Assembly (NCBI GenBank): GCA_046328215.1
Contig: JAXLXA010000002.1
Location: 18,799-82,798, forward strand
Direction of reading: 5' to 3'
Source of the DNA: Dehalococcoidia bacterium
GTDB taxonomy: Bacteria; Chloroflexota; Dehalococcoidia; Tepidiformales; Tepidiformaceae
Length of the DNA stretch: 64,000 nt
Shown: piece by piece, positions 1-64,000 of the stretch
Layout of the letters: the number at the start of each line of letters is the position of its first letter
How positions within the stretch are numbered: position 1 is the first letter of the stretch
The notes under the pieces: model-generated
What the model was told of the DNA's origin: nothing
Databases searched by the model: none
The model's input: the letters and a program-made list of their open reading frames with translations, nothing else
Program-made: the position numbers and the translations under genes

Positions 1-158
1 GGATAGCTACGACCACTGCCGGTACTGTCCCTATGACCTGGTCTGTCCCTCGAACCAGCGGTCAGAGGCGTGGATGTACGACAGGAAGGACGCCGGGCTG
101 GCAGCCTTCGTGGCGCTCTCGGAGATTTCCACGGAGGCGGAACGTGACGACAGTTGAG

Positions 159-3100
159 ATGACCGACGAGGCCGCGCGGCGGATCATCGTCGAACAGACC
201 GAAGAGACGATTTTCGTCGAGGCCGGCGCGGGCACGGGCAAAACGACGGAGCTGGTCGGGCGCATCCTCGCGCTCATCCGGTCCGGTGTGCCGGTCTCGC
301 GCATCGCGGCGATCACCTTCACCGAGAAAGCGGCGTCGGAGCTCGCCGAACGCGTCCGCAAGCGAATCGAAGCGTCCGAGGCGGCGGCGAAGACCGAGGA
401 GCAGCGGGCCGTGTTCACCACCGCGCTCAAGGAGCTGGACCAGGCCGCCATCCAGACACTGCACAGCTTCGCGAGGCGGCTGCTCAGCCTCTATCCGCTC
501 GAAGCCGGCCTTCCGCCTCGAGTCGCCCTGCGCGACGACGTCGAGGCGTCACTGGCGTTCGACGACCGCTGGGCCCGATTCCGGGACCGGTTGCTGGACG
601 ACCCGGAGACCGAGCGCGTGCTGCTTCGTGGCCTGACGACCGGCCTGCGCCTGCGCGACCTCGAAGCGGTGGCGGAGAGCTTCAACCAGAACTGGGACCG
701 CCTGGAGGACATTGCTCTTCCGGCGGCGGCCGAACCGGCGCTGAACCCCGAGCGCGTGCTCGACCCGTTGCGCGAGCTGGCCGCGATGCGCCGCCCGGGC
801 GTCGATGATTCGTTGACGAAGCGCCTTGATTCGGTGGAACCGTGGCTCGCCGGCCTGGATGGCCTTTCGAAAGCACTGCGCGCCAGCAACGGGGACAAAC
901 GCGATGCGTTGGAGCTGGACCTGGTCCGCATCCTGGCCAAGATGCCACAGCTGGCGGGGACCACGAGCCACGGCGGCAACGTGGGCAACAGCAGGTACTG
1001 GTCGGACATCGCGGGGGCGCGCCAGTTGCTCATGGAAGCCGAAGAGGCTCGTGGGGCGATGCTCGACGGCACGCGAAGCTGGGTGCTTTGCGAACTGCTT
1101 CCGCGCCTCTCCCGATTCGTGCTCGAAGGGGCCCAGGAGCGGCGGCGCAACGGTGAACTCGAATTCCACGACCTCCTCGTGCTCGCGCGGGACCTCCTGC
1201 GCACGCGGCCCGACGTCCGCCGGGCGCTGCACGAGCGGTTCCCTCGCATCCTCATCGACGAGTTCCAGGACACCGACCCGTTGCAGGTTGAGCTGGCGGC
1301 GTTGCTCGCCCACTCCGGCGAACAGGGGCCTGTGAGTTGGGACCAGGCCGCCACCGAAGCCGGGCGACTGTTCTTCGTCGGGGACCCGAAGCAGTCGATC
1401 TACCGCTTCCGGCGCGCGGACATCGAGCTGTTCAAGCGGGCGCGAGGCGCTTTCGCGGCGAGGCATGTGCCGCTCAGCAAGAACTTCCGCTGCCGCCCCG
1501 GAATCATCGATTGGGTGAACCTGGTGTGCGCGCGGCTGTTCAATGGCTTCGGGCAGTTTCCGGACGGGCGCCAGGCTGACTGGATTCCCCTCCAACCGGG
1601 GAGAGACACCGTGAAGCCCCCGGTGGTCCACGTCATGGGTGGGCCGGCGGAAGATGAGGTGCTGATGCCGGAGGTCCGGCGGCGCGAGGCCGAGGCGATC
1701 GCAGCCGCCGTCCTCGCCGCTCGCAAGGACAACTGGCTCGGGCAGAACGAGCGAGGAAAGACCACGCGCTACGCCGACATCGCCATCCTCCTGCCCACGC
1801 GCACGAATTCTCCGGCGATCGAGCGGGCGCTGGCGGCGGCGGGAGTGCCGGTGCGCATCGAAAGCCGCTCACTGCTCTTCGCGGCCCAGGAGATCCGGGA
1901 CCTCACCAACATCCTGGCCGCCATCGACGACCCGACGGACGACGTAGCGGTGCTGGCGGCGTTGCGGTCGCCGGCGTTTGCGATGCAGGACGGTGACCTG
2001 CTGGAGCATGTCAAAGCCGGCGGACGCTGGGATTACACGCGTGAGTCGCCCGATGCCTCGCCGGAGTGCGTGCGCGACGCGATGGCCTCGCTCCTCGGGT
2101 TCCACGAGGCACGCTGGCTGCTGAGCATTGGGGCGCTGGTCGAGCGAGTGATCGCGGAGCGGCGGATGCTCGAACTGGCTATTTCCACGTCGCGGCCGCG
2201 GGAAGCCTGGCGCCGGCTCCGCTTCGTTTCGGAACAGGCGCGGGCGCTCGGCGATTCGGGGACCGTCACGTCGCTGCGGCAGTTCGTGCACTGGCTGCGC
2301 ACCCAGGCGAGCGAGCGCGTGCTCATCGCCGAGGCGGTCGCCAACGAGCCAGACGACGATGCGGTGCGCATCCTCACGGTGCACGCTTCCAAGGGCCTCG
2401 AGTTCCCAATCGTGATCCTGGCGGGTCTCGGCATCGAACCGCGGCAGATTCGCCCGAGCATCGCATGGGCGCACGATGCCAGCGGCCGTGAGACCGCGGG
2501 CGTCCACATCGGCCGCTATGGCACGTACTTCGACACACCGGGCTACCAGGGACTCTGGCAGAACGAGAAGGTGCACGAAGCCCTCGAGCGTGACCGCCTG
2601 TTCTACGTTGCCGCCACGCGCGCGAAGGAACGCCTGGTGGTCAGCCTGTTCCACAAGCCGGTCAAGGAGCGGGCCGGCAACGACCATCTCTCGCGGCATG
2701 CCAGGCGGGCCTGCTCCACGGCCGAGTGCCTGTCGGCCATCCAGAACGAAGCCGGCAACTGGCCGGTGCTCCAGATCGGGATGGCGCTGGGCCCCGGACA
2801 GGCGGCTACGAGCACTCTTGAAGACACTGCCGAAGAGCGAGAAACGTGGCTGAAGGCGCGCGAGGAGCGGGTAGCGCGGCTCCGACAGGCGCCGGTGCGG
2901 GCAGTGACGACGCTCGTCCACGGCGACACGGAAGACGACAAGCCCGAACCGGAAATCGAGGAGCAGCCGTGGCGGAAGGGCCGGGCCGGCACGTCGATCG
3001 GCCGCGCGGTGCACGCCGTGATGCAGACAATCGACCTGTCGACCGGCGAACACCTCCGGGAGACCGCGGAATCGCAGGCGCTGGCGGAAGGGATCGCGAA

Positions 3101-3497
3101 TCAGGCGGCGCACGTTGCGCGCCTGGCAGAGAGCGCCCGGACGTCGCCATCCATCGTGGCCGCCGTGGCAACCGGCCGGTACTGGCGCGAGTTGTACGTG
3201 GGTGTGCCCATCGCCGGGACGCTCGTCGAGGGGTTCATCGACCTGCTCTACGAGTCGCCGGACGGCCTCGTTGTCGTCGACTACAAGACGGATTCGGTGC
3301 GGGACGAGGCCGCGATCGACGCTGCGATGGAGCGGTACCGGCTGCAGGGCGCGGCGTACGCGCTCGCGCTGGAGCGGGCGCTGGGCAGGCCCGTTGCGCG
3401 CGCGGTGTTCGTTTTCACCGAACCGCGGGCCGAACGAGAAGGCACCGACTTGCCGGGCGCGAAGGCAGAGATAGAAGCGCTGCTGGCGAAGGCGTAG
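159..3497 (+). CDS. ATP-dependent helicase-nuclease, UvrD/AddA-like (N-terminal SF1 helicase, C-terminal PD-(D/E)XK nuclease)
   Basis: Walker A AGAGTGKTTELVGRI near the N-terminus. UvrD motif II DEFQDTDPLQ. GDPKQSIYRFRRAD. C-terminal nuclease-like VEGFIDLLYESPDGLVVVDYKTD. Start taken at MTDEAARR within ORF 33..3497. Confidence 0.8.
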   Translation: MTDEAARRIIVEQTEETIFVEAGAGTGKTTELVGRILALIRSGVPVSRIAAITFTEKAASELAERVRKRIEASEAAAKTEEQRAVFTTALKELDQAAIQTLHSFARRLLSLYPLEAGLPPRVALRDDVEASLAFDDRWARFRDRLLDDPETERVLLRGLTTGLRLRDLEAVAESFNQNWDRLEDIALPAAAEPALNPERVLDPLRELAAMRRPGVDDSLTKRLDSVEPWLAGLDGLSKALRASNGDKRDALELDLVRILAKMPQLAGTTSHGGNVGNSRYWSDIAGARQLLMEAEEARGAMLDGTRSWVLCELLPRLSRFVLEGAQERRRNGELEFHDLLVLARDLLRTRPDVRRALHERFPRILIDEFQDTDPLQVELAALLAHSGEQGPVSWDQAATEAGRLFFVGDPKQSIYRFRRADIELFKRARGAFAARHVPLSKNFRCRPGIIDWVNLVCARLFNGFGQFPDGRQADWIPLQPGRDTVKPPVVHVMGGPAEDEVLMPEVRRREAEAIAAAVLAARKDNWLGQNERGKTTRYADIAILLPTRTNSPAIERALAAAGVPVRIESRSLLFAAQEIRDLTNILAAIDDPTDDVAVLAALRSPAFAMQDGDLLEHVKAGGRWDYTRESPDASPECVRDAMASLLGFHEARWLLSIGALVERVIAERRMLELAISTSRPREAWRRLRFVSEQARALGDSGTVTSLRQFVHWLRTQASERVLIAEAVANEPDDDAVRILTVHASKGLEFPIVILAGLGIEPRQIRPSIAWAHDASGRETAGVHIGRYGTYFDTPGYQGLWQNEKVHEALERDRLFYVAATRAKERLVVSLFHKPVKERAGNDHLSRHARRACSTAECLSAIQNEAGNWPVLQIGMALGPGQAATSTLEDTAEERETWLKAREERVARLRQAPVRAVTTLVHGDTEDDKPEPEIEEQPWRKGRAGTSIGRAVHAVMQTIDLSTGEHLRETAESQALAEGIANQAAHVARLAESARTSPSIVAAVATGRYWRELYVGVPIAGTLVEGFIDLLYESPDGLVVVDYKTDSVRDEAAIDAAMERYRLQGAAYALALERALGRPVARAVFVFTEPRAEREGTDLPGAKAEIEALLAKA

Positions 3498-4862
<1,365 letters not shown>

Positions 4863-4889
4863 GCCGCGAGTCTAGTACGAAGCTCATGA

Positions 4890-5255
4890 ATCCGCCGAAC
4901 CGACTCAGCCCTCAGTACGCGTCCACGGATCAGGGTGTCGGAGTGGACGGAACCGCGACCCTTGCCGGAGCGGCTCACGGCTTAGTGAGAGAGCCGCGCG
5001 GTAGCCACCCACCATCCGGGCTCACGAACTCGCTCGCTGACTCGTGACCTGGTGGCCTGGTCACGATCCGCTCCCGATGGGTCGCGGTTCAACGACGGGT
5101 GGCGGTTGGATGCGGCCTGCCCTGCTCAGTCCTCAGTCCTTTGCACTTTTCACCTTGTCCCGTAGTGGCTGGCGCGTGGCTGTGTCGCTAAGCCACGATC
5201 CGCTTACTGTCGTGCACGGTTCGACTTGGCGTGGCGCCCTACTCAGTCCTCAGTA
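4890..5255. repeat. Left part of repeat array 1: a diverged unit plus one ~135 bp unit carrying (CTCAGTC)n, and a solo IS630-like terminal repeat at ~4905-4940
   Basis: tcagccctcagtacgcgtccacggatcagggtgtcgga at ~4905-4940 matches the left TIR of the IS at 5256. Unit 5130-5253 matches the units at 6480-6905. Confidence 0.7.
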
Positions 5256-5267
5256 CGCGTCCACGGA

Positions 5268-5750
5268 TTAGGGTGTCGGAATGGGGAAACGGTTGGATTG
5301 AGGGGGTGCCATGACGCGGGTGAGTGAGGCAGAGGTCCAGTTGAAGGGGTGAGCGCGTGCGTTCCAGCGAGCGATGTACTGCAGGATCGCAGCCGCGAGT
5401 TCATCGCAGCTCGGGTAGTTTGCCAGGCGCAGGAGCTTGCGTTGGATGATCCCGAACCATTGCTCGACCTGGTTTAGCCAGGAGCAGTGGACCGGCGGGA
5501 AGTGGAAGGCAAAACGTGGATGTTCGGCGAGCCAGGCCTCGGCGGCCGTGCCTTTATGGACACGAAGGTTGTCGAGGACGACGTGGATCGTCCGGATCGC
5601 CTGCAGGGTGTAAGCATCGAGCCACTCCAGGAACGAGAGAAACTCGGTCGCCCGCTTCCGTGCGGCCGTCATTCCGACAACGTTCCCGCTGCGAGTGTCG
5701 AAGGCCGCGAAGAGGTTGAGTGCACCGCTGCGTTCGTACTCGTGCTCTAC
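5268..5750 (-). pseudogene. IS630-family transposase, C-terminal DDE part (orfB). The frame continues upstream without ATG (…VEHEYERSGALNLFAAFD…), so a frameshift is needed to join orfA.
   Basis: Motifs HVVLDNLRVHK and SWLNQVEQWF (second D and E of DDE). The out-of-frame upstream peptide EHEYERSGALNLFAAFDTRSGNVVG is typical of IS630 transposases. Confidence 0.7.
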
Positions 5751-6397
5751 CTGGACTGTCTTGCCGCAACGGGCGGGCCGCGTGGCTGCAACCGCTTCCT
5801 CGGCTGTAGGCTCGTCTTTTCGTCGAGGCAGATCACTGTCTCATCAGGGCTCAGCCGCCGGGTGTACAAGTCGATGATTGAGCTCACCTGCTGCGCGAAG
5901 GCGAGGTCGCGGGGGACCCGGCGCGAAAGCCACGCGTGCCAGCGCCAGGGTCGGAGTTGATGATGGCGCAGGACCCGGCGGACCGTCTCGGCGGAGATGC
6001 CTTCGACGATCCCTTCGTCTACCAGTTGCCGAGCGATCTCGGTGCAATCCCACTGGCCGAGCGGCACCCCGCGCTCCTCCGGCAACTCGCACGCCATCTT
6101 CACGATGTGGACGGCTACCTTAGGGGAAAAGATCGGCTTTCGGCCGCGGCCAGTCCGGTCGTTGAGGCCCGCTAATCTCTCCCTCTCGTAGCGTCGCCCC
6201 CACTTCCGTACGATGCGGACGCCCAGCCCACAATCTTCGGCAGTCTCCCGCTCCGACACCTTCGCATCCAGAAGCAAGATAGCCCGCGCTCGTCTCCAGT
6301 GACCCACCGGGAGCGTGGTCATCCGGCAGCGGCGTTCCAATTCCGCTCGTTCCTCATCGGTGAGTGCGATCTGAAAGCTGAGCTTGCGGCCTCGCAT
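5747..6397 (-). CDS. IS630-family transposase, N-terminal HTH part (orfA) ending at the ...CLDEKTSLQ motif
   Basis: Typical IS630 N-terminus (helix-turn-helix, ...VICLDEKTSLQ first catalytic Asp region). The reading frame then shifts. Confidence 0.75.
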   Translation of the reverse strand: MRGRKLSFQIALTDEERAELERRCRMTTLPVGHWRRARAILLLDAKVSERETAEDCGLGVRIVRKWGRRYERERLAGLNDRTGRGRKPIFSPKVAVHIVKMACELPEERGVPLGQWDCTEIARQLVDEGIVEGISAETVRRVLRHHQLRPWRWHAWLSRRVPRDLAFAQQVSSIIDLYTRRLSPDETVICLDEKTSLQPRKRLQPRGPPVAARQSR

Positions 6398-6479
6398 GCA
6401 ATCCCTCGTCCTGCCACCACCTTAAGTATCCCTATCGATCACTTACTCAGCAATTCAGACACCCTAATCCGTGGCGGCG

Positions 6480-6905
6480 TACTCAGTCCTCAGTCCTCAG
6501 TCCTCAGTCCTCAGTCCTTTGCACTTTCACCTTGTCCGGTGATGGCTACCGCGTGGCTGTGTCGCTAAGCCACGATCCGCTTACTGTCGTGCACGGTTCG
6601 ACTTGGCGTGGCGCCCTACTCAGTCCTCAGTCCTCAGTCCTCAGTCCTCAGTCCTCAGTCCTTCGCACTTTCGACCTGGTGATGGCTACCGCGTGGCTGT
6701 GTCGCTAAGCCGTGATCCGCTTACTGTCGTGCGCGGTTCGACTTGGCGTGGCGCCCCACTCAGTCCTCAGTCCTTTGCACTTTTCACCTTGTCCCGTGGT
6801 GGCTGGCGCGTGGCTGTGTCGCTAAGCCACGATCCGCTTACTGTCGTGCGCGGTTCGACTTGGTGTGGCGCCCCACTCAGTCCTCAGTCCTTTGCACTTT
6901 CGACT
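6480..6905. repeat. Repeat array 1, right part: ~3.5 tandem units of ~140 bp with variable (CTCAGTC)n tracts (n=4, 5, 2, 2)
   Basis: Repeated ...tttgcactttcaccttgtcc.ggtgatggct.gcgcgtggctgtgtcgctaagccacgatccgcttactgtcgtgc.cggttcgacttggcgtggcgcc..actcagtcctcag... Internal hairpin cgtggct-N9-agccacg. Confidence 0.85.
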
Positions 6906-6909
6906 CCAC

Positions 6910-7959
6910 TCAGTCGTCTGCGTCTTCCGGCTGCGGCGCGCTTGATCCGACCACCGTGGTCCGCGCTGGAATCTCCTTGGCGATGCCGCGTAGCGTGTCC
7001 ACCACCTTATTGTCGACAGCGTCGCGGGCGGCGCGGATGGCACTGAAGATAGCGCGGGCGTTGGAGCGGCCATGGCCGATGATGACGATGCCGTCGACTC
7101 CGACGAGCTGGGCGCCGCCGTATTCGGCGTAGTCCAGGCGCCGTCGCACTTTTCGCAGTTCGGACATGAGGATCAGGCCGGCGGCGCGGTTCCAGGGAGT
7201 CAGTTCCACCGCCTTGCGGATCTCGCCCAGCAGCAGTTCGGCCATGCCCTCCGCGGTCTTGAGGACGACGTTTCCGGTGAAGCCGTCCATGACGGCGACG
7301 TCGCAGACCCCCTTGGTCAGGTCCTTGCCCTCGACGTTGCCCATGAAGTTGAGACGGCTCGCGCGGAGGGCTTCGTTGACTTCGATCGTGAGCTGGTTGC
7401 CCTTTGTGTCTTCTTCGCCGATGGAGAGGAGGCCGACCTTCGGGCTTTGGACCTTGAACATGCGCTCCATGTAGGCGGCGCCCATGTAGGCGAACTGCAG
7501 CAGGTGAATCGGCCGGCAGTCGGCGTTCGCGCCAACGTCGAGGAGCATCGTCAGGCGGCCCTCGCCGGTCGGGAAGATGGTGGCCAGGGCCGGGCGGCCG
7601 ATGCCCTTGATGCGGCCGAGCGTGAGCAGGGCCGCCGCCATCGTCGCGCCGGTGTTGCCGGCGGTGATGAAGGCGTCCGCCTTCCCTTCTTTGACCATGC
7701 GCAGGCCAACGTTGATCGAACTGTTCGGCTTGTTTTTCGCTGCTTCGGCCGGGTGTTCGTCCATCGCGATGACGTCCGGGGCGTCGACGATCTTGAAGTT
7801 GCTGGCCCTGGCGCCTTCCATTTCCGCTTCGATGGCCGCGCGCCGGCCGACGAGGATGAGCTCGACGCCGAGCCCGCCGGCCGCCATGAGCGCGCCCGCG
7901 ACGATCTCGCCGGGCGCGTTGTCCCCGCCCATCGCATCGACCACGATTCGAGCGGTCAT
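6910..7959 (-). CDS. plsX: phosphate acyltransferase PlsX
   Basis: MTARIVVDAMGGDNAPGEIVAGAL..., GNTGATMAAAL and GFTGNVVLKTAEG motifs. Confidence 0.9.
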   Translation of the reverse strand: MTARIVVDAMGGDNAPGEIVAGALMAAGGLGVELILVGRRAAIEAEMEGARASNFKIVDAPDVIAMDEHPAEAAKNKPNSSINVGLRMVKEGKADAFITAGNTGATMAAALLTLGRIKGIGRPALATIFPTGEGRLTMLLDVGANADCRPIHLLQFAYMGAAYMERMFKVQSPKVGLLSIGEEDTKGNQLTIEVNEALRASRLNFMGNVEGKDLTKGVCDVAVMDGFTGNVVLKTAEGMAELLLGEIRKAVELTPWNRAAGLILMSELRKVRRRLDYAEYGGAQLVGVDGIVIIGHGRSNARAIFSAIRAARDAVDNKVVDTLRGIAKEIPARTTVVGSSAPQPEDADD

Positions 7960-8723
7960 CCTTCCCTCCTGCGCGCAATCGCGATCATCCGCTCGCTGTC
8001 GTTGGTCAGCGGGCCGAGGTCATAGTCCCCGTAGATGTCCGAGAGAACCAGCCCGGCCGCATCCAGCAGGTACTCGAGTTCGAAACGGTAGACGTAGCGA
8101 AGCTGGTGCTCGCTCACGCGCCGGCGGACAAGGCCATCTTCGGCGTGGGTTTCGTAGCTGATTCGGAGGTACCGCGTCTGGGTGGCCAGGTCGTCTTCGT
8201 GGAGGTGGAAGCAGTCGAAATGCTGGCCTTCGGCCGTTTCGCCTGAGAACACGAGGCGCTGGACGCCGTTCGCCTCGGGGTCGAGCGACGACGCGGGGCC
8301 GGGGAGGTCGATAGCGACGAGCCCATTGAACACGAGTGCGTCGGCGAGGCGGACCAGCGTGGCGCGCTGTTCTTCGCCGTCTTCGCAGTAGAGGAAGACG
8401 TCGAGCGGCAGGAGGATCAGCCCGTAATGCTCGCGCTCGAGGGTGAGGTCGAGCACGCGGCCCTCGATGAACGAGACATCGATGGCGTCGTCTTCTGCCT
8501 TCTGGCGGGCGATCGCCAGCATCGATGGCGAAGGGTCGACGCCGGTAACCGCGTAGCCCTGGCGGGCCAATTCGACGGCGATGCGGCCCGTGCCGCAGCC
8601 CACTTCGAGCACCGGCCGGTCAGTGCGCCCGGCGAAGGAAGCCCAGAGCCCGGTGTCTTCGCGGAAGTCGCCGTGGATGGCGTCGTAGAACGCCGCGTCA
8701 ACGGCGTAAGGGTCGGTGGACAT
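7956..8723 (-). CDS. class I SAM-dependent methyltransferase
   Basis: Motif I VLEVGCGTGRIAVELARQGYAVTGVD. 255 aa. Confidence 0.8.
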   Translation of the reverse strand: MSTDPYAVDAAFYDAIHGDFREDTGLWASFAGRTDRPVLEVGCGTGRIAVELARQGYAVTGVDPSPSMLAIARQKAEDDAIDVSFIEGRVLDLTLEREHYGLILLPLDVFLYCEDGEEQRATLVRLADALVFNGLVAIDLPGPASSLDPEANGVQRLVFSGETAEGQHFDCFHLHEDDLATQTRYLRISYETHAEDGLVRRRVSEHQLRYVYRFELEYLLDAAGLVLSDIYGDYDLGPLTNDSERMIAIARRREG

Positions 8724-8947
8724 TGGGCTGGATGCTAGGGCACCGGCTGTGGAACGCGCTACACGCGCCGATTACTCGGATGTGAGGCAAATGCTTTTCG
8801 GTATGGCACTCATTGTGGCGTATTTCGTGCTGCCGGGTTGCACGGGGATGAACTGACGCCCGCTTAGTTAAGGTCGGGCTAATAATTTCTGTCACAGACC
8901 AGATCTCTGCTACGCTCGATGACACACTCATCCCGGCCGGAGTCTGA

Positions 8948-10597
8948 ATGGCGCAGCGAGTCATCGAATCACGCCCAATCGGCGAGTTCCTCACCAACCG
9001 TCAGAAGCTCGTCGTCATGGGCTCCCTGATGATCGCGATGTTCATCAGCGCGCTCGACCAGTCCATTGTCGCCACGGCCACACCGCATATCCTCGCGGAC
9101 CTCGGCGGTTTCAAGCTCATCTCGTGGGTGTTCACCATCTACCTGCTGGCCTCCACGGTCACGGTGCCGCTGGTTGGCAAGCTGTCGGACATGTTCGGGC
9201 GGAAGCCGTTCCTCATCTCCGGCATCCTCGTCTTCGTGGCGGCGTCGGCGGCCTGTGGCGCGGCGCCGAACATGCTCGCGCTGATCATCGCCCGGGCGGT
9301 GCAGGGTATCGGCGGCGGCATCCTCTTTGGCTCAGTGTTCGCGACGCTCGGTGACCTGTTCACGCCGCTCGAGCGCGCCCGCTTCATGGGCTACTTCATC
9401 GGCGCGTTCACGCTCGCTTCGCTCGTCGGGCCGACGGCCGGCGGCTTCCTCACGGACGGTCCTGGCTGGCGCTGGTGCTTCTATATCAACCTTCCGGTCG
9501 GCGCGATCGCGACGGTGGCGGTCTGGAAGAACCTGCCGTTCACGATGAAGGGCGGCAACATCCGCGACATCGACTTCCTCGGGTCGGCGCTGCTTTCGGC
9601 GGCGACGATCTGCATCCTGCTCGGCCTTGTCTGGTCGCACACGGAGTTCGGCTGGGGCTCGCCCGAAACGGTCGGCCTGTTCGCGGCTGGGCTGGTCCTG
9701 ACGGTCGCCTTCCTGTTCCAGGAGTCGCGGCACCCGCAGGCGATTTTCCCGCTGCACATCTTCAAGAACCGCACATTCGTGATGGCGAACCTGCTGGTCG
9801 TGATCCAGGGCGGCGGCATGTTCGGCGCCATCACCTACCTGCCGACCTTCGTCCAGATCGCCCTCGGGCGCTCCGCCACGGACTCCGGCCTCGTCTCTAC
9901 CCCGCAGTCCATCGGCTTGCTGATGACGAGCTTCATCGGCGGCCAGCTCGTGTCACGCACCGGGAAGTTCAAGCTCCAGGTCATCGCCGGCTCGGCGGTC
10001 AGCCTGGCGGCCACGATGCTCATGCAAACGCTCCACGTCGGCACTCCCGCGTGGCACATCAGCGTGTTCATGTTCATCTTCGGCCTCGGTGGTGGCCTCG
10101 TCGGCCCGACGATTTCGGTCATCGTCCAGAGCTCGGTGCCGCAGTCGCTCATGGGCGTGGCCACCAGCAGCCGGCAGTTCTTCATGCAGATCGGCCAGGT
10201 CATGGGCGTGGCCATCTTCGGCCTGGTGTTCACGACGACCTACGGCTCCGCGTTCACTTCCAACATCTCGGCTGACACCGCGGCGACGCTTCGCCAGGCG
10301 AACGCCACTGAGCAATTCCACGACCCAACACTCGCCCTGGACGAACGAGGTCTGGCCAAGGTGAGGGCGGAGCTGGCGTCCCAACCTGACGGCGCGGCGG
10401 CCCTGACCGATGCGACGAACGCCCAGAAGGACGCGGTCTCCACGGCCACGACGCGGCTGTTCCTGGGATCGACCCTGGCCGGCATCCTCGTGCTCGTGGT
10501 GGCTGTCGCGATGCACGAAATCCCGCTGCGCCGGTCGTTCTCGCAGGAGCCGGGGCAGGAGCACGCCGTCCCCGTCATGGAACCGGAGATGGTCTGA
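8948..10597 (+). CDS. MFS transporter, DHA2 (14-TMS drug:H+ antiporter) family
   Basis: MFS signature GKLSDMFGRKPFLISGILVF near the N-terminus. Many hydrophobic segments. 549 aa. A ~220 nt leader lies upstream. Confidence 0.85.
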   Translation: MAQRVIESRPIGEFLTNRQKLVVMGSLMIAMFISALDQSIVATATPHILADLGGFKLISWVFTIYLLASTVTVPLVGKLSDMFGRKPFLISGILVFVAASAACGAAPNMLALIIARAVQGIGGGILFGSVFATLGDLFTPLERARFMGYFIGAFTLASLVGPTAGGFLTDGPGWRWCFYINLPVGAIATVAVWKNLPFTMKGGNIRDIDFLGSALLSAATICILLGLVWSHTEFGWGSPETVGLFAAGLVLTVAFLFQESRHPQAIFPLHIFKNRTFVMANLLVVIQGGGMFGAITYLPTFVQIALGRSATDSGLVSTPQSIGLLMTSFIGGQLVSRTGKFKLQVIAGSAVSLAATMLMQTLHVGTPAWHISVFMFIFGLGGGLVGPTISVIVQSSVPQSLMGVATSSRQFFMQIGQVMGVAIFGLVFTTTYGSAFTSNISADTAATLRQANATEQFHDPTLALDERGLAKVRAELASQPDGAAALTDATNAQKDAVSTATTRLFLGSTLAGILVLVVAVAMHEIPLRRSFSQEPGQEHAVPVMEPEMV

Positions 10598-10892
10598 CCT
10601 CTTCCGTTGCCACCCAGTAACGGCCCCCGTCCGGCGTCCGCCCGAGCAGGTGTTCTTCGATGAGCGTGCGCCGCAGCAGCGGCGCATCGCGGAACGGCGC
10701 CCACTCGTCGAGGACGGCGTTCACTTCGGGCTCCGTGTACTGCCTGCCGCGCTCGAATTTCGCGATCAGGTAGTGGACAGCGGCACGCTGCAGGCGCCGC
10801 TTCGTGGGCCAGGCGAGCAGCCTGCCCTGCCCGTCGAGCCAGCTCGTCAGTTCGCGGACTGCCTCGGCCGGCGACATGGTCTCCGCGCTCAC
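10575..10892 (-). CDS. DUF2087-like domain protein
   Basis: 105 aa. Motif LDEWAPFRDAPLLRRTLIEEHLL resembles DUF2087 family proteins. Overlaps the MFS gene 3' end by 23 nt. Confidence 0.45.
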   Translation of the reverse strand: MSAETMSPAEAVRELTSWLDGQGRLLAWPTKRRLQRAAVHYLIAKFERGRQYTEPEVNAVLDEWAPFRDAPLLRRTLIEEHLLGRTPDGGRYWVATEEVRPSPVP

Positions 10893-11263
10893 GCGGGCGC
10901 CTGGCGCGACTGATCGTTTAGCGGCACGAGGTAGGACTCGACGCGTGCGATGAGCGCGCCCTCGAAAGTGAAGACGTCGCAGAAAGCGAACCGGTGCGTT
11001 GCGCCGTCGATGGTGGTCGCGGCGCCTTCGCCGATCGCGACGACCGCGCTGCCCTCCTCGATCAGCCGGTCCAGCGACAGCGCGGGGCGCCCGGTGAACC
11101 CGGGATTCTCAATCTCACCGTCGAAGTCCGCCTTGCCGCGCAGGTGGCGGAAGCCCGGGAGGTTCCAGGCGACGTCCTCGGTCAGGCACGAGAGGATCAC
11201 GGCATGGTCTCCCCGCCGGAAGCCTTCGAAATACCGCTCCACGGTTTGCTTTCGATCGCTCAT
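10889..11263 (-). CDS. SnoaL-like / nuclear transport factor 2 family protein
   Basis: MSDRKQTVERYFEGFRRGDHAVILSCLTEDVAW... typical ketosteroid-isomerase-like fold start. 124 aa. Confidence 0.6.
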   Translation of the reverse strand: MSDRKQTVERYFEGFRRGDHAVILSCLTEDVAWNLPGFRHLRGKADFDGEIENPGFTGRPALSLDRLIEEGSAVVAIGEGAATTIDGATHRFAFCDVFTFEGALIARVESYLVPLNDQSRQAPA

Positions 11264-12045
11264 TGGCGCTGACGTTCCTGTGTGAGCAGCCTCGCGAGCA
11301 TGAGGAACTCGCGGTCGGCATGCGTGACGTGCGCTGGGACCATCGATTCGGCCAGGGCGTTGCAGGTCGATTTCGTGAGCGCGAGGGAAACGGGCTCCTT
11401 TTCGAGCAGCTTCTTCGCCATCGCTCGGGCGGCCGGCAGCAGCTCGCCGTCGGGCACGCGGTGGTTGATGAAGCCCCAGCGAAGCGCATCCTCGCTGCTG
11501 AACCGGTCACAGGTCATGACGAGCTCTTTGGTGCGGGCCGGGCCGAGCTCGCGCATCAACCGCGGCAGCGCGTTCCACGTGAGCGGGATGTCGAGGTCAA
11601 CCTCGGGGATGGAGAACCAGGCGGATTCGGCGGCGATGCGGATGTCCAGGCAGGAGAGGAAGACCACGGCGCCGCCCACGGCCAGACCGTTCACAGCGCC
11701 GATGGTGACCTGGTCGAGCCCCTCGAGCGCCGACGCGCTGCGGTTCCCGGCGCTCGAACGGATGCGTTCGAGGAGGGGCGAGGGCGTGGCATTGGCGGTT
11801 GAGAGCGGTGTCGCAGGTTCGTTCGCAGGGGTCCTCCGGCCGAGGTCCGCGCCCGCGGAGAACGCGCGCCCCTCACCGGTGACGATGATCACGCGTGCGT
11901 CTGCGTCGTCGGCCAGTTCGCCGCAGGTCGCCTGCAACTCGGCGTGCATGCGGAAGTTGATGGCGTTCAGCTTGTCGGGCCGGTTGAGGGTGATGGTGAC
12001 GAGCCCCGGCAGCTCGGCATCGCGCTCGATGCGCAGGGTTTCCAT
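11260..12045 (-). CDS. enoyl-CoA hydratase/isomerase family protein
   Basis: GEGRAFSAGADLG oxyanion-hole motif. Crotonase fold. Start at METLRIERDA. Confidence 0.8.
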   Translation of the reverse strand: METLRIERDAELPGLVTITLNRPDKLNAINFRMHAELQATCGELADDADARVIIVTGEGRAFSAGADLGRRTPANEPATPLSTANATPSPLLERIRSSAGNRSASALEGLDQVTIGAVNGLAVGGAVVFLSCLDIRIAAESAWFSIPEVDLDIPLTWNALPRLMRELGPARTKELVMTCDRFSSEDALRWGFINHRVPDGELLPAARAMAKKLLEKEPVSLALTKSTCNALAESMVPAHVTHADREFLMLARLLTQERQRQ

Positions 12046-12269
12046 TGGGCGCCTCCCGGGCGGAATCGTGCGGAAGCGGGGGCCAGGTCGCAAGGGGCCG
12101 CGGGCGCCGGTCTCATCCGGGCTGGCGGGCACAAAGACCGGTGGCGAGGACGGACGATCGCGTGGCCTGGTGGTCCGGGGCATCCTACTTTGGGCGGAAA
12201 TCTCGCAAACTTCTTCCTGTTTGGGGAATTTTTTCTCGCGCGTTGGATTCAGAGGGGTATTGTTTTCGC

Positions 12270-12911
12270 ATGACCATGTCGAGTGGCGGCAGTCTCGAAT
12301 TCTTGAGCGCCACCCGCCAGGCGCTCCTCGTCGCAATCAAGAACCAGGGCGAAGCAACGACGGATCAGCTCGCAAAGGAAACATTCCTTTCGGCGGGGGC
12401 CGTGCGGCAGCACCTGCTCGCGCTGGAGGCGCAGGGCCTGGTGACCTACATCCGCCTGCGCGAAGGCCCCGGCCGCCCGCGCCACGTCTTCCGCCTGACC
12501 AGCCACGGAGAAGACCTCTTCCCTCAGGGCTACGCCTTGATGGCGAACGAAATCTTGCGGGCGCTTACGGCCGAAGACGGTTCGATGCTGCAGCGCGTTT
12601 TTGACCGCATCGTCGAGGCCCAGGTGCAGCTGGCAAACGAGCAGGTCCACGGCCAGAGCCGCTCCGAGCGAATCGTGGAACTGGCGCAGTTTATCGAGCA
12701 GTTCGGGTACTTCCCCCGGCTCGACATGGCGGATGACGGCAGCGCGACGCTGACGCTCCGGCACTGCCCGCTCTTCAACATCGCCTCCGAACACCCCGGG
12801 GTCTGCGAAGTCGAGTGCCAGGCGATGCGCAAGGTGCTGGGCACGGAATCGATCACGCGGGTCTCGCATCGGCTCGCCGGCGATTCGGTTTGCGCCTACT
12901 CCATCGACTGA
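12270..12911 (+). CDS. winged-helix transcriptional regulator with C-terminal Cys cluster
   Basis: N-terminal wHTH-like LAKETFLSAGAVRQHLLALEAQGLVTY. C-terminal CPLF...CEVEC motif. Start at MTMSSGG. Confidence 0.55.
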   Translation: MTMSSGGSLEFLSATRQALLVAIKNQGEATTDQLAKETFLSAGAVRQHLLALEAQGLVTYIRLREGPGRPRHVFRLTSHGEDLFPQGYALMANEILRALTAEDGSMLQRVFDRIVEAQVQLANEQVHGQSRSERIVELAQFIEQFGYFPRLDMADDGSATLTLRHCPLFNIASEHPGVCEVECQAMRKVLGTESITRVSHRLAGDSVCAYSID

Positions 12912-13027
12912 TCCGCTTTGCCGCCGGTGAGTCCCGGCCGGTTGGTCCTGCTTTCGTGTCCTAAAGGACCTCTGAACGCGCCCGTCCCCCGACATAGTTT
13001 CCGGATAGCCGCTATCGAGGGATCAGA

Positions 13028-14266
13028 GTGAAGTTTCACTGGTTCAATCTCATGCCCTACCCGTACCTGCCGGACGACTTCCGGCAAACGCACCGGAGCG
13101 TTTGGGTGGATGTCGATTCCCGCCTGTACGACCCGGTGAAGGGCCACACCGTCTACAACGACTACCTGGATCTGCTGGAGTTTGCCGCCGAACAGGGCTT
13201 CGACGGCATCGGCGTGAACGAGCATCACGCGAACGCCTACGGCCTGATGCCGTCGCCGGCGCTGATGGCCGCCACGCTCGCCCGCCGCACGCGCGATGTC
13301 AGCATCATCCTCCTGGGCCAATCGATCGCCCTGTACAACCCGCCCACGCGCGTTGCCGAAGAGATGGCGATGCTCGACGTCATCTCCGGTGGCCGGCTGA
13401 TTGCCGGCTTCCCCGTCGGGACTTCGATGGATACGAACTACGCGTTCGGCGCCAACCCGGCCACCCTGCGCGAGCGTTACCAGGAGAACCACGACCTCAT
13501 CATCCGCGCCTGGACGGACCCGGATGTCTTCCCGTGGAACGGGAAGTTCAACCGCCTCCGCTACGTGAACATCTGGCCGCGGCCGATCCAGAAGCCGCAC
13601 CCCCCGATCTGGATCCCGGGCGGTGGGTCGGTAGAGACCTGGGACTTCTGCGCGGAGAACAACTACAACTACAGCTACCTCAGCTTCAGCGGGTTCAAGC
13701 GCGGCGCCCAGCTCATGAACGGCTTCCACGACCGCGTGGTTGAGATGGGCAAGGAGTTCAACCCCTACCAGGCCTCGTTCGCGCAGCAGATCATCGTGGC
13801 CGACTCGGAGCAGGAGGCCGAAGAGAGCTACTTCGAACACGCCCGCTACTTCTTCGAGCGTTGCCTTCACGTCTATCCCGGGTTCGCGGACGCGCCGGGG
13901 TACCGCACAGAAGCGACCATCCGGGCCGGCCTCAAGGCGCAGGTCGCCGGGGTCAGCTCCGGTGGCGCGGTCGGCAAGTCGTTCCGGCAGTGCGTGGACG
14001 AAGGCTTCCTCATCGCGGGGAACCCCGACCAGGTGACCGAGCAGATGGAGCACATGATCAAGTCGCTCAACGTGGGCCACGTGTTCTGCCTGATGCACAT
14101 CGGCGACATGCCGAAGGCGAAGTGCGAGAAGAGCACCACGCTGTTCGCGCAGCAGGTCATGCCACGGCTGCGCCACCTGTGGGCGGAGTACGAAGACCAC
14201 TGGTCGCCGAAGCCGCTCTCGGAGCTGGCGGAGCCGCGGCCGATTCGCCAGCCGGCGCTGGCCTGA
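13028..14266 (+). CDS. LLM-class flavin-dependent oxidoreductase (luciferase-like monooxygenase)
   Basis: MKFHWFNLMPYPYLPDDF... LLM/TIM-barrel family hallmarks. 412 aa. Confidence 0.8.
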   Translation: MKFHWFNLMPYPYLPDDFRQTHRSVWVDVDSRLYDPVKGHTVYNDYLDLLEFAAEQGFDGIGVNEHHANAYGLMPSPALMAATLARRTRDVSIILLGQSIALYNPPTRVAEEMAMLDVISGGRLIAGFPVGTSMDTNYAFGANPATLRERYQENHDLIIRAWTDPDVFPWNGKFNRLRYVNIWPRPIQKPHPPIWIPGGGSVETWDFCAENNYNYSYLSFSGFKRGAQLMNGFHDRVVEMGKEFNPYQASFAQQIIVADSEQEAEESYFEHARYFFERCLHVYPGFADAPGYRTEATIRAGLKAQVAGVSSGGAVGKSFRQCVDEGFLIAGNPDQVTEQMEHMIKSLNVGHVFCLMHIGDMPKAKCEKSTTLFAQQVMPRLRHLWAEYEDHWSPKPLSELAEPRPIRQPALA

Positions 14267-14280
14267 GAGGAACAGCGACC

Positions 14281-15060
14281 ATGCAACAGCTCACCGCCGT
14301 CATCCGTCCCGATACCGCACCCGTCCACTACTTCCGCGGAGGGGCGGGCGAGCCACTCCTCTACCTGCACCACCTCGCTGGCATGCAGGGCTGGGAGCCG
14401 GCCCTCTCCGAGCTTTCGACGAAATTCGATGTCATCGCGCCGTACCACCCGGGCTTCGGCCCGTCGGAAGGGCTCGACGAAGTCGACAACGGCCTGGACC
14501 TGGTCCTGCACTACATCGACTTCCTGGACTATCTCGGCTTGGAGTCGGTGCGCGTGCTCGGACACAGCTTCGGCGCCTGGATCGCCGCTGAGTTGGCGGC
14601 CCTCTACCCCGATCGTGTTTCGCGTCTCGTGCTGGCGAACCCTGTGGGCATCTGGCAGGAAGACATCGGCGGCGAAGATGTGTTCGCCCAGAACCCGACG
14701 AAGCCAACCGAAGTGCTGTTCGCCGAACCGCAACTGCGCGAGAACCTGATCCTTCGTGACGGGACGGTCGACCCGCTGGAGACGTACGTCCAGGAGCAGA
14801 AGGACCTGAAGGCCGCTGCGAAGTTCCTCTGGCCCATCCCGGACACCGGCGTCGCCCGGCGCCTGGGACGAATCACCGCCCCGACGCTCGTCGTGGGCTC
14901 CACCGCGGACAAATTCATCCCGCCTGCGTACGCCGGGGTGTGGAAGCGGCACATCGCGAACTCAGACATCAAGACCATCGTGAATGCGGGTCACCTGGTC
15001 AACCTTGAGCAGCCCAGCCGCTTCGCGACGGTGGCTGGGAGCTGGCTGATCCAACCCTAG
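14281..15060 (+). CDS. alpha/beta hydrolase
   Basis: Nucleophile elbow GHSFGAW. HPGFGPSEG. Start at MQQLTAVIRP. Confidence 0.8.
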   Translation: MQQLTAVIRPDTAPVHYFRGGAGEPLLYLHHLAGMQGWEPALSELSTKFDVIAPYHPGFGPSEGLDEVDNGLDLVLHYIDFLDYLGLESVRVLGHSFGAWIAAELAALYPDRVSRLVLANPVGIWQEDIGGEDVFAQNPTKPTEVLFAEPQLRENLILRDGTVDPLETYVQEQKDLKAAAKFLWPIPDTGVARRLGRITAPTLVVGSTADKFIPPAYAGVWKRHIANSDIKTIVNAGHLVNLEQPSRFATVAGSWLIQP

Positions 15061-15155
15061 CGGCGGGCATGGCGGCCGCGTGGGACATGGGGCGCAGGCA
15101 ACTGCGCCCCATCGCTTGTTCGCCGTTTTCACGCGGCTTCAACTACGCTTGGCGC

Positions 15156-16238
15156 ATGCCACCATCCGGGCCGATGCAGCGAGCAATCGAGGCGGCGCGA
15201 TCAGCGCGCGGGCGCACCAGCCCAAACCCCTGGGTGGGCGCGGCGGTGGTCCGCGATGGGCACATCCTCTCCGTGGGCGCCACCTCGCCGCCGGGAGGGC
15301 CTCACGCCGAGGCCGCCGCGCTGTCAAATGTCGATGCGCGCGGAGCAACGCTCTACACCACGCTCGAGCCCTGCATGCCGTTCGAAGGCAAGCGCACGCG
15401 GCCCTGCACCCAGGCGATCCTCGATGCCGGGGTGGCGAAAGTGGTCGTCGGAATCGAGGACCCGCACTCGCCTGTCGCGGGGCAGGGTGTCGCGCTGCTC
15501 CGCGCGCAGGGCATCGGCGTCGAAGTCGGGGACGGCGCGGAGGAGATCGCCGAACTGCTGCGGCCCTACCTGCACTTCCGGCAGACCGGCCGGCCGTACG
15601 TCATCGCCAAGTTCGCGGTGAGCCTCGATGGCAAAGCTGGCGCGCCCGCCGCCGGGGTCCGTTGGCTGACCAGCCCGCCGGCCCTTGCACGCGCGCACCT
15701 TGACCGCGCCTGGGTCGACGCCATTGCCGTGGGCAGCGGTACCGTGCTGGCCGATGACCCGGCGCTCACCGCGCGGCAGGATGGGACGCTTGCGGAGCAT
15801 CAGCCGCTGCGAATCATCCTGGACGGGCGTGGACGAATTCCGGCCGCGGCACGTGCGCTTGGGCCCGGAGCAATCGTGGCCAGCGCAAGCCGCGACCCCA
15901 ACTGGACCTCCGCCATCGCCGCCACCGGCGCGACGGTGCTTGCCATCGAGGAGACGGATGGCGGGCTCAACCTCGATCAACTGCTGGGTGCCCTGGGCCA
16001 GCGGTCCGTGATGTCGCTCATCGTCGAGGGAGGCCCCGCGTTGCTGGCGTCGGTGTTTGCGCAGCAGTTCGTAGCCGAAGTGCACGCGTATGTGGCCCCG
16101 CTGGTCCTCGGGCCCGATGCGCTGCCGCTGTTTTCCGGATCTGTCGGGTTCGCGCCCGAGCGGCTTCACGACGTGCGGATCGAAGTGCTTTCCCCGGACG
16201 TGCTGATCCGCGGCTACACTGGCCCCTGGACATCCTGA
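15156..16238 (+). CDS. ribD: bifunctional riboflavin biosynthesis protein RibD (deaminase/reductase)
   Basis: CMP/dCMP deaminase zinc motif HAEAAAL...TLEPCMPF. C-terminal RibD reductase domain (KFAVSLDGK). Confidence 0.85.
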   Translation: MPPSGPMQRAIEAARSARGRTSPNPWVGAAVVRDGHILSVGATSPPGGPHAEAAALSNVDARGATLYTTLEPCMPFEGKRTRPCTQAILDAGVAKVVVGIEDPHSPVAGQGVALLRAQGIGVEVGDGAEEIAELLRPYLHFRQTGRPYVIAKFAVSLDGKAGAPAAGVRWLTSPPALARAHLDRAWVDAIAVGSGTVLADDPALTARQDGTLAEHQPLRIILDGRGRIPAAARALGPGAIVASASRDPNWTSAIAATGATVLAIEETDGGLNLDQLLGALGQRSVMSLIVEGGPALLASVFAQQFVAEVHAYVAPLVLGPDALPLFSGSVGFAPERLHDVRIEVLSPDVLIRGYTGPWTS

Positions 16239-16256
16239 CGCACAGGGGGCGAACCG

Positions 16257-16703
16257 ATGGCTCAGAACTGGATCGTGGTTGGCGGACCCGAGATTTTTGG
16301 CAAGACGCGCGAGATGGGATTCACGCGGCACGGCTTCAAGAGCACGCGCCGGGTGATGGCGAGCAAGATCCAGCCGGGTGACCTGCTCGCTTTCTATGTG
16401 ACCGGCCGGAAGCAGTTCGCCGCCATCGCGAGGGTCACGTCCCCCGTGGTCGAAGAGCAGACGCGCATCTGGAATAACGAGAAGAAGCCAAACGAGCTCT
16501 ACCCCTACCGGGCGGGCATCGAGAAGGTCATCGCGCCCGATGAAGACCACTGGCTGGACGCGGAGCCTTACCACGAGCGGTTCACATGGACGCAGAAGTG
16601 GCCGCGGGCGAACTGGACGCTTGCCTACCAGGGCAACCTCCACCTGATCCCGCAGGAAGATATGGACCTGTTGATGAAGGACATGAAGGCCGCGGCCGGG
16701 TGA
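16257..16703 (+). CDS. EVE (PUA-like) domain protein
   Basis: MAQNWIVVGGPEIF... resembles the EVE-domain start M.YW..K..P. 148 aa. Confidence 0.6.
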   Translation: MAQNWIVVGGPEIFGKTREMGFTRHGFKSTRRVMASKIQPGDLLAFYVTGRKQFAAIARVTSPVVEEQTRIWNNEKKPNELYPYRAGIEKVIAPDEDHWLDAEPYHERFTWTQKWPRANWTLAYQGNLHLIPQEDMDLLMKDMKAAAG

Positions 16704-16804
16704 ATTGCGGATTGTTGACTTCGGATTGTGGATTGGGAGAGCGAGTCGGGGTCGGCGGCCGCCCAGTCTGGAATCCACAATCCGCAATCCGAAATCCCGC
16801 AATT
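16703..16804. terminator. long imperfect inverted repeat (~32 bp arms built from CGGATTG-like heptads, GC-rich 36 nt loop). Probable bidirectional terminator or protein-binding site.
   Basis: gaattgcggattgttgacttcggattgtggatt ... aatccacaatccgcaatccgaaatcccgcaatt. Confidence 0.5.
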
Positions 16805-16891
16805 GATTTGTAACCGCTCGCACACGAGTAGATTGTCCCTTTGTAAATTCTTGTCGTAACATCCGCGCCCAGACTGGGGGAGGGCGTTGGG

Positions 16892-17098
16892 ATGATTCAG
16901 TTTCCTAAGTGCCGGAAATGCGATTTCGGTGACCTTGTGCCATTTAGCGACTTCGGGAGCCAGGGCGCCCCGATCCACTACAAGGCGTGGGTCTGCACGA
17001 ACCCCGATTGCGGTGACAACATCAAGATCCGCAACGGCGAGCTCTACATCGACGAGCCCATCAATGACGGGCAAGTGCATTACAGCCGGAGCCGGTAA
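16892..17098 (+). CDS. small zinc-ribbon protein (CxxC...CxxC)
   Basis: 68 aa with CRKC...CTNPDC. AT-rich promoter-like region upstream. Confidence 0.5.
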   Translation: MIQFPKCRKCDFGDLVPFSDFGSQGAPIHYKAWVCTNPDCGDNIKIRNGELYIDEPINDGQVHYSRSR

Positions 17099-17163
17099 GC
17101 TACCGCGCTGAGGGCGCAAGGCCAGCCTTTCGCCCACCTCGATTGTGATAGACTGCACGAGCA

Positions 17164-17823
17164 ATGCCGCAGGCGAACAAGATTTACGAACCGCTCCCGC
17201 TCCTCGACCTGAACGTTGAGGAAGAAGTCCAGCAGAACATCCTCGTCACGAGCGTTGACCAGGTCCTCAACTGGGCGCGGCGTTCGTCGTTGTGGCCGTG
17301 CATGTTCGGCCTTGCCTGCTGCGCCATGGAGATGATCGCGACCGCCACGCCGCGGTACGACATCGCCCGCTTCGGCGCCGAGATCTTCCGCGCTTCCCCG
17401 CGCCAGGCCGACCTCTTGCTCGTCCCCGGGACGGTGACCTGGAAAATGGCCCCGGCCGTCCGCCGGATCTGGCTGCAGATGCCGGAACCGAAGTGGGCGC
17501 TCGCCATGGGCGGCTGCGCGATCATGGGCGGGCCGTTCGCCTACGCGTACAGCGTCACTCCCGGCGTGAACACTCTCGTGCCGGTCGATGTGTACGTCCC
17601 CGGCTGCCCGCCGCGGCCGGAATCGCTCCTCACCGGGCTGATGTTGCTGCAGGACAAGATCAAGCGCGACACCATCGGCAAGGGCTGGGTACGGCGCGAT
17701 GTTGAGCCGCAGTTCCAGCGCTACCTCCCCGAGGGCGACCCGATCCGCAAGGAACTCGAAACGCTCTGGCCGCCGTACATCGACTACGGCAAGCCGCTCA
17801 CGGGCGACATCTTCGCGAAGTAA
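17164..17823 (+). CDS. NADH-quinone oxidoreductase subunit B-like [4Fe-4S] protein, standalone with ~40 aa C-terminal extension
   Basis: NuoB/hydrogenase small-subunit cysteine motifs CCAMEM...GGC...CPP. No nuoA/C/D neighbours. Confidence 0.8.
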
Positions 17824-17880
17824 CACAAATTCCCAGGACGGCTGCCGGCGCCCGTTCGGCGCGTCCGCACGGAGGTACCG

Positions 17881-18088
17881 CATGGCTGCACAATGGAGTG
17901 ACGTCGAAGACCTGGTGAAGCACCTGTTCGAGCAGGGCCTCCAGCCGGACCGCCAGGAGCTCGTGGACCTCGCCTTCGCCGAGAATGCGAACGACGACGT
18001 GATCGACGCGCTCGACTCGCTCAACGGGAAGCCGGTGCCGTCGCTCGACAGCCTGAAGCAGCAGCTCGAGGCGAACGGGCAGATTTAG
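17881..18088 (+). CDS. small acidic hypothetical protein (69 aa). Its 3' end is duplicated at 19866-19899.
   Basis: MAAQWSDVEDLVKHLFEQGL...QQLEANGQI*. The terminal ~40 nt recur at the IS110 tandem junction. Confidence 0.5.
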
Positions 18089-18099
18089 TACTCAGTTGG

Positions 18100-19865
18100 G
18101 GACGTTGGCGGCGGGCCTGCCCTCACCCCCCCGGCCCCCTCTCCCGACTCCTGCGTCGCGGGCGAGGGGGAGTTCAGGTCGCGTGTTTGCCGGACGAACG
18201 ATCGCCGACTTTCACGAGTTTGTACTGGTCCCTCTCCCCCTTCGCGGCGGGCCTGCCCTCACCCCCCGGCTCCTTCCATGAGAAGGCCGGTTGGGGTCAA
18301 GCCACGTAGACGTGTGGCGTTGGTTGGTGCCCTGCCGGTTCGCCTCGCTTCCATCCGCACTCGTTGAGGAGCATTCGTTGGCTTGCTCCGGTGCATGCTG
18401 AGGTCCGTTTTAGGGTCAGGTGCTGCAATCTCTCCTGCGGGATACCTTCGCTCCCAGGGGGCCGCCGCAGTCACCCGGACGCGGCTTTGGGCTTGGTCGT
18501 CTGGGTCCGCGCTTTGGCCTGGTGCTTCTAGGCAGCCATTGGCGCGCTGCTTTCCGAGCGGAGCGGTTCGTACACTTCCCCGCTGACCCGAGGTGGTGCA
18601 GGAGGACGGCGAGTTTTCTGGCGACGGCGATGATAGCCCGCTTCTTCTGGTTCTGCCTCCTCTTGCCGTCAGTCGCTCGCCGAATCGGCAGGTCGCAGTC
18701 AGTCCCGCGCATGACCCGGTGGCGCATTCGACGAGGAGTGGTGCGCAGGTAGCGGTCTCCCGCGTGGGTGATGCCGAGCTTGGGGGTTTTGTTCACCCGA
18801 TGCCTGTTGCCGTGGTGCGAGCCCAAGGTAGGCGCTCGCCTGGCGGCTTTTCTTGAACCGTCCTTTCTCTTCGAGGGTGAGGATGTAGGTCACCGCCGTC
18901 AGTGCTCCCACTCCATGGACCTGTCGCAAGACACCGCTCTCGGGGTACTCCTTTTCGGCCAGCCGGTTCACTTCTCCGTCGTACGCTTTGATGAGCAGGG
19001 TGCTGGCGCACCAGTTCGAGCAGGGGCCCGAGGCTTGCCTGGAGCCTCTCCGGGATGCGCTCCCACATCCTCATTGCGAAAGGCGTCCGCGTCGCACTGG
19101 GGGAGCCGTCCGCCATGTGCCTTCACGGTGCCGCGGATGTGGTTCACCAGGGCTGTCCTCGCCGCCACCACGTGCGCCCGGGCGAGGATCAGGGCCCGCC
19201 CCTCCTGCCTTCTGGCCGCGGTGCGTGATCGGCGCCAGCAACGCTGCATCTACCTGCGCCAGCCGCGCCAGGGTCTCGGCATCTGTCCTGTCCGTTTTGC
19301 GCTGGGAGCGGGTGATCAGTGGATCCGGCGCGGGTTCGCGACGATGACGATGCTCATCTCCTTGAGGAGGACGGCCACCCCAGGGCGAGCGGTCCCTACT
19401 TCCAGGGCGACCACTGTCCGCTCTCTTTCCGAGCAGCTTCCTGAGCGCCGGCGCTGTCGTTGCCACTTTGCCTTCGGCTTCGACTGCTCCATCCCGGTCG
19501 AGCACCACGTAGGTGCTCTCCTTGTCCTTGAGGTCGAGTCCCATCGTCCGCAGCTCCGTTGTATCGTTCTTCATGGCCGGTCTGTCTCCTTTTTGCAGCA
19601 CCTTAGGTGACTGCGTGACGGCCGGCCTTCATCCCATCTCTCCCGACTCCTATCGTCGCGGCGAGGGGGTTCAGGTCGCGTATTTGCCGCGGACGAACGA
19701 TCGCCGGCTTTCACGAGTACTGGTCCACCTCACCCTTCGTTTGACGGCTGCTCTCGCGCGGCGAGGGCACTCCCATACCAGGGCGCGCGCGGCGGCGGAA
19801 CGAGAGACTGCCGAGCTGAACCGAGCGTTGTTACGCCGGCGGGGCGGCCGCCTGCATCTCGGCCT
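18100..19865 (-). mobile_element. IS110-family element, copy 1 of a tandem duplication (transposase pseudogenised)
   Basis: Minus-strand ORF fragments MKNDTTELRTMGLDLKDKESTYVVLDRDGAVEAEGKV (IS110 N-terminus), ...TAVTYILTLEEKG..., GSHHGNRHRVNKTPKLGITHAGDRYLRTT (C-terminus). Flanked by ~100 bp direct repeats. Confidence 0.8.
18416..19601 (-). pseudogene. IS110-family transposase, multiply frameshifted (copy 1)
   Basis: Three or more ORF fragments in different frames cover one ~350-400 aa transposase. Confidence 0.7.
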
Positions 19866-19907
19866 GAAGCAGCAGCTCGAGGCGAACGGCCAGATTTAGT
19901 ACTCAGT

Positions 19908-21662
19908 TGAGGAAGTTGGCGGTGAATCGCGGCGGGCCTGCCCTCACCCCCGGCCCCCTCTCCCGACTCCTATCGTCGCGGGCGAGGGGGAGTTCAGGTC
20001 GCGTGTTTGCGCGGACGAACGATCGCCGACTTGGAGGAGTTTGTACTGGTCCCCCTCCCCTTCGCGGGGGCCTGCCCTCACCCCCCGGCTCCTTCCATGA
20101 GAAGGCCGGTTGGGTCAAGCCACGCGGTGGATGTGTGCGCTGGTTGGTGCCCTGCCGGTTCGCCTCGCTTCCATCCGCACTCGTTGAGGAGCATTCGTTG
20201 GCTTGCTCCGGTGCATGCTGAGGTCCGTTTTAGGTCGGGTGCTGCAATCTCTCCTGGCGGGATACCTTCGCCCCCAGGGGCCGCCGCAGTCACCCGGACG
20301 CGGCTTGGGCTTGGTCGTCTGGGTCCGCGCTTTGGCCTGGTGCTTCTAGGCAGCCATTGGCGCGCTGCTTTCCGAGCGGAGCGGGTTCGTACACTTCCCT
20401 GCTGACCCAGAGGTGGTGCAGGAGGACGGCGAGTTTTCTGGCGACGGCGATGATAGCCCGCTTTTTCCGGTTCTGCCTCCTCTTGCCGTCAGTCGCTCGC
20501 CGAATCGGCGCAGGTCGCAGTCAGTCCCGCGCATGACCCGGTGGGCGCATTCGACGAGGAGGGTGCGCAGGTAGCGGTCTCCCGCGTGGGTGATGCCGGG
20601 GGTTTTGTTCACCTGATGCCTGTTGCCGTGGTGCGAGCCCAAGGTGGCGCCTGCCTGGCGGCTTTTCTTGAACTGTCCTTTCTCTTCGAGGGTGAGGATG
20701 TAGGTCACCGCCGTCAGTGCTCCCACTCCATGGACCTGTCGCAGACACCGCTCTCGGGGTACTCCTTTTCGGCCAGCCGGTTCACTTCTCCGTCGTACGC
20801 TTTGATGAGCAGGGTGTGCTGGCGCACCAGTTCGAGCAGGGCCCGAGGCTTGCCTGGAGCCTCTCCGGGATGCGCTCCCACATCCTCATTGCGAAGGCGT
20901 CCGCGTCGCACTGGGGGAGCCGTCCGCCATGTGCCTTCACGGTGCCGCGGATGTGGTTCACCAGGGCTGTCCTCGCCGCCAACACCACGTGCGCCCGGGC
21001 GAGATCAGCCCGCCCCTCCTGGGCTCTCTGGCCGCGGTGCGTGATCGGCGCCAGCAACGCTGCATCTACCCGCGCCAGCCGCGCCAGGGTCCCCGGCATC
21101 TGTCCTGTCCGTTTTGCGCTGGGAGCGGTGATCAGTGGATCTGGCGCGGGTTCGCGACGATGACGTGATGCTTCATCTCCTTGAGGAGGACGCTGACCCA
21201 GGGCGAGTGTGTCCCTACTTCCAGGGCGACCACTGTCCGCTCCCTCTTTCCGAGCAGCTTCCTGAGCGCCGGCGCTGTCGTTGCCACCTTACCTTCGGCT
21301 TCGACTACTCCATCCCGGTCGAGCACCACGTAGGTGCTCTCCTTGTCTCCGAGGTCGAGTCCCATCGTCCGCAGCTCCGTTGTATCGTTCTTCATGGCCG
21401 GTCTGCTCTCCTTTTTGCAGCACCTTAGGTGACTGCGTGACGGCCGGCCTTCTCATCCCATCTCTCCCGACTCCTATCGTCGCGGGCGAGGGGGAGTTCA
21501 GGTCGCGTGTTTGCCGCGGACGAACGATCGCCGACTTTCACGGGTTTGGGCTCGTCTCCCTCCCCCTTTGTTTGACGGCCGCTCTCGCGCGGCGAGGGCA
21601 CTCCCACACCAGGGCGTCGCGCAGTTGCGGAACCTGGAGACTGCCGAGCTGAATCGAGCGTT
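19908..21662 (-). mobile_element. IS110-family element, copy 2 of the tandem duplication (transposase pseudogenised)
   Basis: ORF fragments 21132..21395, 20782..21099, 20346..20726 (minus strand) together cover an IS110 transposase. About 95% identical to copy 1 with indels. Confidence 0.8.
20346..21395 (-). pseudogene. IS110-family transposase, frameshifted (copy 2)
   Basis: MKNDTTELRTMGLDLGDKESTYVVLDRDGVVEAEGKVATTAPALRKLLGKRERTVVALEVGTHSPW... continues in other frames. Confidence 0.7.
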
Positions 21663-21663
21663 G

Positions 21664-22491
21664 TTACGCCGGCGGCGCGGCTGCCTGCATCTCCGCCATG
21701 CGCTGGGAGAACAGCTTGCCCGTGGTGATGCCGCCCTCGACAGGCAGACAGATCCCGGTGACGAAGCTGGAGGCGTCGCTGGCGAGCCAGAGCGCCGCTT
21801 CGGCGATATCACGGACGCTACCTGAGCGCGGGATGGGCTGCGCTTTGACGAAGCCCATCTGGAGCATGGGGATGAGCGACTCCGCGGCCTCCTGTTCCAT
21901 CCCGCCGGCGCGCCCGAAGATCGCTGTCGGGATAGCTCCTGGAGCGATCGCGTTGATGCGCACGTTCTCTTCGCCAATCTCATTGGCGAGCACCTTCGTC
22001 ACATGGATCACCGCCGCCTTCGCCGCCGAGTAGAGCGTCCCGCCGTAGCCGACGCCCAGTCCGGCGACGCTGGCTGTGTTGATGATGCTGCCGGACTTCT
22101 GCTCCTTCATCACCGCCGCGGCGTGCTTGACGCCGAAAAGGACGCCGCCCAGGAGCAGGTCGACCACTTCGTGATAGAGCTGAGGCGTGAGGTCCGTGAT
22201 CAGGCGCTCGGGATGGCCGCGCCCGGCGTTGTTGAACATGCAGTCCAGCCGGCCGAACTTCTCGACCGCGTGGTGCACGGCGGCGCCGACCTGGGCCTCG
22301 TCGGTGACGTCGGTGTGGACGAAGCTCGTGGTCGGGCCGAGCTCTTCGACCATCTTCTCGCAGCGCGCATCCTGCACGTCCGCGAGGACAACCTTCGCGC
22401 CCTCGCTGGCGAACAGTCGCGCGGATTCCGCGCCAATCCCGCTGGCAGCGCCGGTGATCACCGCCACTTTGCCTTCAAGTCGTCCCGCCAT
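21664..22491 (-). CDS. SDR-family oxidoreductase
   Basis: TGAASGIGAE Rossmann motif. YSAAK catalytic motif. 275 aa. Confidence 0.85.
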   Translation of the reverse strand: MAGRLEGKVAVITGAASGIGAESARLFASEGAKVVLADVQDARCEKMVEELGPTTSFVHTDVTDEAQVGAAVHHAVEKFGRLDCMFNNAGRGHPERLITDLTPQLYHEVVDLLLGGVLFGVKHAAAVMKEQKSGSIINTASVAGLGVGYGGTLYSAAKAAVIHVTKVLANEIGEENVRINAIAPGAIPTAIFGRAGGMEQEAAESLIPMLQMGFVKAQPIPRSGSVRDIAEAALWLASDASSFVTGICLPVEGGITTGKLFSQRMAEMQAAAPPA

Positions 22492-22547
22492 TGATTCGTG
22501 CCTCCATTGCGTGATTCAAAGCCGCGTCCCGGCGGCTCAGATCCGGG

Positions 22548-23168
22548 TTACTTGCGCGCCGCGCGCAGGAACAGGTCGGTGAGCTCGCGGGTGTACGCGG
22601 CCACATCCGTGCCGGGGCTCATCGTCAGCTGACCCGCGAACCCGTCGATCGCGGAGCGAAGCGTGACCGCCATGACTCGCGTGTCGAACGCCCGAAACTC
22701 GCCCGTCTGCTGGCCCCACTCGAACATGGCGGCCGTCCCCGCGATCAGGGGCTCAGTGTCTTCAACCTTGTAGTGCGGCTCGCCGTCTGGTTTGCGGAAG
22801 TTCGCGATGATGTCGCCGATTGCGCGGGTGGCCACGCGGTTCTGGTCGATGTACGCGATGTTCGTGGCGATGTACTTCGAGAGCAGTTCGGTGGCGGTTT
22901 TCGCGTCCTTGAGCGTGGCCATCATCTGCTCGTGGCCGGTCAGGTAGAACGAATCCACAACGGCGCGGACAAGGTCGTCTTTGCTGGGAAAGTAGTAGCC
23001 GATGACGCCCTTGGAGATGCGAGCGCGCTCGGCGATCCGCGCGAGGGAAGCATTGGCGAAGCCCAGCTCCGCGATGGTTTCGAGGGCCGCCGCGATGAGT
23101 TGCGCCTTGCGGGCCGCTTCGATGAACGTGGGCGCGTCTCGGACGGTTGGGCTAACTTTCGTACGCAC
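22548..23168 (-). CDS. TetR/AcrR-family transcriptional regulator
   Basis: N-terminal HTH AALETIAELGFANASLARIAERARISKGVIGYYFPSKDDL. Confidence 0.85.
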   Translation of the reverse strand: MRTKVSPTVRDAPTFIEAARKAQLIAAALETIAELGFANASLARIAERARISKGVIGYYFPSKDDLVRAVVDSFYLTGHEQMMATLKDAKTATELLSKYIATNIAYIDQNRVATRAIGDIIANFRKPDGEPHYKVEDTEPLIAGTAAMFEWGQQTGEFRAFDTRVMAVTLRSAIDGFAGQLTMSPGTDVAAYTRELTDLFLRAARK

Positions 23169-23222
23169 GTACGAAAAATAGACCAGACGGACGAAGATCG
23201 CAAGCCCTCGGCCGGTCCGGGA

Positions 23223-23726
23223 CTAGATGGACGGCCAGCCCAGCACTTCGGCGAGGAGCGGCTTGTACCGCTCGCCCAGCGCCCGCCAGGCGTCGCGTTC
23301 CGAAAGCGCCGGCAACGGCTTCCCATCGAGGTACAGGTCGAGGTCATCCCACCAGGCGTGCCAACCCGCCACGAGCCCCTCTTCCCCCGGCCCCCGGTCC
23401 GCGAGCCCGGTCTGAAGGAAGCTGTGGGTGCAACCGCCTGCAGAGGGCCGAATCGTCCACTCGACGATCGAAGTATTCCACGCGTACCGCAGCAACCGGT
23501 TCGGTTCGACCGCGACGATGATGCCATCGAGAGCGCCGCTGTTGGTCTTGGCGAAGTCAACGAAGTACTCGCCCCCAACCCTGAGGTCGATCCTCGCGGG
23601 GTATTGCATCCAGGCCGTCACCTCCGCCGGGTCAGTGATCGCGCGCCAGAGGCGTTCAGCTGAATGCTTGGAGTTCCGGTCGTAACGGACGGAGTAACAG
23701 CGGGTGATCGTGCCGAGGTCGCTCAC
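23223..23726 (-). CDS. SRPBCC (AHSA1/activator of Hsp90 ATPase homolog) domain protein
   Basis: LWRAITDPAEVTAWM.. motif. Probable GTG start overlapping the arsR stop (GTGA). Confidence 0.65.
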   Translation of the reverse strand: MSDLGTITRCYSVRYDRNSKHSAERLWRAITDPAEVTAWMQYPARIDLRVGGEYFVDFAKTNSGALDGIIVAVEPNRLLRYAWNTSIVEWTIRPSAGGCTHSFLQTGLADRGPGEEGLVAGWHAWWDDLDLYLDGKPLPALSERDAWRALGERYKPLLAEVLGWPSI

Positions 23727-24025
23727 GGGTTTGCCTCCATGTGGGACTCGAGGTCGTCGAGTTTTGATGACCAGAACTTGCGGTAGCGTTGGAGCCACGT
23801 ATCTAGCTCGTGGAGCGGGCGAGGGTTCAGCCGGTAAATCCGTGCCTGGCCTTCGGCCGTCGATGTCACGAGCCCGGTCTCCCGAAGGACCTTGAGATGA
23901 TGGGAGATCGCCGGCTGGGTGAGGTTGAACATGCTGACGACCTCGTTGACGCTCCGCGGACGGACGGCAAGCGACTCCACGATTCGCACACGGACCGGGT
24001 CAGCGAGAGCCTGCAATGCATTCAC
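23723..24025 (-). CDS. ArsR/SmtB-family transcriptional regulator
   Basis: LADPVRVRIVESLAVRPRSVNEVVSMFNLTQPAISHHLKVLRETGLV. Confidence 0.85.
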   Translation of the reverse strand: MNALQALADPVRVRIVESLAVRPRSVNEVVSMFNLTQPAISHHLKVLRETGLVTSTAEGQARIYRLNPRPLHELDTWLQRYRKFWSSKLDDLESHMEANP

Positions 24026-24120
24026 AGACGTTTATATAAACAACAATCAATGTGACGTCAACGACCAGGCATTGGAGAGTTTGTGGTTGAATCCCACTCA
24101 CCCGAGCCTCGGAGCCCGAA

Positions 24121-25305
24121 ATGACGCCCTACGAACGCATCGACCATGCCATTGACGAAGCCAGCGCCGCGCTGCGCAATCTCAGCCTCGAAATCCACTC
24201 GCACCCGGAACTGAACTTCGAGGAGCACCATGCCCACCAGGTGCTCACGGACTACCTGGACGGCGAAGGATTCGAAGTGGTGCGCGGGGCGTACACCATG
24301 CCCACCGCATTCAAGGCGGTGGCCGGCAACGGCGGGCCAACGGTCGCGGTCATCTCGGAGTACGACGCGCTGCCCGGCATCGGCCACGCTTGCGGGCACA
24401 ACCTGATCGCGATCGCCGGCGTGGGCGCGGGCGTGGGTCTCAGGGCGGGCCTCGAAGGCGTCGCGGGCACGGTGGTTATCCTCGGCAGCCCGGCCGAAGA
24501 AGGCGGGGCCGGCAAGCAGATCCTGATCGAACAGGGCGCGTTCGCCGGCATTGATGCAGCTCTGATGGCACACCCGGCCCCTGCCGACAGCGCGACCCCG
24601 AAGGTCCAGGCGCTGCAGGCGCTCAAGGTGGAGTACTTCGGCCGGAACGCCCATGCGGCGGCGATGCCCTGGAACGGCGTCAACGCCCTCGACGCCCTCG
24701 TGTCCGGCTACAACGCGGTTTCGATGCTTCGCCAGCGGATCAAGCCGACTGACCGGGTGCACGGCATCTTCACAGACGCGGGCCTGAAGCCGAACATCAT
24801 CCCGGACTACACGGCAGCCGATTACTACGTCCGTTCGGCGACGATGGCCGAGCTTTCCGAGCTGAAGGCGAAGGTGCAGGCCGCGCTCGAATCGGGCGGC
24901 GCGGCAACGGGCTGCCGGGTTGAGCTGACGTGGGTGGGTCGCGCGTACACCGACCTGGTTTCGAACGACCCGCTGGCTACCCGCTACTGCGCGCACATGG
25001 AGGAGCTCGGCCTGCCCGTGGGGAAGATCCCGTGGTTCGGCGCCAGCACGGACATGGGGAACGTGAGCTACGTGGTGCCGACCATCCACCCGATGTTCGG
25101 CATCCCGAGCGACCCGATGAACGCGAACCACACCGCGCCGTTTACCGAGGCCGCCGCGACGGAAGAGGCGCACGAGCGCACCATCCGCGTGGCCAAGGCA
25201 ATGGCCCGCGCGGCCTATGACGCGATCACCCAGCCGGAGTTGCTCGCCTCGATGAAGCGAGACTTCGTTGCGAACGTGCCGGCGCCGGGCGACCCGCTGA
25301 GGTAG
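24121..25305 (+). CDS. M20D-family amidohydrolase (aminoacylase/hippurate hydrolase-like)
   Basis: HACGHN metal-binding motif. 394 aa. Divergent from the arsR operon, with an AT-rich intergenic region containing TGACGTCA. Confidence 0.8.
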   Translation: MTPYERIDHAIDEASAALRNLSLEIHSHPELNFEEHHAHQVLTDYLDGEGFEVVRGAYTMPTAFKAVAGNGGPTVAVISEYDALPGIGHACGHNLIAIAGVGAGVGLRAGLEGVAGTVVILGSPAEEGGAGKQILIEQGAFAGIDAALMAHPAPADSATPKVQALQALKVEYFGRNAHAAAMPWNGVNALDALVSGYNAVSMLRQRIKPTDRVHGIFTDAGLKPNIIPDYTAADYYVRSATMAELSELKAKVQAALESGGAATGCRVELTWVGRAYTDLVSNDPLATRYCAHMEELGLPVGKIPWFGASTDMGNVSYVVPTIHPMFGIPSDPMNANHTAPFTEAAATEEAHERTIRVAKAMARAAYDAITQPELLASMKRDFVANVPAPGDPLR

Positions 25306-25351
25306 CCTTCGGGTAGGGAAAATCGGGCACTGCGCGAGGTAGAGTGCTCGC

Positions 25352-26860
25352 ATGACGACTCGGCCAACCGGGCGACAGCGCGGGCGCCCGCCTTACCCAC
25401 TGCTCACTCCAGCCGAAGAGCGGGTCCTCCAGTTCATCCGCAAGGGCCACACAAACGGCGAAATCGCTGAGCGCCTGGGCGTCAGCCTCGACGCCGTGAA
25501 GTACCACGTCTCGAACATGCTCGGGAAGTTGGAGCTCCGCAGCCGGGAAGAGCTCGCGGGCTGGCGCCCCCAGCGCAACCCGCTGGCGCGGCTCTGGGGT
25601 GCGATCCCGCTGGCGGTGAAGCTCGGCGCGGGCGGCGCCGTGGCAACGGCGGTGGCTGGCGGCGCGGTGCTTGCCGCGCTCAGCCCCGCCGCGGAGGCGC
25701 CGCTCTACGAGGGCGTTGTGACGGTGGGCTACGACGGCCAGCCCGCCAACGGCAGTTCGGAGATGCTCCAAATCTCGGGCGACGGGAGGTACGTCGTCTA
25801 CGCGTCCTGGGCGAGTAACCTCGTGCCCGACGACCAGGACACGCAGATGGACGTGTTTCGGTTCGACCGTGAGACGAACAAGACTGAGCTGGTGAGCATC
25901 GATGAAACAAGTGCTGACGGTGGCGCGGGCTGGCCGCAGGTGTCCAATGACGGCAGGTTCGTCGCCTACAGCTCCGCGGGAAGCGAGGGCCGCCCCCGGG
26001 CTGTCGTACGAGATATGAGCACCGGCGCCGCGTCTTTCATCGCGGATGACTTCACCGGCGCGCCGGCGCTCTCGGGAGATGGGCGGTTCCTTTCGACAAT
26101 GCGAAACGACGAACCGGGGGTGATGTTCCCGAAAGGCACGCTCCTGATTTACGACGTTTATCAGGGTTCGGTGGCCTGGTCAGTGCCGGTCGACAGGGAG
26201 GTAGACCCGCTGTTTATCGGGCAAGAGTTCAGGCTCTCCATGGACGGGCGCTGGCTCGCGTTCCTGGCCGGGGAAGTCCCGGGAGCCACGTGCGAGCGGC
26301 GAGTGACCTCGATACAGATCAATGGGATCACGAGAGATGTCCCGTTGCGGCGGCCTTTTGTGCACGATCTTGTGACAGGAGAGACGTGGTGTACGCCGAT
26401 CGGAGACGCCGCCGACATTGCATCCCAGCCCGGGCCGCTCGGCATGTCTGGTAACACGCTCGTGTACGGAATCAGCCGGTGGGAACCGGACAGCCGGATA
26501 GTTATCGACAGCCAACTTGCGTTGTACGACATGGGATCTCGCCACGTCCACTATCTGACCAGGGCGGGAGAGCCGTTCTTCGGCACCGACATCGCTCCCG
26601 GGGCTGCCAATAACGGACGGATCCTGGCGATTCTGAACAATCCCGCGCAATCCCAGCGAGGCCAGGTCAATGGCATCCTGTGGATGGGCGCCGGCAGCGA
26701 ACGCGAGGTGGTTGAACGACCGGCGCGGTTTGAGGACTGGGGATTGTCACACTCTGAGCCCGTCCTCTCGGAGGACGGCCGCTCCCTGGCCTTCGCCGTG
26801 CGCGGTCAGGACCGCACGAGTGGCTCGCAAGTCCAGGACATCTACGTTGTGAGCCGCTGA
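25352..26860 (+). CDS. membrane-anchored LuxR/GerE-type HTH regulator with extracytoplasmic TolB/PD40-like beta-propeller domain
   Basis: N-terminal LTPAEERVLQFIRKGHTNGEIAERLGVSLDAVKYHVSNMLGKL. One TM helix (AIPLAVKLGAGGAVATAVAGGAVLAAL). PD40-like repeats (GDGRYVVYASWASNLVPDD..., SNDGRFVAYSS). Confidence 0.8.
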   Translation: MTTRPTGRQRGRPPYPLLTPAEERVLQFIRKGHTNGEIAERLGVSLDAVKYHVSNMLGKLELRSREELAGWRPQRNPLARLWGAIPLAVKLGAGGAVATAVAGGAVLAALSPAAEAPLYEGVVTVGYDGQPANGSSEMLQISGDGRYVVYASWASNLVPDDQDTQMDVFRFDRETNKTELVSIDETSADGGAGWPQVSNDGRFVAYSSAGSEGRPRAVVRDMSTGAASFIADDFTGAPALSGDGRFLSTMRNDEPGVMFPKGTLLIYDVYQGSVAWSVPVDREVDPLFIGQEFRLSMDGRWLAFLAGEVPGATCERRVTSIQINGITRDVPLRRPFVHDLVTGETWCTPIGDAADIASQPGPLGMSGNTLVYGISRWEPDSRIVIDSQLALYDMGSRHVHYLTRAGEPFFGTDIAPGAANNGRILAILNNPAQSQRGQVNGILWMGAGSEREVVERPARFEDWGLSHSEPVLSEDGRSLAFAVRGQDRTSGSQVQDIYVVSR

Positions 26861-26880
26861 CCGGGGCGCGCCCGCCAGGC

Positions 26881-27432
26881 TCAGCGCCGGTGTTCGTTGG
26901 CGTATTGCTCGCGCAGCCCGTTGAGCTTCGCCCAGGTCTCGCGGGGAACGAGGTCATTGATCGCTTTCGCCACTCGCTCCCAGTCGTCGGCCTGTCTCTC
27001 CACAACGGGAGACTCGACGCGGACCGTCCGGCCGCCGGCGACCGCCTGGAGCGAATCGACAGCGCCGCCAGCGGACCCGTCGTCTCGCGATCGCCAATCC
27101 GTGGTGAACAGCCCGCGTTTCACCAGTGACTGGTAGACGCCGTCGAGCTCGGCGGGCGTCAGCGAGAAGGATTCTCTCCATTCGGGCGGTGCGTTGAACG
27201 AGTAGTCGGGCACCAGGACGATTTCGCCGTGGCCCTCGTGGTCCAGGGTGATGGTGTATTCGTAGTGGCCCGGCGGCGGCAGACTTCCCTCCTGCCAGGT
27301 GTACGTCAGCGCGAAGTCGGCCGGGAGCGAAGCGGGCGGTTCTGGTTGGCCGTCGTCGCGTGAGCAGGCGGAGAGCCCGGCGAACGCAAGCAAGGCGCCG
27401 ACCGCGAGCGCAAGTGCGAACCGCAACGACAT
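26881..27432 (-). CDS. hypothetical lipoprotein
   Basis: Signal peptide with lipobox MSLRFALALAVGALLAFAGLSAC. Start at the internal Met of ORF 26881..27594. Confidence 0.55.
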   Translation of the reverse strand: MSLRFALALAVGALLAFAGLSACSRDDGQPEPPASLPADFALTYTWQEGSLPPPGHYEYTITLDHEGHGEIVLVPDYSFNAPPEWRESFSLTPAELDGVYQSLVKRGLFTTDWRSRDDGSAGGAVDSLQAVAGGRTVRVESPVVERQADDWERVAKAINDLVPRETWAKLNGLREQYANEHRR

Positions 27433-27627
27433 GGTCGTGCCTCCACGCAGGCCTGAGCCTGCAAGCGTCCTTTTGCCCCCGCCGGGAGCATACGCCTGTT
27501 GGGAAGGGGGTAGCGCTGTGGATCGCTGCGTGGAGAAGGCGACTGGCGGCCGTGTGGCCTGGACTTGCCCGCTCCCTGCCCGGTCGCGGCTCATGGGAGG
27601 CCTGTGAGCGAACCCCGACGCGCGACG

Positions 27628-28746
27628 CTAGACTCCGAGCCGGCGGTCGTTCTCGGCCCAGGCGACGTCGTTTAGCGCCATCAACCCGCCCGAGACCAGC
27701 GAGTGTCCGCCGAGGAGGACCGGGATCGGGGCTTCCGCCGCTGCCCTGGTGAAACGGCGAAGGAACGGGTCTTCGATGGCTTCCCAGGCGAGCAGGTCGC
27801 TCTGGAAGCGGTCTTCGCGGGAGGGTTCGACGCCGAGGTGGGCTTCGATGACGCGGGTGTCGATGACGGCCCCGTCGCCAAGCTCGGACATGCGCTGGAA
27901 GAAGCGCTCGACGCCGACTTCCTCGATCAGAAAGCCAAGCACGCTGCGGGCGCGGTAGCCCGGAGGGGCGGTGGCGAGGCCTCGCTCCTCGGCGAAGAGG
28001 CGCACGCGGCAGGCCGTTTCGCGCTCCAGGTACTGCCATGCCTGGCTGCCGCCGACCCGGCCCGCGACGACCACCTGCCTCGTGCGGTCGCAGAGCAGCG
28101 GCATGAACATACGGTAGCGCGCTGCCGCGCTGGCCGCCGGGCGCGCGGCCTCCGCCAGCTCTGGCGGCAGCCCCTCCGAGAGCGAGAGGACGGCGAGGTC
28201 GCTCGGCGTGTCCAGGTCGAACTGGGTGGCGGTGGTGCGGGGAAGGATGACCGAGGCGAGCCCCGCGTCGTCGCGGAGCTTGCGTGGCAACAGGTTGTCG
28301 CGTGCGAAGTCGCCGCAGCGCTCGATGGCGTCGCCGGGCGTCCATGCCGTGAGGTCCGCCGAGAAGAAGTTGTTGGTGACGAAGCGCGGCTCGCGGGACT
28401 CGAGCTGTTCGACTACGAGGCGGAACTCGTCAACGCCGAGGAGCGGGACGGAGCCAGAGCCCATGGTCGCGGGCTTCTGCAGGCCGTAGCGCGCGACGAT
28501 GCCGCGAAGGCGCGCGGCGAACTCGAACGGCTCACCGGGGCGGTCGGCGTCGATGAGGAGGCCGGAGAACGTGGGGGCGAACGTCTCGGGCGCATCGGTG
28601 GCGACGATGACCGCTTCGAAGCCGGCGGCGAGCGCCGAGCGGGCGGTGTTGCGGGCGGCGGCGATTCGCGCGGTTGCCAGCATCGTTTCGGCCGGGCCAT
28701 CGCCGGTGCCGCCGTGGACGATGACGAGGACCGGGCGTTCGAACAC
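27628..28746 (-). CDS. hypothetical protein (N-terminal nucleotidyltransferase-like region?)
   Basis: 372 aa. N-terminus MFERPVLVIVHGGTGDG. No confident family assignment. Confidence 0.5.
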   Translation of the reverse strand: MFERPVLVIVHGGTGDGPAETMLATARIAAARNTARSALAAGFEAVIVATDAPETFAPTFSGLLIDADRPGEPFEFAARLRGIVARYGLQKPATMGSGSVPLLGVDEFRLVVEQLESREPRFVTNNFFSADLTAWTPGDAIERCGDFARDNLLPRKLRDDAGLASVILPRTTATQFDLDTPSDLAVLSLSEGLPPELAEAARPAASAAARYRMFMPLLCDRTRQVVVAGRVGGSQAWQYLERETACRVRLFAEERGLATAPPGYRARSVLGFLIEEVGVERFFQRMSELGDGAVIDTRVIEAHLGVEPSREDRFQSDLLAWEAIEDPFLRRFTRAAAEAPIPVLLGGHSLVSGGLMALNDVAWAENDRRLGV

Positions 28747-28817
28747 GAGTTCAGGTTAGCCGGGCGCGGCGCTGGGCGCATGGCACCGCGGGCGGATGCG
28801 CTCTCTATACTATCCGC

Positions 28818-29459
28818 GTGGTCCAGGCAGACTATCCGGGTTCTATCGCGGGCGAGGAGCTTGAGCTGCGCCCGTGGGCGGATGACCTCGCGGTGCAGAT
28901 GGCCAACTGGAGCGTACGCGGGTTCCCGTTTCATGCGTTCGACCTCGGCCACCTGAAGGACCCGCTGAAACGCGCGAGCGCAGTAGCCGGGTGCCGGGAG
29001 GATGGGCCGCATCGCCATTTCGTCGCGGTGGAAGACGGCATGGCGGTGGGGCGCGTGTCGGTGAACCTGCGGGACCCCGCGGGCTGCTACCTGTGGTCGG
29101 TCCACGTGCCGCCGGAACACGAAGGGCGCGGCGTCTGCCGGCGGATGCTGGCGGCGCTGATGGTCTACCTCGAACGCACGAACCCGCGTCCGAGCTTCAT
29201 CCTGACGACGAACAGCTTCGCGGAGCACGCGCACCGGGCGTACCGGGCGCTGGGCTTCGAGATTGCCGAGACGCGCTGGCACTTCGACCGGGAGATTGCA
29301 GAGGCGCTGTGGCGGGTAAGCCCGCGGGAGCGGGAGCCGCTGGCCCGCCACATCCGCTTCCAGAACGGCCGCTGGCAGGTTCGGAGTTTCGTGATGCGGC
29401 GGGAGCCGGGCGTGCCGATGATCACGCGGGTGGAGGCGCCGCGGGCGGTGGGGGCGTGA
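28818..29459 (+). CDS. GNAT-family N-acetyltransferase
   Basis: HEGRGVCRRMLAALMVYL...RAYRALGFE, an acetyl-CoA binding-like core. Confidence 0.6.
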   Translation: MVQADYPGSIAGEELELRPWADDLAVQMANWSVRGFPFHAFDLGHLKDPLKRASAVAGCREDGPHRHFVAVEDGMAVGRVSVNLRDPAGCYLWSVHVPPEHEGRGVCRRMLAALMVYLERTNPRPSFILTTNSFAEHAHRAYRALGFEIAETRWHFDREIAEALWRVSPREREPLARHIRFQNGRWQVRSFVMRREPGVPMITRVEAPRAVGA

Positions 29460-29499
29460 TGGGGCGATTGTGGATTGGCGGGGTGGGCTGGCTTCTGGA

Positions 29500-30062
29500 G
29501 TTCGAGTGAGTTCGGCCACCCGCTTACTGCCGTGCGCGGTTCGGACTGAGGACTGAGTCGCCAGAGGTCATCGAATCGTGTGGGTCGGGCGTCGCAGCCG
29601 CTCCCTTGCAGTCGCGGCTACGGCCTGGCGGTGGTGTGGGTTCGGCCACCCGCTTACTGCCGTGCGCGGTTCGGATGGGGCGTGCGAGGGCGCGGTCAAT
29701 GGACCGTGTGGGTTGGGCGTCGCAGCCGCTCCCTTGCGTTCGCGGCTACGGTTTGGTGGTGGTGTGAGTTCGGCCACCCGCTTACTGCCGTGCGCGGTTC
29801 GGATGGTGGGCGCGGTCAACGGACCGTGTGGGTTGGGCATCGCAGCGCCCCTTGCGGTCGCGGCTACGGTTTGGGTCGGTGGTGTGAGTTCGGCCACCGC
29901 TTACTGCCGTGCGCGGTTCGGATGGTGGGCGAGGTCAACGGACCGTGTGGGTTGGGCATCGCAGCGCTCCCTTGCGGTCGCGGCTACGGTTTGGTGGTGG
30001 TGTGAGTTCGGCCACCCGCTTACTGCCGTGCGCGGTTCAGATGGGGGCGTGCGAGGGCGACG
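29500..30062. repeat. Repeat array 2: ~4.5 tandem units of ~128 bp containing the core ccgcttactgccgtgcgcggttcgg. The first unit also carries gactgaggactgag (reverse-complement heptamers).
   Basis: Units gagttcggccacccgcttactgccgtgcgcggttcggatggtgggcg.ggtcaacggaccgtgtgggttgggc.tcgcagc.ctcccttgcggtcgcggctacggtttggtggtggtgt. The last unit supplies the PP2C stop codon. Confidence 0.85.
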
Positions 30063-30793
30063 GTGATGTTGTCCGGCCCACCTGCTTCGTTGGCCAGTTC
30101 GATCAGCCGGCGCGTCGCTTCTCCAGGCTCGTACGCGCCAAGCACGCCGGCGATCGCGGCATCGGCGACCGGTCCGAACAGTCCGTCGCTGCAGGCGAGG
30201 AGCGTCTCGCTTTCGGCGAGCGTGAACGGGCCGCGGATGTCGGGGTCCACAGCGAGTTCGAAGCCGATGGTGCGCGTCACGACATTTCGATAGGGGTGGA
30301 GCCGAGTTTCCGCGGGGTCGAGCAGGCCCTGTTCGACCTGGTCCTGGACCCACGAGTGGTCGCGGCTGAGCTGGCGGAGGCCGTCCGGGCCGTGGAAGTA
30401 GAGCCGGCTGTCGCCGATGTTGAGCCACCAGTATTCGAGCCCGTGGAAGAGGGAGAGGACGAGGGTGGTGGCGGCGCCAACGGCGTTGAGCGTGCGTGCT
30501 TCGGCGCGGACCTGCCAGTTGATGCGGCGAACAGCTTCGCGGAGGGCGGCGTCGGGCGCCATGACGGTGAGCAGCGGGCCGAGTTCGACCGCCAGCAGTT
30601 CGAGCGTGCGCGAACTGGCCCAGTCGCCGCGGGCGTGACCGCCGAGGCCGTCCGCGACGGCGAGCAGCGTCCAGCCATCGGCGCCGGAGAGACCGCCCGC
30701 GAAGTAGGCGTCTTCGTTGCGGCGGCGGTTTCGGCCGATGTCGGAGCGCGCGGAAAGCTCAAGGCGCACGGTGCTTATAGGGTATTCAAACAT
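30020..30793 (-). CDS. PP2C-family Ser/Thr protein phosphatase
   Basis: RSDIGRNRRRNEDA...LAVADGLGGHARG...DGLFG...GGPDNITV motifs. The C-terminal codons and stop are encoded by a repeat unit. Confidence 0.85.
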   Translation of the reverse strand: MFEYPISTVRLELSARSDIGRNRRRNEDAYFAGGLSGADGWTLLAVADGLGGHARGDWASSRTLELLAVELGPLLTVMAPDAALREAVRRINWQVRAEARTLNAVGAATTLVLSLFHGLEYWWLNIGDSRLYFHGPDGLRQLSRDHSWVQDQVEQGLLDPAETRLHPYRNVVTRTIGFELAVDPDIRGPFTLAESETLLACSDGLFGPVADAAIAGVLGAYEPGEATRRLIELANEAGGPDNITVALARPHLNRARQ

Positions 30794-30973
30794 GTATAGG
30801 TAAAGGCTATCGCGGTGGTATCCGTTATGGGTTGAATGATCTAGCAGTGGCGGATGGACCGGCGTAGCGTATTGGGGTGACCGGTAGGAGAGCACAAAGA
30901 TAGCTGCTCAGGGTGCTCAACCGGCCTCAGGGCGAGACGGCTGGATGCCGTCAGAAGGACAATCGCAAACCCA

Positions 30974-33028
30974 ATGTTGATCCTAGTGTTGTCGTTAGCG
31001 GCGGCGTTCCTCGTTGTCGCGCTCATCCTGATTGTCGCCGGGAACATGCTGGTGAACATCGGTGGTGACGAAGTCGGCGTTCTCGAACGGCGTTACCTGG
31101 GTAAGGGCCTCCCCGAAGGCCACGTCATCGCCATGCGCGGGGAGATCGGCATCCAGGCGCGCGTGCTCCCTCCGGGCCTGCACCTGCTGCCGCCGTTCCT
31201 GTACGCGGTGAAAAAGGACCGCATGATCCTCATCGCGGAGGACGAGCTGGCCCTGATCGAGGCGATCGACGGCCGCCCGCTCGACCCCGGACGCATCTTC
31301 GCGCGCCACGTGGAGAGCCACGACAGCTTCCAGGACGGCGAAGCGTTCCTGAGCCGGGGCGGCCAGAAAGGCCCGCAGATCGACGTGCTGCCGCCGGGCA
31401 AGTACCGGATCAACACGTACCTCTTCCGGATCAAGTTGGTGAAGGCGGTGCGCATCCCGGCCGGCGCGGTGGGCGTGGTGATCGCGAACGACGGCGAGCC
31501 GATGGCGCCCGGCCGCCTGCTCGCGCGGCATACGGCGGGGCACACCGCTTTCCAGGGTGGCGAAGCGTTCCTCGAGAACGGCGGCCAGCGCGGCCCCCAG
31601 ATCGAGGTCATCCTTCCCGGCCAGTACCGCATCAACACGGACCTGTTCTCGGTGAAGGTGGAACCCGCCGCGATCGTGAAGGCGAACCAGGTTGGGCTCG
31701 TGACCGCCCGCGACGGCGAGCCGCTGCCCGAAGGCGAGCTCGTCGCGCGCAGCGTCAGTGGGCACAACGACTTCCAGGACTCGTCCGCGTTCCTCGCGGG
31801 CGGCGGCCAGCGCGGCCCGCAGTTCGACTTGCTCAAGCCGGGCACGTACTACATCAACCCGCTGATGTTCGAAGTCTCGCTCGACAACGTTGCGATCATC
31901 GAACGCGGCGAAGTCGCCGTGCTCGTCTCCAACGTGGGCGCTGAGCCGGAGACGATGACGCCCGAAGAGCGGCTGGCCAGTGGCCAGGAAGTGTATGTCG
32001 TGCCGGCCGGCTTCCGCGGTATCCAGCGTGAAGTGGCCGGCCCGGGTGTCTATTACCTGAACCGCTGGGCCTACATCGCCTACATCGTGCCGACTACGAA
32101 CCTGACCATCGACTGGGCCGTGGACACAGGGCTCGAATCGGAGAATTCGTCGACGGCAGGCACGATCAGCAGGGCGCAGCTGTTCAACCCGCTTTCGGTC
32201 ATCAGCCGTGACGGCTTCGAGATGAGCGTGTCGGTGAAGGTGGTCATCCGCGTCCGCCCGGACCAGGCCCCGCTGATGGTGGCGAAGATCGGCTCGATCG
32301 AGAACCTCATCGACCACGTGATCCACCCGATGATCGACTCCTCGTTCCGCAACCAGGCTTCGTCTTCGGCGGCGATGAACTTCATGCAGGACCGCGCAGA
32401 CGAACAGGCGAAGGCGGAAAGCCGCGCGCGAGAAGAGCTGGAGAAGTACCACGTCGAGTGCGTTTCGGTGCTGATTTCGCAAATCGTGCTGCCGCAGGAG
32501 CTGATGAGTATCCAGACCCGGCGGGTGATTGCGGCGCAGCAGCAGGAGATGTTCGTCGAGCAGCAGAAGGCCGAGCAGGAGCGCATCGGCACGGAAAACA
32601 CGCGCGCGCAGGCTGACCAGCAGATCAACCTCGTGACGGCGCAGATTGGCGTCCAGGTGGCGGAGCAAACGCGCCAGAAGACCGTCATCGAGGCGGAGGG
32701 CCGTGCCCGCGCGGTCGAACTCGAAGGCGCCGCCGAGGGCTCGAAGATCCTCGCGGTCGGTTCGGCGACGGCGGAGGCGTACGAGAAGCAGGTGGCGGCC
32801 GTTGGCCAGGGGAACCTGGCGGGCATCGAAGTCACCAAGACCATCGCTTCTGCCGGGCTCAAGATCACGCCGGACATCCTGGTGGCCGGCGGCGACGGCG
32901 AGAACGGCGCCGGCGGAGGCAATGTCTTCTCGGCGTTCATCGCGCAGCTGCTGGCTTCGAACGTGGTGAACCGGACGAACGGCGCGACCCCGAACGGGAA
33001 CGGTTCGAACCCGCCCGCGCAGCAGTAA
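30974..33028 (+). CDS. flotillin-like SPFH/band-7 membrane protein with four N-terminal ~35 aa repeats
   Basis: N-terminal TM. Repeated H.(S/A)FQ(D/G)GEAFL..GGQ(K/R)GPQ..(V/L)LPG.YRINT four times. Coiled-coil EA-rich flotillin tail. Confidence 0.8.
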   Translation: MLILVLSLAAAFLVVALILIVAGNMLVNIGGDEVGVLERRYLGKGLPEGHVIAMRGEIGIQARVLPPGLHLLPPFLYAVKKDRMILIAEDELALIEAIDGRPLDPGRIFARHVESHDSFQDGEAFLSRGGQKGPQIDVLPPGKYRINTYLFRIKLVKAVRIPAGAVGVVIANDGEPMAPGRLLARHTAGHTAFQGGEAFLENGGQRGPQIEVILPGQYRINTDLFSVKVEPAAIVKANQVGLVTARDGEPLPEGELVARSVSGHNDFQDSSAFLAGGGQRGPQFDLLKPGTYYINPLMFEVSLDNVAIIERGEVAVLVSNVGAEPETMTPEERLASGQEVYVVPAGFRGIQREVAGPGVYYLNRWAYIAYIVPTTNLTIDWAVDTGLESENSSTAGTISRAQLFNPLSVISRDGFEMSVSVKVVIRVRPDQAPLMVAKIGSIENLIDHVIHPMIDSSFRNQASSSAAMNFMQDRADEQAKAESRAREELEKYHVECVSVLISQIVLPQELMSIQTRRVIAAQQQEMFVEQQKAEQERIGTENTRAQADQQINLVTAQIGVQVAEQTRQKTVIEAEGRARAVELEGAAEGSKILAVGSATAEAYEKQVAAVGQGNLAGIEVTKTIASAGLKITPDILVAGGDGENGAGGGNVFSAFIAQLLASNVVNRTNGATPNGNGSNPPAQQ

Positions 33029-33135
33029 GCGAGCCGCTATCCGGCGACTCCTGACATAACCCTGTCAGGACGCATGGTTTACGGTGGTAGTTGGGCCGCA
33101 AGCGAGGCTCGACTGAAGCACGAAAGGAAGCAGAC

Positions 33136-33849
33136 ATGCAACTCGACGGAAACCTCATCGTCAACCTGAACAGCGAACATCCAGAGGCGCTGGTCGCGTT
33201 CTACCGGGAGGTCATTGGTCTGAAGCCGAACGCGATGATGGGCGAATCAGCCTTCATGGCCGCGAACACAGCAGTGGTGTTCGACGGGCACAGCGAACTC
33301 AACGGCGGCACGAAGGAGCCTGCGCGGACGATGCTCAACTTCTCCACGGATGACGTGGCGAAGGAGAAGGCGCGGCTCGAGTCGCTCGGTGTGCGATTCC
33401 TGGGGCCGCCTTCGAACGAACCGATATCGTTCGCGACGTTCGTGGACCCGGACGGGAACTACGGCCAGATCTTCTCGATGGAGGGCGCGCCGGCGGGCGT
33501 GGAGATGTTCGCGCTGATGCGCGAGAGCGAGGACCCGGAGCGGCTGCGGACCTTCCTGCGGGACATCGTTGGGCTTTCGGACGACCACCCGGAGATTGGC
33601 AACCCGTTCATCGCGGGCGAGACCTCGATCTACGTGGGCGAGCACAGCGAGGTGAAGGGCCAGGCAAAGGAGCCGGCCCGCGTGCTGCTGAACTTCCCGG
33701 TGGCGGACCTCGCGGCCGAGCAGAAGCGGCTCGAAGGGCTCGGCGTGAAGTTCATCCGGACGGCGGGGAAGGAAGCGTGGGGCGGCGTCATCAGCACGTT
33801 CGTGGACCCGGACGGGAGCTACTGGCAACTGATGGAGTTCAAGGGGTAG
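33136..33849 (+). CDS. VOC-family (glyoxalase/bleomycin-resistance-like) protein, two tandem VOC domains
   Basis: Repeated ...NLNSEHPEALVAFYREVIGL... / ...FVDPDGNYGQIF / FVDPDGSYWQLMEF. Confidence 0.65.
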   Translation: MQLDGNLIVNLNSEHPEALVAFYREVIGLKPNAMMGESAFMAANTAVVFDGHSELNGGTKEPARTMLNFSTDDVAKEKARLESLGVRFLGPPSNEPISFATFVDPDGNYGQIFSMEGAPAGVEMFALMRESEDPERLRTFLRDIVGLSDDHPEIGNPFIAGETSIYVGEHSEVKGQAKEPARVLLNFPVADLAAEQKRLEGLGVKFIRTAGKEAWGGVISTFVDPDGSYWQLMEFKG

Positions 33850-33906
33850 GAGCGTTCTCAACGCCGGGTAGGGAAACCCCAACCCGGCGCCGGGTAGACT
33901 GGGCGC

Positions 33907-35616
33907 ATGCCATACAAGCCCACGGGACGGCCGCCGGGCAGGCCGCGCCACCCGGAGCCGCTCACGCCAGCCGAACAGCGGGTCCTCCGCTACCTCCGCC
34001 AGGGCAGGACGAATGCCGAGATCGCGGACGCACTCGATGTCTCGCCCGACGCGGTGAAGTACCACGTCTCGAACATGCTGGGGAAGCTCGAACTCGAGAG
34101 CCGCGAGCAACTTGCCGCCTGGCGCGAGCCGTCGCCGGTTCTGCGCGCGTGGGCGGCGATGGGCGGGCTCGGGTGGAAGCTCGCCGGCGGCGCGGCCGCA
34201 CTGGTTGTGGCGACCGGCGTGGGCGTCGGGGGCTGGCTCCTCCTGCGCGGAGACGGTTCTGGGACCGAACCCGCCGACTTGAGCGCCCTGGCAACCGGCG
34301 TCCTGAGCATCGGCATCGACGGCCAGCCGGCGAATGGTCCGTCGCTCAGCCCGTCGATCTCCGATGACGGCCGCTTTGTCGCGTTCGAATCCGAAGCCAC
34401 GAACCTCGTGAAGGACGATACGAATGGCGTCAGTGACATCTTCGTCGTTGACCGGGCCGACCGTTCCATCCGGCGCGTCTCGCTCGCGCCCGGCGGGAAG
34501 GAGGCGAACGGCGCCTCGCACCGCCCGGCGATTTCGGGTGACGGCAAGTGGGTCGCGTTCGACTCCGAGGCCAGCAACCTCGTGAAGGACGACGTGAACG
34601 GGGAGCTGGACCGGGTGCTGGCTCATGTTTCCGAAGGCTTCTTGGAGTCGTTCGGTGACAACTCGGACGGACGGGACGCGTTCGTCGCCCAGCGCGCGAC
34701 GTGGGCCGGCAGTGATGTTTTCGTCGTGGAGTTGAAGACAAAGAAGGTGGACATCGTCTCGCTCACTACTTCCGGAGAGCGCGGCGACCTCGGTTCGTTC
34801 TGGCCGACAATTTCACGAGATGGCCGATATGTGGCGTTCGAGTCATCGGCGCCGAACCTCGTGGGAGAGGTACGCGCGCGCTTGGCACCGCCCGCGATAC
34901 TCCGTGTCTCCGGCTTCAGTACCGATGTTTTCGTCCGAGACCGAGACCGCCGGACGACGACGAGGATCTCGATTGGAAACGACGGGACCAAGCCCTTCAT
35001 GAGCAGCGTTGGGCCGGTCATTACGCCGGACGGCCGATTCCTTTCGTTCGTCTCAGGCGAGCCGGCGCTGGCCGGTCCGCGTCAGAGGCAGATCCTGAGC
35101 GGATACGTCTGGAGCAGGGACACTGGGAAGCTGCGCGTCATTCCAGACCCGGAGTTTCCCAGCGGGATGGACTCCGTGTTCGTGGTGGAGTTTTCGCGAA
35201 TAGCGCTCTCCGCCGACGGTACGACTCTGGCGTATCAGGCGACCTTCGGTCTTTCCAACACGGCCCGGGAGCAGACTGAACTCAGGGGGTGTTTCGCCCA
35301 GGTCGCGGGGGAGAACGCCTCGCGCGTGGTGGACTCGACAGCCCCAGAGTGCACCGTATCGGCTGGCGCGAACGCTCCAGCTTTGCTTGACCGGGAAGTG
35401 GTATACCCGACCGCGAGCGGCGGCGGGGTCAGGACTTATGCTTTGGACACCAGGCAGACGGCGGTGACAAGCCTTCCCACCGGATTCGATGCGCTCTTTC
35501 AGCCGGCCGCCGCGAGCGGTCAGACCGGGAAATGGATTGTGGGCACTTCGGCGTTCGGTGCGTGGTTGGATGCCGATGGGCAACTGCGAGTGCAGGTGGT
35601 TGTGTTGGCAAGGTAA
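33907..35616 (+). CDS. membrane-anchored LuxR/GerE-type HTH regulator with extracytoplasmic TolB/PD40-like beta-propeller domain (paralog of 25352..26860)
   Basis: LTPAEQRVLRYLRQGRTNAEIADALDVSPDAVKYHVSNMLGKL. TM helix. PD40-like DDGRFVAFESEATNLVKDDTNGVSDIFVVDR, GDGKWVAFDSEASNLV. Confidence 0.8.
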   Translation: MPYKPTGRPPGRPRHPEPLTPAEQRVLRYLRQGRTNAEIADALDVSPDAVKYHVSNMLGKLELESREQLAAWREPSPVLRAWAAMGGLGWKLAGGAAALVVATGVGVGGWLLLRGDGSGTEPADLSALATGVLSIGIDGQPANGPSLSPSISDDGRFVAFESEATNLVKDDTNGVSDIFVVDRADRSIRRVSLAPGGKEANGASHRPAISGDGKWVAFDSEASNLVKDDVNGELDRVLAHVSEGFLESFGDNSDGRDAFVAQRATWAGSDVFVVELKTKKVDIVSLTTSGERGDLGSFWPTISRDGRYVAFESSAPNLVGEVRARLAPPAILRVSGFSTDVFVRDRDRRTTTRISIGNDGTKPFMSSVGPVITPDGRFLSFVSGEPALAGPRQRQILSGYVWSRDTGKLRVIPDPEFPSGMDSVFVVEFSRIALSADGTTLAYQATFGLSNTAREQTELRGCFAQVAGENASRVVDSTAPECTVSAGANAPALLDREVVYPTASGGGVRTYALDTRQTAVTSLPTGFDALFQPAAASGQTGKWIVGTSAFGAWLDADGQLRVQVVVLAR

Positions 35617-35893
35617 CAGACATCCTTGACGCTGTGGCACGTGAGTCCGCGCTCCCCATCAGTCGCAGCCCAGACGAAGGGCCACTAACAAACGCGACAC
35701 TGTTTGTCGCGCATGACCGCTATCCATAAGACGTGGACTCCGTGTACAGGAACTATCAAGGATCGGCGGACGCGACGATAACGGATGGAGCAGCTATCCT
35801 GATTCGTCTACGGTGCCCCCGGGATCGCACCGGGCGGGCACACTCACCCCGCCGATTGTCCCGCCGGGGCTATCCCTATCTGGAGTCCAGGTC

Positions 35894-36487
35894 ATGAAAG
35901 TCGTCTTTTTTGAAGACGTAGAAGGCACCGCGCAGGTCGGCGAAGTGAAGGACGTGAAGAACGGCTTCGCTCGGAACTTCCTGCTCCCGCGCGGCATCGC
36001 CGGTTCCACCTCGCGTGACAACCTGCAGCGGGCGAACTCGCTCGCTCAGAAGGAAGCGCGCCGCCAGGAGAAGCTCGACGCGGAAGCGCGCGGCGTCTCC
36101 GGCAAGCTCGATGGCTACACCATCACCATCGAGGCACGCGTCGGCGAGACCGGCCACCTGTTCGGTTCGGTCACGAACCGTGACATCGCCGAGCAACTGA
36201 CCGCGAAAACCGGCGTCGACGTCGACTCAAAGATCGTCCTCCTCCCGGAGCCGATCCGCGAGATTGGCGAGCGCAAGGTGAGCATCAAGTTCACCCGCAA
36301 CGTCATCGCCGAAGTCACGGTCGAAGTTGTGCCGGACGAGGCTTCGAAGCCGGTGGTCGAGAAGCTCCTCGCCGAGCGCGCGGCCCAGGCTGAACTCGAA
36401 GCCAAGCAGCTCGCCGCGGCCGCGAAGGCTCGCGAAGAGGCCGCCGCCGCCGAAGCCGCTGCCGCCGAAGCAACCGAAGAAGAGTAA
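35894..36487 (+). CDS. rplI: 50S ribosomal protein L9
   Basis: MKVVFFEDVEGTAQVGEVKDVKNGFARNFLLPRG. Ala/Glu-rich C-terminal tail. Confidence 0.9.
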   Translation: MKVVFFEDVEGTAQVGEVKDVKNGFARNFLLPRGIAGSTSRDNLQRANSLAQKEARRQEKLDAEARGVSGKLDGYTITIEARVGETGHLFGSVTNRDIAEQLTAKTGVDVDSKIVLLPEPIREIGERKVSIKFTRNVIAEVTVEVVPDEASKPVVEKLLAERAAQAELEAKQLAAAAKAREEAAAAEAAAAEATEEE

Positions 36488-36567
36488 CCAGGGAAAGGAG
36501 GATCCAGGGACCGAGCTCTCGAATACCCCGCGCTTCAGCGCTTCGTGCCCGGTTTCCTCCTTAGCCC

Positions 36568-37962
36568 ATGACCCTCGCGCAACTCGAACGTCTTCCCCCG
36601 CATGACATCGAGGCAGAGGAGGCTGTCATTGCCTCCCTCATGGTCGATTCCCAGGCCATGCTCGCTGTCCAGGGCATCGTCAAAGCCGGCGACTTCTTCC
36701 GCGAGAAGAACGGCTGGGTGTACGACGCCTGCGTAGCCCTCTGGAACCGCGACGAAGTGGTCAACCAGATCACCGTGGCGCACGAGCTCGCTTCGCGTGA
36801 CCAACTGCAAGAGGTGGGCGGCCAGACCTTCCTCGCCGACGTCATCCGCCGGCTCCCCACCTCCATCGGTGCCGAGTTCTACGCCCGCATCGTTAAGCGC
36901 GACGCGATGTACCGCGGGCTGATCCACGCGGCCACCGGCATCCTGCAGATGGCGTACGAAGCGCCCGCCGATATCGACGGCGTGTTTTCGAAGTCAGAGA
37001 ACCTGCTCCAGAAGCTGCGCGGCGGCGAAAACTTCCGCGACTTCGTCCACATCCGCCAACTGCTCGATGCCTACCTGGACCAGGACCCGGACGAGATCGA
37101 GCGGATCGAGCTCTCGGCCATCCGCACCGGGTTCAGCGACCTGGATACGCTCCTCACCGGTTTGAAGCGCTCCGACCTGGTCATCATCGGCGCCCGCCCG
37201 AGCGTTGGTAAGTCGAGCTTCGCGCTTGGCATCGCGCGCAACGCAGCCATCGAGCAGCGCGCGAGTGTCGCCTTCTTCTCGCTCGAAATGTCGTCCGAAC
37301 AACTGGCAATCCGCCTGCTCTCGGCCGAGTCGGGCGTGGACAGCTCTCGCCTCCGCCTCGGCCAGAACACGGAAATCGAGGAAAGGCGGGTTGTCGCGGC
37401 CGCCGCCCGGCTTTCGGAAGCGAACATCTGGTTCGACGATTCGCCGATGCTGACGGCGGCCGAACTCCGGGCGAAGGCGAGGCGGCTCGCCGGTGAATCG
37501 AAGCAGCTCGACCTCATCGTCATCGACTACCTCCAGCTCATGCAGGGAGAAAGCCAGACGGGCCGCGAGAACCGCGTGCAGGAGATCAGCTACATCTCGC
37601 GGACGCTGAAGGGCCTCGCCCGCGAGCTGGACGTGCCGATCGTGGCGCTGGCGCAGCTGTCCCGCGCCATCGAGAACCGCCACCCACGCACGCCGATGCT
37701 CTCGGACTTGCGCGATTCGGGCTCCATCGAGCAGGACGCCGACATCGTCATGTTCCTCAGCCGCGAAGAGCTGTACGTGACACCCGAGCAGTGGGCGCAG
37801 CAGCACCCGGACCTGCCCGAGAGCGCCTACCCGAAGGGCGTCGCGCAGGTGAGCGTGGCGAAGCACCGCAACGGCCCGACGGGCAGCGTGGAGCTCCGTT
37901 TCCGCGAGCGCCTGGCCAAGTTCGAAGACTGGGTCCTGCGAACCGATGACCTCCCTGACTAG
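36568..37962 (+). CDS. dnaB: replicative DNA helicase DnaB
   Basis: N-terminal PHDIEAEEAVIASLM. Walker A GARPSVGKSSFALGIA. Walker B DLIVIDYLQLM. 464 aa. Directly downstream of rplI. Confidence 0.9.
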   Translation: MTLAQLERLPPHDIEAEEAVIASLMVDSQAMLAVQGIVKAGDFFREKNGWVYDACVALWNRDEVVNQITVAHELASRDQLQEVGGQTFLADVIRRLPTSIGAEFYARIVKRDAMYRGLIHAATGILQMAYEAPADIDGVFSKSENLLQKLRGGENFRDFVHIRQLLDAYLDQDPDEIERIELSAIRTGFSDLDTLLTGLKRSDLVIIGARPSVGKSSFALGIARNAAIEQRASVAFFSLEMSSEQLAIRLLSAESGVDSSRLRLGQNTEIEERRVVAAAARLSEANIWFDDSPMLTAAELRAKARRLAGESKQLDLIVIDYLQLMQGESQTGRENRVQEISYISRTLKGLARELDVPIVALAQLSRAIENRHPRTPMLSDLRDSGSIEQDADIVMFLSREELYVTPEQWAQQHPDLPESAYPKGVAQVSVAKHRNGPTGSVELRFRERLAKFEDWVLRTDDLPD

Positions 37963-37973
37963 AGAGTCGTGAC

Positions 37974-38720
37974 ATGCGAACCGGCCTAGAGGAACTGGAT
38001 AGCATTCTGTGCGATCTCACTGCCGGCCATTTGGCGTGGTTGGCGGGTCCGTATCGCGCAGGGAAGTCATCGTTGCTCCTCACAGTTGCGCGGGATGTCG
38101 CTTTGCGTCAGGGATTGAAAACCCTCGTTGTATCCGGCGATGACTCCATCCGAACCATCACGGATTGGCTGCTTGCAGCAGAGTCCGGCGTACCGAGAGA
38201 TAGAGTCTCTCAGGCCGTGTTGTCCGAACTCGAAGAAAGAAGGGTCGTTGCCGCAGCTGCACGCCTCGAGAAAGCGGCGCTCCAACTTGAGGACGCTAGG
38301 CGGCTCCCCAGAGAATGGCTCACCCTTCGGCTACAATACCTCGCCGAAGGGTTCGAGCCGGACGTGATCTTGATCGACGGCCTCGAAGGCATTATCCCGC
38401 AGGATTCTCGCGACATCACAGCTCTTGACCTGAAGCAGCTCGCCCGCCGCCTAGAGTTGGTGGTTATGGTTGCGACCGAGAGCACGCTCGACGCAATCGA
38501 ACATGCCGATGTCGTGCTCAGGTTGGACCGCGAGACGCTACACGTTGACCTCGACAGGTGGCTTCTCCAGCATCCGGATCTTCCCGAGAGCGCGTTCCCG
38601 CAAAATGTCCTCGACCTCGAAGTCATCAAGAACCGGATGGGGCCGCGCGGTAGCCTGTCTCTGCGCATTCGAGAGCGGGTCGGTCGTGTCGAGGAATGGG
38701 TCATGCGATCTAATGGATGA
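37974..38720 (+). CDS. DnaB C-terminal (RecA-like) domain paralog lacking the N-terminal domain. Likely ATPase-dead.
   Basis: Aligns to the DnaB C-terminal domain: EERRVVAAAARL is identical; LQHPDLPESAFP matches QQHPDLPESAYP. Walker A-like GPYRAGKSS. Catalytic SLEMS Glu replaced (VSGDDS). Confidence 0.75.
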   Translation: MRTGLEELDSILCDLTAGHLAWLAGPYRAGKSSLLLTVARDVALRQGLKTLVVSGDDSIRTITDWLLAAESGVPRDRVSQAVLSELEERRVVAAAARLEKAALQLEDARRLPREWLTLRLQYLAEGFEPDVILIDGLEGIIPQDSRDITALDLKQLARRLELVVMVATESTLDAIEHADVVLRLDRETLHVDLDRWLLQHPDLPESAFPQNVLDLEVIKNRMGPRGSLSLRIRERVGRVEEWVMRSNG

Positions 38721-39414
38721 GTTCAAGGGCTTCCCCGGCATCGGCAAGGGGACGGTGCTGCCGAACCTGTTCTTCGCGGCCGTGCTGCCGGAGATGCGGA
38801 CGCCCGGGGCTTTGCTGGCGTTCCTCTGGGTCTCGCGGCTGCTGCAGGAGAAACGTGGCAGCGAGCGCTTCGTGAACGCGGCCGAGGTCTGGGAGCAGCC
38901 CGCGGCGCGGGAGAACTTCGAAGCGCTGGCCGGGGGCAAGAAGGGCCTGAAGGCCGGGCTGGCGGAGTGCGTCGAGCTTCGCGCGCTTCTGGCGGTTGGC
39001 CTGCGGCGGGCCGGCGGCGAGGATGTGCTCTACTTCAGCAACGACCCGGCTTCGCGGCGCACCGTTGCGCGGGCGAGGGCGGGAGAAATCACGCTCCGGC
39101 CCGACAGCATCGTCGTGCCCATCGAGCCGCGAGAACGGCGGCCCGGCATCTTCCGCCTCTACGAGGAGAATATCGGCACCATCACTCCCATCGTGGGCGA
39201 GCGGTTGATGGAGGCGCAGGACCGGTACCCGCTGGAGTGGATCGAAGACGCCTTCCGGGAAGCGGCGGAACTGAACGCGCGTAACTGGCGCTACATCGAA
39301 ACTATCCTCAGGAATTGGGCCGAGGAGGGCCGTCCTCATGAAACGCCTGGGCGAGATTCTCTCGAAGACCGTAAGCGAAAGTACCTCGGAGGCGCGCTCA
39401 GGCCGGGAAGTTGA
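38713..39414 (+). CDS. DnaD-like replication initiation/helicase-loading protein (DDBH2 domain)
   Basis: C-terminal YEENIGTITPIVGERLMEAQDRYPLEWIEDAFREAAELNARNWRYIETILRNWAEEG, a DnaD/DnaB(Bsu) DDBH2 signature. Start at MDEFKGFPG. Confidence 0.7.
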   Translation: MDEFKGFPGIGKGTVLPNLFFAAVLPEMRTPGALLAFLWVSRLLQEKRGSERFVNAAEVWEQPAARENFEALAGGKKGLKAGLAECVELRALLAVGLRRAGGEDVLYFSNDPASRRTVARARAGEITLRPDSIVVPIEPRERRPGIFRLYEENIGTITPIVGERLMEAQDRYPLEWIEDAFREAAELNARNWRYIETILRNWAEEGRPHETPGRDSLEDRKRKYLGGALRPGS

Positions 39415-40729
39415 ACCCCCGCAGGAAGCTGTCTGCCCGATCTGCAAGGGTGCGGGGTTTGTCCGCCGGTCCCTGCCCGTGGATCACCCACGGTTCGGTA
39501 AGGCGGAGCCCTGCGAGTGCGTCCTGAACGAGGACGACCACGTCCGGCGCACGCGCCTCGAGCGGATGAGCAACCTCGGCGCGCTCACTCGTTTCACATT
39601 CGAAAACATGGTGCCGACAGGCCGGAACGATGACACCGGCTGGTTCGAGCGGGCGTACGACGCGGCCCGTGAATACGCGGCGAACCCGGCCGGCTGGCTG
39701 GTGTTCACCGGAACGTCCGGCAGCGGGAAAACGCACCTCGCCGCCGCCATCGCCAACCAGCGCATCAACGCCGGCGAACCCGCGCTCTTCATGGTCGTGC
39801 CAGACCTGCTGGACCACCTGCGCGCGAGCTACGAGCCGGACGAAGACGACATGGGCTTCGAGCAGCTTTTCGACCAGGTGCGGAACACGCCGCTGCTCAT
39901 CCTCGATGACGTCGACACCGGTTCGGGGAGCCCCTGGGCGCGGGAGAAGCTGTTCCAGATCGTGAACCACCGCTTCAACGCCAGCCTGCCGACCGTGTTC
40001 ACCACCACAACGCGCCCGCAGCAACTCGATGAGCGGCTCGCGACGCGGCTGCTCGACGAGGGGCTTTCGCGCGTGATGGTGCTCGATGCCGAAGCGCGCG
40101 GCGGCTACAGCCAGGTGGGTGGGATGACCCGCGACCGCATCAACGAGCTGCAGTTCCGCAACTTTGACCTGCGCGTGCCGGGACTCCACGCCGAAGAGCG
40201 CGAATCCCTCGAATCGGCGTTCCGGGCAGCGATGGCCTTCGGTGACGACCCGCGCGGCTGGTTCGTGCTCCAGGGCGCGAATGGCTGCGGCAAGACGCAC
40301 CTTGCGGCCGCAATCGCGAACAAGGCGCTTGGCAGCGGCATGGGCGTGTTCTTGGCCGTGGTGCCGGACTTGCTGGACTACCTGCGGGCCTCGTTCGCGC
40401 CCGGAAACGAATCACCCTATGACGAGACCTTCGACCGCATCCGCAACGTTGACCTGCTGGTGCTGGATGACCTGGGCGCCCAGAAGGCCTCGGAATGGGC
40501 GCAGGAGAAGCTGTACCAGGTGGTGAACTACCGCCACGTCGCCGGGTTGCCGACGGTCGTCACCACGGACCAGTCGCTGGACAAGTTGCAGCAGGCGCAC
40601 CCGCGCATCGTCTCGCGCATCGCGGACCCGCACGCCGGGACGTTCGTGACCATCCTCGCGCCGCACTACCGGCTTGGCCGCCAGCCAGAAGCACCGGCCG
40701 CGCGGCCGGGCGGGCGGGGGCGGCGGTAG
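39338..40729 (+). CDS. DnaI/DnaC-like helicase loader with N-terminal zinc finger and two tandem IstB-like AAA+ modules
   Basis: CPICKGAGFV...CEC. AAA+ module 1 GTSGSGKTHLAAAIANQ...LLILDDVD. Module 2 GANGCGKTHLAAAIANK...LLVLDDLG. Overlaps the upstream DnaD-like gene by 77 nt. Confidence 0.8.
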   Translation: MKRLGEILSKTVSESTSEARSGREVEPPQEAVCPICKGAGFVRRSLPVDHPRFGKAEPCECVLNEDDHVRRTRLERMSNLGALTRFTFENMVPTGRNDDTGWFERAYDAAREYAANPAGWLVFTGTSGSGKTHLAAAIANQRINAGEPALFMVVPDLLDHLRASYEPDEDDMGFEQLFDQVRNTPLLILDDVDTGSGSPWAREKLFQIVNHRFNASLPTVFTTTTRPQQLDERLATRLLDEGLSRVMVLDAEARGGYSQVGGMTRDRINELQFRNFDLRVPGLHAEERESLESAFRAAMAFGDDPRGWFVLQGANGCGKTHLAAAIANKALGSGMGVFLAVVPDLLDYLRASFAPGNESPYDETFDRIRNVDLLVLDDLGAQKASEWAQEKLYQVVNYRHVAGLPTVVTTDQSLDKLQQAHPRIVSRIADPHAGTFVTILAPHYRLGRQPEAPAARPGGRGRR

Positions 40730-40763
40730 TGCCCCCTACCCGGCGACTTCGTAGGATTGCCCC

Positions 40764-41432
40764 ATGACCATGGCCCGCGCGGTCACCTTCCTCGTGCTCT
40801 CCGGGCTGATCATGGTCCTGGGCATCGTGCTGATCATTGTCCGGGTGAACGAGGGCCTCCTGGACAGCTCTATTAGCGACCGGGACAGCGGGGCGCGCGT
40901 GGGTGACAACGCCGCCACTCCTACCGGCGGCCAGGGTGGCCTTTCGCCGGGCCAGGCTGGCGCAACCGCCACGGCGGCTATTCGCACCGTCACGGCGCTT
41001 GCGGGCGGGCGCACGCCCAACACGAACGCGCCGACACCTTCGGGCCGGGACATCACCCAGGTGGCTATCGGAGCGACGACCGAAGTCAACGGCTCCCGCT
41101 ACACCGTCCACCAGGTGGCGGACCCGGAAGCGCCCGGGCTGTTCACCACGACCACGGGAAATCGGCGCGTGGCGCTGGAAGTCACGCAGCAAGCCGTCGC
41201 GAACGACGTGGCCTATAGCTTTGCGAACTTCCGGCTGCGGGACGCGAACGGCCAGGAGCACACCTGGGCGATCACGAACACCAGCCCGCGGTTCGAATCA
41301 GGCACGTTGAAGGCCGGCGAATCGAGGCGCGGCTGGATCAGCTTCCAGGTGCCCACCGGCGTGGGCATCGACGCGTTGATCCTGCTCACGCCGGGCCAGG
41401 CCGGGGGCACGGCCATCGTGACGCTGAAGTAG
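40764..41432 (+). CDS. membrane-anchored DUF4352-like protein
   Basis: N-terminal TM AVTFLVLSGLIMVLGIVLIIV. Gly/Thr-rich linker. C-terminal beta-sandwich-like region. Confidence 0.5.
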   Translation: MTMARAVTFLVLSGLIMVLGIVLIIVRVNEGLLDSSISDRDSGARVGDNAATPTGGQGGLSPGQAGATATAAIRTVTALAGGRTPNTNAPTPSGRDITQVAIGATTEVNGSRYTVHQVADPEAPGLFTTTTGNRRVALEVTQQAVANDVAYSFANFRLRDANGQEHTWAITNTSPRFESGTLKAGESRRGWISFQVPTGVGIDALILLTPGQAGGTAIVTLK

Positions 41433-41448
41433 GGCCCTCACCCCCGTC

Positions 41449-41830
41449 CCCTCTCCCGCGCTGCGGGCGAGGGGAGCTAAGCGCGTGGCGAGAACAGTGT
41501 GCCGGACGGGACTAGTCGATGCGGATGGCTGAGCGGTGGAAGCGGCGATGATGTCCGGGTCCGGGATGATGGATACCCGCGCGTTCTCCTTGCCCGCGTA
41601 CTCGAACGCCGAGAGCACGTGGCGGATGCTCTCCATGCACGCCCCGTCCCCTCTCCCGCGCTGCGGGCGAGGGGAGCTAAGCGCCTGGAGAGAACAGTGT
41701 GCCGGACGGGACTAGTCGATGCGGATGGCTGAGCGGTGGAACCGGCCGATGATGTCCGGGTCGGGGATGATGGATACCCGCGCGTTCTCCTTGCCCGCGT
41801 ACTCGAACGCCGAAAGCACGTGGCGGATGC
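41449..41830. repeat. tandem duplication of ~190 bp comprising the ppk2 3' end plus a downstream GC palindrome (cccctctcccgcgctgcgggcgagggg)
   Basis: 41449-41640 is nearly identical to 41640-41830. The second copy is the functional ppk2 C-terminus. Confidence 0.85.
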
Positions 41831-42764
41831 TCTCCAGGCGCGCGGCCCGCTTGTCGTTCGCCTTCACGATGATCCATGGGCTGAAGCTGGTGTGCGTCAG
41901 GCTGAACATCCGCTCCTTGTGGCGCGTGTAGTCGTCCCACAGCTCCTGGCCGCGCTCGTCGATCGGGCTCAGCTTCCACTGCTTGAGCGGGTTGTTGCGG
42001 CGGGAGTCGAAGCGGGCAGCCTGGACCTCTTTCGAGATGGAGAACCAGAACTTCACGATGTCCACGCCGTCTTCCACGAGCATATGCTCGAACTCGGGGG
42101 TCTGGCGCATGAAGCGGTCGTACTGTTCAGGCGTGCAGAAGCCCATGACGGGCTCGACGACGGCGCGGTTGTACCAGGAGCGGTCGAAGAAGACGATTTC
42201 GCCGCGATTGGGGAGCTGGCGCATGTAGCGCTGGAAGTACCACTGGCCGGTCTCGTCGTCCGTTGGTTTCGGGAGCGCGACCACGCGCATGGCGCGCGGG
42301 TTGAGGTGCTCGGTGAAGCGCCGGATCGTGCCGCCCTTGCCGGCGGCGTCGCGCCCTTCGAACAGGATCGCCAACCGGCGGCCGCTTTCCTGCACCCAGC
42401 GCTGCAACTTCACGAGCTCGATTTGCAGGCTCTCCAGCTCGTACTCGTACTGCATCGCCTTCTTCACGCGGCCGACGCTGACATTCTTCGTGCGCAACAG
42501 CTGGATGAACTCGCGCGAGGTGTGCAGGTCGCTCAGCTCTTCCTGCAGGACCACCTGGTCCGGGAGGGAGACCCACTTTGTCGAATGGATGGCGTCGGCC
42601 ATGGCAGCGAGCGTTTCGTCGCTGACGGAGCCGTCTTCGGGGAGCACCGCGCGCAGCACGCTGAGCAACTCCTGCTTCAGGGACGGGGGTGTGCCCGTGC
42701 CATTGAGGCCGGCCCCGTTCAGGCCTGGCTCGTGTTTCGTGTCCTTCGGCGCCAGTTGCGTCAT
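41712..42764 (-). CDS. ppk2: polyphosphate kinase 2
   Basis: ILFEGRDAAGKGGTIRRF (Walker A), FDRSWYNR, lid motifs. Start at MTQLAPKD. Confidence 0.85.
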   Translation of the reverse strand: MTQLAPKDTKHEPGLNGAGLNGTGTPPSLKQELLSVLRAVLPEDGSVSDETLAAMADAIHSTKWVSLPDQVVLQEELSDLHTSREFIQLLRTKNVSVGRVKKAMQYEYELESLQIELVKLQRWVQESGRRLAILFEGRDAAGKGGTIRRFTEHLNPRAMRVVALPKPTDDETGQWYFQRYMRQLPNRGEIVFFDRSWYNRAVVEPVMGFCTPEQYDRFMRQTPEFEHMLVEDGVDIVKFWFSISKEVQAARFDSRRNNPLKQWKLSPIDERGQELWDDYTRHKERMFSLTHTSFSPWIIVKANDKRAARLESIRHVLSAFEYAGKENARVSIIPDPDIIGRFHRSAIRID

Positions 42765-42914
42765 GGTTGCTCTCCAACAAACGAATCGGCCGGCCCATTG
42801 CGGTACCGACACCAATAGATGACGGCAAGAACTGCGCTAGCGGTAGGATCGTTCGGGCTTTCAGCCTGACCCGGTGGTGCCTATGCGCGATCGGCTCGGT
42901 GCCTGGGCGCCCTC

Positions 42915-43883
42915 CTACCCCGAAGCCAGCCGCCGCTCCAGGTCCTCGAGCGCCGCTTCCACCGCGGGCGTCCGCGGCGCCAGTTCGAGGGCGTTCTTCG
43001 CCGCCGTCAGCCGCTTGCGCGACATTTCGCCGGGCAGCGACTCAAGCAGTGCGGCGATCAACTCTTCGCGGCGGCTGGCCACGATCGACGAGGCGATGAA
43101 CTCGTACAGCTCGCCGCGCGTGGGCGAGTTGAGGAGCCGGAGGACGATGCTCTTCAGCCTGGGGTCCGGCGGCAGCTCGATGATGGCGTCGCACACCGCC
43201 ATCAACACGCCGTCGTCTTCGGAGCCGGCGAGGCCCGCGAGGATGGGGCGCAAGACATCGAGGTCGATACCCGACAGGCCCTTGAGGGCGGCGGCGGTGA
43301 CCTCCGGCGTGGGGGCGGCGCCGCTGAGGACGTAGAGCAGCAGCGCGTTCGACTCGCCCGTCGCGGCGAGCACGTTGACGGCAGTGAGGGCTGGTTCGCC
43401 GGTCATGGCGCTCGAAGCCGTCAGTGCGTCCTGTTCGTCGCGGCCGAGGACGAGCACGGCTTCCGTGGCGGCGCGGGGCGGGTCGAGCACGGCGAGAAGG
43501 GCCAGGCCCGCCGCGCGGATCATTTCGCCGTTGCCCTGGAACGTGCGCTCCGAGGTTGTGCGCGCGCGCATCGCGAGCTCGATGTCGCTGGTGCTGCGCA
43601 GTTCCCAGAGGACCTTCAGCACTTCAACGCGGACGTCGCCGCCGGGGTCTTTCTTCGGCCCGTCGGTATCGAAATGACTGTAGAGCTCGCGAAGGACCGG
43701 GTGGTCTGCGCTGCGGACGCCTTCGCCGATCGATTCGAGGGCCAGCTTGACGATTTCGGGGTTCGCCTCATCTGCGAGGACTTCGATCGCGAAGTCATGC
43801 AGGGCGTTGGGGTCAGCGCGCAGGGCGCGCAGGCGGTCCACGCGGCGGCGGGCCAGCGGGCCAGTGGACGAGGCTCGTTTCAC
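42915..43883 (-). CDS. HEAT-repeat protein
   Basis: Repetitive Ala/Leu-rich helical repeats. 322 aa. Confidence 0.6.
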   Translation of the reverse strand: MKRASSTGPLARRRVDRLRALRADPNALHDFAIEVLADEANPEIVKLALESIGEGVRSADHPVLRELYSHFDTDGPKKDPGGDVRVEVLKVLWELRSTSDIELAMRARTTSERTFQGNGEMIRAAGLALLAVLDPPRAATEAVLVLGRDEQDALTASSAMTGEPALTAVNVLAATGESNALLLYVLSGAAPTPEVTAAALKGLSGIDLDVLRPILAGLAGSEDDGVLMAVCDAIIELPPDPRLKSIVLRLLNSPTRGELYEFIASSIVASRREELIAALLESLPGEMSRKRLTAAKNALELAPRTPAVEAALEDLERRLASG

Positions 43884-43917
43884 GAGGCCACTCTACCGCG
43901 CCAAACGACGAGCCGTG

Positions 43918-44706
43918 ATGCGATTGCCTTGCGGGTCGCTCCCGCGCAACGATGCGACGGTGACCCACTTCTTGCGCGATTCCCACGGACGCCCGGTGGA
44001 CCTCGAAATCGAAGTGCACACCGCGCGTTCGCCGCAGGAATTGCCCCCGTGCCCGTGGCAATTCCCGGATCCGAGGGGAACCGACGAGCGTGGGTTCATC
44101 GGCTTCGGGGCGGACTTCGCGCCGGCGACGATTGTCGCGGCATACCGCGGCGGCATCTTCCCGTGGCCACACAGCGAGGCCGAGTTCGCCTGGTTTTCGC
44201 CCGATCCCAGAGCGGTGATCCCGCTGCAGGGGCTACGCATCTCGCAACGCCTCGGCCGGACGTTGCGGAGCGGGCGCTTCCGCTACACCGTGGACGCCGC
44301 GTTCGGGCGGGTGATGCGCTCCTGCGCGGCGGGGCGCCCCGAAGGCACCTGGATCACGGACGCGCTGGTCGAGGGGTACTGCCAGCTGCACGCGCTTGGC
44401 TGGGCGCACAGCGTCGAAGTTTGGAGCGCGAACGGGCGGTTGGCCGGCGGGCTGTACGGCGTGGCGGTGGGTAGCATGTTCGGCGCCGAATCGATGTTCC
44501 ACCGCCAAACGGACGCCTCGAAGGCGGCGATGGCGGCACTCGTCCAGCACGCGGCCAGCATCGGCGTGGAGCTCCTGGACGTCCAGGTCCTGACCGAGCA
44601 CACCGAACGCATGGGCGCGGTCGAGATACCGCGTGCCGAGTACCTGAGGAGGCTGGAGGAGGCGGCTGGCAGGCGTGTGGATTGGACGGATGGAGTCAGC
44701 GGGTGA
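43918..44706 (+). CDS. aat: leucyl/phenylalanyl-tRNA--protein transferase
   Basis: YRGGIFPWP...WFSPDPRAV...GGLYGVAVGSMFGAESMFH motifs. The last codons lie in repeat array 3. Confidence 0.85.
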   Translation: MRLPCGSLPRNDATVTHFLRDSHGRPVDLEIEVHTARSPQELPPCPWQFPDPRGTDERGFIGFGADFAPATIVAAYRGGIFPWPHSEAEFAWFSPDPRAVIPLQGLRISQRLGRTLRSGRFRYTVDAAFGRVMRSCAAGRPEGTWITDALVEGYCQLHALGWAHSVEVWSANGRLAGGLYGVAVGSMFGAESMFHRQTDASKAAMAALVQHAASIGVELLDVQVLTEHTERMGAVEIPRAEYLRRLEEAAGRRVDWTDGVSG

Positions 44707-45070
44707 GGGGAGGGAGCGTGGTGGGCTCGCGCGCGGCGACCCGTGCTGGTGTAGGAGCGCAGCGCTTACTGCGTGCGCGCCTCGGATTTGCAGGCGGAAG
44801 GGCGTGTGGATTGGATGGGTGGAGGCAGCGGGTGAGGGGAGGGAGCGTGATGGCTCGCGCGGGGCGACCCGTGCTGGTTTAGGAGCGCAGCGCTTACTGC
44901 GTGCGCGCCTCGGATTTGCAGACGGAAGGGCGGGTGGGGTGGAGGGTGGGAGTCAGCGGGTGAGGGCAGGGAGCGTGGTGGCTCGCGCGCGGCGACCCGT
45001 GCTGGTTTGCGAGCGCAGCGCTTACTGCGTGCGCGCCTCGGATTTGCAGATCGCGAGGATCGAGGCCGGT
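44690..45070. repeat. Repeat array 3: three tandem ~126 bp units with the core cgcttactgcgtgcgcgcctcggatttgcag
   Basis: gcgggtgagggg.gggagcgtg.tgg.ctcgcgcg.ggcgacccgtgctggt.t.ggagcgcagcgcttactgcgtgcgcgcctcggatttgcag..gg repeated three times. Confidence 0.85.
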
Positions 45071-45149
45071 GGCCCTGGCGATTCCAGCTGAGCATCTGGG
45101 TTCCAGTGAGTTCGATTCATCGACCGCGAAGACATAGTCCGTCCGGCCG

Positions 45150-45359
45150 TCACGCAGCACGAAAGACGCTAGCGATGATCCACTCTTCCACCGGTTCGCC
45201 GTGTTCCAGACGGTCAGCGATTACGCGGAGTGCGAGGGCCTGCGCCGACTGAACCGCTTCGTCCCGGCCTTTGCCGTACGCAAGTACCCCGGGCAGATCG
45301 ACGACTTCGGCAATCCAGCGGCCGTCGTCCTCAAGTTCGGCTTCAATGATGAGCTTCAT
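45150..45359 (-). CDS. HicB-like (UPF0150) small protein, orphan
   Basis: MKLIIEAELEDDGRWIAEVVDLPGVLAYGKGRDEAVQSAQALAL fits the UPF0150/HicB N-terminal domain. No HicA-like neighbour. Confidence 0.65.
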   Translation of the reverse strand: MKLIIEAELEDDGRWIAEVVDLPGVLAYGKGRDEAVQSAQALALRVIADRLEHGEPVEEWIIASVFRAA

Positions 45360-45386
45360 CGACTGGCAGTATACAACCGGCGGCTG

Positions 45387-45845
45387 CTACTCGATTTCGA
45401 CGATCATCTCGATTTCGACGGTGATGTTGCGCGGTAGTGCGGCCATGCCGACGGCTGACCGCGCGTGCCGCCCGCGTTCGCCGAAGATGTCGACCAGGAG
45501 ATCGCTTGCGCCGTTGATGACTTCCGGCTGACGGGTGAAGTCCGGCGCGCAGTTCACCATCCCAAGCAGCTTCACGATGCGCTTCACCCGGTCCAGTGAC
45601 CCGATTTCGAGGCGAAGGTTCGCCAGCAGCGAAAGCATGGTCAGCCGGGCGGCTTCGTAACCGTCTTCGAGCGTCGCGTCCACGCCGACCTTGCCGGTCA
45701 TGATCGAACCGTCCGGACGGTACGGGCCGGTGCCGGATAGAAAGACAAGGTTGGCGGTGGTGACGGCGCTGACGTAGTTCGCTTGTGGCGGCCGCGGGTT
45801 TTCCAGTGTGATTCCGAGTTCCTTCAGGCGATCGTCGATGGTCAT
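45387..45845 (-). CDS. RidA/YjgF-family reactive-intermediate deaminase
   Basis: MTIDDRLKELGITLENPRPPQANYVSAVTTANLVFLSGTGPY...AALPRNITVEIEMIVEIE. Confidence 0.85.
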   Translation of the reverse strand: MTIDDRLKELGITLENPRPPQANYVSAVTTANLVFLSGTGPYRPDGSIMTGKVGVDATLEDGYEAARLTMLSLLANLRLEIGSLDRVKRIVKLLGMVNCAPDFTRQPEVINGASDLLVDIFGERGRHARSAVGMAALPRNITVEIEMIVEIE

Positions 45846-46063
45846 GCGGTTTCCTCCCTGGCGCTGTGCGAATCGTATCGGCTTTCGCCCTCGGCCATTG
45901 CGCGCCCCTGCTCCCGCGGTGATCCCACTATCCAGCAGCGGGAGTTCCCGCATTCGTACGTGAAGCATCCGAATTCTCGGTTCGCTCTCAGACTTCTGCC
46001 CTATTCCGGAAGAAGCGAGACGACCGTCCGCCATCACAGATTCAGGGAGGAAGAACCTCAAAG

Positions 46064-46600
46064 ATGCAGATCAACGCAACGCAGGGGAACGGAAGCGCAC
46101 ACGCCGCCGGCATGCGGCGCAACGGGCCCCCTCCAATGTCGGAGGAACAACGCGAGAAGTTCCTCGACGCCGCATCCAGCGCCCTCGGCATGTCGTCCGA
46201 TGACTTGAAGGCGGAACTCGACTCCGGCAAGCGGCTGGACGAAATCGCCAAAGACAAGGGCGTCTCGGAGGACGACCTGCGGGCTGCCCTCGACAAGGCG
46301 CTCGGCAGGCCGGAACGCGGCGGCCAGCACGGCCCTCGGATGGACGGACAATCAGCGCAAATGGTGCAGGAGGTGTTGAGCTCAGTCGCTGACAAGCTCG
46401 GTGTCTCGGGCGAAGCGCTCTCCGGTGTGAAGTCCGGGGCTGACCTCCGGGATCTGGCGAGCAAGGCCGGGATTTCGGAGGAGCAATTGGCCGGCATTCT
46501 CGAAGACGCCTTCTCGACGTTGATGCCCTACGGCCCGAACGGCACGCAGGACGGCGGCAACTGGGGCGCCATGGCGTCGCAGGTCGACAAGGTGGCCTGA
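46064..46600 (+). CDS. hypothetical protein with two internal ~40 aa repeats
   Basis: LGMSSDDLKAELDSGKRLDEIAKDKGVSEDDLRAALDKAL resembles LGVSGEALSGVKSGADLRDLASKAGISEEQLAGILEDAF. Confidence 0.45.
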   Translation: MQINATQGNGSAHAAGMRRNGPPPMSEEQREKFLDAASSALGMSSDDLKAELDSGKRLDEIAKDKGVSEDDLRAALDKALGRPERGGQHGPRMDGQSAQMVQEVLSSVADKLGVSGEALSGVKSGADLRDLASKAGISEEQLAGILEDAFSTLMPYGPNGTQDGGNWGAMASQVDKVA

Positions 46601-46725
46601 CGCCGTGAGCGGGGCCGGGCGCGCCAACCATGGCCGCCCGGTCCCGTCTCTTCGGCACCAGCGACCGATCCCACTCTCTCACGGCCGGAGCACACTGGCG
46701 CCAGACCACCTCAAGGAGGTCCACC

Positions 46726-47280
46726 GTGACCAGGGTTCTCGTCGTCTATGGGACCGGAGAGGGGCATACCGCCCACGTCGCCCAGGCCCTTGCCGCCAGG
46801 CTTCGCGACCGCGGAGCGTCGACGTATATCGCTGACCTGGAGGAAGAATCCCCCGATGTTTCGGGCTTCGACGGCGTGGCCGTCGGCGGCTCGGTGCACG
46901 CCGGGAAGTTCCAGTCCGAAGTCCGGGAGTACGTGAAGGAGCACGCCGATTGGCTAAACGGCTCTCCGGCATGGTTCTTCGGCGTCAGCCTTTCGCAGGC
47001 GGGAAGGCGTGCGCCGATCGACCCGGAGAACGCGAAGAAGCAGATCGACGGGCTCTTCGAGGAGACGGGCTGGACACCACGGGGCGTCCTCAGCGTGGGC
47101 GGGGCGTTGAAGTACCGGGAGTACAACTTCTTCAAGCGCTCGCTGATGAAGCACGTCGCGGCCAACGCCGGCGAGGATACCGATACCACCCGCGACTGGG
47201 ACTACACGAACTGGCAGCAGGTTGACGCGTTCGCGGACCAGATCTGGGAGGCAGTCGCGCCGGTGGCCGCGGGGCATTGA
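46726..47280 (+). CDS. flavodoxin-like protein (HemG-type protoporphyrinogen oxidase-like)
   Basis: VLVVYGTGEGHTAHVAQAL flavodoxin start. GTG start with AGGAGG 7 nt upstream. Confidence 0.6.
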   Translation: MTRVLVVYGTGEGHTAHVAQALAARLRDRGASTYIADLEEESPDVSGFDGVAVGGSVHAGKFQSEVREYVKEHADWLNGSPAWFFGVSLSQAGRRAPIDPENAKKQIDGLFEETGWTPRGVLSVGGALKYREYNFFKRSLMKHVAANAGEDTDTTRDWDYTNWQQVDAFADQIWEAVAPVAAGH

Positions 47281-47337
47281 TGCGATAGCCGGCGAATCTT
47301 GGACTGGGGCGGCGGGCCATCCTACGATGCCGCCACT

Positions 47338-48426
47338 ATGGCAACGTTTCGCATTCTGCTCACCCCCGGCGACGGCATCGGGCCGGAAGTCCTCGAAGAG
47401 TCGTTGAAGGTGCTCTCCCGCGTGGAGAAGCGCTTCAACCATGAGTTCCAGTACGAGGAAGAAGTCATCGGCGGCGCGTCGATCGACAAGCACGGCGTGG
47501 CTCTGCGGCCAGAGGTCATCGCGAAGGCGAAGGCGTCGGCGGCAGTGCTGTTCGGCGCCGTCGGCGGCCCGAAATGGGATAACCCGAAGGCCACGGTGCG
47601 CCCGGAAGATGCCATCCTCGGGATGCGGAAGCAGCTCGGGCTGTTTGCCAACCTCCGGCCGGTGAAGATCCACCCGGAAATGATCGGCGAGAGCACGCTG
47701 AAGCCAGACGTGCTGGACGGCGTGGACATGGTGGTCATCCGCGAATTGACCGGGGGCCTCTACTTCGGGCGGCCGCAGAAGCGATGGGAGAACACGCGCG
47801 GCCGCCAGGGCGTCGATACCCTCCGTTACAGCGAAAAGGAAGTCGAACGCGTCTGCCACGTTGCCTTCCAGCTGGCCCGGCAGCGGAAGAAGAAAGTCAC
47901 TAGCGTCGATAAGGCGAACGTGTTGCGGACCGGGCAGCTCTGGCGCGAAATCGCCACGGAAGTGGGTAAGCAGTACCCGGACGTGACACTCGAGCACATC
48001 CTCGTCGATGCCTGTGCGATGTACCTGGTACGGCGGCCGGCGAGCTTCGACGTCATCGTGACGGAGAACATGTTCGGCGACATCCTCACCGACGAGGCGG
48101 CGATGCTGGCGGGCTCGATGGGCATGATGCCGTCAGCGAGCCTCGGAAAGCGGAACAAGGACGGCACCGGGATCGGGCTGTACGAGCCGATCCACGGGAG
48201 TGCCCCGGACATAACGGGACAGAAGAAAGCGAACCCGCTGGCCATGATCCTGAGCGCCGCGATGATGTTGCGCCTCTCGCTCGGCCTGGAAGCCGAGGCC
48301 GCCGCGATCGAGGAAGCCGTCGACGCCGTCATCAAGGCCGGCTATCGCACGCCGGACATCGCGGGCAAGGGCGCCAGGCTCGTCGACACGGTGAAGATGG
48401 GGAGCCTGGTGGCGGAACGAGTGTAG
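47338..48426 (+). CDS. leuB: 3-isopropylmalate dehydrogenase
   Basis: MATFRILLTPGDGIGPEV..., NLRP and GSAPDI motifs. Confidence 0.9.
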   Translation: MATFRILLTPGDGIGPEVLEESLKVLSRVEKRFNHEFQYEEEVIGGASIDKHGVALRPEVIAKAKASAAVLFGAVGGPKWDNPKATVRPEDAILGMRKQLGLFANLRPVKIHPEMIGESTLKPDVLDGVDMVVIRELTGGLYFGRPQKRWENTRGRQGVDTLRYSEKEVERVCHVAFQLARQRKKKVTSVDKANVLRTGQLWREIATEVGKQYPDVTLEHILVDACAMYLVRRPASFDVIVTENMFGDILTDEAAMLAGSMGMMPSASLGKRNKDGTGIGLYEPIHGSAPDITGQKKANPLAMILSAAMMLRLSLGLEAEAAAIEEAVDAVIKAGYRTPDIAGKGARLVDTVKMGSLVAERV

Positions 48427-48451
48427 TGGTGACGGTTCGGGACTTGCTCCG

Positions 48452-48667
48452 ATGACTGAATACACCGTCATTCTCGAACGAGGCGACCGAAACTGGGGCG
48501 CGTACGTGCCTGACTTGCCGGGCTGCATCGCCACCGGCAAGACCCGGGAAGAGACAGAGAGGCTCATCCGGGAGGCGATCGAACTGCACATCTCGCTTCT
48601 GCGCGAAGACGGCGACCCTGTCCCGCCACCCGCGAGCGAAGCAATCCGCCTCGCAGTCAGCGCCTGA
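48452..48667 (+). CDS. HicB-like (UPF0150) small protein, orphan
   Basis: MTEYTVILERGDRNWGAYVPDLPGCIATGKTREETERLIREAIELHISLL. No HicA partner. Confidence 0.65.
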   Translation: MTEYTVILERGDRNWGAYVPDLPGCIATGKTREETERLIREAIELHISLLREDGDPVPPPASEAIRLAVSA

Positions 48668-48679
48668 TCCGGACCTCGC

Positions 48680-49069
48680 TCACTCGACGGTGATCGTCCC
48701 GGTCATCTCCACTTCGTGGACGTCGCAGCGGAAGAGGTACTTGCCGGCGGTAGCCGGTACGTCCCACTCGAGGGATGTCTCCTTGCCACCGTTGACGATT
48801 TCCGTCATCCAGGGGCTCTCGCGGTAAATCCCGCGCTCCGATGCGATATGGAGGTTGTGCGGGAGGATGCCCACGTTCGGCAGGTCAAAGGTCACTTTCG
48901 TCCCGGCCTTCACGGTCACTTCGTTCGGCTTGAAGTAGTTGTCGAACATCTTGAGCGTGATGTGGCCGGGCTTGTCGCCGCCGTCTGATCCGCCGTCCGA
49001 ATCCGAACCGCAGGCGACGGCAAGCAGCGGCAAGGCGAGGAGGGCGAACATGAGGAACAGGCGATTCAT
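48680..49069 (-). CDS. cupredoxin-like (type-1 blue copper) lipoprotein, probable electron donor to NirK
   Basis: Signal/lipobox LLAVACGS. C-terminal FRCDVHEVEMTGTITVE with Cys/His/Met Cu ligands. Confidence 0.7.
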   Translation of the reverse strand: MNRLFLMFALLALPLLAVACGSDSDGGSDGGDKPGHITLKMFDNYFKPNEVTVKAGTKVTFDLPNVGILPHNLHIASERGIYRESPWMTEIVNGGKETSLEWDVPATAGKYLFRCDVHEVEMTGTITVE

Positions 49070-49246
49070 GGCGTGCTTCCTTCGCGTTTGCATGGACGCC
49101 CGTCCATTGCAGCACGGATATCCGCGCCAGGAGACGGTCGAACGGGCAACCCTGAACGGCTTTTCGGGAAAAGTGGTGCAGCGAGTGTCACGCATATGCG
49201 GAAGCCGGGCCGCGCGGCCCGGCTTCCCCCAATCCTCGTCCGAGGG

Positions 49247-50620
49247 TTACTGCACCGTGATGGTGCCCGTCATCTCTGTCGGGTGAATATCGCAGCGGAA
49301 CTTGTAGGTCCCCGTCTGCGACGGCACTTTCCACTCGATCATCCCGCTCTTGCCCGCGTTGATGATCTCCGGGTTGGTGACCACGCCGGGCTGCGCGTCG
49401 TAGTTCCCGTCGAGCGTGGCGATGCGCATGTTGTGCGGGACCTTGCCCACGTTCACCGCATCGAACATCACCGAGTCTCCCGCCTTGACGGCGATCGCCT
49501 TCGGGTCGAAGGAGTTGTCCTTCATCGTGACCTTGATGGTGCCCGTCGAGACTGCCGGCGGGGTCGCCGGGGCGGACATGTCGTGGCCGCTCGCGGCCGC
49601 GGCGGCTGCCGCGCCGCCCGGGACGTTGAATATGTCAGGGTTGGCGTCACCTGTGACCGTCAGGGTGCCGGCGGCGCCCTTTGCAACACGCCCGAGGGCA
49701 TGGTCAACGAGCTTGTAGTCGCCGGGGACAGTCACTTTGAACTCGACGATGGTCGCGCCGCCCGGGGGGACGCTGATGGTCTGGACGCCCTTCACGGGCG
49801 CCGATTCGAGGGTGCCCCAGGCCCACGCCTTGTCGAAGATCTCGCCGATGACGTGGAAACTGGAGGTCAGGTTCGGGCCGCCGTCGACGAAATAGATTCG
49901 GACGGTGTCGCCAACCTTGGCCTTGAGTGCCTTGTCGGCGATCAGGCCCTTGGTGTGGCCGTTGAACACGACGTACGTGGGCTGCTCGGCGAGCAGCTTG
50001 TTCATGTCCAGCTCTTGCAGGCCCGTCGCGCCGGTCTCGCCGTTCGTGTACAGGTCGCTCTGGCCGACGTAGAACTCGTGGTCCACCGTCGGAAGGCCCT
50101 CACGCGGTTCGATCAGGATGCCGCCGTACATGCCGTTCGCGATGTGGTCGGCGACGAGGCCGGCGGCGCAGTGGTACGTGAAGAGGCCGGCCGCCTCCGC
50201 CTTGAACGAAAAGGACTTCGTCTCACCGGGCGCCACAGTGGATGCTCCGGCGCCGCCGCCCGGCCCGTTGACGGCGTGCAGGTCGATGTTGTGGGTGACG
50301 GTGCTGGAGCCGTTGTTCGTGAGGAAGACCTCGACGGTATCGCCCTGGTGGGCCCGGATCATCGGCCCGGGAACGGTGCCGTTGAACGTCCAGGTCTTGT
50401 AGGTGACGCCCGGGGCGATCTCTTGTTCGACTTCCTTCGCCTCCAGGTGGACGACGACGTGGGACTCGGTGCGCGGCAGCGCCGCCGGCACGTTGGGCGG
50501 AGCGAGGAGTTTCGCCTCGACGGTTGGCATGGCGGGGTCTGAACAGGCAACGCTCAGGATGGCCCCGAGGGCGACGAGGGCGAACACGAGGCTCGTCCTC
50601 ACGGCAGTGCGAAGTGGCAT
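49247..50620 (-). CDS. nirK: copper-containing nitrite reductase NirK with C-terminal cupredoxin-domain fusion
   Basis: HNIDLHAVNGPGG, HCA, GMYGGILIEP motifs of multicopper NirK. Extra C-terminal ~100 aa cupredoxin (FRCDIHPTEMTGTITVQ). Second Met has RBS aaagggag. Confidence 0.85.
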   Translation of the reverse strand: MPLRTAVRTSLVFALVALGAILSVACSDPAMPTVEAKLLAPPNVPAALPRTESHVVVHLEAKEVEQEIAPGVTYKTWTFNGTVPGPMIRAHQGDTVEVFLTNNGSSTVTHNIDLHAVNGPGGGAGASTVAPGETKSFSFKAEAAGLFTYHCAAGLVADHIANGMYGGILIEPREGLPTVDHEFYVGQSDLYTNGETGATGLQELDMNKLLAEQPTYVVFNGHTKGLIADKALKAKVGDTVRIYFVDGGPNLTSSFHVIGEIFDKAWAWGTLESAPVKGVQTISVPPGGATIVEFKVTVPGDYKLVDHALGRVAKGAAGTLTVTGDANPDIFNVPGGAAAAAAASGHDMSAPATPPAVSTGTIKVTMKDNSFDPKAIAVKAGDSVMFDAVNVGKVPHNMRIATLDGNYDAQPGVVTNPEIINAGKSGMIEWKVPSQTGTYKFRCDIHPTEMTGTITVQ

Positions 50621-50679
50621 GGCTGCACTCCCTTTCTGGATCTGGCTCACATCAAACCTGCACCAGCATCCTTAAAGCC

Positions 50680-50693
50680 GTGACCTTAGTCAC
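50680..50693. promoter_or_regulatory. FNR/DNR/NnrR-like palindromic box GTGAC-CTTA-GTCAC upstream of nirK
   Basis: Perfect 5-4-5 inverted repeat ~60 bp upstream of the nirK start, in the nirK/citrate-synthase divergent intergenic region. A direct repeat gggttcgccc x2 lies nearby. Confidence 0.5.
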
Positions 50694-50836
50694 GCCTAAT
50701 GCTTCGATGCGGGTTCGCCCGTAAATGATAGGGTTCGCCCCACGATCCACGCCTGACATGGCCATCCCGGTAACGCGATTTGGACGGGAGTGGTAAGATA
50801 CGCGGGCTGTATACAATCTCGCAGGAGCCACAACCC

Positions 50837-51970
50837 GTGTCCGAGACCATTGCCCGAGGCCTTGAAGGCGTCAACGTAACCGCGACCAAGCTCTGCCGCA
50901 TTGACGGCATCAAAGGCGAGCTCATCTATTCCGGCTACGACATCTTCGACCTGGCCGAGCACTCCACCTTCGAAGAGGTCGCCTTCCTTCTCTGGAACCT
51001 TCGCCTCCCCGACGCGAACGAACTGGCGACGCTCAAGTCCACGCTCCTCTCCGAGCGCAATCTTTCGGACCTCAATCAGCGGATCCTGGCCGAAATCGTT
51101 GGCCAGATCCGGCCGATGCGTGCCCTCGAAATGGCCGTCATCATCGCCGGCGCGCTGGACCCCGCCTCGAGCGACCTCACGAATGCCCAGCTCAAGAAGA
51201 CGGCGGCGCGCCTGACCGCCATCATGCCGACGGTGCTCGCGACCTTCCATCGCCTGCGCCAGGGCCTCCAGCCGGTGGCCCCGCGGGATGACCTGGGCCA
51301 CTCCGCCAACTTCCTCTGGATGCTCAACGGCAAGGAGCCGAACGCGCTGGAACAGCGCGTCTTCGATGTCGCGATGATCCTGCATGCCGAGCACGAGATG
51401 AACGCCTCGACGTTTTCCGCGCTGGTCACCGCCTCCACGTTGAGCGACATGTACAGCGCGATTGCATCGGCCATCGGGACGCTCAAGGGGCCGCTCCATG
51501 GTGGCGCCAACGAGGCCGTGTACAAGCTGGTCGAGGCCATCGGCACGGAGCAGAACATCGCTTCCCACGTCGAGGCGCTGCTGGCCCGCGGCGAACGGGT
51601 CATGGGTATCGGCCACCGCGTCTACAAGACCACGGACCCGCGCGCCATCATCCTTGAGAAGCTCGGCTACGAACTCGCCGAGACCTCGCCGGACCGGAAG
51701 TACTTCGACCTCAGCCTGAAACTGCGCGACTACCTGGCCCGCAAACTCGAAGGCAAGCCGCTCTACCCGAACGTCGACTTCTTCAGCGCCTCGGTCTACA
51801 AGATGCTGGGCATCCCGAGTGACCTGTACACGCCGATCTTCGCGATGTCACGCATCACCGGCTGGACCGCCCACCTGCTGGAGCAGTACGCGGACAACCG
51901 CCTCGTGCGCCCGAACGCGCTCTACGAAGGCGCCAGCAACCGGCAGTACATGCCAGTCGACAAGCGCTAA
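50837..51970 (+). CDS. citrate synthase (citrate/2-methylcitrate synthase family)
   Basis: GY..F, HRVYK..DPR, catalytic His/Asp motifs. GTG start after aggagcc. Confidence 0.85.
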   Translation: MSETIARGLEGVNVTATKLCRIDGIKGELIYSGYDIFDLAEHSTFEEVAFLLWNLRLPDANELATLKSTLLSERNLSDLNQRILAEIVGQIRPMRALEMAVIIAGALDPASSDLTNAQLKKTAARLTAIMPTVLATFHRLRQGLQPVAPRDDLGHSANFLWMLNGKEPNALEQRVFDVAMILHAEHEMNASTFSALVTASTLSDMYSAIASAIGTLKGPLHGGANEAVYKLVEAIGTEQNIASHVEALLARGERVMGIGHRVYKTTDPRAIILEKLGYELAETSPDRKYFDLSLKLRDYLARKLEGKPLYPNVDFFSASVYKMLGIPSDLYTPIFAMSRITGWTAHLLEQYADNRLVRPNALYEGASNRQYMPVDKR

Positions 51971-52091
51971 GCGCGCGGTTCACCTTCCTCAACCACCAGG
52001 GCCGGCTTTGTCCGGCCCCTGGTGTTCTGGAGGGGTAGGGACATCGCCTGGACCGCTGCCTATGGTGTCTCCCAGCGACACCAGCGAGGGC

Positions 52092-52832
52092 GTCATGGAC
52101 CACCAGGGACTCGACAACGCAGAACAGTGCCTCACTCCGCGGGAGCGCGACGTGGTCGCCCTCGCGCGGCGCGGTTATACGAACAGCGAGATAGCCGGAC
52201 AGCTCGGCATCACCCGCAACGCCGTGCGGTACCACCTCAAAGAGATCCATTCGAAGCTTGGCACCGGCGGCGAGCGAAACCGCCTGGAGCACGGGTGGCG
52301 GCGCGCTCTTGCGCTGCTCGCGCTGCCGCTGGGCAAAACGGCCTCCACAATGACCATCGCCGCCGTGGCGACCGCGCTCGTGGGCGGCGCGTACGCGGCC
52401 TACCGCATTGTGCCGCGAGAGGACGCGATCGCCGCGCCCGCACGATTCGAGGGGACCGTCATCGTGGATGGCACTCCTCAGCCGTCCATCATCGTCGAGC
52501 TGTCGCCGGGAGACGGCAGCATCGTCTCGGCTGCTTCGACGCAAAGCCCGGACCAGCTGAATCCCTCGGGAGTCTGCGTCCGCGTGCGGTTCGTTGGGAC
52601 GCCCGAGACGGGCCGCTGGTTCAGGCTATTCGTGGACGGCACGGATGTCACGGCTCAATCCGTCTGGAAGGTCCCCCATACGTCCCAAACGGAGACAGGC
52701 ACCCTCTGTTACGCCCCGGAAGCGGGCCTCCCGGTGGGCAGGCGCACGGCCGAGCTCCGCGTCCAGGATCCGAACATCCCGGGTGGCGTCGCCCGTGAGA
52801 CCGCCCGATGGAGCTTCACCGTCGCGCCGTGA
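52092..52832 (+). CDS. membrane-anchored LuxR/GerE-type HTH regulator with extracytoplasmic domain (paralog 3)
   Basis: LTPRERDVVALARRGYTNSEIAGQLGITRNAVRYHLKEIHSKL. TM ALALLALPLGKTASTMTIAAVATALVGGAYAAY. Alternative start at 52059. Confidence 0.7.
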   Translation, partial: VMDHQGLDNAEQCLTPRERDVVALARRGYTNSEIAGQLGITRNAVRYHLKEIHSKLGTGGERNRLEHGWRRALALLALPLGKTASTMTIAAVATALVGGAYAAYRIVPREDAIAAPARFEGTVIVDGTPQPSIIVELSPGDGSIVSAASTQSPDQLNPSGVCVRVRFVGTPETGRWFRLFVDGTDVTAQSVWKVPHTSQTETGTLCYAPEAGLPVGRRTAELRVQDPNIPGGVARETARWSFTVAP

Positions 52833-52956
52833 TGCGCCTTAGAACACGCTGCGGTGGTCGTCCTCTTCGGCGCGTCGCTTCTGGGTTAGGCCTTCGTCGG
52901 AAATGCCTTTACCTGGGAGTAGGGTGTTTGCTGTCAAGGCACGTTAGTGTGCGTGA

Positions 52957-53862
52957 ATGGAACCTGTCCGCCTCACGCCTCGGCAGCATGAGGTGCTCGA
53001 ACTGTTGGCGAAGCGAAGAAGCAACCAGGAAATTGCCGACAAACTGGGTATCTCGCTTGACGGCGCCAAGTGGCACGTGCGTGAGGTGCTGCAGATCTAC
53101 GGGGTGGGTAGCCGCGAGGAAGCGGCTGAGCGCTTCCGCATTGAGCACGGCCTCCCGCGGCGGCTCTGGCGGATGACCTGGAGCGCGGTCAACGTGGCAC
53201 TCGTGCTGGGGGCCGCGGTGCTGGCGCTGGTCGTCGCCGCCGTCCTCATCGGCGTGAACCTCCGCGGCGACGAGGAGCAGCCGGCTGCGAACGTTTCCCC
53301 GGCAGCCTCGGCAACATCTGCCACGGTCCCGACATCGACCACGACCCCGGGAGCCACGGTGTCCGCGCCCTCGCGAGCAACCGGCCAGGCCTTCCTCGAT
53401 TCGGTGACGTCCCGGCTTGAATCCGGCGTGCCGATCGGACGGACCGACCTGGCAGGGCAAAATCTGCCCTGCCTGAACAAGTCGTTCCTGGGTGACACCA
53501 ACCCGGGCTGCCCGAGCGGTGCGGCGGACGGCACCCTGGTGCTCTCGATCATCACGTTCGCCTGCGAGATCGAATGGATCGCGCTGACGCCTGATCTGCG
53601 ACTGACCACCATCGCAGGAGACCGTCTGGCACTCGATTCCGTGCTGCTCGGCGGCGCAGTCTACACGCGGCCGCCAGCGGTGAACGCCACACCCGACTAC
53701 TGGATGCTGTTCAAGAGCGTGGGCGCGAACTTGCCTGCGGGCTTCGCCGTCGCGGTGAAGGACGGCAAAGTCGTCTCGTGGGGCCGTAGCTGTGGGGATT
53801 TCGAATCGCTGGAGGACCGCTTAGGCGCGGGCGCGGCGGGAACCCTGCCGTTCTCGCCCTAA
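52957..53862 (+). CDS. membrane-anchored LuxR/GerE-type HTH regulator with extracytoplasmic domain (paralog 4)
   Basis: LTPRQHEVLELLAKRRSNQEIADKLGISLDGAKWHVREVL. TM AVNVALVLGAAVLALVVAAVLIGV. Thr/Ser-rich linker. Confidence 0.75.
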   Translation: MEPVRLTPRQHEVLELLAKRRSNQEIADKLGISLDGAKWHVREVLQIYGVGSREEAAERFRIEHGLPRRLWRMTWSAVNVALVLGAAVLALVVAAVLIGVNLRGDEEQPAANVSPAASATSATVPTSTTTPGATVSAPSRATGQAFLDSVTSRLESGVPIGRTDLAGQNLPCLNKSFLGDTNPGCPSGAADGTLVLSIITFACEIEWIALTPDLRLTTIAGDRLALDSVLLGGAVYTRPPAVNATPDYWMLFKSVGANLPAGFAVAVKDGKVVSWGRSCGDFESLEDRLGAGAAGTLPFSP

Positions 53863-54569
53863 AACACGCTGCGGTGGTCGTCCTCTTCGGCGCGTCGCTT
53901 CTGGGTTAGGCCTTCGTCGCCTTCGAGCTTTGCTTCTTCGGCGCGGATGGCTTCCTCTTCCTCGCGGCGTTCGCGCTCCTCCGCGTTTTCCGCGACGAGT
54001 GCGCCGCTCACGTCGACTTCGAAGGCGGCGTCAATCGGTTCGCCGATGACCGCATAGCGCGTGCCGCCGATGAAGGTGAGCGGGCTGTGTTCGCGGTCCT
54101 TGAGCAGCCACTGCTGGGCATACGCTTCGTCGTCCGCCTGCACCTTCACCACGTTCCCGACGAAGAGCGAGTGGTCTCCAAGGCGGATGACGTCTTGCAA
54201 AGTGCACTCGATCCAGGCGAGGCAGCCTTCGATCAGCGGCGCATCGATCGAGAGCGGGCTGAAGAGGCTGAGCCCCGACGACTCCAGCTTGTTGTTGTTC
54301 AGGCCCGACTGCGAGCCGAGGAACGCGGTCTGCTTCACGAGCGATGGCCCGGGGATGTTGATCGCGAAGCCGTCGCTGAAGCGGATGAGGTCGGCGGTGT
54401 GGCGGTTGGGATGGACCACGATGCCGACCGTTGGCGGCTGCATGGAGACCGGCGCGCACCAGGCGATGGGGGCGGCATTCGAGATGCCCCGCCACGAGGT
54501 GGTGACGATCGCGACGGGGCCCGGATTCAGCATCCGGCGGGCATCGGTGGGGTCGCAGAGTCGGCGCAT
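53859..54569 (-). CDS. flavin reductase-like domain protein with acidic coiled C-terminal tail
   Basis: LNPGPVAIVTTSWRGISNAAPIAW... flavin_reduct fold. C-terminal EERERREEEEAIRAEEAKLEGDE. Confidence 0.7.
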   Translation of the reverse strand: MRRLCDPTDARRMLNPGPVAIVTTSWRGISNAAPIAWCAPVSMQPPTVGIVVHPNRHTADLIRFSDGFAINIPGPSLVKQTAFLGSQSGLNNNKLESSGLSLFSPLSIDAPLIEGCLAWIECTLQDVIRLGDHSLFVGNVVKVQADDEAYAQQWLLKDREHSPLTFIGGTRYAVIGEPIDAAFEVDVSGALVAENAEERERREEEEAIRAEEAKLEGDEGLTQKRRAEEDDHRSVF

Positions 54570-54635
54570 GTTCGGCGAAACAACCAGAAGGCCGGGGAGT
54601 CCCGGCCTTCGTGTAGATGTGCTGAGTGTAGCAGC

Positions 54636-55019
54636 CTAGTGGCGGCCGTTGCCGTTCGCGGACATCCGGCGCCAGCGCAGGAAGTTCCAGTAGGCCAGCA
54701 GTTCCGGCAGATCCTCCGGGTGCTTTTCGAGCTCGCCAATCAGTTCGGCGATGTCGCTGTCCTTGACGTAGAGCATGTCGCCGTCGTCGCCGAGGAAGTA
54801 GTGCAGCGGGCGATTGAGGATGCGGGCGACGCTGAGGAGCATATCGATGCCCACGGAACGCTGTCCGGCCTCATACAGGCTGATCGCGCTCTGGGTGGTG
54901 TTGAGAGACTGGGCGAGCTGGCCCTGGCTCATTCCTGCGTCGCGGCGCGCAGTTCGGATGCGGTTTCCGAGGCTCGCCGAGACAGGCGCCTTTCCGCTTT
55001 CGGACGTGGCTTTCATCAT
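54636..55019 (-). CDS. XRE-family HTH transcriptional regulator
   Basis: LGNRIRTARRDAGMSQGQLAQSLNTTQSAISLYEAGQRSVGIDMLLSVARIL. Confidence 0.8.
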   Translation of the reverse strand: MMKATSESGKAPVSASLGNRIRTARRDAGMSQGQLAQSLNTTQSAISLYEAGQRSVGIDMLLSVARILNRPLHYFLGDDGDMLYVKDSDIAELIGELEKHPEDLPELLAYWNFLRWRRMSANGNGRH

Positions 55020-55172
55020 GTTGGCTTTTTGACTCCGAGGTCGGTCTGTACGTCTACCCGGTATTCCGCCTACGGGGTTTGGCAATGCCAACTCAAGGTA
55101 CGGACGCCCAGCGTTCGGGTCAATGCAGCCCTCCCTTCGTTGATGATTTCGCAATATAGGATTTACCCGGGG

Positions 55173-56222
55173 TCAGTACCCAAGGTCCGGTCGGGCGAGA
55201 TTGAGGAGCTTTTCGCCCTTGATGTACCGCTTCAGGTTCTCGACGAACAATGCCGCCGCCGTGCCGTCCCGCCGATCCGAACTGCCGGACGTGTGCGGCG
55301 TGATGAGCACGTTTGGCAGGTCCCAGAGGGCGCTTTCCGGATTGAGCGGCTCAGGCGTGGTGACGTCGAGCGCCGCGCCCGCCAGCCTGCCCTCGCGGAG
55401 CGCCGCGATCAGGGCGTCCTGGTCTATGACCGGGCCGCGAGCGATGTTCAGGATGTGCGCGGTTGGCTTCATCGCCCGCAGCGCCGCGTCGTCGATCAGC
55501 CCGGTTGTCTCGTCAGTCAGCGGTACGCAGAGCACGACGAAATCCGACTGCGCCAGCAAGTCGTGCAGGCGCGAATAGGGGATGAGCTCGTCGCAGTCCG
55601 GGTCGCTGCCTTCGACGGTGCGGCGGGAGGCGACGACGCGCATGCCAAGCGCCCGTGCCCGCACCGCCGTCGCGCGGCCAATGGCCCCGAGGCCGACAAT
55701 CCCGCAGGTCTTGCCTTCGATGGCCGTCGCGCCACGGATGCGGAGCCATTCGTGCCGGCCCTGGTGCTGGACGTAGCCGGGGAACCGCTTGGCAAGGGCG
55801 AACATGGCGCCGATGCACCATTCCGCGATCGGCGCCGCCGCGAGGCCTGAGCCGTTCGTCACCATGAAGCCGCGCTGCAAGACGCCCTGGCGGTGGAGCC
55901 GTTCCAGTCCCGCGTTCATCACCTGCAGCCAGCGGAGGTTGGGCGCCGCGTCGAAGTACTCCGTGGTCAGGCGGTTGGAACCGGCGATGACTTCCGCGCT
56001 CCGGAGGCCCGCGAGCACGGTGGCTTTCGCCTCGCCCTCGGGCATGGCGGCTCCGAAGTGCTCCGCAAGGTTGATGAGCTCGATGCGCGGGTCAACGGCG
56101 CGGATGGCATCGAGTCCCGCCTCATCGAAGCGTACGGTCAGGGCGATGGTGAGCGGCTGCGGCAACTGCGGCCTCCGGAGAGAAGTGCGGCAATCGTAGC
56201 CAGCCGCGCGCGTGTAGGGCAT
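55173..56222 (-). CDS. D-isomer-specific 2-hydroxyacid dehydrogenase family protein
   Basis: NAD-binding GIVGLGAIGRATA. Catalytic ARG...PHTSG region. Start at the internal Met MPYTRAAGYD. Upstream ORF portion likely spurious. Confidence 0.75.
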   Translation of the reverse strand: MPYTRAAGYDCRTSLRRPQLPQPLTIALTVRFDEAGLDAIRAVDPRIELINLAEHFGAAMPEGEAKATVLAGLRSAEVIAGSNRLTTEYFDAAPNLRWLQVMNAGLERLHRQGVLQRGFMVTNGSGLAAAPIAEWCIGAMFALAKRFPGYVQHQGRHEWLRIRGATAIEGKTCGIVGLGAIGRATAVRARALGMRVVASRRTVEGSDPDCDELIPYSRLHDLLAQSDFVVLCVPLTDETTGLIDDAALRAMKPTAHILNIARGPVIDQDALIAALREGRLAGAALDVTTPEPLNPESALWDLPNVLITPHTSGSSDRRDGTAAALFVENLKRYIKGEKLLNLARPDLGY

Positions 56223-56249
56223 AAACCGGTGCGTGCCTATACTGGCCCC

Positions 56250-56726
56250 ATGGCGGAACAACACGACCTCGAACTGCCGTCCTCGGACGAGGAGGCCACG
56301 CGCAGCCTCGGCGAGCGGCTCGGCCGACAGTTGAAGCGCGGCGATGTGGTCCTTCTCAGCGGCGAGCTTGGCGCCGGCAAGACCTGCCTGACGCAGGGCA
56401 TCGGCCGGGGGCTCGCCTGCGGCGGCCAGGTGAACAGCCCTTCCTTCGTGCTGATGAACGAGTATCCGGGCCGCGAAACGCTCTACCACGTCGATCTCTA
56501 CCGGATCGAAGACGTTGAGGACCTCGACGAACTGGGCCTCTGGGACTACGCGGAGAAGGGCGTGCTCGTCATCGAGTGGCCGGAGCGCGGCGCCGAGATC
56601 CTGCCCGGGGATGGGCTCGTCGTTGAACTCCGTCCCGGCGCCCTGGGCCCGCGCAGCCGCACGCTGCGATTCATCCCGCGCGGCCCCCGCGGCGAAGAGC
56701 TCGTGGCTTCGCTCGGCGCGGCGTGA
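56250..56726 (+). CDS. tsaE: tRNA threonylcarbamoyladenosine biosynthesis protein TsaE
   Basis: P-loop LSGELGAGKTCLTQGI. SPSFVLMNEY. Confidence 0.85.
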   Translation: MAEQHDLELPSSDEEATRSLGERLGRQLKRGDVVLLSGELGAGKTCLTQGIGRGLACGGQVNSPSFVLMNEYPGRETLYHVDLYRIEDVEDLDELGLWDYAEKGVLVIEWPERGAEILPGDGLVVELRPGALGPRSRTLRFIPRGPRGEELVASLGAA

Positions 56727-57325
56727 GCACGATCCTCTGCATCGACACGGCATCGGACGCGTTCGCCCTGGCTGTGGACCGCGACGGCGCTGTGAATTCG
56801 GTTGAAATCCCCGGCGGTCACGACCACTCACGCCTCCTCCTCCCCTCCATCCGCGACTTCCTTGGCGAAGATCGGCCTGACGGGATCCTGGTGGTCATCG
56901 GCCCCGGCGCGTACGCGGGGATTCGCGTGGGCATCGCCACGGCGGAGGGGCTCTCGATAGCGTTGGGCGTGCCCGTGTATTCCATCGGAACGCTTGAGGC
57001 GGCGGCACTGGCCGCGGGCCTTCAACGCGCCACGGTCATCCATCCGGCGGGGCGAGGGCAGTTCGCGCTGCAGGAGTTTCGCGGCGGCCAGTCTGTCGCC
57101 GGGCCTGTGCTCGGCGGGCCGGAAGCGCTCGCCGGTCAGAAGCTGGCCGGCGAAGGCGCGGGCGAACTCGGCGGGCGCGACGTTGGCCCCCGCGAACGCT
57201 GCGAAGCCGCGCTGCGCGACCGCGCGCCGAAAATTCGCGCCGGCACGCTGGAACCCGGCGCCGAAGCGTTTTACCTTCGCGAGCCCAGCATCACGCTTTC
57301 CCGCCGCCAGCAAGCGGCATCCTGA
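56723..57325 (+). CDS. tsaB: tRNA threonylcarbamoyladenosine biosynthesis protein TsaB
   Basis: MSTILCIDTASD...VVIGPGAYAGIRVGIATAEGLS. Confidence 0.85.
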   Translation: MSTILCIDTASDAFALAVDRDGAVNSVEIPGGHDHSRLLLPSIRDFLGEDRPDGILVVIGPGAYAGIRVGIATAEGLSIALGVPVYSIGTLEAAALAAGLQRATVIHPAGRGQFALQEFRGGQSVAGPVLGGPEALAGQKLAGEGAGELGGRDVGPRERCEAALRDRAPKIRAGTLEPGAEAFYLREPSITLSRRQQAAS

Positions 57326-57345
57326 ATCACCCTGGAGTTACCCAC

Positions 57346-57801
57346 ATGGCAGTCGAACGAACCCTGTTCCTCGTGAAGCCCGACGCTGTCCAGCGCGGCC
57401 TGGCCGGCGAGATTATCAAGCGGCTGGAGAGCCGTGGCCTGAAAATCGTTGGCCTGAAGCTCATGCAGGTCTCCCGCGCAACGGCGGAGAAGCACTACGG
57501 CGAGCACAAGGGCAAGCCGTTCTTCGAAGGGCTTGTCTCGTTCATCACGAGCTCGCCGATCGTTGCGGTCGTGTTCGAAGGGACGAACGCCATCGAAATC
57601 GTGCGGGCTACGAACGGCGCCACGAACCCGCTGAAAGCGGCGCCGGGTACCGTACGCGCGGACTTCGGGCTGGAGATGGGCCGCAACCTGGTGCACGCCA
57701 GCGACAGCCCCCAGAGCGCTGCCCGCGAGATCAAGATCTTCTTCAAGCCGGCCGAGATCATCGACTGGAAGCGCGACACCGACGCCTGGATCTACGAGTA
57801 A
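57346..57801 (+). CDS. ndk: nucleoside diphosphate kinase
   Basis: ERTLFLVKPDAVQRGL...NLVHASDS. 151 aa. Confidence 0.92.
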   Translation: MAVERTLFLVKPDAVQRGLAGEIIKRLESRGLKIVGLKLMQVSRATAEKHYGEHKGKPFFEGLVSFITSSPIVAVVFEGTNAIEIVRATNGATNPLKAAPGTVRADFGLEMGRNLVHASDSPQSAAREIKIFFKPAEIIDWKRDTDAWIYE

Positions 57802-57873
57802 GACGAAGGAGACCCCGGGCGCGCCACTCCGCACGTTGCGTGACACGCCTTTACAATCCGGCGCGAACGGAGG

Positions 57874-58689
57874 TTGGATTCAATGGCAGGAAGACTCGAC
57901 GGCAAGGTCGCGATGCTGACGGGCGGGGCGAGCGGCATCGGCCGCTCGTGCGCGCTGCGCTTCGCGAGCGAGGGCGCGAGCGTGGTCATCGGTGACCTGG
58001 ACGAGAAACGGGGCGCGGAGACCGTGGCCGAAATCGTCGCCGCGGGTGGCCAGGCTGCGTTTCGCCGGACGGACACCAGCGTCGAGGCGGACTGCGAGGA
58101 TCTGGCCGAGGAGTGCGTCCGCCGTTTCGGCCGCCTGGACGTGTTGGTGGCCGCGGCCGGCATTTCGCACGCGCTCTACGTCAGTGGCGCCGAGCCTACC
58201 GAGGCGCGCGCCGACCGCGCCGCCACTGGCGTGATGACGACGCCGACCGAGTACTGGGAAAAAGTCCTGAACGTGAACCTGACGGGCGTGATGATGACCG
58301 ACCGCGCGGCGGCGCGGCGGATGATGCGGACAGGCGGCGGCTCGATCGTCAATATCGCCAGCGGCGCGGCCAAGATCCCGATCGCGGGTCAGGCGGATTA
58401 CTGCGTTTCGAAAGCCGGCGTTTGGATGCTGACGAAGGTCTTCGCGCTGGAAATCGCGCGCGAGAACATCCGCGTCAACGCCATCGGGCCAGGGATCATC
58501 GATACGCCGATGACGGCCGGCTTGCGCGCAAACGAAGAATTCAGCCGGCGGCTCGCGCAAAGCATCCCGTTGAAACGATTAGGCCAGCCCGAGGACATCG
58601 CGAACGCCGCGCTCTTCCTGGCCAGCGATGAAAGCAGCTACTTCACCGGCGAAATCCTCTTCCCGGTCGGCGGGACGTTCACCGGCTGA
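57874..58689 (+). CDS. SDR-family oxidoreductase (FabG-like)
   Basis: TGGASGIGRS. YCVSK catalytic motif. Confidence 0.85.
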   Translation: MDSMAGRLDGKVAMLTGGASGIGRSCALRFASEGASVVIGDLDEKRGAETVAEIVAAGGQAAFRRTDTSVEADCEDLAEECVRRFGRLDVLVAAAGISHALYVSGAEPTEARADRAATGVMTTPTEYWEKVLNVNLTGVMMTDRAAARRMMRTGGGSIVNIASGAAKIPIAGQADYCVSKAGVWMLTKVFALEIARENIRVNAIGPGIIDTPMTAGLRANEEFSRRLAQSIPLKRLGQPEDIANAALFLASDESSYFTGEILFPVGGTFTG

Positions 58690-58691
58690 CG

Positions 58692-59882
58692 TTACTTCGC
58701 TGAAAGCTGCCCTTCGATCAGGCGCAGGCCGAACTCCACGCCAATGAGCAGCGCGTCTTCGTCGATCACGAAGGCGGGGTCGTGGTGGCGCCCGGCGATG
58801 CCCTTCGCCTCGTTTCGCGCGCCGAGCCAGAAGTAGCAGCCGGGCCGCTGTTCGAGGAACACGCCCATGTCCTCGGCGCCCATGCTCGGGGCAGCGAGGA
58901 TCTTGTTCGCCCCGAAATAGCCCACCCCCTGTTCGCGCACGAAGGCGGCGATAGCCGGGTCGTTGACCAGCGGTGGGCAGCTCGTCTGGTGGTCGAATTC
59001 GAAGGTGGCGCCGAACGCGGCGCAGACGCCCGCGACGATCTCCTCCGTGCGTCGCAGGAGCGTCTCGCGCACCGGGTCGGTGTAGCTGCGGATGGTCCCC
59101 GCGAGCGTGGCGGACTCGGCGATGACGTTTCCGCGGAACCCGCCGGTCACCTTGCCGACCGTGAGGACGGCCGCATCCGACGGCGCGACTGAGCGGCTTA
59201 CCACCGTCTGGAGGGCAGTAATGACGTGCGCGGCAACCACGACGGCGTCGATAGATTGATGCGGCGCGGCGGCGTGACCGCCCCGGCCTTCGATTGTGAT
59301 CCGGAACGCGGTTGGCGCCGCAAAAAATGGCCCGGGCGCCACGTTGATCCCGCCGAGCGGGACATCGGCGCTGATATGAAGGCCGAGTACGACGTCGACC
59401 TTCGGAGCGTCGAGGACGCCGTCGGCGATGCATGCCTGCGCGCCGCCCGCGGCTTCCTCGGCCGGCTGGAACACGAAGCGGACCGAGCCGGCGAACTTTT
59501 CCTTGCGGGCGGCCAGCGCTTCAGCAAGGCCAAGGCCGATCGCCATGTGCGTGTCATGGCCGCAGGCGTGCATGACGTCCGGGGTCTTCGAAGCGAACGG
59601 CAGGGCGCTCTTCTCCGGCACCGGGAGGGCATCCATGTCGGCTCGCCAGAGGATGCAGCGGCCCTTCTTGCCGCCCTCGACCAGCCCGGTGGCCCCGGTC
59701 TTGGCGATGGGGCGGACGTCGCTGAGCCCCAGTTCGCGCAGCCGCTCCAGGATCACGCGCTGTGTTCGCTGTTCCTGCCAGGAGAGCTCCGGGTGTTCGT
59801 GGAAGTCCCGCCGCGTCGCGACGATGCGCTCATGGAGCGCTTCAACTTCGGAGCGGATGGGCAGGCGGCCAACGTTTGCCAT
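58692..59882 (-). CDS. M20D-family amidohydrolase (second copy in window)
   Basis: HACGHDTHM motif. 396 aa. Confidence 0.8.
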   Translation of the reverse strand: MANVGRLPIRSEVEALHERIVATRRDFHEHPELSWQEQRTQRVILERLRELGLSDVRPIAKTGATGLVEGGKKGRCILWRADMDALPVPEKSALPFASKTPDVMHACGHDTHMAIGLGLAEALAARKEKFAGSVRFVFQPAEEAAGGAQACIADGVLDAPKVDVVLGLHISADVPLGGINVAPGPFFAAPTAFRITIEGRGGHAAAPHQSIDAVVVAAHVITALQTVVSRSVAPSDAAVLTVGKVTGGFRGNVIAESATLAGTIRSYTDPVRETLLRRTEEIVAGVCAAFGATFEFDHQTSCPPLVNDPAIAAFVREQGVGYFGANKILAAPSMGAEDMGVFLEQRPGCYFWLGARNEAKGIAGRHHDPAFVIDEDALLIGVEFGLRLIEGQLSAK

Positions 59883-59916
59883 TGTCGAATGCTAGCAGAG
59901 CGCGCGGTTCGGCCGT

Positions 59917-60843
59917 TTAGTCGCTGGCTGCGGTCGCAAGCCCTCGCGGTAGTCGGGCGCGCACCCAACCGATCCCGATTCCCTGCACGAGCGCCACGCC
60001 GGCGAGGATGAAGCCAAGCGCCGCCACGAGGTTCCAGCCGATGGCCTCGTCCAGCACCAGCCATCCCAGTACCACGCCAATCGGCGGCGCCATGTAGGTC
60101 ACCACGGAGGCGCGGACCGGACCGGCCTTTTGGATGAGGTGCATGTAGGCCACGACGGCCAGCCCCGAGCCGAGCCCACCGAGCGCCGCGGCGCTGGCGA
60201 AGACCTTCGGCGCAAAATCCGCGTCGCTGTAAGCGCCGGAGAGCAGCGCGAGCGGCATCAGGATGGCGGCGGCGGTTGCCACCTGGACGGTGGCAAGCGG
60301 GATCGGCGGCACTTCGCTCACCCAGCGGCGAATCGAAACCGCCGAAATGGCGTAGCAGAGCGTGGCGACCAGGATCAGGCCGATCCCTCCGGCCTCCCCG
60401 CCGCTGAGGTCAGCCAGGTCGTTGCCCATCAGGACGACGACACCGAAGAACCCGGCCAGCAGTCCGGCGATTCGCCGCGCGTCGAGGCGGTCGGCGCGGA
60501 GGAACGCCGTGGCGACGATTGCTGACCAGAGGGGAGCGGAGGCGTTCGCTACCGCGGCAGCGCCGCTCGGGACGTGCTGCTCCGCCACGCCGAAGAGCGT
60601 CCAGGGGACGGCGAAGTTGAGCACACCTAACCCCAACATCAATGCCCAGGCGCGCCGTGGCTGGCGGAAGCCCGCGCGCGCGACATAAGCGAAGGGGGCG
60701 AGCGTGGCCGCGCCAAGCAACGTCCGTGCGGCGGACATGCCCATGGGCCCCACGCCAGCATCCACGATGACCTTGATGAAGAGGAACGAGCAGCCCCAGA
60801 CAGCGGCGAGGGCACAGAGAAGGCCGAACTGGCGCGATGTCAT
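59917..60843 (-). CDS. DMT-superfamily (EamA-like) transporter
   Basis: Ten predicted TM segments. Two EamA-like halves. Start at MTSRQFGLL. Confidence 0.75.
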   Translation of the reverse strand: MTSRQFGLLCALAAVWGCSFLFIKVIVDAGVGPMGMSAARTLLGAATLAPFAYVARAGFRQPRRAWALMLGLGVLNFAVPWTLFGVAEQHVPSGAAAVANASAPLWSAIVATAFLRADRLDARRIAGLLAGFFGVVVLMGNDLADLSGGEAGGIGLILVATLCYAISAVSIRRWVSEVPPIPLATVQVATAAAILMPLALLSGAYSDADFAPKVFASAAALGGLGSGLAVVAYMHLIQKAGPVRASVVTYMAPPIGVVLGWLVLDEAIGWNLVAALGFILAGVALVQGIGIGWVRARLPRGLATAASD

Positions 60844-60908
60844 CTGGCTGGTGAACGCTCCTTCGCAGCCAGCGTAACGGATGTCCGCCACCCGCTGTGG
60901 AGCCAATC

Positions 60909-61532
60909 TCATTCCGCGAGGTACTGGAGTTGGTAGGTGCGCTCGAAGAGCGGCCACCAGTCGGCCTCGCCGAGCGGCTCGCCGTTGAAGCCGGGGCATT
61001 CGCTGTGCCCCAACAACAGCGGCAGCGGACCGTACAGCTTCCCCTTCATCGCGGCCTCGAACGCCGCGGCCACCCGCTTCGAAGGGTTCGTCCGCGCGCG
61101 TTCCGCGCCGGCATCCCAGAAGACGACGAAGTGGGGATAGAGGCGACAGGCGTTCGGACGTCCCTCGTAGGCGCCGCAGCCAAGTTCTGGCGTGAGCATC
61201 TTGCAGTGCCCCTCGGCCCTCGCCAGCAGGTAGGGCTGCGCCATCGGCAGCGTCACCGGCGTGCGGTCTTCGTCCAGCTCGAGGAAGTCAACCGGCTCCA
61301 ATGATTCGAACCGGCGCATGCGGGCAACGTCCGCCTCGCTCAGGCTGACGCTGTAGGCGTGACAGCAGTACGCGGTGCACACCGCTGGCTGGCAAATGAA
61401 CGCCGGAGAGCCGGGCACGACGAGCTGGTACGCCTGGAACCGCGGCGCCACCGACTCCCAGGCCTCGCGCATCGCATCGAAAAGTGCCGCGGACACAGCG
61501 CCATCGTAGGCGTTCGCGCCGATAGCGGGCAT
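60909..61532 (-). CDS. YkgJ-family Cys-cluster (putative zinc/iron-chelating) protein
   Basis: CQPAVCTAYCCHAY cysteine cluster typical of UPF0153/YkgJ. Confidence 0.6.
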   Translation of the reverse strand: MPAIGANAYDGAVSAALFDAMREAWESVAPRFQAYQLVVPGSPAFICQPAVCTAYCCHAYSVSLSEADVARMRRFESLEPVDFLELDEDRTPVTLPMAQPYLLARAEGHCKMLTPELGCGAYEGRPNACRLYPHFVVFWDAGAERARTNPSKRVAAAFEAAMKGKLYGPLPLLLGHSECPGFNGEPLGEADWWPLFERTYQLQYLAE

Positions 61533-61628
61533 TGACAGTTCTTTGTCGTCGTGGTTGGAATCCTGATTGAACGAGCCATAGGCCTACCGTATCCTCCTGC
61601 TTCGCTGGAGGGGCGGCGCAGGGGTTGA

Positions 61629-62477
61629 ATGAGTAACGAAGCCAATCTCGAAACGATGTCGCTGGACGAGCGCGCCCGGCTCAAGAAGCAGATGAGCGAT
61701 CAGGCAGTGAAGCTCGCCGTCAGCAGCCGCTGGCTCGAAGCGGCGAACCTGAATCGCGAGTATTTGCGCACTTTCGGCGAAGAAGCGGACGCCTTTAACC
61801 GGCTCGGCAAGGCGCTGAGCGAACTCGGTCAGATCAGCGAAGCCCGTGACAGCTACAGCAAGAGCATCGAGCTGGAGCCGACGAACACCATCGCGCGGCG
61901 CAACCTTGAGCGGCTGGCGGGCATGTCGGACACGAACGCGGCCGCCGCGGCTCCGAGCCAACTCGACACCCGCCTCTTCGTCGAGGAAACCGGCACGGCC
62001 ACGGTCGCCAACATCCAGGCGACCGACGAGAAGGTCAGTGCGTTGCTCGACGCCGGCGACCTGGTGGAACTGCAGGTCCAGGGCAACGCCGTGAACGTGC
62101 TCACCGTCAAAGGCGAATACGTCGGCATGGTCGAACCGCGCATCGGCCTTCGCCTCTCCAAGATGATGACGGCGGGCAACCAGTACACAGCCGCGATGGT
62201 CACCACCGACAAAGACATGAAGGTCATGCTTCGCGAGACGTTCAAGCACCCGTCGATGATCGACAAGGTGAGTTTCCCGCAGGGCCGCTCCAATGATGTC
62301 CGGGCCTACACACGGAAGGGCTTGCTCCGCCGCGAAGAGGACGAGGACTTCGCCGAGTTCGGCGACGACGAGGTGGTGGAGGACGAGAGCGACGACGGAT
62401 GGAGCGAGACCGACTCCGAGCTGGACTCGGGCACGCCCGACATCGACGTCGAACAGGACGACGAAAGCTTCGACTAA
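61629..62477 (+). CDS. TPR-repeat protein with acidic C-terminus
   Basis: TPR-like LGKALSELGQISEARDSYSKSIELEPTNTIARRNLERL. C-terminal Asp/Glu-rich tail. Confidence 0.55.
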   Translation: MSNEANLETMSLDERARLKKQMSDQAVKLAVSSRWLEAANLNREYLRTFGEEADAFNRLGKALSELGQISEARDSYSKSIELEPTNTIARRNLERLAGMSDTNAAAAAPSQLDTRLFVEETGTATVANIQATDEKVSALLDAGDLVELQVQGNAVNVLTVKGEYVGMVEPRIGLRLSKMMTAGNQYTAAMVTTDKDMKVMLRETFKHPSMIDKVSFPQGRSNDVRAYTRKGLLRREEDEDFAEFGDDEVVEDESDDGWSETDSELDSGTPDIDVEQDDESFD

Positions 62478-62542
62478 GGCGCTCCGGCTCGAACCCCTGA
62501 ACGGTCGCGCCACGTAGAATCCGCCGCACACGGAGGATTCGA

Positions 62543-63007
62543 ATGGCGATCACGAAACAAGAACTTGTCGACGGCATCCGGTTCGCGGGACGGCGGGCGG
62601 CCGCGGCCGGCGCGAATGCGAAGGACTGGGACTACCAGCTCGGGCACGCCTGGACCACCCGGGCAGCGTTCAGCCATCTGGCGGCCACGGCCGGCGGCTG
62701 CGAAGGCCTCTACCCGCTGCTTGACGCGGGCGTGCTCTCGGGCCTCGGCGCGGACCGCATCGCCCAGGGCAACGCGGCGGCCATCGATACCATGGCCGGC
62801 AAATCGAAGGACGAGCTTCTCGAAGCGATCCTCGCGGGGCACGAGGCCTCGGCGGCCTTCGTCCAGACGCTCGACGAAGCGGATCTGAACAAAGTGGTGA
62901 AGCTCGGTGGGTACGAGATGGAGAAAGCCGAGATCGTCGCCCAGATCTGGATCCACCACGCCATCGCGCACGCCTATGAGGCGAGCGCGCGCTGGCCCAT
63001 CACGTAG
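62543..63007 (+). CDS. DinB/YfiT-like four-helix-bundle family protein
   Basis: 154 aa. Conserved His pattern (HLAA...HEASAAF...HHAIAH). Confidence 0.45.
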   Translation: MAITKQELVDGIRFAGRRAAAAGANAKDWDYQLGHAWTTRAAFSHLAATAGGCEGLYPLLDAGVLSGLGADRIAQGNAAAIDTMAGKSKDELLEAILAGHEASAAFVQTLDEADLNKVVKLGGYEMEKAEIVAQIWIHHAIAHAYEASARWPIT

Positions 63008-63123
63008 CGTCGAGTCCCGTACGAACGGGCACTCTCCTGCGGTCGAAAGGACTCGTGAGGCGCCGTGCCTTTCGGCGTACACTACTGCCCAATTGCCCCC
63101 ACAACACAACCCTGAGGATACGC

Positions 63124-64000
63124 ATGCAGATCTCCCCTATCCCAACCCTTGATCCCGAAATCAACGAGAACCGCGAAGCGACCGCGAACATCGTCAACCG
63201 TTACATCATCCCGAACGAAAACCGCCTGGGTGACTACCGCAGCCCGGACAGCCAGCAGTTGCGCCGCGAAATTCAAGACACGGTGAAGAAGGCCAACCTC
63301 TGGGCGCCCCACCTGCCGAAGGAATACGGCGGCATGGGCATCGGGTTCATGAAGCACGCCTACATGAACGAGATCCTCGCCTGGAGCCCGTTCTCCAACC
63401 CCCTCTTCGGCGTCGTCGCGCCGGACTCCGGCAACCAGACCATCCTCATCAAGTACGGGACTGACGAGCAGAAGAAGAAGTGGCTCGATCCGCTCATCGC
63501 CGGTGACATCCGCTCCTGCTTCTCGATGACCGAACCGGACGCGCCGGGTTCGAACCCCTACGCCATCCAGACCCGCGCTGTCCGCGACGGCGACGACTGG
63601 GTCATCAACGGGCGCAAGTGGTTCACGTCCGGCGCTGTTGGCGCGGCCTTCGCGATCGTCATGTGCCGCACGGAAGAGGTCGATGGTTCTGGCGGTGTGC
63701 GCGAGAAGATGACCCAGATCATCGTCCCGACTGACACGCCCGGTTTCAACATCGTTCGCCGCATCCCTGTCTGGGGGCACGACTCGAACCACTGCGAAAT
63801 CGAATACAACAACGTCCGCGTCCCGGTGACCAACCAGCTCGGCCGCACAGGCACGGGCCATCAGGCCGCCCAGGACCGCCTCGGGGCCGGCCGCGTCTTC
63901 CACTGCATGAACAGCGTCGGCCAGATGTGGCGCGCCTTCGACCTCATGGTGAAGCGCTCCATCGACCGCGAGGTGCACGGTGGCAAACTCGAGACCAAGC
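63124..64000 (+). CDS. acyl-CoA dehydrogenase (partial, runs off window end)
   Basis: MQISPIPTLDPEINE...CFSMTEPDAPGSNP...GRKWFTSGA. Typical ACAD N-terminal and middle domains. No stop before 64000. Confidence 0.8.
   Translation, partial: MQISPIPTLDPEINENREATANIVNRYIIPNENRLGDYRSPDSQQLRREIQDTVKKANLWAPHLPKEYGGMGIGFMKHAYMNEILAWSPFSNPLFGVVAPDSGNQTILIKYGTDEQKKKWLDPLIAGDIRSCFSMTEPDAPGSNPYAIQTRAVRDGDDWVINGRKWFTSGAVGAAFAIVMCRTEEVDGSGGVREKMTQIIVPTDTPGFNIVRRIPVWGHDSNHCEIEYNNVRVPVTNQLGRTGTGHQAAQDRLGAGRVFHCMNSVGQMWRAFDLMVKRSIDREVHGGKLETK

Follow-up and report, generated by a model that had tools for sequence, protein, structure and literature searches.

Genomic context of the dnaB copy

The window, the whole 64,000-nucleotide stretch of DNA analysed here, carries a replication locus in which rplI is followed on the forward strand by dnaB, a short open reading frame (ORF), a dnaD-like gene and a helicase-loader gene (Table 1). 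The rplI gene opens a conserved rplI-dnaB-dnaD-loader block and is also found 5' of dnaB in related loci, and the tandem-AAA+ loader gene located 3' of the dnaD-like gene is conserved in Chloroflexota loci. The DnaB encoded in the window comprises an N-terminal domain, a linker helix and an intact C-terminal domain, with nine of nine key residues in place. The ORF between dnaB and the dnaD-like gene codes for a second, degenerate C-terminal (RecA-like) domain of DnaB, and is referred to below as the copy.

Table 1. Genes of the rplI-dnaB-dnaD-loader block in the window and features of the dnaB copy (positions are those of the window; residues are those of the copy).
Feature	Position	Strand	Residues	Basis and details
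rplI (ribosomal protein L9)	35813..36487	+		Pfam Ribosomal_L9_N and Ribosomal_L9_C
dnaB (full-length replicative helicase, 464 aa)	36568..37962	+		TIGR00665, 474 bits (cut-off 385); Pfam DnaB and DnaB_C
Spacer, 11 nt, dnaB stop (TAG) to copy ATG	37963..37973	+		Sequence
Copy (degenerate DnaB C-terminal, RecA-like domain, 248 aa)	37974..38720	+	1-248	ATG start
Walker A / P-loop GPY(R/S)AGKSS	38046..38072	+	25-33	Lys31 and Ser32 kept
SLEMS remnant SGDDS	38133..38147	+	54-58	Catalytic Glu (Bst E241 / Eco E262) replaced by Asp56
Docking (DH) helix ELEERRVVAAAARL	38226..38267	+	85-98	Alignment to DnaB
Walker B strand VILIDGLEG	38364..38390	+	131-139	Asp135 kept; Tyr of DYLQL replaced by Gly
Degenerate sensor strand and 20-residue deletion junction	38460..38516	+		AQLSR replaced by TESTL
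Retained clade-specific insertion LLQHPDLPESAFP	38562..38600	+	197-209	Alignment
Lys/Arg-finger strand IKNRMGPRG	38625..38651	+	218-226	Lys219 and Arg221 kept
dnaD-like (DnaD-domain) gene	38713..39414	+		Pfam DnaB_2 and TIGR01446
Helicase-loader gene, 463 aa	39338..40729	+		Two DnaC/DnaI/IstB-type AAA+ modules in tandem; Cys-rich N-terminus

The spacer upstream of the copy contains only a weak purine-rich AGAGAG stretch, and scans of the operon, this spacer included, for promoters and terminators, as well as an Rfam scan of the operon, yielded nothing above chance. At the other end, the ATG of the dnaD-like gene overlaps the stop codon of the copy by 8 nt (ATGGATGA), suggesting translational coupling, and this start site is kept in L004, one of the nearest relatives. 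The loader proper is the next-but-one gene after the copy, while the copy itself lacks an AAA+ module of the IstB or Bac_DnaA type and matches only the DnaB_C and RecA-like AAA_25 families. It is localised in the core chromosomal operon, outside any defence island.

The ORF encodes a degenerate DnaB C-terminal domain

The first-pass annotation had described the ORF as a truncated paralog of the DnaB C-terminal domain immediately downstream of dnaB, which is confirmed by BLASTP, Pfam and alignment. Residues 1-247 match residues 185-460 of the adjacent DnaB with 37% identity and 55% positives (E 7e-43), and the protein scores 66.3 bits against Pfam DnaB_C (PF03796; cut-off 27) over profile positions 3-176 of 255. 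Its score with TIGR00665, the DnaB equivalog model, is 53.8 bits, below the cut-off of 385.25. The alignment likewise bears out the stretch EERRVVAAAARL as identical in both proteins and the pairing of LQHPDLPESAFP in the copy with QQHPDLPESAYP in DnaB. The N-terminal domain and linker helix are missing as described, the protein beginning at the RTG..LD motif which opens the C-terminal domain. An in-frame stop lies at 37956-37958, 15 nt 5' of the ATG, with no start codon in between, so that both elements are truly absent, and no match to PF00772, the DnaB N-terminal helical domain, was found in the copy. In DnaB this domain forms the collar and binds primase.

The likeness to DnaB is not a chance one, to judge by the E-value and the lineage-specific residues shared with the adjacent DnaB. 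The copy is closest to its own DnaB (143 bits, versus 64-105 bits for other Chloroflexota DnaBs) and has in common with the DnaB clade of the window and L004 seven derived residues and the 13-residue insertion of that clade. The copy thus descends directly from the neighbouring dnaB, which is its parent. An origin in a phage or mobile element was considered and rejected, given the lack of a relative among the phage and IMG/VR records scanned and the derived residues shared with the host DnaB. No tblastn match to the copy was obtained in 50,697 phage records (E <= 1e-5) and no relative in an IMG/VR pattern scan, while PHROGs gave generic DnaB-like matches only. The single match in a defence library (mad8, 28.7 bits) is weak and generic, the mad8 model matching the P-loop of the loader equally well.

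Motifs retained and lost

The copy has the fold of the DnaB C-terminal domain (PF03796; 4ESV, 2R6A, 2Q6T, 6KZA) and keeps its P-loop, Walker B Asp, Lys/Arg finger and docking helix, while differing from DnaB in the lack of the N-terminal domain, linker helix and ssDNA-contact loop and in Glu-to-Asp and Gln-to-Glu replacements. The Walker A motif is retained as GPYRAGKSS, as had been reported; Lys31, Ser32 and Asp135 align with Bst K216, T217 and D320, and Lys219 and Arg221 correspond to Bst K418/R420 and Eco K440/R442. The catalytic Glu of the SLEMS motif, which had been called lost, is indeed gone; its place is not vacant, however, since SLEMS aligns with SGDDS and the Glu position is occupied by Asp56. 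The verdict of an ATPase-dead protein derived from this loss is sound in so far as the copy is not a competent motor, but it is too strong, as Glu to Asp is a conservative change and the P-loop Lys and Ser, the Walker B Asp and the Lys/Arg-finger strand are kept, and it names the wrong main lesion. What the alignment shows to be decisive is the absence of the ssDNA-binding loop and of the sensor Gln. The latter (Bst Q362) is Glu169 in the copy, while a 20-residue deletion takes out the ssDNA-contact loop (RHPRTPMLSDLRDSGSIEQD in the window DnaB) with the equivalents of Bst R381, E382 and G384, which we take to contact ssDNA in PDB 4ESV. The NRVQE loop is likewise shortened by seven residues. 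The clade-specific insertion lies just N-terminal of the equivalent of E. coli DnaB 431-435, a segment protected by DnaC (PMC4705694). An intact catalytic core, which would have spoken against a non-catalytic protein, is disfavoured, the catalytic Glu, sensor Gln and ssDNA-contact loop being altered or missing in the alignment. This pattern argues against ATP-driven 5'-3' hexameric unwinding by the copy, while nucleotide binding and the lending of its Arg finger to an adjacent subunit are plausible.

Enzymes of the DnaB family which consist of the RecA core only are known from phages and plasmids, and RSF1010 RepA is of a similar type. The mycobacteriophage helicases of this kind are, like the copy, single-domain proteins without the N-terminal domain (PMC4523182), and the core of Wildcat Gp80 unwinds DNA (Bhowmik & Das Gupta 2015, PMC4523182). 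The conservative Glu-to-Asp change, together with the retained P-loop Lys and Ser, Walker B Asp and Arg finger, would be in keeping with the copy being an active minimal ATPase or helicase of this type. Such an activity is nevertheless very improbable, as the ssDNA-contact loop is deleted, the sensor Gln is replaced by Glu, the score against the DnaB equivalog model falls far short of its cut-off, no likeness to phage helicases was detected at E <= 1e-5 and a linker helix, required by DnaB for docking to its ring neighbour (PMC4705694), is lacking. Furthermore, whereas the phage and plasmid enzymes are active or presumed active and are encoded in replication modules, the copy is degenerate, cellular and encoded in a chromosomal dnaB operon.

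Occurrence of the copy

At least 16 contigs, drawn from at least 10 sequencing runs, carry the copy. Ten inspected contigs from ten different runs show 99.2-99.9% identity to the window, and R28S is the sole non-synonymous difference in the copy gene among the ten population contigs, which are too alike for a polymorphism-based selection test. Walker A reads GPYSAGKSS in all ten other assemblies inspected, in place of the GPYRAGKSS of the window.

A word-index search and an exhaustive search of 1.84 billion cluster representatives retrieved no ortholog, only the copy itself and ordinary DnaBs, and the same was true of pattern scans of GTDB and JGI. The best apparent ortholog match, P0004, proved to be merely a DnaB fragment. 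The gene is absent from the nearest relatives (L001, L004-L009), and none of the 58 unbiased dnaB-dnaD loci of Chloroflexota in which dnaB was found upstream has it (59 informative). A second DnaB-like region was found in none of 80 GTDB loci. The dnaB-dnaD gaps in L164, L166 and L175 contain no DnaB copy; they are accounted for by an intein-like insertion and a membrane-protein gene. The absence from relatives and from the 58 Chloroflexota loci indicates that the copy is dispensable for the loading pathway in general. As to the phylogenetic distribution of dnaB-adjacent C-terminal-domain copies, which the first-pass annotation had proposed as a check, similar copies occur in five other lineages (see below), and the closest relatives of the window lack one.

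Selection, fold and the docking helix

Codon-position identity between the copy and dnaB is 0.53, 0.63 and 0.36 at positions 1, 2 and 3, respectively, and NG86 estimates are 0.65 for dN and 1.65 for dS, the latter being saturated. With dS saturated, the mean dN/dS along the copy branch may be as high as ~0.4-0.8. All gaps in the alignment of the copy with dnaB are in frame. When neutral drift to an equal amino-acid identity was simulated, the frame was open in 0.4% of runs, and the replacements in the copy are milder than in the neutral simulation (mean BLOSUM -0.29 versus -0.73 +/- 0.13). The AlphaFold2 single-chain model has a pLDDT of 94.6 and a pTM of 0.91, and it is matched best by structures of DnaB C-terminal domains (TM ~0.8, query-normalised). 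These features mark the copy, at the sequence level, as a real gene under purifying selection, and this signal disfavours a pseudogene remnant without expression. Selection for a below-chance synonymous likeness to dnaB was also considered and rejected, as identity at third positions equals or slightly exceeds what composition predicts in three of three pairs.

Purifying selection is concentrated on the docking helix. Its last 12 residues are identical to those of DnaB and correspond to E. coli DnaB 293-304, while 11 of the 12 codons have changed synonymously relative to dnaB and none non-synonymously, so that the identity reflects selection and recent gene conversion is ruled out as its cause. 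In E. coli DnaB, residues 264-308 form the pocket which takes the linker helix of the neighbouring subunit, residues 295-304 are protected by DnaC and the I297A and L304A mutants are defective (PMC4705694). The module of linker helix and docking helix (LH-DH) is a common site of DnaC, lambda P and DciA, and DnaI is predicted to bind there (PMC9912922).

The GC3 of the copy is 0.66, compared to 0.87 for dnaB and 0.75-0.91 for the other credible genes of the window, among which the copy is lowest; this could reflect weak expression or relaxed constraint. The copy has accumulated amino-acid substitutions far faster than DnaB, the divergence across the C-terminal domain being 60% for the copy and ~3% for DnaB. 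A low GC3 and a divergence of this order would be expected of a (nearly) functionless relic of a partial tandem duplication whose frame has not yet been broken, as would the loss of the catalytic and DNA-binding motifs, the confinement to a single species-level lineage without an ortholog in the cluster representatives, and the lack of the gene in the closest relatives. A relic is nonetheless improbable: codon positions 1 and 2 are conserved despite saturated synonymous sites, the frame seldom survives neutral simulation, the indels are all in frame, the docking helix shows 11 synonymous and no non-synonymous changes, the fold is predicted very confidently, the gene is compactly coupled to an essential gene downstream, and similar copies with the same kept and lost residues persist in five other lineages.

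Analogous copies in other lineages

Five other Chloroflexota-like lineages carry a degenerate DnaB copy without the N-terminal domain directly 3' of dnaB. The dnaD-like gene is next in the case of P0012 (L096-98) and P0010 (L100), as well as P0037 (L103/104), where this applies to L103; the downstream gene lies beyond the contig end for P0014 (L099), and P0026 (L105) likewise adjoins dnaB. These five proteins comprise 295-311 aa and include a linker-helix-like N-terminal segment of 25-40 residues, whereas the window protein has no such segment. In all six copies, that of the window included, the DNA-contact Arg is lost while the Walker B Asp and the Lys/Arg finger are kept. Written in the order Walker A Lys, Thr/Ser, catalytic Glu, Walker B Asp, sensor Gln, three DNA-loop residues, Lys and Arg finger, the key residues read KSDD----KR in the window copy and TSQDSGGGKR, KTEDTPE-KR, KSEDQAEGKR, KSDDR---KR and VTEDL---KR in the five others. 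In two of the other pairs the docking helix matches that of the cognate DnaB far less closely (7/16 identical in the L096 pair, 9/16 in the L103 pair). GC3 is 18-29 points below that of dnaB in four of the other loci; in L105 the copy alone was measured (0.466). Full-text searches of open-access papers yielded no description of such dnaB-adjacent degenerate copies.

The top-scoring DnaB lineage for each copy is its own cognate one, which suggests that the five others are probably independent duplications rather than orthologs of the window copy, and of the six origins at least three seem to be independent on sequence comparison. That these apparently independent duplications, three or more in number, have kept and lost the same residues speaks for a function on which selection can act. 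A single mechanism may not account for all six, since a linker-helix-like N-terminus is found in the other five but not in the window copy.

With regard to origin only, it is possible, though doubtful, that the copies represent a single ancient Chloroflexota paralog family which underwent many losses and patch-wise gene conversion with the adjoining dnaB. Conversion between tandem copies does occur, as the last ~60 codons of the L096 copy are 88-97% identical at the DNA level to its cognate dnaB while the remainder is saturated. Five of the seven derived residues shared by the window copy and its own DnaB fall in one short patch, the docking helix, which could be read in the same way; that patch is, however, synonymously saturated, so that any conversion there was not recent. 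The window copy and P0055 share loop deletions and several motif replacements, and neighbour-joining trees place the window copy with P0055 and P0026, but no degenerative change is commoner than loss of the DNA loop, so that joint deletions can be convergent, and the grouping unites the longest branches and may result from long-branch attraction. A common ancestry is further opposed by the best match of every copy to its own cognate DnaB lineage and by the 70 sampled operons without a copy, which would need very many independent losses.

A putative role in helicase loading

To our knowledge, it is still a matter of debate how DnaI/DnaD-type systems open the DnaB ring or assemble it on DNA, and all known loaders (DnaC, lambda P, DciA, DnaI) have folds unrelated to that of the helicase. 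The first-pass annotation had proposed a non-catalytic adaptor or helicase mimic acting in loading, and this remains the favoured reading of the sequence, in which the binding partners are conjectural. It is supported by the selection focused on the docking helix, the coupling to the dnaD-like gene and the recurrence of such copies at the same operon position. Specifically, the copy may be a non-translocating DnaB pseudo-subunit docking on DnaB, on the DnaI-like loader or on both, a proposal with about even chances of being right.

From the established dnaB origin, selection, fold and pattern of kept and lost motifs, we infer the binding partners and effect on loading as follows. A partial tandem duplication of dnaB would have given rise to a second RecA-like C-terminal domain 3' of dnaB and 5' of the dnaD-like gene, which was then kept as a folded protein while losing the elements required for a translocating subunit, namely the collar domain, linker helix, ssDNA-contact loop, sensor Gln and catalytic Glu (to Asp). 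The copy, co-produced with DnaB, the DnaI-like loader and the DnaD-like protein, would attach to a DnaB protomer by way of the usual C-terminal-domain interface, receiving a linker helix and presenting its Arg finger, and/or bind the N-terminal domain of the loader. As it has neither a linker helix nor a collar domain of its own, it could only cap an open or growing DnaB ring and not extend it, and capping would modulate the assembly or opening of the ring during loading.

The proposed action would take place at the same interface and the same step, ring opening or assembly in loading, as that of DnaC, lambda P, DciA and, by prediction, DnaI. Whereas these loaders bind the LH-DH module from outside, the copy would supply the docking-helix half of it, and its fold, RecA-like and neither AAA+ nor KH-like, is unrelated to theirs. 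The use of this site by a DnaI-type loader is itself a prediction (PMC9912922). Subunits devoid of N-terminal functions or of catalysis that adjoin a catalytic subunit and complete the nucleotide site of the latter are known elsewhere. The 56-kDa and 63-kDa gene 4 proteins of T7 include an N-terminally shortened helicase isoform which co-assembles with the full-length protein, and the alpha subunit of F1-ATPase is a non-catalytic RecA-fold partner that gives an Arg finger. By analogy, the copy keeps its Arg finger while its own active site has decayed; those systems are, however, obligatory, while the copy gene is rare and lineage-specific.

The copy could instead act as a decoy that shows the docking surface of DnaB and soaks up either its own DnaI-like loader or the loaders of phages, without entering the ring. 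Capture of its own loader would amount to negative regulation of initiation, and capture of phage loaders to defence. The DnaB surface used by loaders (PMC9912922) is the very part in which the copy is identical to the host DnaB, the motor functions are gone, and fast evolution with a patchy, lineage-specific spread fits genes of the conflict type. Such a decoy is an unlikely explanation all the same, as the loader site is a two-helix module needing a linker helix, which the copy lacks, the Arg-finger strand kept in all six lineages would be needless for a pure decoy, the gene resides within a core replication operon rather than a defence island, and the searches returned no phage relative and the single weak mad8 match.

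Returning to the pseudo-subunit, it can be suggested tentatively, and with less confidence than for the window protein itself, that such copies arose repeatedly at the dnaB/dnaD site in Chloroflexota and represent an undescribed accessory that caps or wedges the DnaB ring through its docking helix and Arg finger. Such accessories would assist or restrain loading by the DnaD/DnaI-type machinery, and the window protein would be the pure capping form. Should the copy be inert, the case would show that tandem copies of an essential gene can decay and yet stay open for long. If the proposed role is true, the copy would serve as a natural probe of the interface between linker helix and docking helix, with several variant copies available for in vitro comparison, and a helicase-derived, motor-dead partner co-encoded with DnaB and its loaders would represent a different solution to helicase loading.

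The degenerate dnaB copy and its locus

The ORF immediately 3' of dnaB encodes a 248 aa protein which passes the Pfam DnaB_C threshold and of which residues 1-247 align with DnaB 185-460 (37% identity, E 7e-43). An in-frame stop is located 15 nt 5' of its only start codon, and the N-terminal domain and linker helix are therefore truly absent, in agreement with the first-pass annotation, which had described a truncated DnaB C-terminal-domain paralog and whose two quoted stretches align with DnaB as stated. DnaB C-terminal domains are the top structural matches to its AlphaFold2 model (pLDDT 94.6, pTM 0.91). The copy stop codon overlaps the dnaD-like start (ATGGATGA); in the related locus L004 a 54-nt spacer separates dnaB from the same start. 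At NCBI the identical protein is listed under a Dehalococcoidia (Chloroflexota) metagenome-assembled genome; the closest genome in the collection searched is that of Candidatus Amarobacter glycogenicus (93% DnaB identity).

Coordinates of the copy, its neighbours and related features
Feature	Location	Strand	Remark
rplI	window, ends 36487	+	before dnaB
dnaB	window 36568-37962	+	full-length helicase gene
DnaB clade insertion (..QQHPDLPESAYP..)	window 37795-37833		13 residues, ~410-422
Degenerate copy	window 37974-38720	+	between dnaB and DnaD-domain gene; low GC3
Codon 28 of copy	window 38055		CGC (Arg28, GPYRAGKSS); AGC (Ser28, GPYSAGKSS) in 10/10 other assemblies
DnaD-domain gene	window 38713-39414	+	after copy
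L090 substitution cluster	window-equivalent 38805-39038		population contig
Loader, 463 aa	window 39338-40729	+	two DnaC/DnaI-type AAA+ modules
P0012	L096 2055-2951		low-GC3 copy
P0012 3' tract	L096 about 2740-2948		near-identical to dnaB
P0037	L103 1915-2850		low-GC3 copy
P0014	L099 267-1187		low-GC3 copy
P0010	L100 122-1036		low-GC3 copy
P0026	L105 123-1010		low-GC3 copy
P0007	L095 43-3124		short protein and following genes
Split dnaB	L001 about 10067-10080		close relative; two frames, called product 345 aa with N-terminus out of frame; either assembly error or frameshift
dnaB insertion	L164 4458-5692		~1.2 kb, splits C-terminal domain in two, the pattern expected of a DnaB intein
Membrane protein gene	L166 4556-5995; L175 4474-5919		~480 aa, multi-pass, between dnaB and dnaD-like gene; two related metagenome loci

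The loader carries its DnaC/DnaI/IstB-type modules in tandem with a Cys-rich N-terminus (CPICKG...CEC) in one chain, and many Chloroflexota loci have such a fused double loader 3' of the dnaD-like gene. The insertion in the window-clade DnaB lies just N-terminal of the Lys/Arg-finger strand, adjoining the region protected by DnaC in E. coli DnaB; it is shorter in Dehalococcoidales and missing from Ardenticatenaceae, Roseiflexus, Geobacillus and E. coli. In L090, 11 substitutions (8 synonymous) cluster within 234 nt of the dnaD-like gene, with none in the copy, which looks like a recombination tract.

Catalytic and DNA-binding residues

Copy residues were mapped via alignments to the DnaB proteins of E. 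coli and G. stearothermophilus (Bst), with Bst residue roles as in PDB 4ESV and 2R6A. The P-loop Lys/Ser (K31, S32; Bst K216/T217), the Walker B Asp (D135; Bst D320) and the Lys/Arg finger (K219, R221; Bst K418/R420) are kept. The catalytic Glu (Bst E241) is replaced by Asp56 and the sensor Gln (Bst Q362) by Glu169, while seven residues of the NRVQE loop are deleted and a 20-residue deletion has removed the ssDNA-contact loop (Bst R381/E382/G384). The earlier claim that the SLEMS Glu is lost is thus to be amended to a change of Glu to Asp; judged from these residues, the main defect would be the inability to hold ssDNA. Weighing the kept P-loop, Walker B and finger residues against the missing ssDNA-contact loop, a still-active minimal helicase is highly improbable.

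Evidence for selection

The copy ORF is present on at least 16 contigs, and the ten inspected come from ten different runs (99.2-99.9% identical to the window), ruling out an assembly artefact as its source. All ten carry R28S, which restores the P-loop Ser as in DnaB. Identity to dnaB at codon positions 1, 2 and 3 is 0.53, 0.63 and 0.36, with NG86 dN of 0.65 and a saturated dS of 1.65, and all alignment gaps are multiples of three. In neutral simulations run to equal amino-acid identity the frame was still open in 0.4% of runs, and the actual replacements are more conservative than the simulated ones. Within EERRVVAAAARL, shared with DnaB, 11 of the 12 codons differ and every change is synonymous, a pattern indicative of strong purifying selection and one that excludes recent gene conversion behind this identity. 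The possibility of a pseudogene remnant, raised in the first-pass annotation, is disfavoured by the conserved first and second positions, the in-frame gaps, the neutral simulation and the confident fold. The GC3 of the copy (0.66), the lowest among credible window genes (range 0.75-0.91), counts against full constraint, and on balance an inert relic is considered unlikely.

Origin and distribution

Searches of 5.8 billion clusters and of 1.84 billion representatives gave no ortholog of the copy, and none of 80 GTDB loci showed a second DnaB-like region. In relatives (L001, L004-L009) and more distant Chloroflexota (L011-L014, L067) dnaB is followed directly by the dnaD-like gene. An unbiased survey that took the DnaD-like protein as its seed gave 59 metagenome loci reaching far enough upstream for a judgement; dnaB lies 5' of dnaD in 58 of them, and none of these has a copy. 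The copy has seven derived residues and the 13-residue insertion in common with the DnaB clade of the window and L004 and scores best against its own DnaB, which points to a partial tandem duplication, in this lineage, as its origin. That duplication is old enough for synonymous sites to be saturated, a state to which the dnaB genes of the window and L004 have already come close.

Short DnaB-like proteins in other lineages

DnaB-like proteins lacking the N-terminal domain, 250-345 aa in length, account for 61 of the top 150 representatives, and only three of the 61 have all nine key residues intact. In this sample, biased because the query is itself degenerate, the Walker B Asp is kept in 97%, the Arg finger in 85%, the Walker A Lys in 64%, the catalytic Glu in 56% and the DNA-contact Arg in 33%, as compared to 94-100% for each in full-length DnaBs. 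Five (P0012, P0014, P0010, P0037 and P0026), from lineages known from short contigs only, lie immediately 3' of dnaB, and two (P0055 and P0007) away from it. A dnaD-like gene is next after P0012, P0010 and P0037, and the L103 operon matches that of the window (dnaB, copy, dnaD-like, tandem loader). P0007 retains all catalytic and DNA-binding residues and shows that active short forms occur alongside degenerate ones; the genes after it, for a 264-aa product, a small IstB-like AAA+ protein and a DUF5131 protein, give the locus the look of a phage-type replication module.

All six dnaB-adjacent copies, including that of the window, have lost the DNA-contact Arg and retain the Walker B Asp and Lys/Arg finger; only the window copy is without a linker-helix-like N-terminus. 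Their GC3 is 0.47-0.66 versus 0.73-0.89 in neighbours in every case, and 18-29 points below the adjacent dnaB in all five loci with dnaB sequence. Positions 1 and 2 are conserved above saturated third positions in the L103 pair, and in each of the three full pairs third-position identity between copy and dnaB matches the chance level rather than falling below it. Each copy is most like its own DnaB lineage, which makes three or more independent duplications likelier than a single ancient family, with concerted evolution remaining an alternative. The last ~60 codons of P0012 are 88-97% DNA-identical to the 3' end of the adjacent dnaB, the remainder being saturated, which indicates recent gene conversion and thus that tandem copies do undergo it.

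The docking helix and a possible role

By alignment, EERRVVAAAARL corresponds to E. coli DnaB 293-304. In that protein, residues 264-308 form a 'hexamerization pocket' taking the linker helix of the neighbouring subunit, residues 295-304 and 431-435 are protected by DnaC, and the I297A and L304A mutants are defective (PMC4705694). The stretch belongs to the 'determinant' or 'docking' helix, which with the neighbour's linker helix constitutes a common binding module of DnaC, lambda P and DciA, to which DnaI is also predicted to bind (PMC9912922). The docking helix is variable among DnaB orthologs, yet identical between the window DnaB and its 60%-diverged copy, the second best-conserved stretch of which (QHPDLPESAFP) directly precedes the equivalent of E. 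coli 431-435. This identity and the universally kept Arg finger fit docking beside a DnaB C-terminal domain.

With middling confidence, we propose a general model in which the copy docks in this position, accepts the linker helix of that DnaB protomer and completes a nucleotide site, and/or presents a loader-binding surface. As it could neither bind DNA nor hand on a linker helix, its effect would be to cap a DnaB ring that is open or still forming. The same docking-helix identity could serve a decoy for host or phage loaders, to which we assign a low probability.

The copy is not a DnaB by curated model, belongs to no known loader family and is set apart from phage helicases of the active, RecA-core-only kind (PMC4523182). 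Searches of open-access full text yielded no account of degenerate DnaB copies adjoining dnaB. The interest of such copies lies in the recurrent, patterned degeneration and in its bearing on the linker-helix/docking-helix interface.

Follow-up and report, generated by a model that had tools for sequence, protein, structure and literature searches.

A gene encoding two DnaC/DnaI-like AAA+ modules in a single polypeptide was identified in the genome of a Tepidiformaceae-like Dehalococcoidia bacterium, within the window analyzed here (the whole stretch of DNA, 64,000 nucleotides). The encoded protein is probably a chromosomal replicative-helicase loader of the DnaC/DnaI clade, a zinc-ribbon-bearing, PRK08116-like member whose AAA+ module and short upstream linker were duplicated in tandem in Chloroflexota. 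The loader clade is known, and for this architecture no published description was found: a search of the full-text literature outside subscription-only papers returned no account of a tandem-AAA+ bacterial helicase loader. To our knowledge, bacterial AAA+ loaders have been studied mechanistically only through single-module proteins that act as six identical subunits (E. coli DnaC, B. subtilis and S. aureus DnaI, Aquifex DnaC). From the N to the C terminus, the protein comprises a conserved peptide, a Cys4 domain, module 1, a structured connector, module 2 and a basic tail. The 463 aa open reading frame and all the motifs quoted for it in an earlier, sequence-only reading of this DNA were present in the translation, and the features of the gene are as follows.

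39338..40729, forward strand: helicase-loader gene with tandem AAA+ modules, from the ORF and its translation, 463 aa plus stop
39338..39367, forward strand: conserved N-terminal peptide MKRLGEILSK, residues 1-10
39434..39520, forward strand: Cys4 motif C33-x2-C36-x22-C59-x-C61, putative zinc-binding, helicase-binding N-terminal domain
39569..40105, forward strand: AAA+ module 1, residues 78-256, from self-alignment, with a fold matching DnaC and DnaI
39710-39733, forward strand: module 1 Walker A, G125-T132
39893-39910, forward strand: module 1 Walker B, L186-D191
40046-40048, forward strand: module 1 Arg finger R237, preceded by the Arg coupler R233
40106..40678, forward strand: AAA+ module 2, residues 257-447
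40274-40297, forward strand: module 2 Walker A, G313-T320
40454-40471, forward strand: module 2 Walker B, L373-D378
40616-40618, forward strand: module 2 Arg finger R427, preceded by the Arg coupler R423
40670-40672, forward strand: module 2 sensor II, R445
40679..40726, forward strand: basic C-terminal tail, residues 448-463 (...RPGGRGRR), from the translation

The internal duplication of a DnaI/DnaC-like AAA+ module, as originally proposed, was borne out by self-alignment. BLASTP of the N-terminal against the C-terminal half gave 73 identities over 174 residues (42%, E=1e-42), with the match spanning about residues 78-255 and 257-440, and the Pfam families IstB_IS21 (1.6e-30) and Bac_DnaA (1.5e-20) each matched two stretches of the protein. 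Motif statistics for both modules were counted over 81 tandem proteins. The Walker residues were nearly invariant in module 1 (K131/T132 and D190 in 81/81, D191 in 80/81) and invariant in module 2 (K319/T320 and D377/D378 in 81/81), and the suspicion that the second module might lack AAA+ features on careful alignment was not supported, module 2 being well conserved. The Arg coupler and Arg finger of module 1 were each retained in 72 of the 81 sequences, the finger being lost in the other nine; in module 2, the coupler was found in 61/81 and the finger in all 81. These assignments follow E. coli DnaC, in which the Arg finger is R220 and the Arg coupler R216 lies four residues before it (PMC8213410). 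The sensor II arginine of module 2 was present in 70/81 sequences and had no counterpart in module 1, where the beta4 threonine was also less conserved. A link between loss of the module 1 Arg finger and loss of the module 2 sensor II or coupler would favor an alternating spiral; no signal of such a link was detected among these events, which were too few.

The E. coli DnaC tetrad contacting ssDNA, K143/F146/S177/Y179 (PMC8213410), corresponded by hand alignment to R162/Y165/S198/W200 in module 1 and R350/F353/S385/W387 in module 2. These residues were invariant or nearly so in close alignments and conserved across the 81 sequences. The positions hand-aligned to the sensor I residue N203 of E. 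coli DnaC (T224 and D411) varied in both modules, and an invariant threonine, T409, was located two residues upstream of D411 in module 2. As neither module conserves the residue aligned to Asn203, ATP may be turned over slowly or in an unconventional way. Pairwise identity averaged 0.544 in module 1 and 0.528 in module 2, indicating at the level of sequence that both modules evolve at an equal, slow rate.

Structure prediction, one of the checks suggested at the outset, was consistent with two loader-type modules. In the AlphaFold2 (AF2) model, both modules contained the paired ISM helices (residues 154-164 and 174-183 in module 1, 342-352 and 361-370 in module 2), and the connector between them was predicted to be structured (pLDDT ~71-93); the overall pTM was moderate, 0.51 for the full-length protein and 0.64 for the two-module core. 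Foldseek, which aligned one loader module at a time to PDB chains, placed each module on the DnaC/DnaI fold, with a TM of 0.81 and an rmsd of 2.5 on Aquifex DnaC 3ecc, a TM of 0.77 on DnaI 2w58, and an rmsd of 2.5 A on E. coli DnaC 6qem_G. At the ends of the chain, the model was less certain. The linker up to residue 29 was variable among relatives, with a pLDDT below 50 over residues 1-29, and the C-terminal tail (pLDDT ~50) was variable yet Arg-rich. The Cys4 region was modeled with short beta elements (pLDDT ~75-84). All four cysteines of the N-terminal C4 motif (C33, C36, C59 and C61) were found in 80/80 aligned relatives covering the region, so that the motif first noted in this protein holds across the family, its zinc binding remaining putative. 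No match of the loader to Pfam DnaI_N was obtained at E<=0.01. By analogy with the N-terminal domains of DnaC and DnaI, the Cys4 domain would tie the loader to DnaB.

Among curated families, NCBIfam NF005992 (PRK08116) scored best and was the sole one above its cutoff (212.8 bits versus 189), two stretches together making up this score. This model, a DnaC-like 'hypothetical protein' subfamily without experimentally defined function, has 269 positions and describes one module, and it matched the loader chain twice. The DnaC equivalog NF005931 (127.8 bits, cutoff 357) and the DnaI equivalog NF006505 (126.5 bits, cutoff 228) both fell below threshold. The closest PDB sequence matches were E. coli DnaC 6qel, G. 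kaustophilus DnaI 2w58 and B. subtilis DnaI 4m4w. The fold with ISM helices, Walker A and B, the Arg finger and coupler, the ssDNA tetrad and the genomic association with a replicative helicase and a DnaD-family gene all agree with the DnaC/DnaI clade, whereas the presence of two AAA+ modules per chain instead of one is a departure from all its characterized members.

Comparison with individual systems places the protein more precisely. It shares with E. coli DnaC (6QEL/6QEM) the ISM-bearing initiator/loader AAA+ fold, Walker A and B, the ssDNA tetrad in both modules, the coupler and finger four residues apart, and the sensor II arginine (R237 in DnaC, here in module 2 only). E. coli DnaC differs in its single AAA+ module per chain, in an N-terminal domain that is helical and metal-free, and in a sensor I Asn that is not conserved in the tandem loader; its gene lies beside neither dnaB nor a dnaD-like gene. 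DnaI of B. subtilis and Geobacillus (4M4W, 2W58) works with DnaD-family co-loaders and, as at the tandem-loader locus, has one encoded upstream of it, but it contains a single AAA+ module, and its zinc ligands are Cys67, Cys70, His84 and Cys101 (PMC2673437) in place of C-x2-C-x22-C-x-C. IstB, the IS21 helper (5BQ5, 8Q3W), is of the same AAA+ clade and its Pfam family is the top-scoring one for the loader, but it too has a single module, and the loader lacks an IstA partner or IS context. The type II AAA+ proteins p97/VCP, NSF and ClpB also carry two modules per chain, one of them catalytically less complete; they belong, however, to another AAA+ clade that remodels proteins, whereas both loader modules are of the initiator clade.

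The genetic context analysis linked the loader to the replication machinery.

36568..37962, forward strand: dnaB, replicative helicase, 464 aa (PF03796 1.1e-97, PF00772 1e-24)
38713..39414, forward strand: dnaD-like gene, 233 aa (PF07261 1.6e-10, TIGR01446 2.2e-12)

The dnaB gene is the first replication gene of a conserved cluster. The upstream neighbor of the loader had been called DnaD-like from its sequence, and both family matches confirmed this; the DnaD/DnaB_2 domain occupies residues 148-207, and the C-terminal tail ends ...RKRKYLGGALRPGS, with the motif DPDKYIKGKYGHMVRR common to the relatives of the protein. This gene lay directly 5' of the loader gene in nearly all related loci. The order rplI-dnaB-dnaD-like-loader was kept in nearly all of the 80 best loci, across classes of Chloroflexota, and was also present at three further loci (L081, L082 and L084). 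It is therefore very unlikely that the protein, instead of being the host loader, is a mobile-element or phage ATPase such as an IS21 IstB-type helper or prophage DnaC: in different classes of the phylum it occupies the same place between dnaB/dnaD-like and housekeeping genes, neither an IstA transposase nor phage genes were found among the genes flanking the ORF, and the score against the NCBIfam IstB equivalog NF038214 (126.5 bits) was below the cutoff of 200. Such an origin would fit the rank of IstB_IS21 as top Pfam family by score, and DnaC/DnaI genes are indeed thought to be phage-derived (PMC5109545).

Between dnaB and the dnaD-like gene, an extra ORF (37974-38720) encodes a DnaB C-terminal domain but neither the linker helix nor the N-terminal domain. 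Its product is an orphan among database proteins, and the ORF has no counterpart in any of the 80 related loci or in a strain ~96% identical. The idea of a heterohexamer, in which the product of this ORF would pair with the tandem loader to leave three tethering sites, was rejected as a general explanation because the ORF is missing from those 80 loci and that strain. Elsewhere in the window, a 200-nt duplication near PPK2 was detected by repeat search and missed by Tandem Repeats Finder.

The dnaD-like and loader genes overlap by exactly the 77 nt first reported.

39324..39328, forward strand: GGAGG, Shine-Dalgarno-like, read from the sequence, 9 nt 5' of the loader ATG and within the dnaD-like coding sequence
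39338..39414, forward strand: out-of-frame, dual-coding overlap of 77 nt, shared by the 3' end of the dnaD-like gene and the 5' end of the loader gene

Downstream of 39338, no alternative start (ATG, GTG or TTG) occurs before the first Cys codon, at 39434. Because of this, of the GGAGG upstream and of the N-terminal MKRLxEILSK kept in relatives, the loader start codon is considered real, and the 77-nt overlap is therefore real as well. M1, L4, L8 and S9 were invariant among close relatives, and the N-terminal consensus in distant loci was ME[HS]I[SG]EILK[RK]. The overlap was at least 53 nt in 75 of 79 related loci, with a median of 83 nt, and every overlap length equaled 2 mod 3, so that one frame relation holds throughout. 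Each frame carries a conserved peptide, at the N terminus of the loader in one and at the C terminus of the DnaD-like protein in the other. Two explanations had been offered for the overlap, translational coupling and a hidden frameshift. The first is consistent with the conserved out-of-frame overlap, which would couple adaptor and loader translation. The second, or a sequencing error, was rejected: both frames are intact and conserved, and homologs with long N-terminal extensions (P0240, P0246, P0248, P0261, P0269 and P0270) contained no DnaD/DnaB_2 domain, which rules out a DnaD-loader fusion hidden by a frameshift.

An uninterrupted tandem ORF was found well beyond this genome. The same tandem protein, of 450-488 aa, was encoded at 80/80 best related loci, each from a different Chloroflexota genome, and the ~96% identical strain carries the same tandem loader gene. 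Full-length matches were found in 120 protein clusters at 58-99% identity. Among the best 150 representatives at 50% identity, 85 had a complete N-terminal domain and two modules, and another 29 had two modules, their N-terminal domain not being scored. Protein clusters with the uninterrupted ORF numbered in the hundreds across NCBI, JGI, ENA and Logan. An artefact, in which a sequencing or assembly error fused two adjacent single-module loader genes or a frameshift concealed a DnaD-loader fusion, can thus be given practically no weight; it was a possibility a priori only, the source being apparently a metagenome-assembled genome, and it is contradicted by the tandem ORF in at least 80 independent genomes from different assemblies and by the identical overlap frame relation in 75 loci. 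On the sequences surveyed, the tandem loader is the standard form across Chloroflexota. The architecture, described at first as unusual, is so only relative to the loaders that have been studied. Current annotation names these proteins merely "ATP-binding protein" or "DnaC". A single dna[CI] domestication was counted in Chloroflexi (Brezellec et al. 2016, PMC5109545). In a neighbor-joining tree of 354 modules, module 1 was separated from module 2 for 71/80 loci; its internal branches were very short, and it gave no call on an independent origin of the Anaerolineae tandem.

How the two modules are arranged on the helicase was considered next to these data. The reading that we favor, though tentatively, is that the two modules represent covalently pre-assembled neighboring protomers of a DnaC-type right-handed spiral. 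A DnaB hexamer would in that case be served by three loader chains, bringing six AAA+ modules but only three helicase tethers. One kind of composite ATP site, with sensor II, would be formed by the module 2 pocket and the module 1 Arg finger, and the other, without sensor II, by the module 1 pocket and the invariant module 2 Arg finger. The DnaD-like protein would recruit the loader complex, and one of the loader AAA+ modules may be the docking site of its conserved C-terminal tail, just as the DnaI AAA+ domain receives the B. subtilis DnaB tail on its N-terminal helices (PMC13326638). The catalytic deficits all reside in module 1, a pattern that a specialized or regulatory module 1, or two tiers, would fit at least equally.

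A two-tiered assembly as in p97, NSF and ClpB, with six chains and six N-terminal domains per DnaB, module 1 copies contacting each other in a partly degenerate tier and module 2 copies likewise in the second, appears improbable. The whole loader chain superposed poorly on p97-type tandem chains in Foldseek (TM ~0.3, rmsd 13-20 A, about 15 A), and the ssDNA residues facing the pore in both modules would require ssDNA to pass through two tiers. Furthermore, DnaC-clade structures (6QEM, 3ECC), with ISM helices and no full lid, form open spirals and not stacked closed rings. Nevertheless, a 6:6 ratio would keep the rule of one tether per subunit of E. coli DnaB6-DnaC6, and the confinement of the Arg finger and sensor II deficits to module 1 would be expected if module 1 fingers complete module 1 sites.

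Variation in module number bears on all these arrangements. Module 1 has been deleted precisely and in frame on two independent occasions (P0394 and P0403) within the same operon; these single-module variants keep the N-terminal domain and retain exactly module 2, which in P0394 was 83% identical to module 2 of locus L061. Module 1 is evidently dispensable in at least two lineages. One three-module form and one four-module form (P0121) of the loader were found in the same operon elsewhere, forms that are easier to imagine as added tiers. As the one-, three- and four-module variants occur in the same operon, a strict rule of three chains with two modules each, making six, is not general. The deletions also speak for a division of labor, possible but on balance doubtful, in which module 2 would be the working loader ATPase in the spiral, with six chains per DnaB hexamer, and module 1 would lie outside as an accessory that binds ATP and acts as a regulator or as a platform on which, for instance, the DnaD-like C-terminal tail or DnaA could dock. 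The missing sensor II arginine of module 1 points in the same direction, as do the H or Q residues that take the place of its Arg finger in precisely the clade closest to one deletion lineage, and the B. subtilis precedent of the DnaB tail on the DnaI AAA+ domain (PMC13326638). However, module 1 keeps the ssDNA tetrad, Arg coupler and Arg finger in ~89% of sequences and evolves as slowly as module 2, which exceeds the expected need of a docking module, and lineages with a single module are few by comparison.

Returning to the favored spiral, a broader and more speculative picture would be that the Chloroflexota loader consists of linked modules whose number can evolve from one to four, that the two-module form assembles as a trimeric spiral with three tethers and two kinds of ATP site, and that the phylum-wide dual-coding overlap fixes the expression ratio of adaptor to loader. 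The overlap itself documents a long out-of-frame arrangement between two replication genes, each frame with its own conserved peptide. In rings of identical subunits, it is hard to tell which ATP sites and helicase tethers matter. The tandem loader, with two fused, non-identical and conserved modules, offers a natural test case for the number of motor units and helicase tethers required: single-module mutants would hit half the sites in a defined pattern, and the natural one-, three- and four-module variants are ready-made controls. For Chloroflexota, the acquisition of dna[CI] noted in 2016 was followed by architectural innovation. If the proposed arrangement is true, half the tethers and an ATPase ring with built-in asymmetry would suffice to open and load a DnaB hexamer.

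The loader gene and the dnaD-like gene upstream of it lie in the window as follows:
39338-40729, + strand, loader ORF, 463 aa by translation
38713-39414, + strand, dnaD-like ORF, DnaD domain by profile match

The loader belongs to the DnaC/DnaI AAA+ clade. All protein motifs quoted in the sequence-only reading were present as written in the translation of ORF 39338-40729, and the internal AAA+ duplication it proposed was confirmed by self-alignment, in which the two halves shared 42% identity over 174 residues (E=1e-42). Pfam IstB_IS21 matched two separate stretches of the protein, as did Bac_DnaA. The repeat unit covers residues ~78-256 (module 1) and then 257-447 (module 2), and includes a short linker, "SNLGxLTRFTFxN", preceding each AAA+ core. 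The protein begins with a conserved peptide (MKRLGEILSK); between this and the repeat come a linker of variable sequence and low confidence and a C-x2-C-x22-C-x-C motif. The uncharacterised PRK08116 subfamily was the only NCBIfam family above cutoff, and the scores were well below the equivalog cutoffs for DnaC, DnaI and IstB.

The tandem form proved widespread. A protein search gave 120 clusters, 58-99% identical and almost without exception full length, which their sources name just "ATP-binding protein" or "DnaC" and which originate from Dehalococcoidia, Tepidiformaceae or Tepidiforma. A library of 50%-identity representatives contained 636 clusters matching at E<=1e-30; among the best 150 of these, 85 combined a complete N-terminal domain with two modules, and in a further 29 the two modules were present but no N-terminal domain was scored. 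Scanning one genome per GTDB species gave at least 501 loci that encode a relative. Among the best 80, every one codes for a tandem protein with a length of 450-488 aa, one of them truncated at the end of its contig; these loci came from Dehalococcoidia, Anaerolineae, Caldilineaceae, Ardenticatenales and two probably mis-binned MAGs. The same gene was also present in a strain ~96% identical at the DNA level. An artificial fusion through sequencing error, the caveat attached to the original observation, is thus ruled out.

The gene order rplI, dnaB, dnaD-like, loader was found in nearly all loci and also in L081, L082 and L084, and no transposase or phage genes occurred among the genes flanking the loader. 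The overlap between the dnaD-like and loader ORFs was 77 nt, as had been claimed. Between 39338 and the first Cys codon of the loader there is no other start codon, and the loader ATG is preceded by a GGAGG at a distance of 9 nt; the start is therefore genuine, and with it the overlap. The loader started at least 53 nt upstream of the dnaD-like stop in 75 of 79 loci (median overlap 83 nt), and overlap lengths were all 2 mod 3, giving an identical frame relation everywhere. The first part of the overlap codes for the loader N-terminal peptide (consensus ME[HS]I[SG]EILK[RK]), and the second for a motif at the C-terminus of the DnaD-like protein that is likewise conserved (consensus DPDKYIKGKYGHMVRR; in the window RKRKYLGGALRPGS). 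The semi-conserved "NTS..NTDTWS" in the disordered linker of the loader is probably a by-product of constraint on the latter motif. Of the two explanations first offered for the overlap, a hidden frameshift is ruled out, as are a sequencing frameshift and a DnaD-loader fusion, because the frame relation is constant and a conserved peptide is kept in each frame; the other, that the two genes would be translationally coupled, is the natural reading. No DnaD domain was found in N-terminally extended loader relatives.

Several local features accompany this operon. An extra 248-aa ORF (37974-38720, + strand) separates dnaB from the dnaD-like gene, whose ATG is overlapped by the stop of this ORF by 8 nt. 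It comprises the DnaB C-terminal (RecA-like) domain only, with 37% identity to the resident DnaB; Walker A is kept, and the N-terminal domain, linker helix and a ~25-aa segment including the H4/Arg-finger region are missing. It was found in none of 80 related loci, nor in the ~96% identical strain, where the site measures 103 nt versus 761 nt in the window; its sole database match was to an NCBI Dehalococcoidia MAG that encodes the identical protein, and GC3 was 0.66 for this ORF versus 0.83-0.88 for the genes beside it. It may be a strain-specific fragment of a helicase, whether acquired or decaying; a role as helicase decoy or regulator is another possibility. Directly downstream of the loader, a gene (40764-41432, + strand) encodes a DUF4352 protein whose N-terminal segment is hydrophobic. 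This gene also follows the loader in its closest relatives (L001, L082 and L083) but is absent after the loader in distant loci, so it probably has no connection with the replication cluster. Further on, a 200-nt direct tandem duplication (41442-41843, copies 96-97% identical) spans the 3' end of a PPK2 gene (41712-42815, minus strand) and the adjacent intergenic region, so that the PPK2 C-terminus occurs a second time in truncated form (ORF 41298-41636); only one copy of this unit is present in the related strain at L082.

The full-length AF2 model, computed from a 65-sequence alignment, had a mean pLDDT of 83 and a pTM of 0.51, with residues 1-29 disordered and two alpha/beta modules each carrying paired ISM helices. 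The two-module core alone reached a pLDDT of 89 and a pTM of 0.64, and its inter-module connector was predicted to be structured (pLDDT ~71-93). Each predicted module superposed on Aquifex DnaC (TM 0.81, rmsd 2.5 Å), Geobacillus DnaI (TM 0.77) and E. coli DnaC (rmsd 2.5 Å), and a structure search of PDB chains found none matching both modules at once.

Conservation of functional residues in an alignment of 81 tandem proteins, with motif definitions for E. coli DnaC from Puri et al. 2021 (PMC8213410)
Walker A Lys/Thr: module 1 K131/T132, 81/81; module 2 K319/T320, 81/81
Walker B acidic pair: module 1 D190 81/81, D191 80/81; module 2 D377/D378, 81/81
Arg finger (DnaC R220): module 1 R237, 72/81; module 2 R427, 81/81
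Arg coupler (DnaC R216): module 1 R233, 72/81; module 2 R423, 61/81
Sensor II arginine (DnaC R237): module 1 none; module 2 R445, 70/81
Position aligned to sensor I (DnaC N203): module 1 T224, variable; module 2 D411, variable

Module 2 also carried an invariant Thr (T409) two residues N-terminal of the sensor I position. By hand alignment, the DnaC ssDNA contacts K143, F146, S177 and Y179 correspond to R162/Y165/S198/W200 in module 1 and R350/F353/S385/W387 in module 2, all conserved. Mean pairwise identities were 0.544 for module 1 and 0.528 for module 2; the modules evolve at an equal rate, so module 1 is no decaying copy. Our first-ranked reading, held tentatively, is that the modules form a covalent pair of neighbouring spiral protomers, such that each DnaB hexamer would receive six modules and three tethers from three chains. 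The trans-acting fingers and pore-facing ssDNA residues kept in both modules, and the connector predicted as structured, support it; the existence of one-, three- and four-module variants is a difficulty. A division of labour, with module 1 as a regulator or docking site, appears somewhat unlikely and ranks second: the catalytic deficits all fall in module 1, which is also naturally deleted in some relatives, but the same module still has both arginines and the ssDNA tetrad, and its rate of evolution is no higher than that of module 2.

Those deletions, precise and in frame, define two protein clusters of 44 and 27 members, found on contigs as long as 531 kb, with the break falling between the repeated "SNLG...TFxNF" linkers. 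The single-module representative P0394 shares 83% identity with module 2 of the L061 tandem and sits in the rplI-dnaB-dnaD-like-loader operon with the overlap retained; in the clade nearest to it, the module 1 Arg finger is changed to H or Q. P0403, nearest to L080, is an independent module 1 deletion. Larger forms were P0121 (827 aa, four modules, on two contigs), preceded by dnaB and a dnaD-like gene, and P0123 (792 aa, three modules), preceded by rplI-dnaB. At the P0123 locus (L085, 3004-5382) the loader directly follows dnaB with no dnaD-like gene between, and the protein has ~155 extra C-terminal residues without a Pfam match at 1e-5. The dnaB of the P0121 operon (L084, 2433-4259) encodes 608 aa including an intein (Pfam Intein_splicing), and a ~540-nt insertion splitting the dnaB match at L042 may be another. 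In nine Anaerolineae-class loci (L040, L041, L053, L055, L058, L073, L075, L078 and L079), the first module was closer to module 2 than to Dehalococcoidia module 1, and a neighbour-joining tree clustered it with module 2 and single-module relatives rather than with Dehalococcoidia module 1, which suggests either an independent duplication or homogenisation (concerted evolution) of both modules. A two-tier 6:6 assembly, in which extra modules could be extra tiers, would likewise accommodate the module 1 deficits. We consider it improbable and rank it third, since p97-type tandem chains superpose poorly on the predicted loader (TM ~0.3, rmsd ~15 Å) and DnaC-clade modules form open spirals in known structures.

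The data directly establish the family, the architecture, the pattern of conservation, the operon and the overlap. By analogy with established DnaC/DnaI systems, we infer that the protein acts as a helicase loader: its N-terminal domain would tether it to DnaB, its AAA+ modules would bind ATP and ssDNA in a spiral, and the DnaD-like protein would recruit the complex, its tail possibly binding a loader AAA+ module. DnaI is tethered by an N-terminal domain that binds zinc through Cys67, Cys70, His84 and Cys101, and a conserved segment without structure comes before this domain (PMC2673437). For the DnaD-like tail, the precedent is the tail of B. subtilis DnaB, which binds DnaI (PMC13326638).

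No account of a bacterial helicase loader with tandem AAA+ modules turned up in full-text literature searches. Brezellec et al. 2016 (PMC5109545) scored one dna[CI] gene domestication in Chloroflexi, and neither its text nor the supplements examined make any mention of a duplication in that gene. Every characterised DnaC/DnaI member has a single module, whereas the loader has two and reaches neither the curated DnaC nor the DnaI threshold. The suggestion that this architecture is unusual therefore stands with respect to characterised loaders, but it is not rare in databases. The loader is best described as a new architecture within DnaC/DnaI-type loaders, widespread in databases and not described in the literature searched. 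With the natural series of one-, two-, three- and four-module proteins, loader stoichiometry and the asymmetry of ATP sites can be tested directly.
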